A DNA stretch of 64,000 nucleotides from Porphyromonadaceae bacterium CG2_30_38_12 (GTDB lineage Bacteria > Bacteroidota > Bacteroidia > Bacteroidales > Paludibacteraceae), in the NCBI GenBank assembly GCA_001873635.1, contig MNZK01000069.1:2594-66593 (forward strand), in the 5' to 3' direction. The stretch's first letter is position 1. Each line of letters opens with the position of its first letter. This document shows positions 1 through 64,000 of the stretch, in pieces. The notes under the pieces are model-generated. The model was not told the origin of the DNA. It ran no database searches and saw only the letters and a list, made by a program, of their open reading frames with translations. The translations under genes and the position numbers were made by a program.

Positions 1-942
1 TTTTCAAATGGTTTTGAAAATGCAACCGTAATGGTTGCTGACTCCGGAAGGCTTAAATTTAGTATCGATAAAAAATATATTCTGTTGCAACTATATGATG
101 GTGAGAGTTTTGAAAATCTCAAGAATCAAACCAATAGTTACAACTCCACAAGCATTCCTTACCGTCGCGAAACTTTTGGTACGAAGGAAATTTTAATCGA
201 TTTTGATTCTGAGTTTAACCGCTACGATGAGTCTATTTTACAAGACCAACATGTAAGTAAAAACTTATCACAATTAACACACTCAATTGATTCTGTAACA
301 AAAGTTATTGCCGAAAGACAAACCGAACAGTCGAAAGAAATTGTGCAGCGGCATTATTTTGGTCGGGAAATAAACTGGAATACACCTTTGCGTTTGGCAA
401 AAAAAGTTAGCACTGCGAACTTTAATTCTGATAGCTTGTTTCTAAAATTAGATCGTCCGACTATGGAAATGGCATCGAACATTGCGCTGCAAAAAGCCAA
501 CGAAATGAAAGGACAAATTGAATATAACAAATTAAATATTGGCGATCCATCGCAATACAAAAGTCGCCATCAGATTGAGTGGCACCGAAAATTTACTTTA
601 TCATTTGCGTGCCTCATATTTTTCTTTATTGGCGCTCCCTTGGGGGCAATTATTCGCAAAGGGGGGTTGGGTGCACCCGTTGTAATCTCGGTTATCATGT
701 TTATTTTTTACTATATTATTGACAATACAGGCTATAAAATGGCGCGTGAAAATTATTGGACAGCCATTCAGGGAATGTGGCTTAGCTCATCGGTATTGTT
801 GCCTGTTGGGATTTTTCTAACTTATAAAGCTGCGGTTGATGCCACCTTATTCAACATAGAGTCTTATATCAATTTTAGTAAAAAAATAAGAAACTTTTTG
901 TATCTGAAAATTTTTAAAATCACTCCCCAAGAAACACTATAA
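1..942 (+). CDS. LptF/LptG-family LPS export permease, 5'-truncated by the window edge
   Basis: Frame 1 is open from base 1. C-terminal signature EWHRKFTLSFACLIFFFIGAPLGAIIRKGG followed by two more TM helices is typical of LptF/G (YjgP/YjgQ). Confidence 0.88.
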   Translation, partial: FSNGFENATVMVADSGRLKFSIDKKYILLQLYDGESFENLKNQTNSYNSTSIPYRRETFGTKEILIDFDSEFNRYDESILQDQHVSKNLSQLTHSIDSVTKVIAERQTEQSKEIVQRHYFGREINWNTPLRLAKKVSTANFNSDSLFLKLDRPTMEMASNIALQKANEMKGQIEYNKLNIGDPSQYKSRHQIEWHRKFTLSFACLIFFFIGAPLGAIIRKGGLGAPVVISVIMFIFYYIIDNTGYKMARENYWTAIQGMWLSSSVLLPVGIFLTYKAAVDATLFNIESYINFSKKIRNFLYLKIFKITPQETL

Positions 943-951
943 ATCAATAGA

Positions 952-2163
952 ATGGAATCAGTTTTAAATAGTATTGCCGAAGCTTTAGAGGATATTAAAG
1001 CCGGAAAATTAGTAATTGTGGTTGATGACGAAGATCGCGAAAATGAAGGCGATTTTGTGTGTGCTGCCGAAAAAATGACACCCGAGCTTGTGAATTTTAT
1101 GGTTACGCATGGTCGTGGATTGCTTTGTGCGCCAATCACTGAGGAGCGTGCAGCTGAGTTGGAACTCGAAATGCAGACGCAGCTCAATACGTCGATTCAT
1201 GGCACTCCATTCACAATCAGTATCGATAAATTAGACGGCTGCACTACCGGCGTATCGGCTGCCGATAGGGCTGCTACTTTTGTGGCGCTTACCGATTCAA
1301 CTTCAAAGCCCGAAACTTTTGGGCGTCCTGGACATGTTTTCCCACTTCGTGCCCGCTCCAAAGGCGTATTGCGCAGGGCAGGACATACCGAGGCGGGTGT
1401 TGATTTGGCGCGTTTAGCCGGCCTTTATCCTGCAGCCGCACTGATTGAAATTATGAACGAAGATGGAACAATGGCGCGATTGCCGCAGCTACTCGATATT
1501 GCTAACCAATTTCATCTTAAACTTATTTCTATCAAAGATTTGATTGCATATCGTTTGATGTCAGAATCGTTGGTTGAAAAAGGTGAAAAAGTGAATTTGC
1601 CTACTTCTTATGGCGAATTCAAATTAATACCTTTTCGCCAATTGTCAAACGGTTTGGAGCATGTAGCGCTCATAAAAGGTAGTTGGGAAATGGATGAGGC
1701 TATTTTGGTGCGTGTTCATTCTTCGTGTGTTACTGGCGATATTTTCGGGTCCATGCGTTGCGAATGTGGCGAGCAGCTTCACAAATCTATGGAAATGATT
1801 GAGGCTGCCGGCAAGGGTGTCGTGTTGTATATGAATCAGGAGGGGCGTGGCATTGGTTTGATGAACAAAATTAAAGCCTACAAGCTCCAAGAAGAGGGCA
1901 TGGATACGGTGGATGCAAACATTCATTTAGGCTTTAAAGCCGATGAACGCGACTATGGTGTGGGTGCTCAGATTTTGCGTGAATTAGGTGTAAGTAAAAT
2001 TAAATTACTCACCAACAATCCGCTTAAAAGAATAGGTATTGAAGCTTACGGGCTAACAATTGTGGAAAATGTACCGATTGAAATTAAGCCCAATAAATAC
2101 AACGAGTTTTATATGCAAACTAAAAAGATGCGTATGGGACACGATCTGAAATACTCTAAATAA
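952..2163 (+). CDS. ribBA: Bifunctional 3,4-dihydroxy-2-butanone-4-phosphate synthase / GTP cyclohydrolase II
   Basis: [12 protein letters not shown] and RRAGHTEA (RibB) motifs; [23 protein letters not shown] and QEGRGIGL (RibA) motifs. Confidence 0.97.
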
Positions 2164-2223
2164 AGCAATTTTTTTTTTAATACAACATCGTAGCTTAAGC
2201 CGCGTAAAACTTATACTTTTTTG

Positions 2224-2261
2224 AAGCCTGAAAATATTATTTTCAGGCTTTTCTTTTTTTT
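2224..2261 (+). terminator. Intrinsic terminator after ribBA
   Basis: AAGCCTGAAAAT-att-ATTTTCAGGCTT perfect 12-bp stem followed by a T-rich tract. Confidence 0.85.
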
Positions 2262-2275
2262 GTATAATTGAAACT

Positions 2276-2304
2276 TGGAAACTTTTATGTTTTCAAAGTT
2301 TCCA
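2276..2304. promoter_or_regulatory. Candidate TetR-type operator (10-9-10 inverted repeat)
   Basis: TGGAAACTTT-tatgttttc-AAAGTTTCCA perfect inverted repeat upstream of the tetR-RND operon. Confidence 0.5.
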
Positions 2305-2407
2305 TTTTTATTTTTTAAATATCTGTAAATCAATGATTAATTTTTAATTAAATATATTTAACAGTAAATTTATCAACTTATATGCAAGGCAATTGTTCGT
2401 AAGATTG

Positions 2408-2417
2408 TAATTTTGCA
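2408..2417 (+). promoter_or_regulatory. Bacteroidota sigma-A -7 box for the tetR-efflux operon
   Basis: TAATTTTGCA matches TAnnTTTG, about 70 bp before the GTG start. Confidence 0.6.
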
Positions 2418-2484
2418 ACTTAAAAATATAACTCCTAGTTGTGAATATTAAATTATAGCTAATAGCATAGAAAAGTAAACGTAA

Positions 2485-3087
2485 GTGAAAGAAGAAATCA
2501 TACAAATTGCAGGAAAGTTGTTTCATAAATCCGGTGTCAGAAACATTTCGATTGAAGATGTATGTTCTGAACTACATATTTCTAAAAAAACATTTTATAC
2601 GCATTTTCAGCAAAAAGAAGATTTGATTGATGCCGTAATGGACGATACGCGTAAAATGCACATGGATAAGTTTGAAAAGAACTTGAATAATAAAAAAGCT
2701 ATTGATGCCTTAATTTTTATTGTTCGAGAGCTCAAAAAAAATGCTGAATGTGAACCACATCAACTTTGGTTCGACATTCAAAAGTATTATCCCAAAGTCT
2801 TTGTTAAATACGAAAAACTCAAACAAGAAATTATTAAACAAGGTTTTGAAGGAAATTTGTTTCAGGGAATTGAAGAAGGACATTATCGAAAAAATTTAGA
2901 CATTGAACTTGTAAGTCTTTTTCATTCCGTACAAATGAAATCTACTTTTGAAATGATGAATGAAAATCAAAAAAAATACACTAAAAAGCGCATGATGGAT
3001 TTTTACATTGATTTGATTATACATTTGATTGCCAATGAAGATGGCTTGCTTTATTTTGAACAACATTATTTTAACGACGATAAATAA
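2485..3087 (+). CDS. TetR/AcrR-family transcriptional regulator
   Basis: N-terminal HTH LFHKSGVRNISIEDVCSELHISKKTFYTHFQQKEDL; 200 aa; GTG start; first gene of the efflux operon. Confidence 0.93.
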   Translation: MKEEIIQIAGKLFHKSGVRNISIEDVCSELHISKKTFYTHFQQKEDLIDAVMDDTRKMHMDKFEKNLNNKKAIDALIFIVRELKKNAECEPHQLWFDIQKYYPKVFVKYEKLKQEIIKQGFEGNLFQGIEEGHYRKNLDIELVSLFHSVQMKSTFEMMNENQKKYTKKRMMDFYIDLIIHLIANEDGLLYFEQHYFNDDK

Positions 3088-3113
3088 CGAATTAACTAAT
3101 TAATTAATTTAAC

Positions 3114-4457
3114 ATGTATATGACTTTTAAACAAATGAAAATGAAACACTTAGTAGCAATGAGCTGTATCGGCTTGTTGTGGGCTACAAGTGCGTTTGGG
3201 CAGGATACTTTGTCGGTATCGCTACCTAATGCACTCGAAATAGCAATGAGTAAAAGCCCGACCATTAAAATTGCCAACAAGGAATTGACACGAATTGACT
3301 ATGCCAACAAAGAGAAATTTGCTGCTTTGTATCCGAACATTTCAGCTGCCTTGTCCTACCAACGTGCCCTCAAAAAGCAACGTTTGTTCTTTAACTTCCC
3401 AGGTGCTCCTGTTAACCCGGATGGCATCGAAGTGGGGCAGGACAATACTTTTACCACTGGCATTTCGGCATCAATGCCTTTGATATCGCCTACCTTGTGG
3501 GCATCGTTGCAAATGACCGAAACCGATTTGCAACTTGCTGTTGAAACGGCACGATCATCGAAGCTATCTTTGAAAAACCAGGTTACCAAAGCCTATTATG
3601 CGATTTTACTCACGCAAGATCAGCTCAACGTATTCAAACATACTTACGACAATGCGGTAGAGAATGCTCGCATTATATACAATAAGTACAAACAAGGTAC
3701 GGTGTCCGAATTTGAATGGATACGCGCTGATGTGCAAGTGAAAAATGCTAATACAAATGTTGTATCCACACAAAGTGCTGTGAATGCAAGTAAATTACAG
3801 CTCAAAATGTTGATGGGCGTGGATATGTTTACCGAAATTAAAGTTGCCGATAACTTGGCAGCTTTTGAAAAAAATATGTACGCCGATGTGCTTTCCATAG
3901 ACACAACCCAACTGAAAACGAACACGGATGTAAAACAAATGGAGCTGAAAACAAAGCAATTAAACCATGCATTAAAAATTCAGAAAGCCGGTTGGTGGCC
4001 TACTTTAGCAGCCAGTTTTAATTATCAATACATGGCTATGCCCAACGATGGTGCTCCTTTTGTTTGGTTTCCAATGTCGAATGCGGGCGTGCAACTCTCC
4101 ATTCCAATTTTTCAGGGTGGTGCTCGCCTCTACAAGCAAAAGCAAATTCAAATTCAGCTTTCTGAAATGGATGATCAGCGCGAAAATTTACGCCGAAGTT
4201 TAGAAATGCAGTTGATTTCGTATTTGGATAATATTAAAAAAGCCATTGATAAAATAGAATCGAACAAAGAAGGCTTGCGACAAGCAGAAAAGGCGCTTTC
4301 TATTGCCAAAAAACTATATGAAGTGGGCTCGAGCACTTACCTTGATTTGGCTAACTCCGAACTGGCTTACAGTAGCGCTGGCTTATCCTACAATCAATCC
4401 ATTTTCGATTATTTATCGGCAAAAACAGATTTAGAAAAACTTTTAGGAAAAGAATAA
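3114..4457 (+). CDS. TolC-family outer membrane efflux protein
   Basis: Signal peptide, two OEP-like repeats (ALYPNIS / GWWPTLAA, LSIPIFQG, YEVGSSTYLDL); operon context. Exact start Met is uncertain. Confidence 0.92.
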   Translation: MYMTFKQMKMKHLVAMSCIGLLWATSAFGQDTLSVSLPNALEIAMSKSPTIKIANKELTRIDYANKEKFAALYPNISAALSYQRALKKQRLFFNFPGAPVNPDGIEVGQDNTFTTGISASMPLISPTLWASLQMTETDLQLAVETARSSKLSLKNQVTKAYYAILLTQDQLNVFKHTYDNAVENARIIYNKYKQGTVSEFEWIRADVQVKNANTNVVSTQSAVNASKLQLKMLMGVDMFTEIKVADNLAAFEKNMYADVLSIDTTQLKTNTDVKQMELKTKQLNHALKIQKAGWWPTLAASFNYQYMAMPNDGAPFVWFPMSNAGVQLSIPIFQGGARLYKQKQIQIQLSEMDDQRENLRRSLEMQLISYLDNIKKAIDKIESNKEGLRQAEKALSIAKKLYEVGSSTYLDLANSELAYSSAGLSYNQSIFDYLSAKTDLEKLLGKE

Positions 4458-4493
4458 TTATTTGACGAACATTAAAACAAACATAGAAAAGAT

Positions 4494-5513
4494 ATGAAAA
4501 AAATGAAATCAGTTGGACTAATAACACTTGCCATTGCCTTAGCAATGAGTGCTTGTGGAAAGAAAGATGCAACAAGCAAAGCGGTTGCTGCCGAAAAAAT
4601 TAAAGTTAAAATTGCAGCTACAACGGAACGTGAAATTGAACAAAGCTCTGAGTTTACGGCTACCGTAGAGCCCGAGGTTAAAAATAATATTGCTCCTGCT
4701 GCTCCTGGTCGCATACGGCAAATTTTTGTAAATGTGGGTTCTACCGTTACTAAAGGGCAACGCTTAGCACAGATGGATGTTGCTAATTTGTCGAACTCGG
4801 AAACGCAATTGGATAACTTACGACGCGTTTACAAACGTGTTTCGGAGCTTTTCAATGTAGGTGGTGCATCCCAACAAGAACTTGATAACGCCAAATTACA
4901 ATTGGATGTGGCTGAAACAAATTTGAAAAATTTGGGCGAAAATACCTATTTATTAAGTCCTATCAACGGTGTAATTACCGCTAAAAATTACGACGTCGGT
5001 GATATGTATAGTGCTCAAATGCCTATACTTACTGTGATGCAAATCAATCCCGTGAAAATAAAAATTAATGTATCAGAATCTTTTTACAGTACCTTGAAAG
5101 TGGGCATGGATGTGGATGTGAAAGTGGATGTGTTTGCCGACCAAAAGTTTCGTGCCAAAGTAAGTTTGATTTATCCTACCATCGATGACCGCACGCGCAC
5201 ATTCCCCGTAGAAGTGAAGTTGGCAAATGCTAATTCGAAGGTTCGTCCGGGCATGTTTGCGCGCGTTTTCATGAATTTTGGCAAGGTAAAGCGCGTAGTT
5301 GTACCTGACTTGGCCGTTGTGAAACAGTCGGGTTCGGGTGGTCGTTATGTGTATGTTTACCAACAGGGTAAGGTGGAATTCCGCGAAGTGCAAATAGGGC
5401 AACGTTTTGATACGGAGTACGAAATTATTTCGGGTATTACGGCTGGCGAGCAAATTGTTGTTTCGGGGCAGAGTAAGTTGGTGGATGGTGCCGATGTAGA
5501 AGTGATAAAGTAA
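4494..5513 (+). CDS. RND efflux periplasmic adaptor (MFP), lipoprotein
   Basis: Lipobox AMSAC; GRIRQIFVNVGSTVTKGQ lipoyl motif, SPINGVI, RPGMFARV. Confidence 0.94.
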   Translation: MKKMKSVGLITLAIALAMSACGKKDATSKAVAAEKIKVKIAATTEREIEQSSEFTATVEPEVKNNIAPAAPGRIRQIFVNVGSTVTKGQRLAQMDVANLSNSETQLDNLRRVYKRVSELFNVGGASQQELDNAKLQLDVAETNLKNLGENTYLLSPINGVITAKNYDVGDMYSAQMPILTVMQINPVKIKINVSESFYSTLKVGMDVDVKVDVFADQKFRAKVSLIYPTIDDRTRTFPVEVKLANANSKVRPGMFARVFMNFGKVKRVVVPDLAVVKQSGSGGRYVYVYQQGKVEFREVQIGQRFDTEYEIISGITAGEQIVVSGQSKLVDGADVEVIK

Positions 5514-5534
5514 TAATATAAAATTAGTAAAACT

Positions 5535-8500
5535 ATGAGTATATATCAAAGTGCTGTAAGAAAGCCAGTTATGACTTCGCTTATTTTTATAGGTGTTGTT
5601 ATTCTAGGTCTTTTCTCACTCAATAAGTTACCAGTCGATTTGCTGCCGAATATCGAAACCAATACGATTATGGTTATTACAACCTACGATGGTGCAAGTG
5701 CTTCCGACATTGAAACAAACATTACGCGACCCTTAGAAAATTCGCTCAATACGGTTTCAAATTTAAAAAATATAAAATCTGTATCGCGTGAAAACAGGTC
5801 ATTAATAACCCTTGAGTTTAACTATGGGGATAATATTGAGGAGCTTACCAACGACGTGCGCGACAAATTAGATATGGTAAAATCTTTTCTACCTGAAGGT
5901 GCCAAAGATCCTATTATTTTTAAATTTAGTACAGAGATGATTCCGGTAATTATGATTGCCGCTAATGCCGAAAAGAGTTTGCCTGCTTTGTACAAGATAT
6001 TGGATGATAATGTTGCCAATCCTTTGGCACGCATCAATGGGGTAGGCTCTGTGTCAATAAGCGGTGCTCCCAAGCGTGAAATTCAAGTTTACATTGACCC
6101 TATGAGGCTGGAGGCTTACCATTTAACCATCGAAGCCATAGGTCAATATATTCGGATGGAAAACATAAATACACCTGCCGGAAACATGGATATTGGGAAT
6201 GAAACCTATGCTTTGCGCGTTCAGGGTGAATTTAAAAATTCAGCTGAACTTAACAAAATAGTGGTTGGCTCTGCTGGAGGAAAAACAGTGTATCTGTCGG
6301 ATGTAGCGGTGGTGAAAGATAATTTGGAAGAACGTACGCAGCGAACTTTTACGAACGGAAAGCCCGGTGCAACCATTGTGGTACAAAAGCAATCGGGAGC
6401 AAACACTGTAAACATTGCTAATGCCGTCCTGAAAGCTTTACCTGGTATTCAGAAAACGCTCCCTGCCGATGTAAAACTGAATGTAATTGTTGATACTTCC
6501 GAAAGTATTAAGCAAACTATTTCAGGATTAACTGAAACGGTATTGTATGCTTTTCTTTTTGTTGTGTTAGTTGTGCTGTTTTTCTTAGGACGTTGGCGAG
6601 CCACAGTTATCATCATTCTTACCATACCTATCTCACTTATTACAGCATTTATTTACCTCTATGGCACTGGTGGAACATTGAATATCATATCATTGAGTGC
6701 CCTTTCGGTGGCTATTGGTATGGTGGTGGACGATGCTATTGTGGTGCTCGAAAACGTAACGACCCACATTGAGCGCGGAAGTCGCCCCGCAAGTGCTGCT
6801 GTGCATGGTACCAACGAGGTGGCATTGTCGGTAGTTGCTTCTACGCTAACGCTGATTGCAGTTTTTTTCCCATTAACCCTGATTACGGGTGCAGCGGGAG
6901 TAATGTTCCAACAGCTCGGCTGGATGGTTACCATTATCATGACTGTTTCGATGATATGTGCGCTTACCCTGACGCCTATGCTGAGTGCGCAATTGTTACG
7001 TTTGAACCCCAAACGGAGCAAAACTTTTACGGCTATTTACTCGCCTATCGAACATTTTTTAGGCTCTTTGGACAATTTCTACGCACGTGTTGTGAATTGG
7101 GCTATCCGCCACCGTGGCTTGGTAGTGATACTGACAACGATATTTTTTATTCTGAGTATTTTGCCTGCCAAGTTTATTGGTACGGAATATATTCCTGCTC
7201 AGGATAACGGACGAATTGCAGCTACCATTGAGTTGCCGGTGGGTACACGCATGGAAATCACCCAGCGAATAGCTGAGCAATTAAAAGAGCTATGGAATAA
7301 AAAATATCCAGAAATTGACATGATCAATTTTTCGGTTGGGCAGGCTGCAAGTTCCAATGTTTGGGGTTCGCTGCAAACCAACGGCTCGAATATTATTTCC
7401 ATGAATTTTAGGTTTTTACCTTTAAGCCAGCGAAGTAGATCGATGTTTGCCATATCGGATAGTATCAGCAACGATTTGAAAAACTTTCCCGAAATATCAA
7501 AATCTAAAGTCATTGCTGGTGGTGGTATGAGCATGATGGGTGGTCAGTCGTCCTTGGATGTGGAAGTGTATGGTTATGATTTTAATCAAACGGATAAAGT
7601 TGCAAAAGCATTGGCTAAAGATATTGGTGCTATCAAAGGTTTAACGAATGTGAGTTTAAGTCGTACGGATTACACGCCTGAATATCAAGTGGACTTTGAT
7701 AGGGAAAAATTGGCTCAAAACGGTTTAAATATTGCTACCGCTTCCACTTATTTGCGAAACCGCATTAATGGACTCACGGCTTCATTGTTTCGCGAAGAGG
7801 GTGAGGAATATACCATTCGTGTTGTTTATGGACCCGAATATCGTCAGTCTATTCAGGCAATAGAAGATATAATGATTTACAATAATCAAGGTCAGGGTGT
7901 GCGTTTAAAAGATTTAGGCAAAGTGGTTGAGCGTTTTACGCCGCCAACCATTGAACGAAAAAATCGACAGCGTTTGGTTACGGTTTCCTCCACCGTATCG
8001 GGGACAACCATTGACAAAGCTGTAGCGGGAATTAATGCCGCAATCGATAAAATTGATATGCCACAAAATTTATATGTAAAAATTGGTGGAACCTATATTG
8101 ACCAGCAGGATTCTTTCAAAGATTTGTTAAGTTTGTTGCTCATCATTATTATGTTAGTGTTTATTGTGATGGCTTCTCAGTTTGAGTCGCTTTCGTCGCC
8201 ATTCATCATCATGTTTACCGTTCCTTTTGCTTTTTCGGGTGTTATTTTATCCTTAGCAATTACAGGAAGTACGCTGAATATGATGTCCTTTGTTGGTATG
8301 ATTATGTTGATTGGTATTGTTGTAAAAAATGGAATTGTATTAGTGGATTATATTAACCTCAATCGGGAACGCGGCATGGGTATCATTCGTGCCACTGTGA
8401 GTGGTGGTAAATCGCGTTTGCGTCCAGTATTGATGACTACGTTGACCACTATTTTGGGTATGCTGCCCTTGGCGTTGAGTAATTCAGAAGGCTCTGAACT

Positions 8501-8675
8501 TTGGAAATCCATGGCAATTACAGTAATTGGTGGTTTAGCGGTATCTACTTTACTTACGCTTATTATTGTCCCTACTATCTACACAATATTCAAAGGAAAT
8601 GGGGTACGAAAACAACACAAAAAACTTCGTCGTGCGGATGCTCTCAAACTATTGGAGGCAAACAATGCGAAGTAA
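5535..8675 (+). CDS. RND efflux permease (AcrB/AcrD/AcrF family)
   Basis: 1046 aa; AIGMVVDDAIVVLEN, GIVVKNGIVLVD and SRLRPVLMTT proton-relay motifs. Confidence 0.96.
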   Translation: MSIYQSAVRKPVMTSLIFIGVVILGLFSLNKLPVDLLPNIETNTIMVITTYDGASASDIETNITRPLENSLNTVSNLKNIKSVSRENRSLITLEFNYGDNIEELTNDVRDKLDMVKSFLPEGAKDPIIFKFSTEMIPVIMIAANAEKSLPALYKILDDNVANPLARINGVGSVSISGAPKREIQVYIDPMRLEAYHLTIEAIGQYIRMENINTPAGNMDIGNETYALRVQGEFKNSAELNKIVVGSAGGKTVYLSDVAVVKDNLEERTQRTFTNGKPGATIVVQKQSGANTVNIANAVLKALPGIQKTLPADVKLNVIVDTSESIKQTISGLTETVLYAFLFVVLVVLFFLGRWRATVIIILTIPISLITAFIYLYGTGGTLNIISLSALSVAIGMVVDDAIVVLENVTTHIERGSRPASAAVHGTNEVALSVVASTLTLIAVFFPLTLITGAAGVMFQQLGWMVTIIMTVSMICALTLTPMLSAQLLRLNPKRSKTFTAIYSPIEHFLGSLDNFYARVVNWAIRHRGLVVILTTIFFILSILPAKFIGTEYIPAQDNGRIAATIELPVGTRMEITQRIAEQLKELWNKKYPEIDMINFSVGQAASSNVWGSLQTNGSNIISMNFRFLPLSQRSRSMFAISDSISNDLKNFPEISKSKVIAGGGMSMMGGQSSLDVEVYGYDFNQTDKVAKALAKDIGAIKGLTNVSLSRTDYTPEYQVDFDREKLAQNGLNIATASTYLRNRINGLTASLFREEGEEYTIRVVYGPEYRQSIQAIEDIMIYNNQGQGVRLKDLGKVVERFTPPTIERKNRQRLVTVSSTVSGTTIDKAVAGINAAIDKIDMPQNLYVKIGGTYIDQQDSFKDLLSLLLIIIMLVFIVMASQFESLSSPFIIMFTVPFAFSGVILSLAITGSTLNMMSFVGMIMLIGIVVKNGIVLVDYINLNRERGMGIIRATVSGGKSRLRPVLMTTLTTILGMLPLALSNSEGSELWKSMAITVIGGLAVSTLLTLIIVPTIYTIFKGNGVRKQHKKLRRADALKLLEANNAK

Positions 8676-8813
8676 ATCTGACCCATTGGGGCATAATTAA
8701 ATTTTTCAGGGAGCTTGCCTATTGCATGTAGGCTCTATCTTACAATTTAGTATGTGAATTTTAAAAATGATTGAAACGGGCATCAAAACAGATGCTATCT
8801 AAAATATAAACAC

Positions 8814-9107
8814 ATGAAATCAATATTTATAGCTTACGATCAAGCATACCACGAACAAATTTTGAGCATTCTTAATTTTAATCATGTACGTGGATTTACT
8901 GCCTGGCCTGAAGTGCAAGGAAAAGGCAGTAAAACCGGCGAACCACACTTGGGCGACCATGCCTGGCCTTCGTTGAACGCTTCGCTCATTACCATTGTGG
9001 ATGATGTAAAAGTGAAGCCTATCTTAGCGCAGTTGCGCGACTTGGATGAAACCTCCAAACTGATGGGATTGCGCGCCTTTGTATGGAATATCGAAGATGG
9101 TATTTAA
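8814..9107 (+). CDS. P-II-like small protein associated with RND transporters (PG0541-type)
   Basis: 97 aa; VRGFTAWPEVQGKGSKTGEPHLGDHAWP resembles the P-II fold G-x-G/T-loop region; last gene of the RND operon. Confidence 0.75.
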   Translation: MKSIFIAYDQAYHEQILSILNFNHVRGFTAWPEVQGKGSKTGEPHLGDHAWPSLNASLITIVDDVKVKPILAQLRDLDETSKLMGLRAFVWNIEDGI

Positions 9108-9112
9108 AATAA

Positions 9113-9153
9113 AAAAAAGAAGAAATAAATTTATTATTTATTTCTTCTTTTTT
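9113..9153. terminator. Bidirectional terminator between the efflux operon and the tRNA pair
   Basis: AAAAAAGAAGAAATAAAT-ttatt-ATTTATTTCTTCTTTTTT inverted repeat between convergent units. Confidence 0.7.
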
Positions 9154-9163
9154 CGAGATTGAG

Positions 9164-9236
9164 AGCGGAAGACGGGACTCAAACCCGCGACCCTCAGCTT
9201 GGAAGGCTAATGCTCTATCAACTGAGCTACTTCCGC
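9164..9236 (-). tRNA. tRNA-Gly (TCC)
   Basis: Reverse complement GCGGAAGTAGCTCAGTTGATAGAGCATTAGCCTTCCAAGCTGAGGGTCGCGGGTTTGAGTCCCGTCTTCCGCT folds as a cloverleaf; anticodon TCC, U discriminator. Confidence 0.95.
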
Positions 9237-9311
9237 AAAATACAAGTTGAAAATTTGAGAAAGAGTTAATCTGAAAAATAATTTTCAAATTTTCAAATTT
9301 TCAATTTTTTG

Positions 9312-9394
9312 TGGGCAGTGAAGGATTCGAACCTCCGAAGTCGAAAGACAGCTGAGTTACAGTCAGCCCCAGTTGGCCACTTTGGTAACTGCCC
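9312..9394 (-). tRNA. tRNA-Tyr (GTA)
   Basis: Reverse complement GGGCAGTTACCAAAGTGGCCAACTGGGGCTGACTGTAACTCAGCTG...GGAGGTTCGAATCCTTCACTGCCCA; long variable arm, anticodon GTA. Confidence 0.96.
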
Positions 9395-9412
9395 CAATTT
9401 TTCCTAAAGCGC

Positions 9413-9422
9413 TGCAAAGATA
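9413..9422 (-). promoter_or_regulatory. -7 promoter box of the tRNA-Tyr/Gly transcript
   Basis: TATCTTTGCA on the minus strand, about 18 nt before tRNA-Tyr. Confidence 0.7.
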
Positions 9423-9438
9423 GTCATTTATAAGAATA

Positions 9439-9933
9439 CTACCAAACAATATTAGCCATTTTTATTGCTGTAACAGCCGCTTCGGTGCCTTTATTCCCGT
9501 GTATTCCATCGGCTCTATCCAGCGCTTGTTGTAAGGTATTGGTAGTCAGAACTCCAAAAATTACGGGGCATACATCTATTTTTGCATTTAGCTTAGCAAT
9601 GCCGTAGGTAACTCCCTGACAAACATAATCAAAATGAGGAGTATCGCCCTGTATAACGCATCCCAGCACAATCACTGCTTCAAAACGCTTGCTATTAACT
9701 AATGTCTTGGCAGCGTAGGTTAATTCAAAAGCACCTGGCACATGAATAACGGTTAAGTTTTCGGGGTACACGCCTTGATTCACCAAGGTATCGTAGGCTC
9801 CTCTGAGAAGAACATGCGTGATTTCAGCATTCCAATCAGCCACGGCAATGGCATACTTTTGAAGTTGCACATTTGTTTTTGGGGGCATTGCGTTGGGGTC
9901 GTAGGTGGAAAGATTTTGATATATGGTAGCCAT
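9439..9933 (-). CDS. ribH: 6,7-dimethyl-8-ribityllumazine synthase
   Basis: VPGAFEL, GCVIQGDTPHFDYV, FGVLTT and GNKGTEAA motifs. Confidence 0.96.
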   Translation of the reverse strand: MATIYQNLSTYDPNAMPPKTNVQLQKYAIAVADWNAEITHVLLRGAYDTLVNQGVYPENLTVIHVPGAFELTYAAKTLVNSKRFEAVIVLGCVIQGDTPHFDYVCQGVTYGIAKLNAKIDVCPVIFGVLTTNTLQQALDRADGIHGNKGTEAAVTAIKMANIVW

Positions 9934-9962
9934 ATTTGTGTCTGTTTATTTTTTTTTTATTT

Positions 9963-9997
9963 AAAAAAAGCTACTTCTAATCTTCAGAAGTAGCTTT
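9963..9997 (-). terminator. Terminator-like hairpin between the TPR gene and ribH
   Basis: AAAGCTACTTCT-aatcttc-AGAAGTAGCTTT with a U-tract on the minus strand. Confidence 0.7.
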
Positions 9998-10018
9998 CAT
10001 ATTTATAGCTATTAGCTT

Positions 10019-10693
10019 TTATTTCTGAACGCGAGCAATATATTTCTCAATATCAGATGCTTCTGCGCTTTTCGAGTAGTTTTCTTTGATATCCGTGTAA
10101 GCTTCTAATGCTTTATCTGCTTTTCCGAGAGCTTCGTAAGTTTTTCCTGCTTTTTTGAGGTAAATGGCACTCAACACATCATTTTCTTTGTCGGCAGCTT
10201 TCATGAAGTAATCCACAGCTTCTTCTTTTTCACCTTTTTCGATGTAGGCATCGCCAATTAAACCAACCACAGCGGTGCTAAAATAATTATCTTTGCCATC
10301 GAATTGTGATAAATACTTGATAGCATCGTCATATTGTCCTAATTTAAAATAACAAATACCTGCATAAGCGGCAGCGAGATTGCCAGAGGGTGTCATGCTA
10401 TAATCCGAAACGATGTTTTTGAAACCAATAAAATCAGCTTTTCCTTCGAGCGCATCTTTAAAAGCATCAGCTGCAAAAAGTGCCTCTGCCTTAGCCATTT
10501 CATTTTCAGCCTCATTTTCGCGCGGTTCCAAGTAAAAATTATTAAATGCTAATACAGAAAGTACCAAGAGAATAATTATAGCTACAGCTGCAATTAGTTG
10601 CTTTTGATATTTTTCAATAAAGGCTTCCGATTTACTTAAAGCTGCTTCTACCTGTTGCAATTCGTCTTGCTTGCTCGTTTCTTGTTTTGCCAT
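10019..10693 (-). CDS. Membrane-anchored tetratricopeptide-repeat protein (YfgM-like)
   Basis: Single N-terminal TM helix followed by TPR motifs (AYAGICYFKLGQYDDAIKYL, YLKKAGKTYEALGKADKALEAY). Confidence 0.85.
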   Translation of the reverse strand: MAKQETSKQDELQQVEAALSKSEAFIEKYQKQLIAAVAIIILLVLSVLAFNNFYLEPRENEAENEMAKAEALFAADAFKDALEGKADFIGFKNIVSDYSMTPSGNLAAAYAGICYFKLGQYDDAIKYLSQFDGKDNYFSTAVVGLIGDAYIEKGEKEEAVDYFMKAADKENDVLSAIYLKKAGKTYEALGKADKALEAYTDIKENYSKSAEASDIEKYIARVQK

Positions 10694-10886
10694 GATATGG
10701 GTTGTGAAAAATGTTGTAATACGTGTTTTAAATTTTTGCGGAACAAAAGTAAGAATATTTTTTCTGATAACGAAATTTAATAGCTAATTTTTATGTTCGG
10801 GTGCAACTAAGTGGCTAATTTATTTTGCTATTTTGGACTGAAATGACTAATTTTGCTACAAAATAACTCATTCACAAACATCTTAT

Positions 10887-11615
10887 ATGAAAGCAATGAT
10901 TTTTGCGGCAGGACTTGGCACCCGTTTGAAGCCGATAACCGACACCTTGCCCAAAGCATTAGTCCCTATTGATGGCATAACGCTATTGGAGCATGTTATA
11001 TTGAAACTAAAAAATTCGGGTTTTGACGAAATCATTCTGAATGTGCATCATTTTCCTGACCAAATTATCAATTTTCTGCATCAAAAAAAATCTTTTGGCA
11101 TTCGTATCGCAATTTCTGACGAACGCGCTATGCTCTTAGACACGGGTGGCGGTATTAAAAAAGCATCTCGTTTTTTCGACGACAATGAACCGTTTTTAGT
11201 TCATAATGTAGATATTTTATCCAACATAGATTTGATGGCACTCTATAGCAACCATATTATTAATAATGCCTTAGCTACTTTGGTGGTAAGCGAGCGAACA
11301 ACGCATCGTTATCTGCTTTTCGATTCGGCAAAAAAACTTCAAGGGTGGCAAAATATCAAAACTTCCGAAACGAAACCTGTCCAATTAAAAGACACAAGCT
11401 GTTTTGAAAAATTGGCTTTTTCGGGTATTCAAGTTCTATCGCCTGCTGTGTTTGATAAAATGAAAACCTTTCCAGATAAATTTTCTATTATTGATTTTTA
11501 TTTATCTAATTTGCACGAACCTATTTATGGCTATTGTCCCGACAACTATAAAATGATGGATGTTGGCAAATTAGATACATTGCAGGAGGCAGAAAAATTT
11601 AGTCGGGCTATTTAA
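10887..11615 (+). CDS. Nucleotidyltransferase (NTP_transferase, MurU / sugar-1-phosphate nucleotidyltransferase-like)
   Basis: AMIFAAGLGTRLKPITDTLPKAL, LLDTGGG, HNVD, MDVGK motifs. Confidence 0.9.
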   Translation: MKAMIFAAGLGTRLKPITDTLPKALVPIDGITLLEHVILKLKNSGFDEIILNVHHFPDQIINFLHQKKSFGIRIAISDERAMLLDTGGGIKKASRFFDDNEPFLVHNVDILSNIDLMALYSNHIINNALATLVVSERTTHRYLLFDSAKKLQGWQNIKTSETKPVQLKDTSCFEKLAFSGIQVLSPAVFDKMKTFPDKFSIIDFYLSNLHEPIYGYCPDNYKMMDVGKLDTLQEAEKFSRAI

Positions 11616-11622
11616 ACTAAAC

Positions 11623-11663
11623 TACGCCATTTCAAGCCTAAGTGTAAGGCATTGAATGGCGTA
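11623..11663. terminator. Hairpin between the convergent nucleotidyltransferase and ilvC genes
   Basis: TACGCCATT...AATGGCGTA outer stem with an inner GCCT/AGGC stem. Confidence 0.65.
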
Positions 11664-11695
11664 ATTTTAACTTGTTTTTTTTATAAAAAGAGCGA

Positions 11696-13171
11696 TTAAA
11701 TCACTTTTTTCATGGCTGTCATGGCAGCACGTAAGCGTGCACCGACTACTTCGATAGAATGAGAACGCAATGCAGCATTGACTTTAACTAAATCGAAATT
11801 ATCTACTTCAGCATTTTTATCTGTATTAAAGTTTTTGCCTATTAAGTTGGTATCTACTTTTTTCATGAAATCAGCCAACAACGGTTTGCAGGCATGGTCG
11901 AATAAATAGCAACCGTACTCAGCTGTGTCCGAAATGACGCGATTCATCTCGAAAAGTTTTTTGCGGGCTATGGTGTTGGCAATGAGCGGTGTTTCGTGCA
12001 GCGATTCGTAGTAAGCTGATTCGGGCTTGATGCCGGCACTTACCATAGTTTCGTAAGCCAATTCAACGCCCGATTTGATAAAGGCAACCATCAAAGTGGC
12101 ATTGTCGAAAAACTCTTGTTCGGAAATTTCCATGTCACCGGCTGGCGTTTTCTCAAAAGCCGTTTCGCCAGTTTCGGCACGCCATGTAAGGAGGTTTTTA
12201 TCGCCAACAGCCCAATCTTCCATCATGATGCGCGAAAATTCGCCTGAAAGAATATCATCCATGTGTTTTTTAAACAAGGGAGTCATGATTTCTTTCAATT
12301 CGTCAGCTAATAGAAAAGCTTCAATTTTTGCTGGGTTGGACAAGCGATCCATCATGTTGGTGATACCACCAATTTTCAATGCTTCGGTAATGGTTTCCCA
12401 ACCGTATTGAACTAATTTGGAAGCATAACCAGCATCAATTCCTTTTTCAATCATTTTGTTGAATGATAAGATAGAACCAGTTTGCAACAAACCACAGAGA
12501 ATGGTTTGCTCGCCCATTAAGTCTGATTTCACTTCGGCAACAAACGATGAAAGCAGTACGCCCGCTTTATGTCCCCCTGTTCCTACGCAGTATGCTTTGG
12601 CAATTTCGAGTCCATCGCCATTTGGGTCGTTGTCGCGGTGAACGGCAATTAGCGTTGGAACGCCAAAACCGCGAAGATACTCGGCACGAACTTCGGAAGC
12701 CGGCGATTTAGGAGCAATCATCACTACGGTAATGTCCTTACGAATTTGAGTTCCTTCTTCCACAATATTAAAACCGTGCGAATAGGACAAGGTAGCACCT
12801 TGTTTCATTAAAGGTATGATTTGCTTAATTACCGGCGTGTGTTGCTTGTCGGGAGCGAGGTTCGACACCAAGTCGGCTGTAGGTACTAATTGCTCAAAAG
12901 TGCCCACTTCAAAGCCATTGTCGGTAGCTTTTTTCCATGATTCACGTTTTTGGTCAATGGCTTCCTGGCGCAAGGCATACGCCACATTTAAGCCGCTATC
13001 ACGCATGTTCTGACCTTGTGCCAAACCTTGAGCACCACAGCCAATGATAACAATTTTTTTACCAATTAATTTTTTAACACCATCAGCAAATTCGCTGCTT
13101 TCCATAAAATCACACTTTCCCAATTCCTGAACTTTCAGGCGGTGCGGGAGTGAACTGAAATAATTTGTCAT
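11696..13171 (-). CDS. ilvC: Ketol-acid reductoisomerase, long (class II) form
   Basis: [38 protein letters not shown]; 491 aa with duplicated C-terminal domain. Confidence 0.97.
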
Positions 13172-13707
13172 TTTTCGTATTTTTTTATTGTTTCGAGCAT
13201 ATCGCTCAATCTTTCTACTTTCGATTTGGTAATAGCTACTCGTCCGGAGCGAATAAATTGCAATACGCCTACTGTTTCGCTCAGCTCTACGAAGAATCGT
13301 TGTGTTTCATCATAGTGTCCGGCTTTTTGGAACACCACAAAATCTTCGTTCATTTCCAAGATGCGGGTATTGTGGTCGCGTATCCAATTTTCGATAGAAC
13401 CTAATGTCAATAGCTTATCTGTTGCAACCTTATAGAGTGCAATTTCTTGATAAACAAGGTCTTCATCGGTGTTGTAATACGATTTCAAAATATCAATACG
13501 TTTATCAATTTGCTTCACCACTTTTTCCACCACATCTTGTGTCGAAAGGAGTGTAATGGTAAATTTGTGAATACCTTCCAATGCTGATGGCGATACCGAT
13601 AGTGTTTCAATATTCAGAGCACGGCGTGTGAAAATGATGGTGATTTGACCTAACAAACCAACTGTATTTTCGGAGAAAACGGTTATTGTATATAATTTTT
13701 TTTCCAT
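13168..13707 (-). CDS. ilvN: Acetolactate synthase small regulatory subunit
   Basis: ACT domain [28 protein letters not shown]-terminal RSGRVAI; lies between ilvB and ilvC. Confidence 0.93.
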
Positions 13708-13720
13708 GATGTCTTTTTAT

Positions 13721-15409
13721 TTAGTCTCCAAGTAAAATGTTATCTACGGCTGCACCGGCTGGCATCATAGGATAAACCATGCCTTGCATTTCAACATCCA
13801 CTACCAACAGATAGGGTTTGTCGTCTTTGAGCATGTCGGCAATGGCAGCATCTAAGTCTTCACGCAGGCTTACTTTACATCCGTCAATGTTATAAGCTTT
13901 GGCAATAGCAACAAAATCGGGGTTGTGCATTTTTGTAAAAGAGTATCGCTCCTCAAAAAACATTTCCTGCCACTGACGTACCATTCCCAAAAAGTGATTA
14001 TCCAATATAATCATTTTTACGCCAATTTGCTCTTGCATAATGGTTCCCAACTCTTGTATGGTCATTTGAAAACCACCATCGCCGGCAAACATACAAACTG
14101 TTCGTTCGGGTGATCCCATTTTGGCGCCCATAGCAGCAGGTATTCCAAAGCCCATAGTTCCTAAACCACCCGAAGTAACTAAACTGCGTGTTTTAGAGTA
14201 TTTAAAATAGCGAGCAGCCATCATTTGGTTCTGACCTACATCGGTTACTACCACAGCATCGTGATTGGTGGCTTCCGAAATTTTGTGAATCACTTCACCC
14301 ATTGTTAATTCGCCTGATGTTGGAAAAACTTCTCGTTGAATTACTTTTTCAAATTCCTTGTCGTCGTAAATCTTGAACGAATGAATCCATTCGGCGTGTT
14401 TTGCAGGCTGAATGGCTTCTATAAGTGCAGGTAGTGTGTCTTTGACTGAACCAAGTACGGGTGCATCTGCTTTCACATTTTTATTAATTTCGGCGGCATC
14501 TATTTCTAAGTGAATAATTTTGGCTTGCTTGGCATAATGATTCAAATCGCCCGTTACGCGGTCATCAAAACGCATACCTATGGCAATAAGCACATCGCAC
14601 TGATTGGTCATAATATTGGGCGCTACGTTTCCATGCATTCCTAAGAAACCTTTATTAAGTTCGAAGTCCGAATCCATTGCCGACGCACCTAACAAGGTCC
14701 AGGCAGCAGGAATGTTTGCTTTTTCTAAAAATACTTTTAATTCGGCTTCTGCTCCCGATAGTACAACGCCCTGTCCAACTAATGCAAAAGGTTTGTGTGC
14801 AGCATTTATTAGCGAAGCCGCTTGCTCAATTTGTTCCTTATTTACTTCGGGAACCGGGATATAGCTTCTGATAAATGTACAAGGCTTGTATTCAAAGTCA
14901 ATTTCCTGAAATTGTGCATTTTTGGTAATATCCAATACCACAGGTCCTGGACGGCCACTGCGTGCAACGTAAAAGGCACGCGCCACTGCCCAAGCAATAT
15001 CTTCGGCACGTCGAATTTGATATGCCCATTTGGTTATCGGAGTTGATATGCCTACCACATCAATTTCCTGAAAAGCATCAGTACCTAAAAGTGTTGCTCC
15101 AACTTGTCCGGTAATAACCACCATTGGTGTGCTATCGAGCATGGCATCAGCAATGCCTGTTATGGCGTTGGTTGCGGCAGGACCCGATGTTACCAAACAC
15201 ACGCCCACCTTGCCCGAAACACGCGCATAACCTTGAGCGGCATGTGTGGCGCCTTGCTCATGGCGTGTGAGTATGTGATTTACTTTTTTGTCGTAATCGT
15301 AAAGAGCATCGAAAGTGGGCATAATAGCGCCACCCGGATACCCGAAAATCGTATCCACGCCTTCGTGAATCATCGATTCTATTAATGCTTGTGCTCCAGT
15401 TAGTTTCAT
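13721..15409 (-). CDS. ilvB: Acetolactate synthase large subunit
   Basis: FGYPGGAI, RHEQGA, GMRFDDRVTG and the GDGGFQM TPP motif. Likely start is MKLTGAQ at 15409 rather than 15460. Confidence 0.96.
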   Translation of the reverse strand: MKLTGAQALIESMIHEGVDTIFGYPGGAIMPTFDALYDYDKKVNHILTRHEQGATHAAQGYARVSGKVGVCLVTSGPAATNAITGIADAMLDSTPMVVITGQVGATLLGTDAFQEIDVVGISTPITKWAYQIRRAEDIAWAVARAFYVARSGRPGPVVLDITKNAQFQEIDFEYKPCTFIRSYIPVPEVNKEQIEQAASLINAAHKPFALVGQGVVLSGAEAELKVFLEKANIPAAWTLLGASAMDSDFELNKGFLGMHGNVAPNIMTNQCDVLIAIGMRFDDRVTGDLNHYAKQAKIIHLEIDAAEINKNVKADAPVLGSVKDTLPALIEAIQPAKHAEWIHSFKIYDDKEFEKVIQREVFPTSGELTMGEVIHKISEATNHDAVVVTDVGQNQMMAARYFKYSKTRSLVTSGGLGTMGFGIPAAMGAKMGSPERTVCMFAGDGGFQMTIQELGTIMQEQIGVKMIILDNHFLGMVRQWQEMFFEERYSFTKMHNPDFVAIAKAYNIDGCKVSLREDLDAAIADMLKDDKPYLLVVDVEMQGMVYPMMPAGAAVDNILLGD

Positions 15410-15500
15410 ATTTTTTCTAAGATAACAGACAGCATTCGATACACAACTGACTGTATTCATTTTAAATGGTAAATTGTAAATAAAAAAATGCTAAATTATT

Positions 15501-17381
15501 TTAATCAATCAGCCTCACCGCTCCTTTGTCAGCAGAGCTCACCATCGAAGCATAAGCCCTGAGGGCTTTCGAAACGACTCGGTTTCTGTCTTTGGGTTTG
15601 AAGGTATCTTTTCCTCGTGCCAATTCGGCTTCGCGACGCGTATTGAGTTCGTCGTCGCTCAGTTTTACATTTATCGAACGGTTTGGAATATCTATTTCAA
15701 TAATATCGCCATCGTGAATGAGTCCGATATTTCCTCCCGAGGCTGCTTCGGGTGAAATATGCCCGATGGATAATCCGGATGTTCCTCCCGAAAAACGACC
15801 ATCAGTAATCAAAGCACATTCTTTGCCCAAATGACGGGATTTGATATATGAAGTTGGATAAAGCATTTCCTGCATGCCGGGTCCACCTTTTGGTCCTTCG
15901 TGTGTAATGACAACTACATCGCCGGCAACCACACTACCATTTAATATTCCTGTGCAAGCCGTATCCTGCGAAGTGAAGACTTTGGCTGGTCCGCTGAACT
16001 TCCAAATGCTCTCGTCTACACCAGCGGTTTTTATAACGCAACCATCCTGTGCAATGTTTCCTTTGAGGATTCCCAAACCACCATCTTTGGTGTAGGCATG
16101 TTGAACGCTTCGAATGCAACCGTTTTCACGATCCATATCAAGTTCTTTGTAACTTGTATGTTGCGAGCCCATTACCAAATTAAATTTGCGTCCAGGTGCA
16201 CTTTTGTATAAATCTTCTATTTCTGGTGCCAATGCCCTTGAGGTAATATCATATTTTTGAACGGCTTGAGCCAATGTAAGCCCATCCACACGATATACAT
16301 TGGGGTGTAGCAAACCACCTTTGTTAAGTTCAGCTAATATTCCCAAAATTCCGCCAGCACGATTTACATCTTCCACATGATATTTGGGCGAATTAGGCGC
16401 TACTTTGCAAAGGCAAGGAGTTTTGCGCGAAAGTTGATCCATATCGTTCATGTTTAATTCTACATCGGCTTCGTGAGCAATGCCGAGAATGTGCAATACC
16501 GTATTCGTAGAACCGCCCATGGCAATATCGAGTGTCATTGCATTTAGAAAAGCTTCGCGGGTAGCAATTGAGCGTGGCAAAACAGATTCGTCACCATCGC
16601 GGTAATATTTGTAGGCATTCTCAACAATTAATTGAGCTGCATCGCTGAATAATTTTGCACGGTTGGCGTGTGTAGCTACAATGGTACCATTGCCCGGAAG
16701 TGCCAATCCAATGGCTTCGTTCAGGCAATTCATGGAGTTGGCAGTAAACATGCCCGAGCAAGAGCCACAAGTTGGACAAGCAGCATTTTCAATTTTTTGC
16801 ACATGCTCATCCGAAATATTATCATCGGCAGCTTGCACCATAGCGTCCACCAAATCGAGCTTGGTGCCTTCCATGTCGCCCGCTTCCATAGGTCCTCCCG
16901 ATACAAACACAGCTGGGATATTCAGACGCATGGCAGCCATGAGCATGCCGGGAGTAATTTTATCGCAATTGCTGATACATACCATAGCATCGGCTTTGTG
17001 AGCATTGACCATATATTCTACGCTATCTGCAATTAAATCGCGCGAGGGTAAGGAGTAGAGCATACCATCGTGTCCCATAGCAATGCCATCGTCAATAGCA
17101 ATGGTGTTGAACTCGGCAGCAAAGCATCCGAGTTTTTCAATTTCGGCTTTCACTTTCTGACCAATATCATGCAAATGAACGTGCCCGGGTACAAATTGTG
17201 TAAATGAGTTTACAATGGCAATCAATGGTTTGCCCATTTGTTCGTTGGTCATTCCGTTGGCTTTCCACAGGGCACGGGCACCTGCCATGCGACGTCCACC
17301 TGTGCTTGTGGCACTTCTCAAAATATGACCCGTAACTTCCTGGTTGGATAGCTTGGGTTGTGTATTGTTTGATGTATTCAT
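15501..17381 (-). CDS. ilvD: Dihydroxy-acid dehydratase
   Basis: [45 protein letters not shown] motifs. Confidence 0.97.
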
Positions 17382-17464
17382 TTTCCTAATAATATAGAAT
17401 GTTTTTTTTATAAACTTCTGATTTTTAAATTAGTATGCCACTTTTTGGATATAAGGGGGATTTG

Positions 17465-17503
17465 AAAAAAAAAACCTTTCTCCGTTATGGTGAGAAAGGT
17501 TTT
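17465..17503 (-). terminator. Attenuator terminator of the ilv leader
   Basis: Minus strand AAAACCTTTCTC-accataacg-GAGAAAGGTTTT followed by a long U tract, about 85 nt upstream of ilvD. Confidence 0.88.
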
Positions 17504-17544
17504 ATGCTTTTATAATACACAGTGTTTATACCACGTAACCATTC

Positions 17545-17613
17545 TCACTTCTGATTCTTGACCAAAAGAAGGACGACTTTGACGAGGTTTGTATAAACAA
17601 CTTGATGTATCAT
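17545..17613 (-). CDS. ilv operon leader peptide MIHQVVYTNLVKVVLLLVKNQK (22 aa)
   Basis: Translated by hand: 11 of 22 codons are Val/Leu/Ile. It lies between a -7 box and a terminator, and its stop overlaps an antiterminator arm. Confidence 0.85.
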   Translation of the reverse strand: MIHQVVYTNLVKVVLLLVKNQK

Positions 17614-17636
17614 TTAATGCTTTTATTAAATTTGAG

Positions 17637-17646
17637 TGCAAAGATA
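17637..17646 (-). promoter_or_regulatory. -7 promoter box of the ilv leader/operon
   Basis: TATCTTTGCA on the minus strand, with TTG 20 nt further upstream (17667-17669). Confidence 0.75.
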
Positions 17647-18514
17647 CTTTATAATTTTATTTCAAACAATAGTTTGGTAGAAATTATTTCATTTTTTGTA
17701 CGATTTGTAAGTTTTTAACGGATTTTTTATTTAAAAACTTACTATGCCTGTGTTATTTTGATTGTGTAGGCGCTACTTTTTGTAGTGATAATAGCTTGTT
17801 ATTTTTACTTTTCTGATTTTTATTACAAAAAAATGAAAGGGTATGCTGTCCGAAATGAGTAGTTCGATTTCTATTTTGACACTAATAATTATTACAAAAC
17901 GACGATAATGAGGTTCGAAAAAAATTGCTGTATGTTAAATGTGGGGTGGTATGTTGATTTTATAGTTAATAAAATTAAATATTCAGCATCCTTACACTTT
18001 AAATGTAACTCGAGTTTATCCAAAAATTTCCGATGAGAATATGTTTTGTGCTTTTATGATAGAGATTAAATACTTTGCCGAGTAGGGGAGTACCTAAAAT
18101 GTAAAATAGGGAGTCAACTATCTTGTCATTTTTCGCTCAGACGATTTGAATGTTGCGAATTTTTATAAATTACTGCCACATAGCTATTTACATATATATT
18201 CAAATCAAAATCAGAATTAGTATAATTTGAGCCGATTTTATACCTCATGCTCAGACAGTAAAGATTAGTACAGCTATCCATAAATTGAAACTTGCGGCAT
18301 TAAAAAGTATTTTGCTTGTCGTAAAATTCGCCACATGTAATTGTAACTGACTGTTACAAAGCAAAAAAGCTTGCATACGCCCTGTTGCTGTTGTAAATTT
18401 GAAATGTGAAAAGTGATACAAAATGGTTGTTTAAAACAGACCAAAAATGAAATCGAATTTTAACAATTTCACAAACACACGAAAATTTGTATAACCCTTT
18501 AAAAAATTAGCATC

Positions 18515-19378
18515 ATGAAACCCTTCTACAAAATCATGCAATTAGCAAAAGTTTCTTTATTTGTATTAGCAGCTAACACACAAGCACAAACGCACTGTGC
18601 TACCGTAATAGAATTAACCGATGGTTATTATACTGACAAAGTTTGGCTGATAACCGAACCTGGAACAACCAATGGCTTTGATAATGGTTGGGATGGGAGA
18701 AAATTTTTAAACGCAACAACTCCTGCACCACAAATTTTTGACCGTACCGTTGATGGTGATTTTCAGGTATCAAGTTTCCCTACCATCGAAAACCATGCAT
18801 TCGCCATTATCCCTGGCAAATCAAGTATTTTGACCATGAAATTGACCCATTATGATATTGACGCATTTTATAATGCGCTTTATATTATTGATATGCAAGA
18901 TCACGACACGATTGATGTCTATACTCAGGATTTTCGCATGGAGTTTGAATCGTTGAAGACTGACTTAGTTGAACGCTTTAAATTTATTACCAAGCTGCCC
19001 GAAGTAGTTCAACCCGATACCACAACGGCAGCAATACAACCGCCAGTGGAAAACCCAGTGGTAGATGATAGCACCGAACCTAATACAAATCCCGATGGTA
19101 TAACAACGAATACGCAAAAAGATAAAAATGCCTTAGATGCTAATCAAGCTAAGAACGTGAAAGTGAGTGCTTATAACAAAAAATTGAGGCTCGAAAATCT
19201 GAATACTGAGACAGCTTATGTAAGCATTATCAATGCAAGTAATGGCGTAATCATTAAAAAATTAGAAGTAAATCCTCAAACAACTGTCCGTATAAATATG
19301 AATACCGAAAAAGGTTTGTACATTGTCAAAACGAATGTTACAAAAGACTTCGCAAGCAAAAAGGTAGCTTTTTATTAA
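18515..19378 (+). CDS. Secreted hypothetical protein with a putative type IX secretion C-terminal sorting domain
   Basis: N-terminal signal-like segment ending AQ, TTNGFDNGWDGRK motif, Pro/Thr/Asp linker, C-terminal KGLYIVK...KKVAFY resembling a T9SS CTD. Confidence 0.6.
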   Translation: MKPFYKIMQLAKVSLFVLAANTQAQTHCATVIELTDGYYTDKVWLITEPGTTNGFDNGWDGRKFLNATTPAPQIFDRTVDGDFQVSSFPTIENHAFAIIPGKSSILTMKLTHYDIDAFYNALYIIDMQDHDTIDVYTQDFRMEFESLKTDLVERFKFITKLPEVVQPDTTTAAIQPPVENPVVDDSTEPNTNPDGITTNTQKDKNALDANQAKNVKVSAYNKKLRLENLNTETAYVSIINASNGVIIKKLEVNPQTTVRINMNTEKGLYIVKTNVTKDFASKKVAFY

Positions 19379-19582
19379 TGCCAGAAGAATGAGCAACAGA
19401 ATTTCATAAAAATGAATAGAAGAGTAGTTTTTTTTCATAAAACAAGATTGTAAGTGTTTAGCATAAATGCTTTACAAAAATTCAATTAAGTGTGGTTTAG
19501 ATTTTTGACCGATTTTAACTATGTAAAATGCTGATTTGCGAAGTAATTATCCTCGCAAGGGTGATTACAAAAAAGAAGGGTT

Positions 19583-19621
19583 TAAGCAAGCAAAAAAATG
19601 AAAATTTAATTTTGCTTGCTT
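19583..19621 (+). terminator. Terminator-like hairpin downstream of the secreted-protein gene
   Basis: AAGCAAGCAAAA...TTTTGCTTGCTT inverted repeat followed by T-rich sequence. Confidence 0.5.
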
Positions 19622-19779
19622 ATTCTTTGATATTATGTTGTCTTATGTGTTTTAAAACATGAATAAATAATAAAGTAGCTTGTTATTTTCAATAAAATAA
19701 CATTAAATTTGCAGTGAAAATGAAATTATAATACTATAAGCTCGTTTTTACACAAACCACATTTAACAACGTACTATTG

Positions 19780-20607
19780 ATGAATGAAATATTCAATCAA
19801 ATAGTAACCTCAATCCAGCAAAAGATTGACATTTCGCGACATAGTGAAACATTTCTCAAATCGTTGATTGAAAACAGAATGAACGAAATAGCTTGTAAAT
19901 CACTTGAAGCCTACGGTTTACTATTTGCACAAAATGAAACAGAATCTGATGTTTTACAAGCAAGGGTCTGGAATGCGCACAGTTTATTTTTCAGAAATAA
20001 ATTCAGTTTTGAGATTCTTAAAAAGATGGTAATGCCATCACTCATTGCTCAAAAAAATGCGGGTAAAGAACTTCGAATTTGGTCGGCAGGATGTGCTAAT
20101 GGTCAAGAGCCTTATTCTTTAGCCATGGTACTGGAAGAACTTAAAGCCATTTATCCAAAGCCATTTCGATACCGAATATTTGCTACCGATGTAAACCCAA
20201 CGAACATAGAGCATGCTAAAACGGGTATTTATAACAAAAACGACATGCCTCGCGTTTCGTTTGGACAAAAGGAAAAATGGTTTACAAAGCAAGAGGAAGT
20301 TTTTGTATTAAGCGATGTGTTAAAGGCAAACGTTCACTTCGAACATCTCGATTTGTTTGATAAAGAATGCGCCGTGCCAAGGGCAAGTATTTTTGGTGAT
20401 TTCGACATTGTGTTTTGTGCCAATGTGCTGTATTATTACAAAGAGGAATATCAGTTTTTATTAATAAACAGAATTATTCAAAGCCTATCGTCTGATGGTT
20501 TAATTGTTGCTGGTGAAGTAGAACGTGATTTATTTTTAAAACAAAATTTTATTGAAATTTACCCACAATCGTGCCTGTTTAGTGCATACAAAAAATTACA
20601 AGGATAA
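19780..20607 (+). CDS. cheR: CheR-family protein-glutamate O-methyltransferase
   Basis: SLFFRN, LRIWSAGCANGQEPYSLAM, IFATDVN, FDIVFCANVLYY motifs; upstream -7 box TAAATTTGCA at 19704-19713. Confidence 0.9.
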   Translation: MNEIFNQIVTSIQQKIDISRHSETFLKSLIENRMNEIACKSLEAYGLLFAQNETESDVLQARVWNAHSLFFRNKFSFEILKKMVMPSLIAQKNAGKELRIWSAGCANGQEPYSLAMVLEELKAIYPKPFRYRIFATDVNPTNIEHAKTGIYNKNDMPRVSFGQKEKWFTKQEEVFVLSDVLKANVHFEHLDLFDKECAVPRASIFGDFDIVFCANVLYYYKEEYQFLLINRIIQSLSSDGLIVAGEVERDLFLKQNFIEIYPQSCLFSAYKKLQG

Positions 20608-20613
20608 AGAATA

Positions 20614-23169
20614 ATGAAAATTAAGAACATCAATATTGGAATTCAATTAATTAGTGCGTTTGCTATCATTATAATGTTTTTTGCTGTTTTGGGATGGTTG
20701 GCTTATAGGCACAACCAACAATTGAAAGCACAAGCTGAAATCATGTACCAACATCCTTTACTGGTTCGTAATGCGATAGGTGAAATTGAAATTGGTATTT
20801 TAAAAATGCGCTTGGATACACGCAATATAATGCTTCTATCTGACAAAGCCCAACAAGAAAAACAACTGCGAGAGATACAAACTTTATCGTTCGAGATAGA
20901 TAGAAATTTCGATCTTTTGGAACAAAAGTATTTGGGCAACACCGAAGATATTCGGGTTGCTCGCGATGCCTACATGCTTTGGAATAACGCACGTCAAAAA
21001 ATCATACTAAGCGGCATGGATCATGACATTCAGAAGGTAATGACAGATGTAGCCGACAATGGCGAAATAGGTTTACTTCGCAACGATATGCTTCGGAAAA
21101 TAAAGAAAGTTTCAGATTTCAGTTTTGCAAAAGCAACATATCTCTATACTTCATCACAAAAAAATGCTGCCGATTTAATCCTTTTCATTTTGGTAGTGAG
21201 CATTATATTGATACTTTCAACTCTCATAATGGGCTACCTGCTCAAACGAAATATACAAGAACCCTTGCTTGAAATAAAAAACGTAGTTTTAGCCTATCGA
21301 CGTGGCGAATTCACCAAGCAAAGCTCCTACGTAAGCACTAACGAGATAGGGCTTGTAGCGCAGTCAATTAATGAGTTATTAGAAAAAGTGAATATTGAAA
21401 ATCAGTTTGCTACTAAGTCTGAAAAAATTTCGGGGCACATGCTCGTTGAAGAGAATGCACACAGCTTTTTCAAACGATTGCTTCCGGTGTTGGCATCCGA
21501 AACAAACTCTCAAATGGCTGCCTATTATATGTTAAATTCAGAAAAAACAAAATACTACCTTTACGAATCGATTGGTATCACACCAACAGATACAAATACC
21601 GAATTTTACGCACAACATGCCGAAGGGGAATTCGGGTTGTGTATTGCCTCCAAGTCTATTCAAATTATCCATCGCATTCCGAAAGATACTATTTTTGTTT
21701 ACAAGACAGTGAGTGGTGGTATCGTACCTCGCGAAATGATAAACATACCCATTTTAAAGGGCTCCGAAGTAGTTGGAGTTCTTGCTTTAGCTAGTATCAG
21801 GCAGTACGAACCCTTAACAGTACAATTTATTTACAAAATTCAAGATATTCTCACTGCGCGCTTTGATGGTATCATGGCTCACAGACGAATAAGCAAATAT
21901 GCGACTATGCTTGCAGAGCAAAATCAAGAGTTGGAAATGCAGGCTAAGGAGTTGCAAAGACAATCGGACGAATTGACAATGCAAAATGCGGAATTGGAAA
22001 TGCAGAAAAATCAACTACAACAAGCCAATCAGCTCAAAACTAACTTTCTATCTACCATGAGTCATGAGCTTCGCACGCCACTGAATTCCATTATTGCCTT
22101 ATCGGGGGTGCTTCACCGAACACTGAAGCAAGAAATTTCCGATGAACAGCATAACTATTTAGCCATTATCGAACGCAACGGAAAGCTTTTATTATCGCTC
22201 ATCAACGATATTTTGGACATAGCGCGTATCGAATCGGGGCGCGTGGAAATTGAATTGACAAGCTTCGATGCACGGGCAACTATTAATGAGGTGATGGAAA
22301 TGATTAGCCATCAAGCAAAAGCAAACAACACAGCACTCACACAAGAGCATGATACTTCTCCTCTTTTGATACGCTCTGATGCTTCAAAGTTCCGACATAT
22401 TATTCAGAATCTGGTGGCAAATGCCATTAAATTTACCGAAAATGGCAGCGTGCACATTAACATCAAAGTGGAAGAAAATAGCTTGAAAGTATGTATTCAG
22501 GATACGGGGATTGGGATTGCGCCCGAACATATAGATCATATTTTTGATGAATTCAGGCAAGCCGATGGTAGTACGTCGAGGCGCTTTGGTGGCAGTGGAT
22601 TGGGGCTTGCCATAGCTCGGAAATATGCTCGCCTACTGGGTGGCAATATTGAGGTTAGCAGCGTGTTGAATCAGGGTTCGATATTTTGCCTGTGGTTGCC
22701 TTACCACACTGGCGAAACACCTGTAAACAACCTTGAGCAACCACTCCCAATTGCATTAGAACATCCAACTTCCACTGATGTAAAAACAATTCTGCTGGTA
22801 GAAGACAGCGAAGCCGCTATTGTGCAACTACGCTATTTTTTGGAAGGTAACAATTACAAGGTGATAGCTACAAATTCAGGAGAAGAAGCTATCGACTTAT
22901 TGAATAATACCATGCCTGATGGCATTATTTTGGATTTGATGATGCCGGGTATGGACGGCTTTGAGGTATTGGAAAAAATTAGAAACAACGAAAAAACCTC
23001 TCTTGTACCCGTACTTATTCTTACTGCGAAGCACATCAGCAAGGACGAATTACAGTTTTTGAAGCAAAATAATATTCATCAATTAATTCAAAAAGGCGAT
23101 GTTAAAAAAGAGCACTTGCTGCAAGCAGTTGACGCTATGGTTAAGATAGATGGTAGTAAGAAACAATAA
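20614..23169 (+). CDS. Hybrid sensor histidine kinase: TM - four-helix-bundle sensor - TM - HAMP - GAF-like - coiled coil - HisKA - HATPase - REC
   Basis: Two TM helices, TNEIGLVAQSINEL (HAMP), MSHELRTPLN H-box, NLVANAIKFT, DTGIGI, GGSGLGLAI, C-terminal LLVED...LDLMMPGMDG receiver. Confidence 0.92.
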   Translation: MKIKNINIGIQLISAFAIIIMFFAVLGWLAYRHNQQLKAQAEIMYQHPLLVRNAIGEIEIGILKMRLDTRNIMLLSDKAQQEKQLREIQTLSFEIDRNFDLLEQKYLGNTEDIRVARDAYMLWNNARQKIILSGMDHDIQKVMTDVADNGEIGLLRNDMLRKIKKVSDFSFAKATYLYTSSQKNAADLILFILVVSIILILSTLIMGYLLKRNIQEPLLEIKNVVLAYRRGEFTKQSSYVSTNEIGLVAQSINELLEKVNIENQFATKSEKISGHMLVEENAHSFFKRLLPVLASETNSQMAAYYMLNSEKTKYYLYESIGITPTDTNTEFYAQHAEGEFGLCIASKSIQIIHRIPKDTIFVYKTVSGGIVPREMINIPILKGSEVVGVLALASIRQYEPLTVQFIYKIQDILTARFDGIMAHRRISKYATMLAEQNQELEMQAKELQRQSDELTMQNAELEMQKNQLQQANQLKTNFLSTMSHELRTPLNSIIALSGVLHRTLKQEISDEQHNYLAIIERNGKLLLSLINDILDIARIESGRVEIELTSFDARATINEVMEMISHQAKANNTALTQEHDTSPLLIRSDASKFRHIIQNLVANAIKFTENGSVHINIKVEENSLKVCIQDTGIGIAPEHIDHIFDEFRQADGSTSRRFGGSGLGLAIARKYARLLGGNIEVSSVLNQGSIFCLWLPYHTGETPVNNLEQPLPIALEHPTSTDVKTILLVEDSEAAIVQLRYFLEGNNYKVIATNSGEEAIDLLNNTMPDGIILDLMMPGMDGFEVLEKIRNNEKTSLVPVLILTAKHISKDELQFLKQNNIHQLIQKGDVKKEHLLQAVDAMVKIDGSKKQ

Positions 23170-23181
23170 ATTGAGCTGGTA

Positions 23182-26100
23182 ATGGCAAAAAATGCATTAA
23201 AAATTTTGGCGGTGGATGACATTTACGACAATCTTGTTACCATCAAAGCATTGGTTTTTGAATCATTTTCAGAAGTAGAAATTCGCACGGCTAATTCGGG
23301 GAAAGAAGCGTTGGAAATTGCCACCCTATTTCAGCCTCATGTAATTTTATTGGATGTGGTAATGCCGGTGATGGATGGCTTTGAAGTGTGTCGAAAATTG
23401 AAAGCAGATCCTGCTTTACGTGACATACCAGTAGTGTTTGTAACGGCTCAAAGAGGCGATAAGGAAAGCCGCATTAAGGCTTTAGAATTGGGCGCAGAAG
23501 CATTTTTGTCAAAACCAATAGATGCCTCGGAATTAGTAGCTCAGATTCGCTCCATGCATAAAATTTCTGTTGCCAACAGGTTGCGGAAATCGCAAAATGA
23601 GCTATTGAAAGACTTGGTTGCTGAACGCACCGAACAGCTCGAAATACAAAATGTAGCAACCAACAATATTTTATTAGATTTAAAAAAAGAAATTTCGAAC
23701 CGTAAGCATACAGAACAGGCTTTGCGTAAAAGTGAAGCCCTACTAAGGCGTGCTGAGTTGGCTTCCAAATCAGGTAATTGGGAATTCAACATCGAAGATA
23801 AAAGGTTTTATTTTTCTCATGGTGCTGCTTTTTTATTGGGCTTTTGCGAACCGCATTGTAGCTATGCCGAGTTTGATAAAATTTTAGTGCCTGAATATCA
23901 ACATATTCTAAAGAATGCCATAGATGTGCTTGAAAAAAACGAAACAGCATTTAGCATCGAATTAAAATTACAAACCGCAAGTAGTAATTCGCCCATGGAC
24001 ATTCGAATGCAAGGATTACGGAATAATGAGGAATCACAAATTTTTGGAATTATCCGCGATATTACCGAACATAAATCGGTACGAGAAAAATTGGCTGAGA
24101 GTGAAAAAATGTACAAAGCTATCATTCAAGCTTCGCCCGACAGTATTGTAATTATTAATCCACAAGGTGCAATTGAAATAGTTTCTCCTGCTTTTACTCA
24201 GACATTAGGTTACGATTCGGATAAGGCGTTGATTGGGAAAACTTATTCAGATTTGATTGCCCCCGAAGATATTGGAAAAGTGCATACTGACTTACTCTCA
24301 ATTTTAAAAGCGGAAGCAAACGATTCCGCCGAATATAGTTGTATTTGCAAGGATGGTTCGTTGGTGGAAATGGAGGTGAAAGCTGGCGTAATTCACGACG
24401 CTAAACTTCAAGTGAAAAAAATAGTAGTGATGGGGCGTGACATTAGCGAACGAAAAAAAAATCAACAAGAACTTATCCGTTCGGAAGCTGAATTGCGAGC
24501 CGTTTGGAAAAATTCAGCAAATGCACTACGCCTAACCGACGAGCATGGATATATCCTTAGAGTAAATGATGCCTACTGTAAATTTGTGGAAAAAACCGAG
24601 CATGAATTGGTAGGTAGCCTGATGGCAAATGTATATCATCCTTCGTATGATAAGGATGAATTAAACAAATACAAGCATAAATTTGCGCAGTCAATTTTAG
24701 ACCGCAACTACGAAAAAGAAATTATACTGTGGAATGAACGAAAAAAGTGGGTGCAAATTGATAAAACATTTTTAGAACTTAACAATGATAACAAATTGAT
24801 GCTCACAATTTTTAACGATATAACTATTCGAAAAAATGCGCAAATAGCTTTAGAAGAGAGTGAAACTAAGTACCGCGAATTAATAGATAATTCGCCCGAA
24901 GGCATCACTATATATGAAGATGGAAAAATTGTCTATGTTAATAAAGAGGCAATGCAATTGATGCACGCCACCAACAAATCTGACTTGTTAGGGAGAAGTT
25001 TATTAGATTTTATTGTAGCCGATAATTTGGAGATTATCATGGAACGAATGAAGTTTGTAGCCCATGTGCCGCTCTACACCAAACTGCCGCCGGTAGAAGA
25101 AAAATATCGCCGCTTAGATGGTACAGAAATGACTGTGGAGATTTGGGTTATGCCTATTTTGTTTGAAGGAAAACCAGCTATTCAAATTTCAGGACATGAC
25201 ATAAGCGAGCGAAAAATAGAAGAGGCTGAACTCGTTGACAATCGTGTAGAACTTAAAGCTATCTACGACAATGCGCCGGTGCTTATGTGTGTACTGAACG
25301 AAAAATCGGAACTTTTGTTTGCCAACAATGCTATGAATGCTTTTGTGGAAGACCCAATTCTGTCGCACAATACTATACGAACTTTTGGTAATATATTTGA
25401 TTGTGTAGAGTCCATCGAAAACCAGAACGGTTGTGGATTTGGCAAAAAATGCAATCAGTGTTTGTTACGTAAAGCTATCCGAAAAACCTTTCAAACGGGT
25501 GAGGGCGTTCAAAATATAGATTATGAAACAGAACGTCTTGTAGATTCCAAATTAATTCCAGTGTCGTTGTTAGCGTCAACGGCGATTCTACAGTCGGGCT
25601 CTGAAAAAAAATTGTTGCTTTGCATGGTAGATATTACAGCACGCCGGCATGCCGAAAACGTCATTCATGAGAGCCAAATGCAATTAAAAAGCTTTGCAAC
25701 GCACCTGCAAACGGTTCGTGAGGAAGAACGTATAAACTTAGCGCGTGAAATACACGACGATTTGGGACAACTCTTGGTGGCTATCAAATTTGATATAGGT
25801 ATGCTTGGTATCAAGTCGAAAAAATTTATTAACAAGGAGTTTGCTGATGAGTTTGGCACACAATTCAAACGCTTAGAAAGCTATGTGAACAAAACTTTGG
25901 TAAGTGCACGGCGTATTATGTCCGACTTACGCCCCGAGCTCTTAGACATGGTCGGTTTGGTTGATGCCTTTAAAGAGCATATCAAAAACTTTAACGAACG
26001 TCAATCTATTGTATGCAATTTTGTTGACGAAACGACCGACCAAGTTGCCATGGATTCAAATAAATCTATTGCACTCTTTCGTATTTTACAGGAAGCACTC

Positions 26101-26346
26101 AACAATGCTCAAAAATATTCCGAAGCCACCAAAATTATGGTTACATTAGGTTCCAAAAATCAGAAAACCTACTTAATCATTGAGGATAATGGTAAGGGTT
26201 TCGATTTGGAATTAAAAAAACGTAAAGACTCTTACGGTTTGACTGGTATGAAGGAGCGAGCCTACCTTTTAGGAGGTGCTGTGGACATTTGGAGCGCAGT
26301 GGGCAAAGGCGTTAAAATTACAGTTGAAGTTCCTGATAAAAAATGA
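23182..26346 (+). CDS. Cytoplasmic REC - multi-PAS - HisKA_3 (NarX/DegS-type) histidine kinase
   Basis: N-terminal receiver (AVDD, LLDVVMPVMDG, FLSKP), several PAS/PAC units ending in DIT/DIS, EERINLAREIHDDLGQ H-box, QEALNNAQKY, DNGKGF, GLTGMKER. Confidence 0.92.
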   Translation: MAKNALKILAVDDIYDNLVTIKALVFESFSEVEIRTANSGKEALEIATLFQPHVILLDVVMPVMDGFEVCRKLKADPALRDIPVVFVTAQRGDKESRIKALELGAEAFLSKPIDASELVAQIRSMHKISVANRLRKSQNELLKDLVAERTEQLEIQNVATNNILLDLKKEISNRKHTEQALRKSEALLRRAELASKSGNWEFNIEDKRFYFSHGAAFLLGFCEPHCSYAEFDKILVPEYQHILKNAIDVLEKNETAFSIELKLQTASSNSPMDIRMQGLRNNEESQIFGIIRDITEHKSVREKLAESEKMYKAIIQASPDSIVIINPQGAIEIVSPAFTQTLGYDSDKALIGKTYSDLIAPEDIGKVHTDLLSILKAEANDSAEYSCICKDGSLVEMEVKAGVIHDAKLQVKKIVVMGRDISERKKNQQELIRSEAELRAVWKNSANALRLTDEHGYILRVNDAYCKFVEKTEHELVGSLMANVYHPSYDKDELNKYKHKFAQSILDRNYEKEIILWNERKKWVQIDKTFLELNNDNKLMLTIFNDITIRKNAQIALEESETKYRELIDNSPEGITIYEDGKIVYVNKEAMQLMHATNKSDLLGRSLLDFIVADNLEIIMERMKFVAHVPLYTKLPPVEEKYRRLDGTEMTVEIWVMPILFEGKPAIQISGHDISERKIEEAELVDNRVELKAIYDNAPVLMCVLNEKSELLFANNAMNAFVEDPILSHNTIRTFGNIFDCVESIENQNGCGFGKKCNQCLLRKAIRKTFQTGEGVQNIDYETERLVDSKLIPVSLLASTAILQSGSEKKLLLCMVDITARRHAENVIHESQMQLKSFATHLQTVREEERINLAREIHDDLGQLLVAIKFDIGMLGIKSKKFINKEFADEFGTQFKRLESYVNKTLVSARRIMSDLRPELLDMVGLVDAFKEHIKNFNERQSIVCNFVDETTDQVAMDSNKSIALFRILQEALNNAQKYSEATKIMVTLGSKNQKTYLIIEDNGKGFDLELKKRKDSYGLTGMKERAYLLGGAVDIWSAVGKGVKITVEVPDKK

Positions 26347-26470
26347 ATGAACAAATTAACAGCATTTGTGTTAAATTCAAATACTTTACAAAGTCAGAAT
26401 GATTTAATTAAAACTTTTACGTTATATTTGTGGCTGAATTAATTACAAATTGAATAAAATTACAAATAAT

Positions 26471-28723
26471 ATGGTTTTTGATAAAGAAATGATTGAAGGA
26501 GTTTACAATACCTTCGCAGCTAAAATTGATCTTGTTAAACAAAAATTACAGCGCCCTTTAACGCTCACCGAAAAAATTCTGTATGCACATCTCTCTGTAG
26601 ATGAAGAAATTAAGGCTTACGAACGTGCGTCAGACTACGTTAATTTTACACCCGACCGCGTTGCTATGCAAGATGCAACGGCTCAAATGGCTTTGCTCCA
26701 GTTAATTAATTCGGGGCGTAAACATGTGGCAGTGCCTTCAACAGTGCACTGCGACCATCTGATACAAGCACACGTTGCAGCATCAGTCGATTTAGCAACT
26801 GCCAACGACACAAATCGCGAAGTATATGATTTTCTGAAAGCCGTGTCGAATAAATTTGGAATAGGCTTTTGGAAGCCCGGTGCTGGCATCATTCATCAAG
26901 TAATTCTCGAAAACTACGCCTTTCCTGGTGGCATGATGGTGGGTACCGACTCGCACACGGTGAATGCTGGTGGTTTGGGCATGATAGCAATTGGCGTAGG
27001 TGGAGCCGATGCTGTTGATGTGATGGCAGGTTTACCTTGGGAGCTGAAAATGCCTAAAATTATTGGCGTGAAACTCACTGGTAAAATGTCGGGCTGGACT
27101 TCTCCCAAAGATGTCATACTGAAACTTGCTGGCATACTTACCGTAAAAGGTGGCACCAATGCCGTTATCGAATATTTTGGCGAAGGCGCCGAAAGCATTT
27201 CGGCAACAGGCAAAGGAACTATTTGCAACATGGGAGCCGAAGTTGGTGCTACCACTTCGATATTTCCTTTCGACAGCAAAACAGCAGCTTACTTGCAAGC
27301 CACTGGGCGTTCGGAAATTGCTGCATTAGCTCAAAAAAATAGTGATTATTTGAAACCCGATGCTGCCGTAACAGCCAATCCTGAGAATTACTACGATCGG
27401 ATAGTGGAAATTGATTTAAGTGTGCTCGAACCACATATTAACGGTCCATTCACGCCCGATTTAGCTTACACCATATCCGAATTTGGAAAAGCAGTAAAAG
27501 AAAAAGGTTATCCTCAAAAAATGGAAGTTGGGCTTATTGGCTCCTGTACTAACTCGTCGTACGAAGATTTAACACGTGCAGCATCCATTGTGAAAAAAGC
27601 TAAAGAAGACGGTTTGCAGGTGCAAGCCCAATTCATTATAAACCCCGGCTCTGAGCAGGTTCGCTACACTGCAGCGCGCGATGGAGTTCTCGACGAATTT
27701 GAATCCGTAGGTGCTGTCATTATGGCTAATGCTTGCGGACCTTGCATCGGGCAGTGGAAGCGCGACGACCAAGTATCTGACCGTCCAAATTCCATTGTAA
27801 CATCGTTCAACCGTAATTTTGCAAAACGTGCCGATGGTAATCCGAACACACACAACTTCATTGCCTCGCCCGAAATTGTTGCAGCTCTTACCATTGCTGG
27901 TGATTTATGTTTCAATCCACTGAAAGATAGTTTGTTAAATAAAAAAGGTGAACCAATAAAATTGCGTGAACCGACGGGCTTCGAGCTACCATTAAAAGGC
28001 TTTGCCGTTGAAGACGCAGGGTACATTGCGCCCATCGCTGATGGTAGTGTTGTGGAGATTCATGTTCATGTTGACTCTCAAAGGCTCCAATTGCTTCAAC
28101 CTTTTGCTGCTTGGGATGGCAACGATTATGAGCAACTTCCTTTACTTATCAAGGTGAAAGGTAAATGTACTACCGACCATATCTCAATGGCTGGTCCTTG
28201 GTTACGTTTCCGTGGTCATTTGGATAATATTTCCGACAACATGCTGATTGGCGCTGTGAATGCGTTTAATGATAAAACAAATGCCGTGATGGATGCAAGC
28301 ACTGGCGAATACGTGGCTGTGCCTGCTTTGGCTCGTAAACTCAAAGCACAAGGCGTTGGCTCGGTGGTAGTTGCCGAAGAAAATTACGGCGAAGGGTCGA
28401 GCAGGGAACATGCTGCTATGGAACCGCGTTTTCTGAATGTAAAAGCCATATTGGTAAAATCCTTTGCTCGCATTCACGAAACCAATCTTAAGAAACAAGG
28501 AATGTTAGCTCTCACATTTGCCGATAAAAACGATTACGACAAAATTCAAGAAAACGACACGATAAGCGTTTTGGGATTGAATACATTTTTGCCCAATAAA
28601 AATTTAATCATCCAACTGCAACATGCTGATGGAAGCAAAGAAGAATTCGAAGCTTTACACACCTACAATCAAGCTCAGATTGAATGGTTTAAGGCTGGCA
28701 GTGCTTTGAATGGTCTAAAATAA
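26471..28723 (+). CDS. acnA: Aconitate hydratase (mitochondrial-like type)
   Basis: [50 protein letters not shown] motifs. ATG 26471 is preferred over TTG 26450; -7 box TATATTTG at 26423. Confidence 0.95.
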
Positions 28724-28761
28724 AAAAAAATAAACAACAGGATAAACAAACATTAGTAAGC

Positions 28762-30123
28762 ATGGCAAACAAAAAAGATTTTCTGATATTTAAGCTATCG
28801 GAAACCATTCGCACAACAAGTAGAATTGACAAAGAGCTATTCACACAGTACAACGTAAAACGAGGACTACGTAACGAAGATCACTCTGGTGTAGTAGCTG
28901 GATTAACAAAAGTAGGTGATGTAGTTGGCTACGAGCGCATCCCCGAAGGTGGGTTGAAAGCCATTCCGGGTAAGTTATTTTATCGTGGCATTGATGTGGA
29001 AGATTTAGTCCACGGATTGAATGCCGAAAACCGCTTGGGTTTTGAAGAAACAGCATTTCTTTTGCTTTCGGGCTATCTGCCCGCTTCCGAAGAACTTCGT
29101 CAATTCTCTCTTATTCTGAACAGCGCAATGCCATTAGACACTAAAATGACAATGAATATTTTAGAGTTGGAAGGGCAGGACATCATGAATATTCTGGCAC
29201 GCTCGGTATTGGAAATGTACACCTACGATAAAAATCCTGACGATATTTCGCCCGACAATCTCATTCGTCAGTCAATAGATTTAATTTCTAAATTCCCTAC
29301 GATTATAGCTTACGCATACAATATCCTACGCCACAGCCAGCAGAATCGTTCGTTGCACATTCGCCATCCCAAAGATGGCGCTTCCATTGCCGAAAACTTT
29401 TTGTATATGATGAAAGGTCCAGGCAAATACACCGAGCTTGATGTAAAACTTATTGATTTGTGTTTAATACTTCATGCCGAGCATGGTGGAGGTAACAACT
29501 CAACTTTCTCCGTGCGTGTTACCAGCTCCACACTTACCGATACTTATTCAGCTATTGCTGCCGGTATCGGTTCACTGAAAGGACCTTTGCATGGTGGTGC
29601 CAACATCAAAGTTGTACAGATGTTTAACCATTTAAAAACTGCCATTAAAAATTGGGACGACCTGAAAGAAATTGATGCTTACCTTCAAAAAATGCTTAAT
29701 AAGGATGCCTACAATAAAACAGGTTTGATATATGGTATTGGTCATGCTGTTTACACTGTGTCCGATCCACGTTCCATTTTGCTCAAAGAAATGGCTCGCA
29801 AATTAGCTATCGAAAAAGGGTTGGAAAAGGAGTTTAAGTTTCTCGAACTGTTAGACTCGCGCGCCGTAAATGCTTTTATGACTTTTAAAGGTTCGGATAT
29901 AAACAAACAGGTTTGTACCAATGTCGATTTTTATTCGGGATTTGTGTACGATGCTATGGGACTGCCTACCGAGGTTTACACCCCACTGTTTGCCATGTCG
30001 CGTATTACGGGCTGGACTGCTCACCGCATAGAGGAATTGAACTTTACTAGCAAGCGCATTATACGTCCTGCTTACAAAAATGTTGGTGATAGAAAACCGT
30101 TTACTCCCATGAACAAAAGATAA
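28762..30123 (+). CDS. gltA: Citrate synthase (citrate/2-methylcitrate synthase family)
   Basis: HAEHGGGNNST, GPLHGGAN, GIGHAVY, NVDFYSG motifs. Confidence 0.92.
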   Translation: MANKKDFLIFKLSETIRTTSRIDKELFTQYNVKRGLRNEDHSGVVAGLTKVGDVVGYERIPEGGLKAIPGKLFYRGIDVEDLVHGLNAENRLGFEETAFLLLSGYLPASEELRQFSLILNSAMPLDTKMTMNILELEGQDIMNILARSVLEMYTYDKNPDDISPDNLIRQSIDLISKFPTIIAYAYNILRHSQQNRSLHIRHPKDGASIAENFLYMMKGPGKYTELDVKLIDLCLILHAEHGGGNNSTFSVRVTSSTLTDTYSAIAAGIGSLKGPLHGGANIKVVQMFNHLKTAIKNWDDLKEIDAYLQKMLNKDAYNKTGLIYGIGHAVYTVSDPRSILLKEMARKLAIEKGLEKEFKFLELLDSRAVNAFMTFKGSDINKQVCTNVDFYSGFVYDAMGLPTEVYTPLFAMSRITGWTAHRIEELNFTSKRIIRPAYKNVGDRKPFTPMNKR

Positions 30124-30214
30124 TAGCAGTTCATTGTGAATTGAAAAATTAAACAAATCCACTAATTCTGGTACAAAGTCTTACACTTTTGACTTTTGAC
30201 CCAAGACAATTCTT

Positions 30215-31441
30215 ATGCAAAAAATTAAAGTACAAAACCCAGTTGTTGAACTCGATGGTGACGAAATGACCCGTATTATTTGGTCGTTTATCAAAGAGCA
30301 GCTCATAATTCCATATTTAGAATTAGATATTAAATACTACGATTTAGGAATGGAAAACCGCGATTTAACAAACGATCAGGTTACCATAGATGCTGCTAAC
30401 GCTATTAAAGAATACAATGTAGGCATTAAATGCGCTACCATTACGCCCGACGAAGCACGTGTGAAAGAATTTGGTTTAAAAAAAATGTGGAAATCACCAA
30501 ATGGCACTTTGCGCAATATTGTTGGCGGAACGGTCTTTCGCGAACCTATTATCTGCTCCAACGTTCCTCGTTTGGTTCCTGGTTGGACGCAATCCATCGT
30601 TATTGGGCGTCATGCTTTTGGCGACCAGTATAAAGCTACCGACGTGGTTATCAAAGGAAAAGGTAAACTTAAAATGACTTTTACGAGCGAAACAGGTGAA
30701 ATAAAGGAATGGGAGGTTTTTGATTACCAAGGCGATGGCGTAGCAATGGCTATGTACAACACCGACGAGTCGATTTACGGCTTTGCTCAATCCTCGTTTC
30801 AAGTAGCTTTAGAAAAAAAATGGCCTTTGTATTTATCTACCAAGAACACCATTTTGAAAGCTTATGACGGTCGCTTTAAGGATATTTTTCAGGAAGTATA
30901 TGAAAAAGAGTTTAAAGAAAAGTTTGAGGCGATAGGCATAACTTACGAGCATAGGTTGATAGACGATATGGTTGCCTCGTGTATGAAATGGAGTGGGGGA
31001 TACGTATGGGCTTGCAAAAATTACGATGGTGATGTTCAGTCGGATACTGTTGCGCAGGGCTTTGGCTCGTTGGGCTTGATGTCGTCGGTATTGGTAACGC
31101 CCGATGGAAAGACTGTGGAAGCCGAAGCGGCACATGGCACTGTAACCCGCCACTATCGCCAGCACCAGCAAGGCAAAGAAACTTCTACGAACCCCATTGC
31201 CTCTATTTTTGCTTGGACTCGTGGTTTAGCCCATCGAGGCAAATTGGATAGCAACGAGGCATTGATGCATTTTTGTACTAAATTAGAGGAAGTGTGTGTT
31301 GAAACCGTAGAAGCCGGTCAAATGACGAAAGATTTAGCATTGTTAGTGCATGGCGAAGCACTTAGCAAAAGCGATTATCTGAACACACAAGATTTTTTGG
31401 CAGCTATCAAGCATAACTTAGATAAAAAGTTAGCACAGTAA
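30215..31441 (+). CDS. icd: NADP-dependent isocitrate dehydrogenase (eukaryote-like type II)
   Basis: [39 protein letters not shown] motifs. Confidence 0.97.
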
Positions 31442-31470
31442 AATTACCAATTACGAGTGAGATAAACATA

Positions 31471-31519
31471 AAAAAAGCTGTACGAAAAGATTTTATTTCT
31501 TTGTGTACAGCTTTTTTTT
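31471..31519. terminator. Bidirectional terminator (icd / porin gene)
   Basis: AAAAAAGCTGTAC...GTACAGCTTTTTT inverted repeat with A and T tracts on either side. Confidence 0.85.
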
Positions 31520-31522
31520 ATT

Positions 31523-32203
31523 TTAAAAATTCCATTTAGCTCCTAAAGTAGGGCAAACTTTGAAACCTTGTACAGGAGAAAAATTATATCCAAATTCCAC
31601 TTCGCTACCTACCGAAAGGTTTTTATTCAGGTTGTACCAAAGCTGTGGCTCCGTAATAAATACAGGATGTGTTACACCATCAATAGCGTAGGTGTCTTTT
31701 TCCCACCACAAGTCGGCAAAACCAGTAAAAGTCATTTTGCCTTTCAGCAATTGAATGCCCCAAACTCCTGTAAGTTGCGCCGTACTTTGCTTGCCTTGAA
31801 TGTATTTGTACAGCACTTTCAAATTCAGCGTTTTACTAAAATCAGCATTGTTCCATCCCCAATCCAATCCTGCTAAATAAGCATTGTTGATGGGGAAGCC
31901 CGATGCACCAGATGTCAATAAGCCACCGTTGTACTCTATGTGAGCGCTAAAAGGTCCATCCCAAAATTTGAGACCACGGGCTATTTCCATGTAAGCCAAC
32001 GAAGGATGGTTTTCGGTGCCACCATTGAAATCCATATCTACAAAAAAGAAGGTATTGCCCCAAGTATCGGGCTTAAACATTTCGAGAGTTGACGTTACAT
32101 AATTGCGACCACTACCAAAATCGTAGTGTACTTGTAAATTAGTTTGCGCCGATAATGTCAAAGAAAACAAAACGAGTAAAAATGAGTAACTAAGTTTTTT
32201 CAT
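31523..32203 (-). CDS. Outer-membrane beta-barrel, Tsx-like nucleoside channel (DUF5020-type)
   Basis: Signal peptide, NLQVHYDFG, STLEMFKPDTWGNTFFFVD, EPQLWYN, terminal Phe (WNF); own -7 box TACCTTTGCG at 32266-32275. Confidence 0.75.
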   Translation of the reverse strand: MKKLSYSFLLVLFSLTLSAQTNLQVHYDFGSGRNYVTSTLEMFKPDTWGNTFFFVDMDFNGGTENHPSLAYMEIARGLKFWDGPFSAHIEYNGGLLTSGASGFPINNAYLAGLDWGWNNADFSKTLNLKVLYKYIQGKQSTAQLTGVWGIQLLKGKMTFTGFADLWWEKDTYAIDGVTHPVFITEPQLWYNLNKNLSVGSEVEFGYNFSPVQGFKVCPTLGAKWNF

Positions 32204-32299
32204 ACAATATTTTTTTTTATTTTAAAAATGAATAGCAATTTTAAAATAGATGTATTAATTTTCGCCGCAAAGGTATAAAAAATTATAGAAAAAAAATAG

Positions 32300-32334
32300 A
32301 GCCATCCTCATAAAGTACTTTATGAAGATGGCTT
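32300..32334 (-). terminator. Terminator after the TonB-dependent receptor gene
   Basis: AGCCATCCTCATAAAGTACTTTATGAAGATGGCT near-perfect palindrome with a nearby U-rich tract on the minus strand. Confidence 0.7.
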
Positions 32335-32359
32335 CGAAATTATTAATGGTACTAACAGC

Positions 32360-34603
32360 TTAAAATTTCAAAGTAACCGAGGCTAAGAAATTTGTGCCAG
32401 CTTGCGGAAAATAGCGTTTTTCGTTTACGCGCACATTATCCAAATAATACGAATACCAGGTAAAAGCATTATTTTCATATTGTTCGTTGAAAATATTATT
32501 TAACAATAGCTGAAAATCAATGGCATTCGTATTTTTTAGGGCTAATTTGTATTTTACACTGAGGTTGTTCACAAAATAAGCATCAATGGCACGTTCGGCA
32601 TTGGACGTATTGTCGAAGTACTGTTTACCCACATAATTACTATAAAGTGAAAAATCAACCTTTGCCAAATTTACAGTAAAAATGCTGTTGGCTATCACCT
32701 TAGGCGAGTAAGCAATGTCTGTTTTTCCCAGCTCGTTATTTTTTGAATCTATCCAGTTAAAATCAGCATCGTACATGTCCACTGCTTCTTCGGTAAAATT
32801 CAGAATTTTATTGTCACTCAAGGTAATATTACCATCCCATTTCAACCATGAGCTAATTTTAGCTCCCAGCGATAGCTCGATGCCCATGCGGTAGCTATCT
32901 GGTATGTTGGTGCTTAGTGCTTCCCCAATTTCACTCAACTTGCCCGTTAGTATCAACTGGTTTTTATATTTCATGTAGTATAAACTGGCTTCGGCTGAAA
33001 AACTCGATGCCTGAAAACGATAACCTGCCTCGATATCCGTAAGCCTTTCGCTGGTAGGTTTTGCCTCGGTCAAAGCTCTTTCAGTGTAGTTAGTTCGGTT
33101 CGGTTCGCGATTTGATATGGCATACGAGGCATACAGTTGCTGCTTGGCGTTAGGCTGATAACTTAAACCAAACTTGGGATTAAAAAAGTTGAAGGCATCA
33201 CTTTGTGTAATGTTTCGCATGGCAGCTTGGGTGTCATCATATTTATCGTCGGTACCATCCATGCTATATTTGATGTGTCGATATTGTAAATCGACAGCAG
33301 CAAAAAGATGGTTGATAGGCTCGGCATTCACTTTTAAATAGATATTCGCATCGTCTTTTATGCCACGGCTTCGATACCACTCGTCGCTAATGTTAAGCTG
33401 ATTGCTGTTTCGAGCCCAAATCACTTTTCCAAAATGGTCACCATCATATCGGTTCAGAGCACCACCAAAATTTATATCTGTGATTTTTGTCTTGTAGTTT
33501 AAAGCATAGGTGAAACCATAAAAATCATTGTCTAACCATTTTTGACGAACCAAATCAGTTTTCTTTTGGGCTACCCCTGCCAGTGTGTCGGGTTTTAATC
33601 CATACTCGACATACTTTCGCGATTCTTTATATTCCTCGTAATAGCCTAATCCCTTTGTGTAGTGGCCTGTTACATTTAATTTTAACTGCTGATTAATAAG
33701 TTGAAGCCAATGTAATTGGTAGTTTGTTTGGTTGTAATTATCTGTTTGATTGTCGTAATACTGTTGTTTGCCTGCATTGTCTTTAAAACTTCCAAGTTCG
33801 TTAAATGTTCGGTTTGTTTTCATAATTTCCGAATCGACCCCATTCCAAGCCTGATAGGTTTTTTCATTTCCTCCAAAAGTAACGAACTTAAGCGTTGTTT
33901 TTTCGGCATAATAGCCTGCTGTTAGATAGTACGATTTCATATTTACCCAAGCCCTGTCGATATAGCCATCGGAGGTCAGGTTTGATAATCGGGCATCAAA
34001 AGCAAAGCCATTTTTTAACAAACCCGAACCAACTTTAATCGTGTTTTTGTTCGTTGCAAAAGAGCCAATAGAAGAGCTCACCTCGCCATAAGCCTGTTTG
34101 TTCAAGCCCTCGGTGAGCATGTTGATGCTTGCCCCAAAAGCAGCAGTACCATTGGTTGAAGTGCCCACACCACGCTGAACTTGCACCGACGAAAGCGAGG
34201 ATGCAAAATCGGGCATGTCCACAAAATAAGTTCCATGTGACTCGGGGTCGTTGTAAGGCACGCCGTTTATGGTAACGTTAATGCGGTTGGCATCGGTGCC
34301 GCGAATGCGAAAACCAGTGTATCCAACACCAGTGCCACCATCGGATGTTGCTACAAACGAAGGTGTTAAAGCCAATAAATAAGGAATGTCTTGTCCCAAA
34401 TTGCGTTGCTCAATACTTTCTTTGGTTACAGTTTTGTAAGCCACCGCCGAACGTTCGTTGGCACGTAGCGAAGTAACTGTAAGTTCCTGCAAAGCAATTG
34501 TTTTGGTACTGTCAGCCGCGGTGGCTGAATTTGGTTGTGTCGTTTGACTAAACGACAAGCTTGAAAATAGTAGCACTAAAGCCACAGTAAAAATTTGTCT
34601 CAT
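32360..34603 (-). CDS. TonB-dependent receptor, probable outer-membrane thiamine transporter
   Basis: Signal peptide, plug motifs FRIRG...RINVTINGVP and VQVQRGVGTS, terminal Phe; preceded by a TPP riboswitch. Confidence 0.88.
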   Translation of the reverse strand: MRQIFTVALVLLFSSLSFSQTTQPNSATAADSTKTIALQELTVTSLRANERSAVAYKTVTKESIEQRNLGQDIPYLLALTPSFVATSDGGTGVGYTGFRIRGTDANRINVTINGVPYNDPESHGTYFVDMPDFASSLSSVQVQRGVGTSTNGTAAFGASINMLTEGLNKQAYGEVSSSIGSFATNKNTIKVGSGLLKNGFAFDARLSNLTSDGYIDRAWVNMKSYYLTAGYYAEKTTLKFVTFGGNEKTYQAWNGVDSEIMKTNRTFNELGSFKDNAGKQQYYDNQTDNYNQTNYQLHWLQLINQQLKLNVTGHYTKGLGYYEEYKESRKYVEYGLKPDTLAGVAQKKTDLVRQKWLDNDFYGFTYALNYKTKITDINFGGALNRYDGDHFGKVIWARNSNQLNISDEWYRSRGIKDDANIYLKVNAEPINHLFAAVDLQYRHIKYSMDGTDDKYDDTQAAMRNITQSDAFNFFNPKFGLSYQPNAKQQLYASYAISNREPNRTNYTERALTEAKPTSERLTDIEAGYRFQASSFSAEASLYYMKYKNQLILTGKLSEIGEALSTNIPDSYRMGIELSLGAKISSWLKWDGNITLSDNKILNFTEEAVDMYDADFNWIDSKNNELGKTDIAYSPKVIANSIFTVNLAKVDFSLYSNYVGKQYFDNTSNAERAIDAYFVNNLSVKYKLALKNTNAIDFQLLLNNIFNEQYENNAFTWYSYYLDNVRVNEKRYFPQAGTNFLASVTLKF

Positions 34604-34674
34604 AACAAGTTAATTAAATGAATTAAATAATGAAGTTGTTTCTGAGAGCCCAAAAGGTACGGAAGATGGATTGC

Positions 34675-34750
34675 TTATTCCCTTAGCAGCATTACCCGCT
34701 CAGGTTCAAAGGGTATGATCTCAGCCCGAAATATTAAGGCACCCCATTCA
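34675..34750 (-). ncRNA. TPP riboswitch aptamer
   Basis: Minus strand GGGGTGCC...GGCTGAGATCATACCCTTTGAACCTGAGCGGGTAATGCTGCTAAGGGA contains the UGAGA, UACCC, GAACCUGA, UAAUG and AGGGA THI-box elements. Confidence 0.93.
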
Positions 34751-34797
34751 AAAAAAAATCAGCAAACAAGAATTAGTTTGCTATCATAATTTTGCGT

Positions 34798-34807
34798 TGC
34801 AAAGGTA
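34798..34807 (-). promoter_or_regulatory. -7 promoter box upstream of the TPP riboswitch
   Basis: TACCTTTGCA on the minus strand. Confidence 0.6.
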
Positions 34808-34880
34808 TTTAAAATTTATGAATGTAGCAACTCACAGCTGCAAAAGCTATGGCTACGAAACATTGAAATGAGTTAATTGA

Positions 34881-37646
34881 TTAAAAAAGAAGTAATTGCT
34901 CGTTGTTTTCTCCCGATGATTTATCCTTATTTGCTGGCTTTTGCAATGGCTCTTTTTTGATATTTGCGCTTGTTGGTTCTGTTTTTGAAGCTTGCGTATC
35001 TTCTAGTTGCGTTAGTTCTATCTCCAGTTTTGATTCAATTCCGCTTTCAATTTCGTCGTCTTGCACAAGCTCATTTTGTTCTGCTATGCTTTCTTTCTGT
35101 TCGTTAAATCGTACTGGCTCTAATTCGTTGATAGTTTCTACCTCGAATGTTGTCAGGCGTTTACCTTTTGCTTTGAAGCTCTTTACGGCAATAAATTCTT
35201 CAGCATCAATTATCAAAGCCTCACGAAAAGCATCGTTACCACCTAACACGATTTCAAATCGAGGATAGTCCACATCAGTCATTAACATGAGGCGTGATGC
35301 AGGGTTTTCGCCCAAGAGGTTTTGTTTTTTGAGTGATGCCTCTAACTGAAAACGCTTCAGATAATAAAATTTCTGTTCGGCATCGTACAAGGCAACTGTC
35401 CAAACCTTGTTAGCATCAAATTTCTCAATAATGAGTAAGTCTTTGTCGTAGTGATTGTTCAAATCGAAATTTGATGTGTAGTAATCTCCTTTTTGTGAAA
35501 TAATTAAAATTAAATCGTCGCTCAGAAATTCGCCAAGAAATTCTCCTCGGTTGTCGTAATTCAGTCGCAGAACATCTCTATCGAACCACACCTGACGCCC
35601 ACCCAAGGTAGAGCCTCCCTTTTGCTTGAGTGTTATTTTCTGTATGTCGTTCTTTGTGAGCAGGTTGCCCATAGACTGTCGCCCTTTGATGGCTATTTCG
35701 CTAAAATCTTTTTCAAATACTAGCTTGAAAAGACGTGGCTTGGGCTTAAGTGTAACGCGCACCACTTCGGCTTCGGCATTGGGATTGGCAGTGAAATACA
35801 TAACTTTGGTGCCAGCAGTGCCTTGTGTGATGTCATATTCTTTGTCGCGGGTAACGCCGTTTACGGCAAAGCGTTTGATGTAATAGGGTCCCCCTTTCCC
35901 ATCACGATAAATGAGGTTGAAGATGGTTCGCTTATCGTTTTTTTTAAATACATCTAAATGAAGAATATTTTTTCCAACAAAGATTTTATCAGCGACTTTC
36001 ACGACTTTAAATTTACCATCTTTAAAAAATACGATAATGTCGTCGATATCCGAACAGTTGCATACGAAAGTATCTTTGCGCAGCGCAGAGCCAATAAATC
36101 CCTCCTCGTAGTTAACATACAATTTTTCGTTTGCCTCCACCACTTTGGTAGCTACTATGGTTTCAAAATTGCGTATTTCGGTGTGCCTCGGAAAGTCTTT
36201 TCCGTATTTTGATTTTAAACTTTCGAACCAAAAAATGGTATAATCGGTTAAATGATTGAGCTGATAATTTACTTCATCAATTTTTTTCTGAATAGCAATC
36301 AGGGTATCGTTTGCTTTGTCGGAATCAAATTTTGTGATACGCATCATTTTTATTTCGAGCAGCTTCAAAAAGTCTTCGCGGCTAATTACGCGAATAAAAT
36401 CTTTTTTGAAAGGTTCTAAACGCATATCAATGTGAGCAATAACTTCCTCCTGCGAGCTGCTTTCTTCAAAACCTTTATCTTTGTAAATTCTGTTTTCGAT
36501 AAATATTTTTTCGAGCGAAGTAAAAAATAATTGTTCTAACAATTCAGTTTTCTGAATTTCCAATTCTGCTTGAAGCAAATCTTTGGTATGCTCGCAGCTC
36601 ACGCGCAACATTTCACTAACACCCATGAAACGGGGCTTGTTGTTGTGAATGACGCAGCAATTGGGTGATATGCTCAATTCGCAATCGGTAAAAGCGAACA
36701 GGGCATCAATCGTTTTGTCCGACGAAATGCCTGGCTGCAATTGTACCAAAATTTCCACCTGCGCAGACGTGTTGTCGTCCACTTTGCGAATTTTTATTTT
36801 CCCTTTTTCGCTGGCTCTAATGATGGATTCAATGAGCTTTGTAGTGTTGCTGCCAAAAGGCACTTCGGTGATAGCTAAGGTTTTGTTGTCGATTTTACTA
36901 ATGGTGGCGCGCACTTTCACCATACCTCCACGTTCACCATCGTTGTAGCGAGCAACGTCTATGGAGCCACCCGTTTGAAAATCGGGGTAAAGCACAAACT
37001 CTTCGCCACGTAGATGTGAAATGCAAGCATCGCAAAGCTCGTTGAAATTGTGAGGCAGAATTTTAGAATTTAAGCCAACGGCTATACCTTCTACGCCTTG
37101 AGCCAGCAAAAGAGGAAACTTAACCGGCAATGCTACCGGCTCTTTGTTTCGACCATCGTAGGAGGAACGCCATTCGGTTGTTTTGGCGTTGAAAACTGTT
37201 TCGAGTGCAAATTTAGACAGACGCGCCTCGATGTATCGTGGTGCAGCAGCGCCATCACCAGTGAGGATATTCCCCCAGTTTCCCTGACAGTCAATGAGTA
37301 AATCTTTTTGTCCGAGCTGCACCAAGGCATCGCCAATAGACGCATCGCCGTGAGGATGAAATTGCATGGTATGACCCACAATATTGGCAACTTTATTGTA
37401 TCTACCATCGTCCAAACGCTTCATAGAGTGAAGAATACGCCGCTGGACGGGTTTAAGACCATCATAAATATCAGGCACGGCACGTTCTAAAATAACGTAG
37501 GAAGCATAGTCCAAAAACCAATGTTGGTACATCCCCGCCAAGTGATGTTTTACTGCATCGTCCGTAATTTGCGGAACGCGGTAAGTGGCGTTTTGCACTA
37601 TGTTTAGTTCTTCATTCTCGGACTCTATAATCTCGTCAGTGCTCAT
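34881..37646 (-). CDS. parC: DNA topoisomerase IV subunit A (Bacteroidota GyrA/ParC family)
   Basis: DGLKPVQRR, FHPHGDASI, AAPRYIEARL catalytic Tyr; no GyrA-box recognised; acidic low-complexity tail. Confidence 0.88.
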   Translation of the reverse strand: MSTDEIIESENEELNIVQNATYRVPQITDDAVKHHLAGMYQHWFLDYASYVILERAVPDIYDGLKPVQRRILHSMKRLDDGRYNKVANIVGHTMQFHPHGDASIGDALVQLGQKDLLIDCQGNWGNILTGDGAAAPRYIEARLSKFALETVFNAKTTEWRSSYDGRNKEPVALPVKFPLLLAQGVEGIAVGLNSKILPHNFNELCDACISHLRGEEFVLYPDFQTGGSIDVARYNDGERGGMVKVRATISKIDNKTLAITEVPFGSNTTKLIESIIRASEKGKIKIRKVDDNTSAQVEILVQLQPGISSDKTIDALFAFTDCELSISPNCCVIHNNKPRFMGVSEMLRVSCEHTKDLLQAELEIQKTELLEQLFFTSLEKIFIENRIYKDKGFEESSSQEEVIAHIDMRLEPFKKDFIRVISREDFLKLLEIKMMRITKFDSDKANDTLIAIQKKIDEVNYQLNHLTDYTIFWFESLKSKYGKDFPRHTEIRNFETIVATKVVEANEKLYVNYEEGFIGSALRKDTFVCNCSDIDDIIVFFKDGKFKVVKVADKIFVGKNILHLDVFKKNDKRTIFNLIYRDGKGGPYYIKRFAVNGVTRDKEYDITQGTAGTKVMYFTANPNAEAEVVRVTLKPKPRLFKLVFEKDFSEIAIKGRQSMGNLLTKNDIQKITLKQKGGSTLGGRQVWFDRDVLRLNYDNRGEFLGEFLSDDLILIISQKGDYYTSNFDLNNHYDKDLLIIEKFDANKVWTVALYDAEQKFYYLKRFQLEASLKKQNLLGENPASRLMLMTDVDYPRFEIVLGGNDAFREALIIDAEEFIAVKSFKAKGKRLTTFEVETINELEPVRFNEQKESIAEQNELVQDDEIESGIESKLEIELTQLEDTQASKTEPTSANIKKEPLQKPANKDKSSGENNEQLLLF

Positions 37647-37839
37647 GGATAATACTGCTTTTGGTTTTTAATCACAAAAATAGAAAAAATAATCTTACAT
37701 TCAATTTTTATCCTCAATAATAGTCCTAATTTTCCATTTTGTATTCAAAATACATCCTAACTTATATGGTTTTTTATATGTACATAAATATGCAAAAAAG
37801 CGAAAGCCAATTCTAAATTATTGATTTATTTGATATTAG

Positions 37840-39081
37840 TTAACGATTCATCATGCTTGGTTTACCTTCGAGTTGGGCAGCAGCATCCACACTAAAGGTT
37901 CCATCGGTAACTATTTCTTCACCTTCATCGAGACCCGAAATTACAACATAACTATTGCCAAGCATAGGTCCAATTTCAACTTCTCGCATTTTGAAATTAA
38001 GTTCTTCGTTATCAGCTTGTTTTACATAGACAATGGAACGTTTTCCTGTCCATAATACTGCCGAGCGTGGAATCACCAATTTATCTTTATATTCGTTCAG
38101 GTGGGCATTCATAATTCCTGTTGCAAACATTTCGGGCTTTAGCTTGCCCTTGGAATTGTCAATTTCCACTCTTACCTTAGCCACCCGATTTATGGGGTCA
38201 ATAACTGGGTCGATAAAGCGAATGGTAGAACTGAAGTTCTTGCCGGGCAAAGCTTGCAAGCTAAAATTTACTGCGTTACCTACAGTCAGAAATGGTAAAT
38301 CACTTTCATAAGCATCAAATTGTATCCAGACCTTTGAGAGGTTGGCAATATCATACAGTACACTTCCCTGCGACACATAATCGCCTACATTTATTCGTTT
38401 AGCTTTTACAACTCCCGAAGTGTTTGAATAGATTTCAAATAGAGTTTTTACTTTACCCGATTTTTCAATTTGCGACAATTGATTTTCCGTTATTTTCCAA
38501 TGCATAAGTTTTTCTTTTGCGGCTTCGTAAATTGTTGGTTGCGCTTCCTTCTCTTTTGCTGCTTCGAGTAATTCTTGTTGAGCTGTTATCAATTCGGGCG
38601 AATAAATAAGCGCTAATAATTGACCTTTATTTACGGTTTCGCCCGTAAAATTGACAACTAATTTTTCAATTCTACCCGAAATATGTGCTACTTGATTTTG
38701 TATTAACCGTTCGTCGGCTTGTACTTTGCCATACAACCGAACTTCTTTTAAAGCTTGCTGACGGCTTACGATTGATGTGGATACATTTGCCAATGCAGCA
38801 GCATCGGCACTGAAATGAATAGCATCTGAATCCATCTGAGCAGTACTATTTTGATTTAAAAGTATCAAATCCATAGCACATATTGGGCATTTACCTGGTT
38901 TGTCCATTTTTATCTGCGGATGCATGGAGCAAGTCCAAATTTCTTTTTTAGTATCTTCTGCCGCATGATTGTGTTTTTCTTCTGCTATTTTTGGTGTGTG
39001 AAAAATGAACCACCCAAGAAAAAGTCCGGCAAGTATGAGAAGTCCGTAAAGGACGTATTTGTTTGAAATTATTGTTTTCAT
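37840..39081 (-). CDS. CusB-like heavy-metal RND periplasmic adaptor
   Basis: WTCSMHPQIKMDKPGKCPICAMDL metal-binding domain, YSPELITAQQE, LKPEMFA. Confidence 0.9.
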   Translation of the reverse strand: MKTIISNKYVLYGLLILAGLFLGWFIFHTPKIAEEKHNHAAEDTKKEIWTCSMHPQIKMDKPGKCPICAMDLILLNQNSTAQMDSDAIHFSADAAALANVSTSIVSRQQALKEVRLYGKVQADERLIQNQVAHISGRIEKLVVNFTGETVNKGQLLALIYSPELITAQQELLEAAKEKEAQPTIYEAAKEKLMHWKITENQLSQIEKSGKVKTLFEIYSNTSGVVKAKRINVGDYVSQGSVLYDIANLSKVWIQFDAYESDLPFLTVGNAVNFSLQALPGKNFSSTIRFIDPVIDPINRVAKVRVEIDNSKGKLKPEMFATGIMNAHLNEYKDKLVIPRSAVLWTGKRSIVYVKQADNEELNFKMREVEIGPMLGNSYVVISGLDEGEEIVTDGTFSVDAAAQLEGKPSMMNR

Positions 39082-39122
39082 AAAATGTATTTATTTTGAA
39101 TGCAAAATGAGAAACTCCTAAA

Positions 39123-40397
39123 TTATTTATTGTTTATTGTCAATTTATGAATGATTGCTTTTGCATGATTAAAATCAACCAATGCTCCCACTTGTTCCAG
39201 TTCATAATCCAACAATTGCTTTTGAATACGCAAAATAGCCGTTAGCCCTATATTGGATGAAGATGAAAAACTTTTAATCGAAATATCAAGCATTTTTTTT
39301 GCTAACCGGCTCTGGCTGTCGTACAATTTCATACGTCTTTGTGCATCGTTATACTGCTGCAAAGCTTCGTAATATTCCGTTTGCAAAGCATTAGCCGTGG
39401 CTTGGTAGTTTTGCTGTGTTGCTAATTTAGAGAATTTTGTTTCAGCTTGCTGCGCATTGTATTTTTTTCGATAAATTGGCAACGTAATTGTGAGCATAGG
39501 CATAATCATATCTTGTCCATTCATTGTTGAGGTTGACATTGGAGCTTTTGAAATAACAGAATAGTTCAAGCCAATCCCAACCATAGGCAATCCCATTTGT
39601 TTTTGCATTTTCGAGCGTGCGTCAAGTGATAGTTGCTCATAGTGTAGCATAGACAACATCGGATTTTGAATGAAAAGCGAGTCGGAAACCGATAGAAGGG
39701 AACTATCCAGCGGTTCAGCAGATAAAAAATCAGACACACAAATAGTCGTTGTTTGTGGACTGTTCAATAGACTGTTCAATCGAGCAATCACTACTTGTTC
39801 CTTATTTTTAAGCGTGGAAATTGCATTTTCCATAGTCCCAATTTCAATCTGAATCTGATACAGATCTGTCAAACCTGTTCCACCTGAAGATGCCGAAGAA
39901 CCGTCACTCAAAGAACCTGATTTAAACTTTACTAATGTCAGCCGTTCGATGGTTTTCAGCACATCAACATTTTCCTGAGATATCCTGATGTTTTGACGGA
40001 TTTTATACAAATCGAACCAAACACGCTGCACATCGTAATAAACTTGCAACTTAGCATCTCGAAAAGATTCAAAGCTGGCTTTCGCCATAAGGCTCATTTC
40101 ATCTTTGGCATTTTTGATTACGCCAAACCACGGTAACATTTGCATCAATTTAATATCTGCCACTTGATTTCCTGCCATTAACTCCATTGGACTCAGAAAA
40201 ATTCCCATTTCCAATTGCGGATCGGGCAGCGAACTCACTTGTGGTACTTTCTGAAGTGCAGCCTGATAGTGATTGTAGCGTTGTAGTACCGTAGGATTGT
40301 TTTTTGTGGCAAGCTCTAAGTAATGTATAAGCGAATCTTGCGAAAAACCATTTATGCTACATACAAATAAGCCAATTAATATAGTTGTTTTTTTCAT
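39123..40397 (-). CDS. TolC/CusC-like outer membrane factor
   Basis: Signal peptide, SLPDPQ, QMLPWFG, ITLPIYRKK; lies between cusA and cusB homologues. Confidence 0.88.
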   Translation of the reverse strand: MKKTTILIGLFVCSINGFSQDSLIHYLELATKNNPTVLQRYNHYQAALQKVPQVSSLPDPQLEMGIFLSPMELMAGNQVADIKLMQMLPWFGVIKNAKDEMSLMAKASFESFRDAKLQVYYDVQRVWFDLYKIRQNIRISQENVDVLKTIERLTLVKFKSGSLSDGSSASSGGTGLTDLYQIQIEIGTMENAISTLKNKEQVVIARLNSLLNSPQTTTICVSDFLSAEPLDSSLLSVSDSLFIQNPMLSMLHYEQLSLDARSKMQKQMGLPMVGIGLNYSVISKAPMSTSTMNGQDMIMPMLTITLPIYRKKYNAQQAETKFSKLATQQNYQATANALQTEYYEALQQYNDAQRRMKLYDSQSRLAKKMLDISIKSFSSSSNIGLTAILRIQKQLLDYELEQVGALVDFNHAKAIIHKLTINNK

Positions 40398-40413
40398 TAT
40401 TCATTATTCATTT

Positions 40414-43400
40414 TTAATTCTTAATTGAATGTTCCCGCCATATTGCCTGAAAGAGTGGCACCACAAAAATGGTCATCACCTGTATAATCATACCGCCGAA
40501 TGTGGGTATAGACATCGGCACCATTATATCAGCTCCTTTGCCTGTTGATGTGAGTACGGGTAACAAAGCAATCACTGCTACTGCTGTAGTCATCATAGCA
40601 GGTCGAACGCGTTTTTTTCCAGCTGCAATCACCGCTTCACGTACTTCGGTTACTGTTGAAGGATGCCTGTCCTCAAAAACCTGATGAATATACGTTCCCA
40701 TCATTACCCCATCGTCTGTTGCAATTCCGAAAAGTGCAATAAATCCTACCCAAACAGCAACACTCAAATTAATAGGGTGTATCTGAAAAAGATCACGTAA
40801 ATTTACATTGGCTACCGAAAAGTTTAAAAACCAATCCTGACCATACAACCAAAGCATAATAAATCCACCGGCAAAAGCTACAAAAACTCCCGAAAAATGG
40901 ATTAATGAAGCGGTAATGGTTTTAAATTGAAAATATAATAACAGTAAGATAAGGATTAAACTGATTGGAATTACAATAGATAAGCGTTCGGTGGCTCGTA
41001 GCTCATTTTCGTAATTCCCTGCAAATTTATATGTTACACCTTTGGGCACTTTCAATTCGCCTGTATCAATTTTTTTCTGCAACACCCCCGCAGCTTCATT
41101 TACTACATCTACCTCGGCTTTGCCTTCCACTTTATCAAAAATCACATAACCTACTAAAAATGTATTTTCACTTCGTATCATTTGCGCACCACGCGTGTAG
41201 TCAATGTCGGCAATTTCGCTTAGTGGTATCTGACTTCCATTCATGGCTGGTATCAAGATGCGTTTAATATCCTCGGGATTGTCACGTAGTTCGCGCGCAT
41301 AGCGAACCCGAATCGGGAATCGTTCGCGACCTTCCACCGAAGTACTTAGCGACATACCACCCATGGCTACCTGCAATACTTCCTGAACCTCGCTCACTGT
41401 CATTCCGTAACGAGCCATATTTTCACGGTTCAGTTTTATTTCCAAATAAGGCGCTCCCACAGCACGGTCGTAAAATACCGAACTTGCTTTTACGGAATGG
41501 ACATCTTTCAAGGCTTTCTCGAATTGCATTCCGGCGTTTTCTATCGATTCCAAATCAGGACCGTACACTTTTAAACCCATGGGCGCACGCATTCCTGTTG
41601 AAAGCATAACTAATCGTGTTTCGATAGGCTGTAATTTCGGTGCTGAAGTCAGTCCGGGGATATTGGTAACTTTCACTATTTCGTTCCATATATCAGTTGG
41701 CTTCTTAATTTCTGGTCGCCACTGACGAAAATACTCTCCATTATCGCTATGTATCAAGCTATCAGCCGGAATTGGACGAAACTCATCTTTGTCAGGTCGA
41801 AAGGTTTTTCCATTTTTCAACAAATATTCACCATCGCTATTCGTTTTGAATCGCATTCGGTGTCCGTTTTCGTCCAATAAATACTCCGACCGATAATTAA
41901 TTGTGTTTTCAAACATTTGAACTGGAGCAGGGTCTAACGAAGAATTAACACGTCCCCATTTTCCCACTGCTACTTCTACTTCAGGAATGGCTGCCAAACG
42001 TCTGTCGAGCATTTTTATGTATTGCAGATTTTTATCAATGCTTGAATGAGGCATACTGGTAGGCATCAGCAAAAAAGAACCTTCGTTCAACGATGGCATA
42101 AATTCCTTTCCAAAAGTTCTCCAAGCCATGAAACCGAATACCAAAGTAAAGATTGGTACTAGTAGAAATTTCCATTTATTAATAAGTGCCCAACGAAGTA
42201 TCGGTTCATAAAAATGAACCATACTCATCAACGCCAATAATATTATTGAAATGATACCTGCAACAAATAAGAAATTAATCAACGTACCATTGTGAGCACC
42301 CAATGGCAACCATTCGATGGTTAAATAATATAAGGCAACAAGCACCGCGATACCAATGTTGATATAATTTGGGTATTCTTTCCGTTGAGCCGACCATTTA
42401 TAATCCAATAAATTATTCACCCCTACTGCCACCAAAGCCAATGCAGGCCATATTTGCCAACTAATTACGATGACAGTGCCTCCAAGAATTAAGACGCCAT
42501 TAAAAAAGCGTCTGATTTTTTTTGTATCTATTCGTATATCGAACAGAATATGCACCATGGTTGGCAAAACAACAATCCCAAGAATAAAGGCAGAAATGAG
42601 CGCAAATGTTTTTGTAAAAGCAAGTGGATGAAATAACTTACCCTCGGCTGCTTCCATAGCAAAAACAGGCAAAAAGCTCACAATAGTGGTTGCAATGGAA
42701 GTAACAACTGCTGCACGGACTTCTGTGGTAGCGTCATAGATTACCTGCATTAACTGCTTGCCTCGCACACCTTTGTTCTCGGGCATCTCCAAATGCCGAA
42801 GAATATTCTCCACATCCACAATGCCAATATCCACCATTACCCCAATAGCAATGGCAATACCCGACAAGGCAACAATATTGGCATCGACACCAAAAAAGCG
42901 CATCAGTATAAATGTCATTAATACGCCCAAAGGCAACAAACCCGCAACAATAATCGATGATTTCAGATTGAGCACAAGTATAATTATAACAATGATACTG
43001 ATTATTATTTCGTGCGTAAGTGCTGATTCTAATGTTCCTATTGTTTCTTTAATAAGACCTGTTCGGTCGTAAAATGGAACTACAGTTACTTTTGATACGG
43101 AACCATCGGGCAATGTTTTTTGAGGTAAACCAGCTTCAATTTCTTTAATCTTAGCTTTTACATTAGCAATCACTTCCATTGGGTTTGAACCATAACGCGC
43201 TACAACTACTGCTCCAACTGCTTCGCTCCCTGCTTTGTCCAATCCTCCACGTCGCGTTGCAGGTCCAAATGAGGTTTGCGCCACATCTTTAATCCGAACC
43301 GGAACGTTGTTTCGTACCGTAACTACTGAATTGTCTAAGTCTTCTAAGCTTTTCACGTAACCCAATCCTCGAATAATGTACTCAACATTATTCAATTCAA

Positions 43401-44121
43401 TGGTTTCGGCGCCAATATCCAAGTTGCTTTTTTTTACGGCATTCATTACATCCATTACCGAAACGCCAAAAGCTTTCAACGCTTCAGGTTGTACATCAAC
43501 TTGATATTCCTTAATGAATCCGCCAACCGATGCTACTTCAGACACACCTTCGGCAGCCGAAAGACTATATTTTACATAAAAATCCTGTAAAGTGCGTAAT
43601 TCTTGCGGATTCCAGCCTCCATTGGGCTTGCCCGTTTTAGGATTGCGCCCTTCGAGCGTGTACCAAAATACTTGCCCCAGCGCAGTTGCATCGGGACCTA
43701 ATGTAGGTTGAACGCCTTCGGGCAAAGTGCCTTGTGGCAACGAATTTAGTTTTTCAAGTATGCGCGAACGGCTCCAGTAAAATTCCACATTATCTTTGAA
43801 AATAATGTAGATAAACGACATACCAAACATGGACGTACTCCGAATGGTTTTTACTCCCGGAATGCCCAAAAGTGCCGATGTGAGTGGATAACTAATCTGA
43901 TCCTGAATGTCTTTAGGTGAACGCCCCATCCACTCAGAAGATACAATTTGTTGGTTATCGCCAATGTCGGGAATTGCATCAACAGGAACGGGGTTACGAG
44001 GTATGAGGTCGGTTTTCCAATTAAATGGAGCAAACGAAATTCCCAAGACCAAAACGCTAATCAGAAATAGAACCGTTATCAGCCTATGATAGAGAAAATA
44101 ATGAACGAGTTTGTTGAACAT
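40414..44121 (-). CDS. cusA: CusA/CzcA-family heavy-metal RND permease (Cu/Ag type)
   Basis: DAIPDIGDNQ, LGPDATALGQV, IAIAIGVMVD, EFMPSLNEG, RVRPAMMT motifs; 1235 aa with insertions. Confidence 0.88.
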   Translation of the reverse strand: MFNKLVHYFLYHRLITVLFLISVLVLGISFAPFNWKTDLIPRNPVPVDAIPDIGDNQQIVSSEWMGRSPKDIQDQISYPLTSALLGIPGVKTIRSTSMFGMSFIYIIFKDNVEFYWSRSRILEKLNSLPQGTLPEGVQPTLGPDATALGQVFWYTLEGRNPKTGKPNGGWNPQELRTLQDFYVKYSLSAAEGVSEVASVGGFIKEYQVDVQPEALKAFGVSVMDVMNAVKKSNLDIGAETIELNNVEYIIRGLGYVKSLEDLDNSVVTVRNNVPVRIKDVAQTSFGPATRRGGLDKAGSEAVGAVVVARYGSNPMEVIANVKAKIKEIEAGLPQKTLPDGSVSKVTVVPFYDRTGLIKETIGTLESALTHEIIISIIVIIILVLNLKSSIIVAGLLPLGVLMTFILMRFFGVDANIVALSGIAIAIGVMVDIGIVDVENILRHLEMPENKGVRGKQLMQVIYDATTEVRAAVVTSIATTIVSFLPVFAMEAAEGKLFHPLAFTKTFALISAFILGIVVLPTMVHILFDIRIDTKKIRRFFNGVLILGGTVIVISWQIWPALALVAVGVNNLLDYKWSAQRKEYPNYINIGIAVLVALYYLTIEWLPLGAHNGTLINFLFVAGIISIILLALMSMVHFYEPILRWALINKWKFLLVPIFTLVFGFMAWRTFGKEFMPSLNEGSFLLMPTSMPHSSIDKNLQYIKMLDRRLAAIPEVEVAVGKWGRVNSSLDPAPVQMFENTINYRSEYLLDENGHRMRFKTNSDGEYLLKNGKTFRPDKDEFRPIPADSLIHSDNGEYFRQWRPEIKKPTDIWNEIVKVTNIPGLTSAPKLQPIETRLVMLSTGMRAPMGLKVYGPDLESIENAGMQFEKALKDVHSVKASSVFYDRAVGAPYLEIKLNRENMARYGMTVSEVQEVLQVAMGGMSLSTSVEGRERFPIRVRYARELRDNPEDIKRILIPAMNGSQIPLSEIADIDYTRGAQMIRSENTFLVGYVIFDKVEGKAEVDVVNEAAGVLQKKIDTGELKVPKGVTYKFAGNYENELRATERLSIVIPISLILILLLLYFQFKTITASLIHFSGVFVAFAGGFIMLWLYGQDWFLNFSVANVNLRDLFQIHPINLSVAVWVGFIALFGIATDDGVMMGTYIHQVFEDRHPSTVTEVREAVIAAGKKRVRPAMMTTAVAVIALLPVLTSTGKGADIMVPMSIPTFGGMIIQVMTIFVVPLFQAIWREHSIKN

Positions 44122-44134
44122 AATATCAATGTTT

Positions 44135-44218
44135 TAATATGCCAATGTGCTAATATGCCAATAAAGAAATGAATACCAAACAATTGACACATTGGCACAT
44201 TCCTTTATTGGCTCATTT
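44135..44218. repeat. Interleaved short inverted repeats (GCCAATGTG / GCCAATAAAG family)
   Basis: TGCCAATGTG pairs with CACATTGGCA; GCCAATAAAGAAATG pairs with CATTCCTTTATTGGC (1 mismatch); TAATATGCCAAT is directly repeated. Confidence 0.7.
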
Positions 44219-44220
44219 AA

Positions 44221-44544
44221 TTATCGGTATTTGCAGCAACCAGGGAGTGCATTATAGACTGTACTTGTGGCTTTGAACTTTGGAGTATCATGACCAACAG
44301 CAGCAATTTTTTTTTGCACATCGTCACTTTTTACTTTTGCAGGATCATAAACTAAAGTCAAAACTTTTGTTTTTTCGCTCCAAGTGGCTTTCGCCACACC
44401 ACTAACTTTAGCAGCTTTTTCAATGCGAGCTTTGCAGCTTTCGCAATTTCCGGACACTTTAATGCTTTCTGTTTTTGTTGCCGAAAATGCAACTGTTGAG
44501 ATAGTTAGAGCCATAATGGCTATAAAGAATTTTAATGTTTTCAT
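44221..44544 (-). CDS. Exported heavy-metal-associated (HMA, MerP/CopZ-like) metal chaperone
   Basis: Signal peptide, VSGNCESCKARIEKA CxxC motif, C-terminal LPGCCKYR. Confidence 0.9.
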   Translation of the reverse strand: MKTLKFFIAIMALTISTVAFSATKTESIKVSGNCESCKARIEKAAKVSGVAKATWSEKTKVLTLVYDPAKVKSDDVQKKIAAVGHDTPKFKATSTVYNALPGCCKYR

Positions 44545-44565
44545 GTTGATTTTTGTATGTAACGA

Positions 44566-44713
44566 CTCCTAAATCCCTTGTTTGACGGGACTTAAAAATC
44601 AGATTCTGTAATAAATAAAATTGGATAATAGACACGATAAATTATTTCTGTATTGATAATAGAATCAATAAAGAAACAAGGTCTTTAAGTTCCCATTGTT
44701 GGGAATTTAGGGG
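44566..44713. repeat. Inverted pair of REP-like elements flanking an inner hairpin
   Basis: CTCCTAAATCCC-ttgtttgac-GGGACTT (44566-44593) and AAGTTCCCA-ttgt-TGGGAATTTAGGGG (44687-44713) in opposite orientation; inner stem TTCTGTATTGAT/ATCAATAAAGAA (44646-44675). Confidence 0.7.
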
Positions 44714-44723
44714 CAAGTCTTAT

Positions 44724-45140
44724 TTAAATGCGGAATACACAAATGTCGGGGAGACTGACAGCGTAGGCTAAATAATTGCCTGGTGGCTGGACATGTGTGT
44801 TAGTAGTAGAATTCGTATGTAGTAGTTGAATCCCAGTCGTTTTAGTAATGTCAAAAACCTGCAGAAGTTGATTTATAGGTTGATTTGTTTGAAATGAAAA
44901 TGGGCTAAAATTACTATCTACGACAAAAAAGGACATTTCATCTTTACAACATCCTTCATTAGAGACATTAGTTAAAGGAGTTGATGCAGCTTCGCCACAC
45001 ATACCACAAGTGGCGTTCTCATGAGCAAACGAAAGTTTAACTTGTGAAATTTCACCTCCACACCAATGCGTAGCTAAACTAAGATGCATACCCGAAAGCA
45101 GTATCAAAGTTGCAAATACTATGGAGATTATTTTTTTCAT
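44724..45140 (-). CDS. Cys/His-rich hypothetical protein of the 'HYC_CC_PP' type, first gene of the metal-efflux operon
   Basis: Hydrophobic N-terminus, HWC, CGMC, CC, QPP and terminal CVFRI; own -7 box TATATTTGTA at 45155-45164. Confidence 0.75.
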   Translation of the reverse strand: MKKIISIVFATLILLSGMHLSLATHWCGGEISQVKLSFAHENATCGMCGEAASTPLTNVSNEGCCKDEMSFFVVDSNFSPFSFQTNQPINQLLQVFDITKTTGIQLLHTNSTTNTHVQPPGNYLAYAVSLPDICVFRI

Positions 45141-45207
45141 TTATTTTTGTCTATTACAAATATACAACAAAATTGAAACAAAAAAAGTTCTTTAACTTTT
45201 TTTGTTT

Positions 45208-45912
45208 TTACGAACGCTTATGGAGTCCGCATTCTTTCTGTTCCGGATTTTCCCACCACCATCGTCCGGCACGTATATCTTCGCCTGGTTCGATGGCTCG
45301 TGTACATGGCTGACAGCCAATGCTTGGGAAGCCTTTGTCGTGTAATTTGTTGTAAGGCACATTGTTGGATTTAATATAATCCCACACCTGTTGTTCATTG
45401 AAATCAATGAGCGGATTGAGTTTAATAAGGTTGTTGACTTCGTCCCATTCCACCAATTGCACATGTTGACGAGTAACCGATTGCTCCCGTCGTAAACCAC
45501 AAATCCACACTTCGAGTCCGTCAAAAGCACGTTTTAAGGGGTCGAGTTTTCGCACTTTACAGCAAAGTTTGCGTTGCTCAATGCCTTCATAAAATAAATT
45601 GATGCCTTTGGCTTTCACCAGTTTTTCCACTTCCTGATAATCCGGAAATTTCACTTCGAGCTGAATGCCGTAACGAACATTGGTTTTGTCAATCAAACTG
45701 TAAGTTTCAGGAAAAAGCCGCCCTGTATCTAAGGTAAAAATTCGTGCTGACTTATCAATTTTTACAATCAAATCCGTCAGCACTTGGTCTTCAATGCTCA
45801 AACTCGATGACAACGCAATTTTAGCTTTGTATTCTGAAAGAAAATATGATAGAACCTCTTCCGGTTTTGCGTTTTGAAATTTAATATTTAGCTTGTTTAT
45901 TAATTCTTTCAT
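45208..45912 (-). CDS. cysH: APS/PAPS reductase; the Fe-S ligands suggest the APS-reducing type
   Basis: LDTGRLFPETY, CCKVRK, SIGCQPCT, RAGRWWWE, C-terminal ECGLH. Confidence 0.95.
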   Translation of the reverse strand: MKELINKLNIKFQNAKPEEVLSYFLSEYKAKIALSSSLSIEDQVLTDLIVKIDKSARIFTLDTGRLFPETYSLIDKTNVRYGIQLEVKFPDYQEVEKLVKAKGINLFYEGIEQRKLCCKVRKLDPLKRAFDGLEVWICGLRREQSVTRQHVQLVEWDEVNNLIKLNPLIDFNEQQVWDYIKSNNVPYNKLHDKGFPSIGCQPCTRAIEPGEDIRAGRWWWENPEQKECGLHKRS

Positions 45913-45970
45913 TTTGTTTTATTAAAAAAAAAATAAGTTCATTTGCGTGATTTGCATTCCAAGTTTCTTT

Positions 45971-47377
45971 CTAAATCACAAACGAATCATCTTCCAAATC
46001 GTGCACAATCATACCTGCACCAACTGTTTCGAAGGTGTTTTCATCAATGAGCACTAAACTACCCGTTACACGATTATCGCTGTAGGAATCGTATTTCAAG
46101 GGTTTGAGCGTTTTGATGGAAATGTGTGCAATGTCATTCATTTTTACATTTTTATCATCAATAATATTTCCCAACGTATTGATGTTTACCTTGTAATGCA
46201 CTGCTTTAATAATGGCTTTCGTTTCTTCGGTGGCATGACGAATAATGTATTTTCCACCTTCGTTGAGTGGACGATGATTGAGCCAACAAACCATAAGCGA
46301 CACATTAGCGTTTACAGTAGGTTGTGGTTCAGTGGTTTTTACTATTAAATCGCCGCGGCTTATATCAATATTATCTGCCAACCGAATAGTTACCGACTGA
46401 GGGGTGAAAGCTTCTTCCAACGATTTTGTGCCTTCGTCGATGGCTATTATTTTCGATTGTGTTTTGGATGGTAATACGGTTATTTCGTCACCAACACGGA
46501 ATGTGCCTCCAGAAATCCTTCCGGCATAACCACGATAATCGTGAAATTTATCACTGTACGGACGAATAACAAACTGAACAGGCAAACGAGCCGGTAAATT
46601 ATTTTCATCTTTGCGCACTGGAAGCGTTTCGAGCAATTGCAGCAAAGTCGGTCCGTTGTACCAAGGTGTATTTATTGAAGCATCCACCACATTGTCGCCA
46701 TTTAAAGCTGAAATAGGGATGAAAATGACATTTTTAAGCTTTAGAATTTTTGATATTTGTTTATACTCATCGATAATTTTAGTAAAAACTTCGTTCGAGA
46801 AAGCTACTAAATCCATTTTGTTGACAGCTACAACTACATTTGGTATTTGCAGCAATGAAGCAATGTACGAATGGCGTTTGCTTTGTTCAATGATACCGTT
46901 TCGGGCATCAATCAAAATAATTGCCACATCGGCAGTAGAAGCTCCGGTAACCATATTGCGTGTATATTCAATGTGTCCCGGGGTGTCGGCAATAATAAAT
47001 TTGCGTTTTGGCGTAGCAAAATAGCGATACGCCACATCGATGGTAATTCCTTGTTCGCGTTCGGCACGTAATCCGTCGGTTAGCAAGGCTAAATTAACTT
47101 CTTCGTTCCCACTGATGCGTTTGCTGGCATCTTTTACTGCCTGTAATTGATCTTCGAAAATTGATTTGCTATCATAAAGCAATCGCCCGATAAGCGTACT
47201 TTTTCCATCATCCACGCTACCAGCTGTGCTGAAGCGAAGGAGTTCCATATCTAAGTAACCCCCAGCCCCTAAAGGGGAGTTGGAATTAGATTCGTTTTGT
47301 AATTTTTGATTTGAACTGCCCCTAACCCCTAAAGGGGAATTGATGCTAGTTTCGTCTATTTTATTCTTATCTATCAT
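45971..47377 (-). CDS. cysN: Sulfate adenylyltransferase GTPase subunit
   Basis: GSVDDGKST, EREQGITID, DTPGH, NKMD motifs. The N-terminal 43 aa contain REP-like sequence; alternative start at 47248. Confidence 0.95.
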   Translation of the reverse strand: MIDKNKIDETSINSPLGVRGSSNQKLQNESNSNSPLGAGGYLDMELLRFSTAGSVDDGKSTLIGRLLYDSKSIFEDQLQAVKDASKRISGNEEVNLALLTDGLRAEREQGITIDVAYRYFATPKRKFIIADTPGHIEYTRNMVTGASTADVAIILIDARNGIIEQSKRHSYIASLLQIPNVVVAVNKMDLVAFSNEVFTKIIDEYKQISKILKLKNVIFIPISALNGDNVVDASINTPWYNGPTLLQLLETLPVRKDENNLPARLPVQFVIRPYSDKFHDYRGYAGRISGGTFRVGDEITVLPSKTQSKIIAIDEGTKSLEEAFTPQSVTIRLADNIDISRGDLIVKTTEPQPTVNANVSLMVCWLNHRPLNEGGKYIIRHATEETKAIIKAVHYKVNINTLGNIIDDKNVKMNDIAHISIKTLKPLKYDSYSDNRVTGSLVLIDENTFETVGAGMIVHDLEDDSFVI

Positions 47378-47435
47378 ATTGCTTTATGTTAATATTATCA
47401 ATACTAATTTCTGTTCCCCTTTAGGGGTTAGAGGC
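47259..47435. repeat. Cluster of three REP-like palindromes (core CCCCTAAAGGGG)
   Basis: CCCCCAGCCCCTAAAGGGGAGTT (47259-47281), GCCCCTAACCCCTAAAGGGGAATT (47318-47341; cores exactly 60 bp apart) and an inverted copy TTCCCCTTTAGGGGTTAGAGGC (47414-47435). Confidence 0.88.
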
Positions 47436-47446
47436 AGGTTTTTAAA

Positions 47447-48349
47447 TTAAAAATATCCTGCTTTTTTTCGGTCTTCCATAGCTGCTTCGGAGCGTTTATC
47501 GTCAGCCCGTCCGCCGCGTTCTGTAACGCGCGAAGTGGCAATTTCGTCGATAATATCTGCGATGGAGTTTGCTGTTGAGAGTGTGAGTCCGGTGCAGGTA
47601 ATGTCGCCAATAGTACGACAGCGAACTTGTTTAATTTCAACTTTTTCTGTTGCGCGTCGGGGCATTTCGGGTAAGGCGGCATAGATAATACCATCGCGTT
47701 CAAAAACTTCGCGTTCGTGCGTGTAGTAAAGCGATGGGAGCGGAATATTTTCCTGTAAAATGTATTGCCACACATCCATTTCAGTCCAGTTGCTGATAGG
47801 GAAAATGCGGAAATGCTCTCCTACTTGTTTTTTACCATTGAAGATATTCCAAAGCTCTGGACGTTGATTCTTGGGATCCCACTGTCCAAATTCATCGCGG
47901 TGCGAAAAGAAACGTTCTTTGGCGCGCGCTTTTTCTTCATCGCGGCGCGCTCCTCCTAATGCTGCATCGAATTTGTATTTATCGAGTGTATCGAGTAGTG
48001 TTACAGTTTGCAATTTGTTGCGGCTTGCCGAAAAACCTTTTTCTTCAACGGCTCGCCCCTGCGCAATTGATTCTTCTACCGACCCAACAATGATCTGCGC
48101 ACCAAGCAACTGAACCAATTCATTGCGATAGCTAAGTGTTTCGGAAAAGTTGTGCCCCGTGTCGATATGTACAAATGGGAATGGAATAGCAGCGGGATAG
48201 AAGGCTTTGTAAGCAAGATAAGCCATCACAATGGAATCTTTGCCACCAGAAAATAGCAATGCCGGTTTTTCAAATTGCGCTGCTACTTCTCTAAGAATGT
48301 AGATTGATTCGGATTCTAATTCTTTTAAATGAGTGAGTTTGTAATTCAT
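47447..48349 (-). CDS. cysD: Sulfate adenylyltransferase subunit 2
   Basis: FSGGKDS PP-loop, GGARRDEEKARAKER, WDPKNQRPELW, MEDRKKAGYF. Confidence 0.97.
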   Translation of the reverse strand: MNYKLTHLKELESESIYILREVAAQFEKPALLFSGGKDSIVMAYLAYKAFYPAAIPFPFVHIDTGHNFSETLSYRNELVQLLGAQIIVGSVEESIAQGRAVEEKGFSASRNKLQTVTLLDTLDKYKFDAALGGARRDEEKARAKERFFSHRDEFGQWDPKNQRPELWNIFNGKKQVGEHFRIFPISNWTEMDVWQYILQENIPLPSLYYTHEREVFERDGIIYAALPEMPRRATEKVEIKQVRCRTIGDITCTGLTLSTANSIADIIDEIATSRVTERGGRADDKRSEAAMEDRKKAGYF

Positions 48350-48364
48350 ATTTCAATATTAATT

Positions 48365-49639
48365 TTAATTTCTTAATGCACTTTCAACGGCTTTTAGCGT
48401 GTGATTTAGATGAGCATCCGTATGTGTTATAGATATAAAATTCGCTTCAAAAGGCGAAGGAGAAAAATAGACGCCTTGTGCCACTAGTTTTTGAAAAAAA
48501 ATTGAAAAACGTGCTGTATCGATTTTTTTTACATCATCGTAATTCTTTAATTCGTGTTGCGAAAAAAATAAAGTAAACATGGAACCCATTTGTTGAATAA
48601 CTATGCCTTTGTTTTTTGTTAGTTTGCAAAGTTCAGCAACAAATGCAGTCGTTTTTTGCTCAAGTTGCGTGTAAAAACCTGGTTCCAATAGTTGCTTAAT
48701 GGTTTCTATACCTGCATGCATTGCCACTGGATTTCCTGACAATGTGCCTGCTTGATAAACGGAACCTAAGGGCGCAAGCTGATCCATAATTTCTTTTTTG
48801 CCACCAAAAGCAGCAGCAGGAAAACCTCCTCCCACGATTTTTCCAATGGTAGTCAAATCGGGAATAACTTGCCATATTTCCTGAGCACCTCCCAGTCCCA
48901 GTCGAAAACCGGAAATAACTTCGTCGAAAATGAGTAAAGCTCCATAGTGAGTTGTAATTTCACGCAAACCTTCCAAAAAACCAGTTTGTGGAATAATTAC
49001 ACCCATATTGGCTGGAACTGGTTCTAAAATTATTGCTGCTATGGCATTGCCTTGTCTGGCGAAAACCGACTTGACAGCGTTTAAATCGTTGAATGGCAGG
49101 CTAATGGTAAGTTTGGCAAATTCGGCAGGAACGCCTGCCGACGAAGACTGACCAAGTTGTGCCACGCCCGAACCTGCACTTACCAACATCGAATCGCTGT
49201 GTCCGTGATAGCAACCATCAAATTTTATAACAATTCGTCGCCCGGTGAATCCACGTGCTAAGCGCAGTGCACTCATAACTGCTTCGGTACCCGAACTCAC
49301 GAAACGTACTTTTTCAATAGAAGGAACTGCCTGAACAACCATTTTTGCTAATTCAGTTTCGACGAGGGTGGGAATTCCAAAACTACTTCCGTTGGCTATG
49401 GCATTGATAGCACTGGCATTTACTTTTTTGTTTCCATGTCCTAAAATGAAAACGCCCCACGACAAACAAAAATCGATATACTGATGGCCATCAATGTCGG
49501 TAAACATATCTTCGTAAGCCGATTGCACAAACAATGGAGCTACACCCACGCTACGAAGTGCACGTACAGGACTATTCACGCCGCCCGGAATATATTCAAC
49601 AGCTTCGTTATAAGCCTTTTCGGACAAAATCCTTTGCAT
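48365..49639 (-). CDS. hemL: Glutamate-1-semialdehyde 2,1-aminomutase
   Basis: PGGVNSPVRA, SGTEAVMSA, FDEVISGFR, GKIVGGGFP, YQAGTLSGNP. Confidence 0.96.
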   Translation of the reverse strand: MQRILSEKAYNEAVEYIPGGVNSPVRALRSVGVAPLFVQSAYEDMFTDIDGHQYIDFCLSWGVFILGHGNKKVNASAINAIANGSSFGIPTLVETELAKMVVQAVPSIEKVRFVSSGTEAVMSALRLARGFTGRRIVIKFDGCYHGHSDSMLVSAGSGVAQLGQSSSAGVPAEFAKLTISLPFNDLNAVKSVFARQGNAIAAIILEPVPANMGVIIPQTGFLEGLREITTHYGALLIFDEVISGFRLGLGGAQEIWQVIPDLTTIGKIVGGGFPAAAFGGKKEIMDQLAPLGSVYQAGTLSGNPVAMHAGIETIKQLLEPGFYTQLEQKTTAFVAELCKLTKNKGIVIQQMGSMFTLFFSQHELKNYDDVKKIDTARFSIFFQKLVAQGVYFSPSPFEANFISITHTDAHLNHTLKAVESALRN

Positions 49640-50573
49640 AATACGTAATTATAAAGTTAGCGCCAGCACGTTTTATGGCTGTGAGCGATTCTAAAAATCC
49701 TTGTTCTTCGTTAATTAAACCTGCAGCAGCACCATTTTTGAGCAGCGCATACTCCCCCGATACCTGATAAGCAGTCATAGGAACTTCAGGAAATTTTTGA
49801 TGCGCACGCTGAATAATATCTAAATAAGCTAAAGCTGGTTTTACCATCACCCAGTCGGTGCCTTCCTTAATGTCAGCCTCAATTTCGTCTATTCCCTGAT
49901 GAAGCGTTCTGTAATCCATTTGATAAGTTTTCCTATCGCCAAAATTAGGTGCCGAACCCGCTGCCTCGCGAAATGGTCCGTAAAAATTAGATGCGTATTT
50001 AGCCGAATAAGCTAACACTTTTGTGGGTAATTGATGAATTTTCAAAATCGTTTTTAATGCCTCAATTTGTCCGTCCATCATAGCTGATGGTGCAACAAAA
50101 TCGGCTCCGGCTTGCGCATGTACCAAAGCTATTTTTGCCAGCAAAGGCAAAGAGCTGTCATTGTCAATTCGTTCACCATCAAGCAATCCGCAATGTCCGT
50201 GGGATGTGTATTCGCATAGACAAACATCGGTAAAAATTTGCAATGTTGGAAACGTCTTTTTTATAGCTCGCACCGCGCGACAAATTAAGGAGTTGGGATC
50301 ATAACCCTCAGTGCCTAATTCATCTTTTAAATTAGTACTAATAACACCAAAAAGTAAAATTTTATCTATGCCTAAGCGGACAGTTTCATCCAAATCAATC
50401 AATAACTTATCGATTGAAAAACGTGAAATGCCTTTTAGTGATTTAATAGGTTGAATTTCGTTTACGCCATCCACTACAAAATAAGGATATATAAAATCAG
50501 ATGCCGAAATTCGAATGTCGGCATATATGTCGCGGGTTGCGGCATCGGTTCTGAATTGTCTAAATCTTTTCAT
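49608..50573 (-). CDS. hemB: Porphobilinogen synthase (Zn-type ALA dehydratase)
   Basis: DVCLCEYTSHGHCG, APSAMMDGQ, YSAKYASNFYGPFRE, VMVKPA, YQVSGEY. Confidence 0.96.
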   Translation of the reverse strand: MKRFRQFRTDAATRDIYADIRISASDFIYPYFVVDGVNEIQPIKSLKGISRFSIDKLLIDLDETVRLGIDKILLFGVISTNLKDELGTEGYDPNSLICRAVRAIKKTFPTLQIFTDVCLCEYTSHGHCGLLDGERIDNDSSLPLLAKIALVHAQAGADFVAPSAMMDGQIEALKTILKIHQLPTKVLAYSAKYASNFYGPFREAAGSAPNFGDRKTYQMDYRTLHQGIDEIEADIKEGTDWVMVKPALAYLDIIQRAHQKFPEVPMTAYQVSGEYALLKNGAAAGLINEEQGFLESLTAIKRAGANFIITYYAKDFVRKGL

Positions 50574-50607
50574 TTTTTTTTTTTGAATGTGTTATTTTGT
50601 TTAAATG

Positions 50608-52605
50608 TTAATATCCCAACAATGAAGATGAGTTAAATCTCTTCTCTGTTTCTTTTCCTCGAAATATATAATTTTTATTTTCGGGAAATTTACCATATAG
50701 TCGTAGAAAGTTTGTAACACACGATGGCGACGAAAATACAATATTTGTAATATCTGATAAATCGAGAGGCTCCAAGTTTTTGGGGTAGGTATTGTTATAA
50801 ACACTTACCGTTGCAACATCCCATCCTATTTTTTTTAAGCCTTCGGGCAGAACTGGTAAACCTATGTCCGAACGTGGAATAAGCACTTTACCCACCGGAA
50901 TATTGTTTGTTTCAAAGTCCTTGAGCAAACCAATAGAAGACTCTTCCGATGCTTGAATTTCGGGAATTATGCCGTGAGATTTCAATGCTAACGATGTAAT
51001 TCTACCCACCGATGCAATTTTAAGTCCAGCTAAATGACGGGCATCTTTGTCAAATTTTTCAAGCGCTTCAAAAAAGAAATCTACCGTATAACGACTCGTA
51101 AAAAATAACCAGTGGTAGTTAGCAAGTCTGTTTATTTCAATTTCCAAAGGCGTATTGGGCCAAATAGCCTCAATTTGAATTAATGGCTGGTGAATAACAG
51201 TTCCTAATTGCTCGTAATGTTCTTTTTGAGTTCCAGTAACTAAATAATTGGGGCGTTTCACAGCGTTTTCTGTTTGATATCTGAGCGCTACTACATTGCC
51301 AATAATTGCAATAATTGGTGTAGGAAATATCCGCGTTTCGGTGCTTAGAGTTTCTAAATCACTTTGAAATTCTGATTGAGCAGATGTGGAAACATTAGCA
51401 ACTAACAGTACTGGAGTTTTAGGGTTTTTGCCGTTAGCAATAGCTTGGGCAGCAACTTTGGCAATGTTGAAGCCGGCCATGTAGCATACCACCGTGTCCG
51501 AATTTGGAAAATTGATTTGAGCTGCTTGTCCGCTCACAAAAGACACCGAGGAAGCAATGTTTCTGTGAGTGAGTGGTATTTGAGTGAGTGCTGCTAAAGC
51601 CAATGCAGTAGTAATACCTGGAATAACGTCAACTTCTACAAAATTACTTTTGAGATATTCTAACTCTTCTCCGCCATGAGCAAAAATAAGTGGGTCGCCC
51701 CCTTTTAAACGAACCACCTTGCTGCCTAATTTTGCTTCATCCAATAGGAGCCGGTTTATTTGCTGTTGCTCGTTGCTATGAGCACCTTTGCGTTTACCTA
51801 CATATACCTTTTTGGCTTTATACTTTATCAGAAAATCTTTATCAATTAAGTCGTCGTAAAATATGCTATCAGCTTGTGCTATACACTTTTCGGCAGCCAG
51901 AGTAAGCAAATCAGGGTTACCCGGACCAAAACCAACCAATGTAACTTTACCCCAGTTTTTTCGACTATCTAAGGGTGCAAACTTGTTTTTTAAATCTTTG
52001 CTATTACGTCGAGCCACTACAGCAATATGTCCTTGTAATGGGTGTGTCTCAAAGCGTAAAACTTGAGTAATGTGCGCACTTAAATGTAATCGTTTTAGGG
52101 CACAACTTGCTACTATAAGTGCATCGATATTACCATTTTCAACCTCAGCAATTCGTTCCTCGATGGTGCCCCGCACGGCAACTATTTTTAGATCAGGGCG
52201 ATCAGCAAGCACCTGCCTCCGACGTGTAAGGGAGCTTGTACCAATGCGAGCTTGTAAAGGGAGCTGCTCTAAGGTTAGCTGGTTCTTGCTCACTAAAGCA
52301 TCAGTCTGGTCAGTAGCTTCTAACAAGGCAATCAATTCCAAATCAGACGCTAATGGATAAGGCAAATCTTTTGCCGAATGTATTGCTATGTCCACATTTC
52401 CTTGCTGCAATGCTTGATCTAATTCGCGTGTGAAAAAATCTGCCGGCTGATTTTCGAGCAACGAAAGTTGTTTATTTATATCTCCGAATGATTTAATGTT
52501 AATAAGTTCAAAATTAACTTTAGTAAAATGAGATAGTACAATTTCCACTTGTGCCATGGCAAGTGCACTTGTACGTGTAGCTACTTTAAGATTCAAATTA
52601 CTCAT
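50608..52605 (-). CDS. Triple fusion: truncated hydroxymethylbilane synthase (HemC, aa ~1-215) + uroporphyrinogen-III C-methyltransferase (CobA, ~219-442) + uroporphyrinogen-III synthase (HemD, ~450-665)
   Basis: ATRTSALAMAQ, HSAKDLP, IGTSS (HemC); VGFGPGNPDLLT, RLKGGDP, VIPGIT (CobA); FFTSRYTV, VGRITS, FSSPSCV (HemD). Confidence 0.9.
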   Translation of the reverse strand: MSNLNLKVATRTSALAMAQVEIVLSHFTKVNFELINIKSFGDINKQLSLLENQPADFFTRELDQALQQGNVDIAIHSAKDLPYPLASDLELIALLEATDQTDALVSKNQLTLEQLPLQARIGTSSLTRRRQVLADRPDLKIVAVRGTIEERIAEVENGNIDALIVASCALKRLHLSAHITQVLRFETHPLQGHIAVVARRNSKDLKNKFAPLDSRKNWGKVTLVGFGPGNPDLLTLAAEKCIAQADSIFYDDLIDKDFLIKYKAKKVYVGKRKGAHSNEQQQINRLLLDEAKLGSKVVRLKGGDPLIFAHGGEELEYLKSNFVEVDVIPGITTALALAALTQIPLTHRNIASSVSFVSGQAAQINFPNSDTVVCYMAGFNIAKVAAQAIANGKNPKTPVLLVANVSTSAQSEFQSDLETLSTETRIFPTPIIAIIGNVVALRYQTENAVKRPNYLVTGTQKEHYEQLGTVIHQPLIQIEAIWPNTPLEIEINRLANYHWLFFTSRYTVDFFFEALEKFDKDARHLAGLKIASVGRITSLALKSHGIIPEIQASEESSIGLLKDFETNNIPVGKVLIPRSDIGLPVLPEGLKKIGWDVATVSVYNNTYPKNLEPLDLSDITNIVFSSPSCVTNFLRLYGKFPENKNYIFRGKETEKRFNSSSLLGY

Positions 52606-52681
52606 TTTCTTTTTCTTTTAATTAAACATGGCAAAGTTCATACTTTCCTTATGATGTTGCAATCACTATATGGTGGGATAT

Positions 52682-53563
52682 TTATACCTCCTTTATGGTA
52701 TATAAATGCGAAAATAAATTTATTTCTTCTTCTATAATCTCATTTGCTAGCAACATTTTGTGTCTGCGCGCTTCCATGTTTTGATGCACCCTGTTTTTTA
52801 TGTCTTCCAAGTTGTAAAGGGTTACATTGGGCATATTGCCAATTCGCTCATCTACATCGCGTGGAAATCCTAAATCGAATATAATTATATTTTGTTTGGT
52901 TGAAATGTGTTCGGGTTTTACAACTATGTGAGGAGCCGAAGTCGCAGTGATAAGCACATCGGTATATTCCAAAAATGAGCTCATTTCATCAAAATGAAAT
53001 GCTTTGCATTGATATTTTTCAGCCATATCTTGGGCTTTTTCAAAATATCTATTTCCAAGAAAAATTGAAAATGCTTCTTTTGCATTCAAAAATTTTATAA
53101 TATCTTCGTTCAACTTGTTGATTCCAAGCATGGTGATGAGTGCGTTTTTTAATTGTATTTTTTCCGAAAGTAAACATTCTATCACTGCCTGACTGTGCGA
53201 AATAGCACCTTGCGAAATAGTAGATTCTGTGCGTACCCTTTTTCCTACACGCAAGGCTGTTTGAAATAACTTGTGTAAACTTGCCGATAGTTTGAATTTT
53301 TGTGCTGCCTCTTCGTAGCAAGTTTTTACTTGTCCCTGAATGGCACATTCGCCAATTAGGGATGAATCCAAACCAGAAACAATGCTGAAAAGATGACGAT
53401 AAATGTTCTCCGGAATAGTTCCTTCGCCCCAGTAAAACTCTACACGGTCGCAAGTTTGTAACCGTACATGCGCCGTGTTTGAGGGTAATTGGAAGGTGCT
53501 TAAAAAGTCTTCTCGCTCAATCAATGTGCTGTTCGATTGGCTTTTAGATATGTAATGTACCAT
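52682..53563 (-). CDS. hemA: Glutamyl-tRNA reductase, short divergent form
   Basis: QTCDRVEFY (cf. STCNRxE), HLFSIVSGLDS..GE..IQGQVK, KRVRTEST, ATSAPH, DLGFPRDVD; only about 293 aa. ATG 53563 or TTG 53569. Confidence 0.85.
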   Translation of the reverse strand: MVHYISKSQSNSTLIEREDFLSTFQLPSNTAHVRLQTCDRVEFYWGEGTIPENIYRHLFSIVSGLDSSLIGECAIQGQVKTCYEEAAQKFKLSASLHKLFQTALRVGKRVRTESTISQGAISHSQAVIECLLSEKIQLKNALITMLGINKLNEDIIKFLNAKEAFSIFLGNRYFEKAQDMAEKYQCKAFHFDEMSSFLEYTDVLITATSAPHIVVKPEHISTKQNIIIFDLGFPRDVDERIGNMPNVTLYNLEDIKNRVHQNMEARRHKMLLANEIIEEEINLFSHLYTIKEV

Positions 53564-54011
53564 TTTCAAATAAGTTGGTTATCTGATTCCGAATAGCTAC
53601 CGCTTGATAAGCATCGCGGGCATTAGTGCCTACCGAAATGGTTACATGCTCTTGTTTGTGGATGGCGGGCGACACAAAATCGCACAATAACGGGGCATCG
53701 CACACACTGGTCAGAATGCCAAGCTCTTCGGCATCTGCTTTTATCTGTGCGTTTAAGTCGTGATTGCCTGTAACTGCATATACCAGAAAGTATCCTTCTA
53801 AATCGCCTTTTTCATATTCCTTTTGGATAAATGTAAAAGGTAATTTCCGTATTTCGTCCGTAAATTCGGGCGAAACAACCGTAACGTTTTGAACAAAGCG
53901 CGCCATGATAGTTCCCTTGTGTGTTGCCACCTTTCCCCCACCAATGAGAAGTATCTTTTTATTGGTTACGTTGATAGATATGGGCAAAAACAGTAAGTCT
54001 TCTCGTTTCAT
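53544..54011 (-). CDS. Precorrin-2 dehydrogenase / sirohydrochlorin ferrochelatase (CysG N-terminal / Met8 / SirC-like)
   Basis: LPISIN...LLIGGGKVA Rossmann motif, VCDAPLLCDFVSPA, ISVGT. Confidence 0.88.
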   Translation of the reverse strand: MKREDLLFLPISINVTNKKILLIGGGKVATHKGTIMARFVQNVTVVSPEFTDEIRKLPFTFIQKEYEKGDLEGYFLVYAVTGNHDLNAQIKADAEELGILTSVCDAPLLCDFVSPAIHKQEHVTISVGTNARDAYQAVAIRNQITNLFENGTLHI

Positions 54012-55747
54012 AAGGTGTGAAAATTTAATCCTGCGGTGGTTGCTTTTATATACCCTTTACGAATTACAAAATCGCCAAAATGCTCATCTTTTTGTTTCGT
54101 CTGGGCATAATCCGCCAATAATGGTGTTAGTTCAGCCAGTATTTGCTCTTCGGTGAGCATCTCTTTGTATAATTTATTTAGTCGGTCGCCAACGAAGCTT
54201 GCTCCAAGATATAAATTATATTTCCCAGGTGCTCTTCCTACCAATGCTATTTCGGCTAAAAAAGGGCGTCCGCAACCATTAGCACAGCCAGTCATACGAA
54301 TGCTTATGGGAGTATTTAGTAGTCCATGAGCTTTAAGAATTTCATCTATTTTGTCAATAAATGATGGTAAATAGCGTTCGGCTTCGGCAAATGCCAAACT
54401 ACATAATGGCAATGCTGCACAGGCAATTGAATTTTGGCGTAATTGCGATAATTTTTCGGTATGTAGTACCTTGTATTTTTTTAATAAAGCTTCAATTTGT
54501 GGCTTTTGCTCTTCAGAGACTTCTGCTATCACCACATTTTGGTTTCCGGTAAGGATAAAAGTTCCAGTATGAATTTTTGCTATTTCGCGCAATGCCGTTT
54601 TGGCATTCAAGCCACTACGGTCACCTAATTTACCTCCTTCAACAAATACTCCATAGTGCCATAAACCATTTTCGCCTTTTGTCCAACCATACTTATCGCC
54701 CAAGGTTTGGAAGTTATAGGGCTTGGCTGTTTGCAAAGTTATGCCCTTATTTCGAATTAGTTCGGTTCGAAAAAAATCCAAGCCCAATCGGTCAACAGTA
54801 TATTTTAAACGTGCATTTTTACGTTCCGATCGGTTACCATGGTCACGTTGAAAAATCACTACGCCCTCCGCTACTTCTACTAATTGTTCTTTTGGAAAAT
54901 AGCCTACAATGTCGGCAACTCGCGGATAGGTAGCTGTATTGCCAAAGGTAAATGCCATGCCACCTCCAACGCTCAGGTTATAGCCCGTTAGCTTCCCATT
55001 TTCAACAATGGCAATAAAGCCTAAATCGTTAGACAAAACATCAGTATCGTTGCGAGGAGGAATCGCAAAAGCTGTTTTAAATTTTCGTGGCAAATAGGTT
55101 TTTCCATACAATGGTTCTTCTTCTTCTTTTTCACCGCCTGCCACTAATTCTCCGTCCAGCCATATTTCGTGGTAAGCGTTGGTTTGTGGAGTCAGATGTG
55201 CCGATACGCGTTTAGCATCTTCAGCCACTTCGCTATGTATGGACGATTCAAAAGGATTTGCCGAAGCCATAACATTTCGGTTTACATCACCACACGCAGC
55301 AATGGTGTCCAACAAACTTTTGTTAATTTCCTGTATCGTTTTTTTTAAATTTCTTTTCAATACACCATGCAACTGAAATGCTTGACGGGTGGTTAGTTTA
55401 AGTGTTTTGTCGCCATATTTATCAGCCAAACTATCTATCTCTAACCATTGCTGAGCGGTGGTAACACCCCCAGGAACCCGTATGCGAATAAGAAAGCCAT
55501 ACAAGGGTTCGAGTTTTTGTTTTTTGCGTTCACTATCCACGTCACGGTTTTGTTGCTGATAAGAACCGTGAAACTTTATCAATAGCTGGTCATCGGGCGA
55601 AATTGCTCCTGTGATAGGGTCTTGTAGTCCTTCAGCTATTGTGCCACGCAAATAATTGCTTTTTTCTTTCAGTGTTTCAAAGCTGTTTAATGTACCTTCT
55701 CCGCCTCCAGCTAATGATTTGTAATTTGTTTCGTTGGTGTTGCTCAT
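54008..55747 (-). CDS. cysI: Assimilatory sulfite reductase hemoprotein subunit
   Basis: KFHGSYQQ, TTRQAFQLHG, CGDVNRN, YLPRKFK, CAALPLC and TGCANGCGR siroheme/Fe-S ligands. Confidence 0.96.
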   Translation of the reverse strand: MSNTNETNYKSLAGGGEGTLNSFETLKEKSNYLRGTIAEGLQDPITGAISPDDQLLIKFHGSYQQQNRDVDSERKKQKLEPLYGFLIRIRVPGGVTTAQQWLEIDSLADKYGDKTLKLTTRQAFQLHGVLKRNLKKTIQEINKSLLDTIAACGDVNRNVMASANPFESSIHSEVAEDAKRVSAHLTPQTNAYHEIWLDGELVAGGEKEEEEPLYGKTYLPRKFKTAFAIPPRNDTDVLSNDLGFIAIVENGKLTGYNLSVGGGMAFTFGNTATYPRVADIVGYFPKEQLVEVAEGVVIFQRDHGNRSERKNARLKYTVDRLGLDFFRTELIRNKGITLQTAKPYNFQTLGDKYGWTKGENGLWHYGVFVEGGKLGDRSGLNAKTALREIAKIHTGTFILTGNQNVVIAEVSEEQKPQIEALLKKYKVLHTEKLSQLRQNSIACAALPLCSLAFAEAERYLPSFIDKIDEILKAHGLLNTPISIRMTGCANGCGRPFLAEIALVGRAPGKYNLYLGASFVGDRLNKLYKEMLTEEQILAELTPLLADYAQTKQKDEHFGDFVIRKGYIKATTAGLNFHTL

Positions 55748-55789
55748 GTTTTTATTGGGTATAATTTAAAATTCAATTTTTGCTGCCAT

Positions 55790-57577
55790 TTAGTAAACAT
55801 CCATCTGTAAACGTTTATTTTTCTGTAAATTATCTAAGTATTCCTGAGCAGCTTCGCTGCTTACAGATGCTTGATTTTCAATAATTTTCAGTAAAACTTG
55901 TTGCACATCTTTTGCCATTTTTTTTCTGTCACCACAAATGTAAATATGTGCTCCTTGTTCTAACCAACTATATACTTCTGATGCGTTTTCATACAATTTA
56001 TCTTGCACATATAATTTTTTTGTGCCATCGCGCGAAAAAGCTACATCCATTTTTGTAAGTACTCCTCTTTGAATATAATCTTGCCATTCTGTTTGATACA
56101 GAAACTCAGATTCAAAATTTCGATTGCCAAAAATTAACCAACTTTTACCTCTGTTTTCAACGAGCTCCCTATGTTGCACAAACCCACGGTATGGTGCAAT
56201 TCCAGTACCTGCACCCACCATAATGATTGGCGTTTGAGGATTTGTAGGTAATTTGAACTCCGGATTCTTCTCAATAAATATCGGTACTACTTCGTAGTCC
56301 ATTGTTAATTCAGATAAATAGCTCGAGCAGGCTCCTTTTTTTGTTCTTCCTGCATGCTTGTATTTCACCACTCCTACCGTGAGGTGCAATTCCCCTTGCA
56401 AGGCTTGCATACTCGATGCAATGGAATAATATCGGGGTTGAAGTGGACGCAAAATGCGCACTAAACTATTTGCATCTAAATCGCTTGGAAAATCTATTAA
56501 TAAATCTACAATATCACGTCCTTCTAAATATTCTTTTAATAAATCTGGCTGCGTGGCAAGTTCACTAAGCTTTTTGTTGCCTATGAGTGCGGCATAGCGT
56601 GTTAGCACATCCACGCTAATTTTGGATAACTCTACATCGCGATACAGCACATCTTCTAACTTTTTATTTTTGTCTTGTATTTGTATTATTTCACCGGCAT
56701 TAAAACCTGTTTCAGCTAAAAATTCACTTATTAAAGTTGCCGAATTTACAGGTATTATGCCTGCGGCATCACCCGGTTCATAGTCAAATCCTTGCTCTGG
56801 GATGCTCAATTCTAAATGAATGGTTTCCCTATCTGATCCCGCCCCATGCAATTGTATTTTTTCTAATACCGTAGCTTGAAATGGATTTGTTTTTGTATAA
56901 ATAGATTGGGTATTGCTAAGTTCAATACTTGTATTGGTTTGCAAAGGTTGGTTTGCCATATTTGAGTCGTTTCCAACAAAACTTTGCAGCGCAGTTGCTA
57001 ACCAAGCTTCTGATTGCGATAAGTCCACATCGCATGTTTGAAGAGCAAGCACACGTGTTGCTCCTAATTTTTCGAGTTGGGCATCAACATCTTTCCCTGT
57101 TTTGCAAAAATAAAAATACGATGAGTCGCCCAATGCAAGCACTGCATAACGTACATCATTTAGCTTTGTGGCTCTGTTGCCATGTATAAAGTCGTAAAAC
57201 TCTTTGGCAGCAAAAGGTGGCTCTCCTTCGCCATGTGTCGATACAATAACTAATAGGTTTTGTTCGCCCTGTAAATCTCTTCCTTTGTAGTCGGCCATGT
57301 TTTTTATTGTTGCCGTTATGCCAATTTCTTGAGCCATTTTAGCGGCTATTTTGGCTAAGCCTTCCCCATTGCCTGTACGCGAACCGTATAGTATAGTGAG
57401 TTTATGTTGCTGTTGCTGTTGCTGTGTTTCAACTTGTGTTAGTTGCGCTTGTTTGGCTGTTAAACCTGCAAAATAGCCAGCCACCCAACTTGCTTGAAGT
57501 GGGCTTAGTGTAGTGCTGAAATTGTGAAGTAAACTTGCTTGCTCGTTTGATAATGGGCTTAGAGAAGGTGTATCCAT
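55790..57577 (-). CDS. cysJ: Assimilatory sulfite reductase flavoprotein subunit
   Basis: YGSRTGN flavodoxin loop, STHGEGEPP, RYYSIASS, GAGTGIAP, ICGD, C-terminal DVY. Confidence 0.96.
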   Translation of the reverse strand: MDTPSLSPLSNEQASLLHNFSTTLSPLQASWVAGYFAGLTAKQAQLTQVETQQQQQQHKLTILYGSRTGNGEGLAKIAAKMAQEIGITATIKNMADYKGRDLQGEQNLLVIVSTHGEGEPPFAAKEFYDFIHGNRATKLNDVRYAVLALGDSSYFYFCKTGKDVDAQLEKLGATRVLALQTCDVDLSQSEAWLATALQSFVGNDSNMANQPLQTNTSIELSNTQSIYTKTNPFQATVLEKIQLHGAGSDRETIHLELSIPEQGFDYEPGDAAGIIPVNSATLISEFLAETGFNAGEIIQIQDKNKKLEDVLYRDVELSKISVDVLTRYAALIGNKKLSELATQPDLLKEYLEGRDIVDLLIDFPSDLDANSLVRILRPLQPRYYSIASSMQALQGELHLTVGVVKYKHAGRTKKGACSSYLSELTMDYEVVPIFIEKNPEFKLPTNPQTPIIMVGAGTGIAPYRGFVQHRELVENRGKSWLIFGNRNFESEFLYQTEWQDYIQRGVLTKMDVAFSRDGTKKLYVQDKLYENASEVYSWLEQGAHIYICGDRKKMAKDVQQVLLKIIENQASVSSEAAQEYLDNLQKNKRLQMDVY

Positions 57578-57637
57578 TTATATTTTTGTGTTTTTTTTTT
57601 GAAGTGGGATTAGTAAATTTACAAAGTCAATATTTAT

Positions 57638-57868
57638 CTAAATTTGATAATCATCAACCGATTCGTGTACCTTACCAATGTTTACTTTATTCCAAATGCG
57701 TTCGTGTAAATAATACAAAGAAATTTTTGTTACTATCTCAATACCGCTAATTGAAATAGCTAATTTTACATGACCTGTAACTAAATATGAAATTATAAAA
57801 GTATCCAATGTGCCAGTTAAGCGCCACGAAATGGATTTCAATAAACTGCGGTAATTTTTTTCTTTCAT
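57638..57868 (-). CDS. Small membrane protein (DUF2061-type), first gene of the cys operon
   Basis: RSLLKSISWRLTGTLDT...YYLHERIW pattern. ATG at 57868 lies downstream of the -7 box, so it is preferred over 57895. Confidence 0.8.
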   Translation of the reverse strand: MKEKNYRSLLKSISWRLTGTLDTFIISYLVTGHVKLAISISGIEIVTKISLYYLHERIWNKVNIGKVHESVDDYQI

Positions 57869-57890
57869 TTTTTTTGTTCTGTTGGTACGC

Positions 57891-57900
57891 TGCAAAGTTA
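57891..57900 (-). promoter_or_regulatory. -7 promoter box of the cys/hem operon
   Basis: TAACTTTGCA on the minus strand. Confidence 0.72.
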
Positions 57901-57945
57901 ATTCAGCTCAACACTTCCCACCATACCATGTATTTGTGATTTGAA

Positions 57946-57984
57946 TACCCTTAAGTAGGTATTAAATATACCCATTTAAGGGTA
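57946..57984. promoter_or_regulatory. Two tandem 7-2-7 inverted repeats (NarL/FixJ-like boxes)
   Basis: TACCCTT-AA-GTAGGTA (57946-57961) and TACCCAT-TT-AAGGGTA (57969-57984), 23 bp apart. Confidence 0.65.
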
Positions 57985-58030
57985 TTTTTTATTTGATAGA
58001 TATAAACAATGTGCATTATAAAGAAATAGA

Positions 58031-58072
58031 AAGCCCCAGCAAATTGATTTTATTCAATTTTGCTGAGGCTTT
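58031..58072 (-). terminator. Terminator after glmM
   Basis: AAGCCCCAGCAAA...TTTGCTGAGGCTT long imperfect stem with inner AATTGA/TCAATT. Confidence 0.75.
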
Positions 58073-58099
58073 TAACAATGCAATTGCGTTTTCGCTTTT

Positions 58100-59491
58100 T
58101 TATATGCCGGCTATTTGTTTTATTTGACTAATAATATCTTTTGCAAATTTATCAGCTTCGGCGGCGGTGCCTGCTTCGGAATAAATGCGAATTATGGCTT
58201 CGGTATTCGATTTTCGCAAATGCACCCAGCCTGTTGGGAAATCAATTTTTACACCGTCAATGTCATTCACTTCGTATTGTTGGTGATTTTCTTTTATCAC
58301 TTTCAAAATATTGTCAACATCAATGGCCGGTGTAAGCTCAATTTTGTTTTTCGAAATGTAATATGCTGGATAGGTTTTACGTAGCTCCGATACTTTTAAT
58401 TTCGATTTTGCCAAATGTGTCAAAAATAAGGCAATGCCTACCAATGCATCCCGTCCGTAATGACTTTCGGGATATATAACACCACCATTTCCTTCGCCAC
58501 CAATAATGGCGTGAGTGGTTTTCATGGTTGTTACCACGTTTACTTCGCCTACTGCAGCTGCTTGGTACGAGCCTTTGTGTTTTACTGTTACGTCGCGAAG
58601 TGCTCTGGTCGAACTTAAGTTCGATACGGTGTTGCCCGGTGTGTGTTGTAGCACATAATCGGCAACTGCTACCAAGGTATATTCTTCGCCAAACATAGAT
58701 CCATCTTCGCTTATAATAGCTAATCTGTCCACATCGGGATCTACTACAAATCCGACATCGGCTTTGCCCTGTTGCAATACACTTGCAATTTCAGTGAGAT
58801 GTTCGGGAAGTGGCTCCGGATTGTGAGGAAATTGACCATTAGGTTCGCAGTAGAGTTTTACAATGTGCTCAACACCCAAAGCTGTTAATAAAGCAGGAAT
58901 GGCAATGCCTCCTACGGAATTAACGCAGTCTAAAGCCACTCTGAACTTAGCAGTACGAATTGCCTCTACATCAACTAATTTCAACGCCAATACGCTGTCG
59001 ATGTGTTTTTGAGTATAGCTATTATTTTCTGTAAGTTTTCCAATGTTATCTACTTCGGCAAAGCAAAAACTTTCGTCGGCAGCTATTTTCAGGACATCTT
59101 CTCCGGCTTGAGCATTCAAAAACTCACCTCGTTCGTTCAGAAGTTTGAGCGCATTCCACTGTTTTGGATTGTGGCTTGCTGTTAGGATAATACCACCTGC
59201 AGCCTGTTCCATAGTTACGGCTAATTCGGTTGTAGGTGTGGTTGCCAATCCAATGTTTACGACGTCGAAGCCCATGCCCAACAAGGTTCCTATAACCAAT
59301 TGGCTTACCATCTCGCCCGAAATACGTGCATCGCGCCCAACTACAATTTTACGTGATTGCGTTGTTTTGTGTGACTCAATGTGCATAGCATAAGCCGCAG
59401 TGAATCGAACAGTGTCGATAGGGTTTAAACCATCGCCCACCATGCCGCCCATAGTACCACGAATGCCCGAGATTGATTTAATTAATGTCAT
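58100..59491 (-). CDS. glmM: Phosphoglucosamine mutase / alpha-D-phosphohexomutase
   Basis: SISGIRG, TASHNP phospho-Ser, DPDVDR metal loop, GEGNGG, RKSNTE. Confidence 0.88.
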   Translation of the reverse strand: MTLIKSISGIRGTMGGMVGDGLNPIDTVRFTAAYAMHIESHKTTQSRKIVVGRDARISGEMVSQLVIGTLLGMGFDVVNIGLATTPTTELAVTMEQAAGGIILTASHNPKQWNALKLLNERGEFLNAQAGEDVLKIAADESFCFAEVDNIGKLTENNSYTQKHIDSVLALKLVDVEAIRTAKFRVALDCVNSVGGIAIPALLTALGVEHIVKLYCEPNGQFPHNPEPLPEHLTEIASVLQQGKADVGFVVDPDVDRLAIISEDGSMFGEEYTLVAVADYVLQHTPGNTVSNLSSTRALRDVTVKHKGSYQAAAVGEVNVVTTMKTTHAIIGGEGNGGVIYPESHYGRDALVGIALFLTHLAKSKLKVSELRKTYPAYYISKNKIELTPAIDVDNILKVIKENHQQYEVNDIDGVKIDFPTGWVHLRKSNTEAIIRIYSEAGTAAEADKFAKDIISQIKQIAGI

Positions 59492-59539
59492 AAAAGAGGT
59501 CTATATGTTAGTCAAATTTTATTTCTTGAAAGGCATACA

Positions 59540-60088
59540 TTATTTTCTGATTTTTATGTCAATGTCATATCCGTATGGAGTTACGGATGTTTCGTCGGCT
59601 TGAAATCCTAATTTTGAAAACACAATGAGTTTCGCTTCCGAATTGCTGTACTTCATGTAACTTATTGCTTCTTGCCAGCCTTTGCATGCTGCCGTTTGTG
59701 TTGCATCGTAAAAATTAAATGTGGTAGGGTAGGGCCTGTCTAAAGTATTCATATAGCGAGTGGTATCCGGGTTAGTTGTTAGCGTGTACTGAATGTAACG
59801 CATGGATACCAAGTCGTTTAATTCTACTGAATCTGTGCTTGTTATGTCGCCTTGGTTTTTCAAATGGAAATACAATCCGGAGTACGATTTGTAATATAAC
59901 TTATCGGGCCATGGATAAGTAGTTGGCATGGTTGTTACTACTTGAATTTTTTCACGGGCAATGAAATCTGCTATAAGTTGTTGCTCGTCTTTAAGCTGTT
60001 TTGCATACGTTACGTTGCTGCTGGTGCAGGCTGCAAATCCAAGAATAATGATGATTGAAAGTGCGAAAAACTTTACTAAATGACTCAT
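59540..60088 (-). CDS. Lipoprotein, DUF4827-like (divergent FKBP-like fold)
   Basis: Lipobox FAAC, TYAKQLKDEQQLIADFI, SGLYF, GWQEAISY, LIVFSKLG; sits upstream of glmM. Confidence 0.65.
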   Translation of the reverse strand: MSHLVKFFALSIIIILGFAACTSSNVTYAKQLKDEQQLIADFIAREKIQVVTTMPTTYPWPDKLYYKSYSGLYFHLKNQGDITSTDSVELNDLVSMRYIQYTLTTNPDTTRYMNTLDRPYPTTFNFYDATQTAACKGWQEAISYMKYSNSEAKLIVFSKLGFQADETSVTPYGYDIDIKIRK

Positions 60089-60274
60089 AAAAATATGTTT
60101 CGTAAATATATAAAATTCTGATTGATAATATGTTAATTTGATTTGGCGCGCTTATTTGTTTTTGCTGCAGCACAATTTTCTATAACCTTACAAATATGAG
60201 ATTTATCTTTTAAATTGAAAAGTTAAGAATGATAAATTAGAGATTAGAGCCTATAATAATGAATAAAAACACTA

Positions 60275-60805
60275 CTAAGGCTCTATTTGCAAATAAATCA
60301 ACACCGAAGTGTATGCTGGAATGCTCTTGCCATTTCCACGCATCCCATAAGCCATGTACCAAGGAGCTACGATAATGGCTTTATCATGCTTATGCATACG
60401 CACTAAAAGTTCTTCAATGGCTGCTATCACTTGTTTTTTCCCTATTTTTACAGTTTCTTTTTTTTGTGTGAGAAGCTTTCGCTCCAAGTTATAAATGCTG
60501 TAACTGATAGTGCGCTCATTCGTTGTTTTCAGTTTTTCCGATAGCTTACTGCTCGTCTCCAAATGGAACCAAATTCCGGATGCACTGTGGGTGAGAGCTT
60601 TGTTAGTATTGCTTGCAAAATTGTTTGCAAAATTGCGTACTAAACTATCTTCACCAGCTATCAAACGCTCATTGGATACCTGCATCGATTGCCCAATACT
60701 ATCAACTATATTTGTTTTATTAGCAGGCAATTGCGGAGCTTGACGCATGCAGGCACTCCATTGGAATAAAAATACAAATGCTATAAAAAATCTAAATACT
60801 TTCAT
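60275..60805 (-). CDS. FKBP-type peptidyl-prolyl isomerase-like lipoprotein
   Basis: Lipobox WSAC, APWYMAYGMRGNGKSIPAYTSV FKBP C-terminal motif. Confidence 0.75.
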   Translation of the reverse strand: MKVFRFFIAFVFLFQWSACMRQAPQLPANKTNIVDSIGQSMQVSNERLIAGEDSLVRNFANNFASNTNKALTHSASGIWFHLETSSKLSEKLKTTNERTISYSIYNLERKLLTQKKETVKIGKKQVIAAIEELLVRMHKHDKAIIVAPWYMAYGMRGNGKSIPAYTSVLIYLQIEP

Positions 60806-60909
60806 TATTTTACCTCAAACCCTCAAATTTCATAGTCTCAAATCTACTGCTCGGTAAATTAGATTCATGCACATTATTTGATTTTCAAATTTCAAATTAA
60901 AACAGCATC

Positions 60910-63345
60910 TTATCTAATGTTAGCAATGCTAATAATATCGGCAAAAACACCCGCCGCCGTCACACCGGCACCCGCGCCATATCCTTTAATCATCATCGGA
61001 AATTCGTTGTATCGCTCGGTAGTTATCAGAATGATGTTGTTGCTGCCTTGCAAGTCGAAAAAAGGATGCATTCGGTCCACTTCCTGTAGCCCAACACTAC
61101 ATTTCCCTTGTTGCATGGTGGCTACAAAACGCCATATTTTACCTTCGGCAGCTAACTTGGCTCGTTTCAATTCGAAATCAGCGTCTAAGTCCGATATCGT
61201 AGTCCAAAAGTCGCTCAAGTTTCCTGCAAAATATTTTTCAGAGATAAATAAATTTTTGCTAACATCTTCTTGTTCTACCTTATACCCTGCCTCACGAGCC
61301 AGAATTACTAATTTACGAACCACATCTTTGCCACTTAAATCTATGCGTGGGTCAGGTTCAGCAAATCCGGCTTCTTTGGCAGCTAAAATGGCTTTGCTTA
61401 ATGGTATTTCTGGTGAAATAGTATTGAAAATATAATTTAGAGTACCCGACAATACGGCTTCCATTTTTAGAATCTGATCGCCACTATTTATCAAACTATT
61501 CATGGTATTGATTATAGGCAGCCCTGCACCAACATTTGTTTCAAAGAGAAATTTCACGCCACGCCGACGTGCAGTTTCCTTCAGCGTAAAATATTGTTGG
61601 TAAGCCGATGAAGCTGCAATTTTATTTGCAGTAACAACCGAAATATTGTTTTCGAGTAGTGTTTGATACAAATGAGCCACTTCTTCGTTGGCGGTGCAAT
61701 CAACAAAAACCGAGTTGAAAATATTCATACTCGTAATTTCATGACATATTCTTGATGCCGTAGCATCCAAACCATTCTTGTTGAGGTTTTCTTTGAAATT
61801 CTCCAAATTAATTCCCCCGAGCGAAAAAAGCATCTTTTTGCTCGAAGCAATGCCTACTACATTGAGCTTCAAACCATTTTGTCCTATCAGTTTGGGCTGC
61901 TGTTTCTTTATTTGCTCCAATAAATTGCTTCCTACAGTGCCCACACCCACTACAAATACATTCAGCACTTGATAGTCCGAAAGAAAAAACGAATCGTGAA
62001 TAACATTCAGCGCTTTTCGGAGCGATTTTTTGTCCGTAACGAACGATATGTTCGTTTCCGATGCACCCTGCGCACAAGCTACTACATTTATTCCGTTTCG
62101 CCCTAACGTGCCAAAGAGCTTTCCGGCAATGCCTGGCGTGCGCTTCATATTGTCGCCCACAATTGCCACGGTGGCTAAGTCGTTCTCGGCTTCAATGGTA
62201 TCAATTTCGCCCTGCGCTATTTCTACCGCAAATTCTTTTTCCAGCACACACACAGCCAAGTCGCTGTCAGCATTGCGCACGCCTATCGAAGTAGTATTTT
62301 CTGATGAGGCTTGCGATACGAAAAAAACACTTATGCCATTGGTAGCCAAAACTTTAAATATGCGATAGTTAACCCCAATAACCCCAACCATACCCAAGCC
62401 CTGAATCGTTACAAGCGATGTGTCGTTGATAGACGAAATCCCTTTAATGGACTTTAATGGTTCTGCTGTTTTTTCCTGAGTTATGAGTGTACCTTTAGCA
62501 TCGGGATTAAAGGTGTTTTTGATAATTACGGGAATGTTTTTATGAAAAACAGGGAAAATAGTAGGTGGATAAATAACTTTTGCTCCGAAATTACAAAGCT
62601 CCATGGCCTCGATAAAGCTCAGCTTTTCAATAACGTATGTGTTTGAAATGATACGCGGATCGGCAGTCATGAAACCATCTACATCAGTCCAGATTTCTAA
62701 TATCGACGCATTAAGTGCGGCTGCCAGAATGGCTGCGGTGTAGTCCGAACCACCTCGCCCTAAGTTTGTAATAAAGTCGGTTTGGCTATCTGTCGAAATA
62801 AAACCACCACAAACGATAAGCGGAAGTTCGTTGCTGAATTTATCATGAATCAGCGTATTGGTTTTTTTAAAATCTACAATGTGTTTGTCAAACTGATTGA
62901 TGGTTTTGATAAATGATTTTGAGTCGTAATGAACTGCATTTTCAATCGTATTGGCAATGATAACTGATGAAATTGCTTCTCCATAGCTCACTAAGGTATC
63001 CACAATTTTTACCGATGTATCTTTTATTAAATAGATACCCCGAAGAATATTTGCTAAATCGTTAAATTTTGTGTGCACCTTGTTGCGCACTTGCTCTTGT
63101 TTGTTTGCAGCAACCACAGCATCCAATATTTCATTGTGGCGTTGCAACATGTTTTGGTATTCTATCAGATATGCCTCGTCTCCTTTAGCTGCAAGCTCTG
63201 TTGCTTTTAAAAGCTGATCGGTAATGCCCGAAAATGCCGAAACGACAACAATAACAGGCTCTACTTGTGACTCAACAATTTTTTTGACATTCAGAATGCC
63301 ATTGACCGAACCTACGGATGTTCCGCCAAATTTCAATACTTTCAT
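60910..63345 (-). CDS. thrA: Bifunctional aspartokinase / homoserine dehydrogenase I
   Basis: KFGGTSV, LGRGGSDYTA, two ACT domains, GVGTVG, ETNVGAGLP, EPDPRIDLSG, GYGAGAGVTAAGVFAD. Confidence 0.97.
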   Translation of the reverse strand: MKVLKFGGTSVGSVNGILNVKKIVESQVEPVIVVVSAFSGITDQLLKATELAAKGDEAYLIEYQNMLQRHNEILDAVVAANKQEQVRNKVHTKFNDLANILRGIYLIKDTSVKIVDTLVSYGEAISSVIIANTIENAVHYDSKSFIKTINQFDKHIVDFKKTNTLIHDKFSNELPLIVCGGFISTDSQTDFITNLGRGGSDYTAAILAAALNASILEIWTDVDGFMTADPRIISNTYVIEKLSFIEAMELCNFGAKVIYPPTIFPVFHKNIPVIIKNTFNPDAKGTLITQEKTAEPLKSIKGISSINDTSLVTIQGLGMVGVIGVNYRIFKVLATNGISVFFVSQASSENTTSIGVRNADSDLAVCVLEKEFAVEIAQGEIDTIEAENDLATVAIVGDNMKRTPGIAGKLFGTLGRNGINVVACAQGASETNISFVTDKKSLRKALNVIHDSFFLSDYQVLNVFVVGVGTVGSNLLEQIKKQQPKLIGQNGLKLNVVGIASSKKMLFSLGGINLENFKENLNKNGLDATASRICHEITSMNIFNSVFVDCTANEEVAHLYQTLLENNISVVTANKIAASSAYQQYFTLKETARRRGVKFLFETNVGAGLPIINTMNSLINSGDQILKMEAVLSGTLNYIFNTISPEIPLSKAILAAKEAGFAEPDPRIDLSGKDVVRKLVILAREAGYKVEQEDVSKNLFISEKYFAGNLSDFWTTISDLDADFELKRAKLAAEGKIWRFVATMQQGKCSVGLQEVDRMHPFFDLQGSNNIILITTERYNEFPMMIKGYGAGAGVTAAGVFADIISIANIR

Positions 63346-63472
63346 TGGATTATGCTATTTTTAAAAAATACATGTTTTTATTTGAGCTTGCAATATTAAC
63401 ACATTTTTATCAATTACGCCTATTAATAAGCCTATTTTTATAGAAAGAGTTGGAACTTTACTAAAAATAAAC

Positions 63473-63482
63473 TACTTTTGCA
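63473..63482 (+). promoter_or_regulatory. -7 promoter box of tRNA-Arg
   Basis: TACTTTTGCA about 50 nt before the tRNA. Confidence 0.68.
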
Positions 63483-63530
63483 GCGCTTTTGAAAAAATAT
63501 TCAAACATTTTTTTTCAAAATACATGCTCT

Positions 63531-63607
63531 GGTCTTGTAGCTCAGCTGGATAGAGCAACAGCCTTCTAAGCTGTGGGTCATGGGTTCGAATCCCATCGAG
63601 ATCACCA
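63531..63607 (+). tRNA. tRNA-Arg (TCT), CCA encoded
   Basis: GGTCTTGTAGCTCAGCTGGATAGAGCAACAGCCTTCTAAGCTGTGGGTCATGGGTTCGAATCCCATCGAGATCACCA cloverleaf; anticodon TCT. Confidence 0.96.
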
Positions 63608-63610
63608 CTG

Positions 63611-63652
63611 AAAAAACTACTTGCGATAATCTTCGCAGGTAGTTTTTTTTTT
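63611..63652 (+). terminator. Intrinsic terminator after tRNA-Arg
   Basis: AAAAAACTACTTGCGA-taatct-TCGCAGGTAGTTTTTT stem followed by a T tract. Confidence 0.88.
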
Positions 63653-64000
63653 GCGAACCAATTGATGTTTTTTTTTGCGATTATTCGTTTTAAAGCTTTA
63701 TGTAACGAAAAAAAGTATGAAAAGATATGCTCTCTTCATACTAATTAATTATTGCAGAAATTCGTTTCTATAATAACCGTAAGTGCCTTTTCAATGAAAA
63801 AAAAGATAAATCTAAAATGATGGAAATCGTATAGATTGTCCGTAGCTTAAATCTACTCTTCTCCTAATTGCATTTTTTGAACGTAAATTGCGTGGATTTT
63901 ACCGTCGCGTTTTACAATTGAAGGTTTGTCAAAACATTGACGACGACGAAGTTCTTTCACAACGCCTGTTTTTTCAAATTTACGTTTAAATTTTTTTAAT

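Follow-up and report, generated by a model that had tools for sequence, protein, structure and literature searches.

The gene on the minus strand at positions 50608-52605 of the window (the whole 64,000-nucleotide stretch of DNA that was analysed) encodes a HemC that consists of domains 1 and 2 only and continues in frame into CobA and HemD. This two-domain HemC is real, conserved and a variant of a known enzyme. In canonical HemC, the dipyrromethane cofactor is carried by a Cys on a loop of domain 3 (Cys242 in E. coli). Taking all the readings discussed below together, the domain is very probably an active hydroxymethylbilane (HMB) synthase without this canonical anchor.

The HemC-CobA-HemD fusion and its operon

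The fusion is a single open frame of 665 aa. Its modules, two key codons and the neighbouring genes are, in window coordinates:

45208..48349, minus strand: cysD, cysN and cysH, for sulfate activation and reduction, at the end of the run (TIGR02039, TIGR02034 and PRK02090, above cut-off)
48365..49639, minus strand: HemL, glutamate-1-semialdehyde aminomutase (TIGR00713, above cut-off)
49608..50573, minus strand: HemB, porphobilinogen (PBG) synthase, maker of the HemC substrate (PRK09283, above cut-off)
50608..51255, minus strand: HemD uroporphyrinogen-III synthase module with the stop codon, aa 451-665 (PF02602, E 6.3e-38)
51271..51951, minus strand: CobA uroporphyrinogen-III C-methyltransferase module, aa 219-445 (TIGR01469, 224 bits, cut-off 185)
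51955..52605, minus strand: HemC domains 1-2, domain 3 absent, aa 1-217 (PF01379 at aa 6-206, E 5e-53)
52102..52104, minus strand: codon of Cys168, counterpart of E. coli Ala172 and sole Cys of the HemC part
52366..52368, minus strand: codon of Asp80, aligned with the catalytic Asp84 of E. coli and Asp99 of human (131/131 in the clade)
52682..53569, minus strand: short HemA, 295 aa (TIGR01035, 203 bits, just below the cut-off of 209.55)
53544..54011, minus strand: SirC-like precorrin-2 dehydrogenase, 155 aa (TIGR01470, above cut-off, model positions 1-146 of 205)
54008..55747, minus strand: CysI, siroheme-dependent sulfite reductase haemoprotein (TIGR02041, above cut-off)
55790..57577, minus strand: CysJ, sulfite reductase flavoprotein (TIGR01931, above cut-off)

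An earlier note on this DNA had described a HemC lacking domain 3 fused in frame to CobA and HemD, and Pfam, motif spacing and structure alignment all bear this out. A Pfam search with the 665-aa ORF also placed PF00590 at aa 220-420 and PF02602 at aa 468-659 (130.6 bits against a gathering cut-off of 27.5, model positions 12-212 of 231), with the domain-3 model PF03900 absent from the matches at E<=10, and the TIGR01469 match to the CobA module spans model positions 1-237 of 238. The CobA motif GKVTLVGFGPG begins at aa 219. When 150 fusions were aligned, the QG motif of HemC and the GxGPG motif of CobA were both found in 147, and the two are 32 residues apart in 142 of these (range 31-50); since PF03900 comprises 74 positions, there is no room for domain 3 between HemC and CobA. 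The hemC equivalog TIGR00212 is matched above its cut-off (183.6 against 164 bits), but the match is confined to the first 218 of its 293 positions. For aa 1-217, the AlphaFold model (pLDDT 96) superposes on E. coli HemC (PDB identifier 1PDA) over residues 3-222 only, with a Z of 24.5 and an rmsd of 1.3 Å, and the alignment stops at E. coli 222-226, before Cys242. TM-scores by query against solved HemC structures are 0.88-0.92 (0.88 to 1PDA). PF01379 and the match to 1PDA identify the fold of this part as two solute-binding-protein-like domains that form the catalytic cleft. A frameshift or assembly error is ruled out by the open frame and the homologous fusions: all 119 other top matches are annotated with PF01379 and PF00590, most also with PF02602 and none with PF03900, and thus the fusion is not an assembly artefact. 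Bifunctional CobA-HemD fusions are known from Clostridium, Desulfovibrio and others, and like them the window gene joins methyltransferase and uroporphyrinogen-III synthase in one chain; unlike them, it adds an in-frame two-domain HemC upstream with almost no linker.

The gene belongs to a same-strand run, cysJ, cysI, sirC-like, hemA, hemC-cobA-hemD, hemB, hemL, cysD, cysN and cysH, which is the route from glutamyl-tRNA towards siroheme together with a siroheme-requiring sulfite reductase. The dimerisation domain PF00745 is absent from the Pfam matches of the 295-aa HemA; it is found in none of 24 genomes with short HemC as against six of seven with canonical HemC, and therefore the truncations of HemA and HemC travel together. 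Flanking the run are a small gene for a DUF2061 membrane protein, immediately upstream of cysJ (57638-57895, minus strand), and, directly downstream of cysH, a CusA/CzcA-type heavy-metal RND transporter region (40414-45140, minus strand) in which two small Cys-motif genes precede the transporter. The closest named relatives are Paludibacter and other Bacteroidales. Within the host genome, which is 82.6% complete, neither CbiX and CbiK chelatases nor HemE were found, and PF01379 has a single match, the fusion gene. The earlier note had held that a domain 3 in the ORF or in a separate partner, or a canonical hemC elsewhere coupled with failed hemC complementation, would speak against its reading; neither a domain 3 nor a canonical hemC was found in the ORF or in the 82.6%-complete genome, in which PF03900 has no match and our own domain-3 profile reached a best E of 4.8 against 43,564 six-frame segments. 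A separately encoded domain 3 was equally without a match in the 24 short-type genomes of the same family.

Distribution of two-domain HemC and replacement of the canonical form

Among the collected sequences with a near-complete PF01379 domain, 392 lack domain 3 and 86 have it. The architectures seen, some of them fragments, include HemC-CobA-HemD (182), HemC alone (116), HemC-CobA, HemC-HemD, HemA-HemC and SirC-HemA-HemC, and named loci come from Bacteroidota, Omnitrophota, Kiritimatiellota, Lentisphaerota, Planctomycetota, Margulisiibacteriota and Chlamydiota. The SirC-HemA-HemC triple fusions (P0280, P0322, P0332 and relatives) form a subclade in which domain 2 is followed at once by a conserved DLG...PW tail, and one named member of this subclade is from Armatimonadota. 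Short and canonical HemC are separated by one branch of an unrooted 196-row tree (FastTree support 0.956) with the exception of P0317, a C-terminally cut fragment that was dropped later, and again in a smaller unrooted tree of 35 short and 28 canonical rows (SH-aLRT 99); the canonical rows are the best scorers against a short-type profile. The window gene has no domain 3, has the DFFT lid, has lost the counterpart of E. coli Arg101 and lies on the short side of the branch.

The short form is already catalogued as NCBIfam PRK01066 / NF002202, a family of 241 positions annotated by similarity as hydroxymethylbilane synthase, which we take to be the Chlamydia family; the statement in the earlier note that short HemC occurs in Chlamydiae is thereby supported. 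The window gene resembles this family in its two-domain architecture and falls in the same wider clade of the tree, though it scores 176.9 bits, below the cut-off of 251 (model positions 18-235 of 241). The Chlamydiota-like members differ from it in having Ala or Ser at position 168 (39 and one of 40 loci, respectively) and in mostly keeping the counterpart of Arg131. These loci are from the phylum of genome G155, which tree and gene neighbours suggest to be Chlamydiota; 65 of 80 scored genomes of this phylum have one PF01379 match, and the 40 loci examined show no domain 3. A literature search that covered few subscription journals turned up no study of a domain-3-less HemC and no activity data for any member, which does not prove that none exists. 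Section 22 of a 2026 review (PMC13564367) presents the self-assembled, Cys-bound dipyrromethane as the basis of the mechanism and gives no exception there; PMC3738108 and bioRxiv 10.1101/2021.02.09.429727 were also drawn on.

Some operons with short HemC are of the siroheme kind, and others are of the protohaem type and lack CobA. At the two loci of the latter kind, L032 and L035, CobA gave no match and the neighbouring genes resemble hemE, hemN and hemG/Y by eye from their N-terminal sequences. In the HemC-HemD fusions at L022-L026 and L032 (HemC ORF of about 514 aa), the middle resembles a remnant of the C-terminal half of CobA; here CobA has decayed and HemC and HemD are still under selection.

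In a sample of 151 genomes from the family of the source bacterium, PF01379 occurs as a single copy in 32, of which 25 are of the short type and seven canonical (310-332 aa). HemB is present in these 32 genomes and in no others, so that the remaining 119 lack both genes. Domain 3 (PF03900) was detected in 7/7 canonical genomes versus 0/24 other short-type genomes, 21 of the latter having a completeness of 90% or more and a contamination of 5% or less. Thus, short HemC stands in one-for-one for canonical HemC inside complete operons. As these genomes are kin rather than independent and the genes within an operon share their gains and losses, the counts show replacement within the pathway, not activity. 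The HemC part is under purifying selection, with dN/dS of 0-0.25 and a median of 0.084 over 11 non-independent pairs (a twelfth, L026/L032, is identical, yields no ratio and was left out); two canonical pairs gave 0.05 and 0.11. These low ratios rule out pseudogene decay.

As regards the idea that short HemC also replaces HemD, HemD is present in 31/31 family genomes tested, each of which has another HemD-family match outside the hem cluster. Five other genomes, of completeness not given, yielded two clear HemD matches, one below threshold and two without a match. Clusters with HemA, short HemC, CobA, HemB and HemL were seen at L044 and L033, and HemD gave no match in these clusters or in their genomes (G151 and G154; completeness likewise not given).

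Active-site residues of two-domain HemC

Residues were mapped on 131 short-type and 64 canonical sequences below 62% identity, with pyrrole contacts taken from Table 2 of PMC7959689 (human); E. coli residue numbers were read off the alignment and human numbers derived by offset, with Arg26=Arg11, Asp99=Asp84 and Arg173=Arg155 as anchors (given in the same source). The window gene has Arg11, Ser13, Gln19, Ser77, Asp80, Arg145 and Arg151, with Thr in place of E. coli Asn151. Nine of the ten substrate-site residues (human Arg26, Ser28, Gln34, Phe77, Ser96, Asp99, Arg167, Gly168 and Arg173) are kept in 130-131 of the 131 short-type sequences, the exception being Asn169, kept in only 44. The site-1 counterparts of Lys98, Arg150, Ala189, Arg195 and Gly218 are as well preserved (130-131/131), and the catalytic Asp80, Gln19 and Arg11 are invariant (131/131). 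At site 2, Ser146 and Ser147 are kept and Thr145 mostly so, and the Arg149 counterpart persists in 56/131 short-type versus 64/64 canonical sequences. The site-4 Thr102 counterpart is found in 3/131 versus 35/64, and that of Arg116, which forms a salt bridge with Glu250 of domain 3 in human HMBS (PMC10577081), in 5/131 versus 64/64. Among the cofactor-binding arginines of E. coli, the counterparts of Arg132, Arg155 and Arg176 are retained in the window gene and that of Arg131 is Thr127. The earlier note was right that GTSSLTRR is an altered form of GTSSLRR, though the Thr is a substitution rather than an insertion, since Thr127 aligns with Arg131 and Arg128 with Arg132; its RGTIEER in place of RGNVxTR is upheld by the alignment to E. 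coli, which has RGNVGTR.

Two-domain HemC therefore resembles canonical HMBS/PBGD (E. coli, PDB identifier 1PDA; A. thaliana, 4HTG; human, 7CCY) in the fold of domains 1-2, in substrate-site and site-1 residues and in its place in the pathway between HemB and HemD. It differs in having no domain 3, cofactor loop or counterpart of Cys242/261, to which the window gene adds the loss of the Arg131 and Arg101 counterparts, the latter being Ala97. The canonical lid GGKGLF is replaced by xxDFFT and the canonical PAVGQG by HPLQG. The HPLQG segment, Asp56, Lys45 and Glu150 are novelties of the clade, though no new residue was found to be invariant across the whole of it.

Several substitutions typical of the clade have human equivalents in a yeast-complementation map (PMC10577081), in which Arg149Thr, Gly216Leu and Thr172Glu score 0 and Ala191Cys 0.19, although human scores may not transfer to short HemC because of compensating changes. 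That such changes are null in the human map suggests a site that has been remodelled and departs from the cofactor-dependent design. In supplement file 3 of the same source, Ser75Asp scores 0.46, Arg116Ala 0.62, Asn169Thr 0.67 and Thr102Tyr 1.2; as Arg116Ala still reaches 0.62, losing Arg116 alone is a mild change. The chemistry of deamination and C-C bond formation thus looks intact in short HemC, and the region that binds the cofactor and takes up the moving chain looks rebuilt. Two candidate devices for limiting the chain were weakened: residue 83 as a steric wall, because human Thr102Tyr is tolerated, and Asp56 as a universal end-stop for the ring-A amine, which is found in 127/131 sequences but is Asp in only one of ten small-genome members.

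Proposed priming and chain growth without domain 3

In the canonical cycle as modelled in PMC7959689, each PBG binds at one site, is deaminated and then condenses with the terminal ring; chain and cofactor loop move back together, and this ends when the loop reaches domain 3. We tentatively favour, at somewhat less than an even chance, the reading that the HemC part is an active HMB synthase that would join four PBG without a covalently anchored primer. A first PBG, retaining its aminomethyl group, would lie in pyrrole site 1 as a free acceptor, bound by Lys79, Arg128, the NH of Ala166, Arg172, the NH of Gly192 and Asp80. The next PBG would occupy the substrate site (Arg11, Ser13, Gln19, Ser77, Arg145 and Arg151), be deaminated with the help of Asp80 and Gln19 and then be attacked by the acceptor. 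The chain, held by salt bridges only, would slide one ring outward per round towards the side opened by the missing domain 3. Three condensations would give an aminomethylbilane, a compound that canonical enzyme reportedly converts (Battersby's work); this would be deaminated to HMB and passed to HemD, and CobA would then make precorrin-2 for the siroheme of CysI. Chain length, which the canonical model assigns to domain 3, would at a guess be set by capture by HemD together with cyclisation of the tetramer.

In favour of this primer-free cycle are the loss of the domain, the intact substrate site and site 1, purifying selection, one-for-one replacement, the substitutions that are null in the human map and the occurrence in both kinds of operon, as is the existence of members without any Cys (9/100 stand-alone proteins of at most 250 aa). 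Against it, the Cys is essential in the enzymes studied (human Cys261 is intolerant to change; PMC10577081), the canonical apo-enzyme is described as unstable, the model has no demonstrated chain-length ruler and both candidate end-stops failed to hold up, the loss of Arg149 loosens the hold on a free chain and not only on a cofactor, and the conservation of Cys168 and His188 in the window gene's own subclade exceeds what the model needs. The further suggestion of the earlier note, that HMB and uro'gen III are channelled within the chain, finds no support beyond the fusion itself and a full-length model with pTM 0.79. This type of HemC is also found on its own or joined to HemA, to CobA only or to HemD only, and a HemC-HemD complex prediction returned a score of 0.00 and the output 'no answer', which weighs neither way.

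More broadly, and only as a joint proposition that we likewise hold at a little under even, two-domain HemC may represent a widespread second class of HMB synthase with neither covalent primer nor domain-3 ruler, its chain length set by cyclisation or hand-over to HemD, and may form the centre of a slimmed-down tetrapyrrole module, in which it is paired with short HemA and which has spread between phyla and displaced the canonical pathway. A selected enzyme without a Cys-bound primer would allow priming, sliding and length control to be studied directly in a protein of 217 residues, with the help of an E. coli hemC mutant. Gut and rumen Bacteroidales, Omnitrophota, Kiritimatiellota and Chlamydiota carry the short form, and so, if the mechanism of this form is truly unlike that of human HMBS, it could be a selective antibacterial target; the three-enzyme chain from PBG to precorrin-2 could also serve tetrapyrrole production.

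The earlier note had offered a relocated Cys or a non-covalent primer, of which the non-covalent option is the better supported; the relocated Cys does not hold family-wide and is possible for the subclade. It was correct that Cys168 is the only Cys of the HemC part (aa 1-218 examined), and the conservation that it wished to see checked is complete in the nearest fusions (120/120) and nearly so in a wider set (147/150, along with His188). We consider it unlikely that Cys168 is a relocated covalent anchor for dipyrromethane, or for ring A directly, in this subclade, possibly activated by His188, with other members using a different solution. The subclade (SH-aLRT 99) combines Cys168, His188, an aromatic residue 83 and loss of Arg127, and it is this fixation of Cys168 and His188 that makes a local anchor possible. 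Cys168 lies two residues past Ala166 and four before Arg172, both site-1 ligands in the human structure, and His188-Pro189 correspond to the human Val215 segment, which contacts ring C1 in ES2 (PMC7907807). Across the clade, however, position 168 is Cys in only 79/131 (38 Ala, 10 Val, 3 Ile and 1 Ser) and the tree shows at least 10 changes there, as befits a small packing residue, and 3/64 canonical enzymes also have Cys there; since Cys-free members exist, the family as a whole cannot depend on a Cys anchor. Cys168 also starts a fixed helix in the AlphaFold model (H167-172), whereas the canonical anchor loop must move one ring per cycle (described in PMC7959689). Coupling of Cys168 with loss of Arg127, with His188 or with an aromatic residue 83 is strong in raw counts (for Arg127, among 132 sequences, 64 Cys without Arg, 42 Arg without Cys, 15 both and 11 neither) but not supported by independent pairs, the contrasts for Cys168-Arg127 and Cys168-His188 resting on four supported pairs and having no power.

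A dipyrrole primer bound tightly but non-covalently in sites 1-2, from which the tetrapyrrole would be cleaved off as in the canonical enzyme, strikes us as improbable. Most cofactor-binding residues of these sites remain (Lys79, Asp80, Ser124, Ser125, Arg128 and Arg151), but the Arg149 counterpart, a ligand of ring c1, is lost in 75/131, and during elongation a primer without a tether would have to leave sites 1-2 for others that domain 3 helps to form (as outlined in PMC7959689). To much the same degree we doubt an anchor in trans or another nucleophile, whether from an unrelated partner, the fused CobA or HemD module or a non-Cys residue. The full-length model of the 665-aa chain (pTM 0.79; 0.65 for the Atlas model of the same chain) suggests an ordered arrangement of at least some modules, and a divergent partner could escape domain-3 profiles; yet the profile searches in the host and the 24 short-type genomes gave no match, the Arg that docks domain 3 is lost, short HemC occurs with differing fusion partners and also on its own, and neither the other Cys of the fusion (Cys241, Cys374 and Cys629), which are not conserved, nor any new clade-invariant residue offers a substitute. 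Slightly less probable still is that the domain is a PBG-binding or regulatory module and no longer a polymerase, HMB coming from another enzyme. Its fold is that of solute-binding proteins and it carries changes that are null in the human HMBS map (PMC10577081); on the other side stand the invariant Asp80, Gln19 and Arg11, the lack of another candidate gene in the operons examined, and a presence that tracks HemB exactly in 151 genomes.
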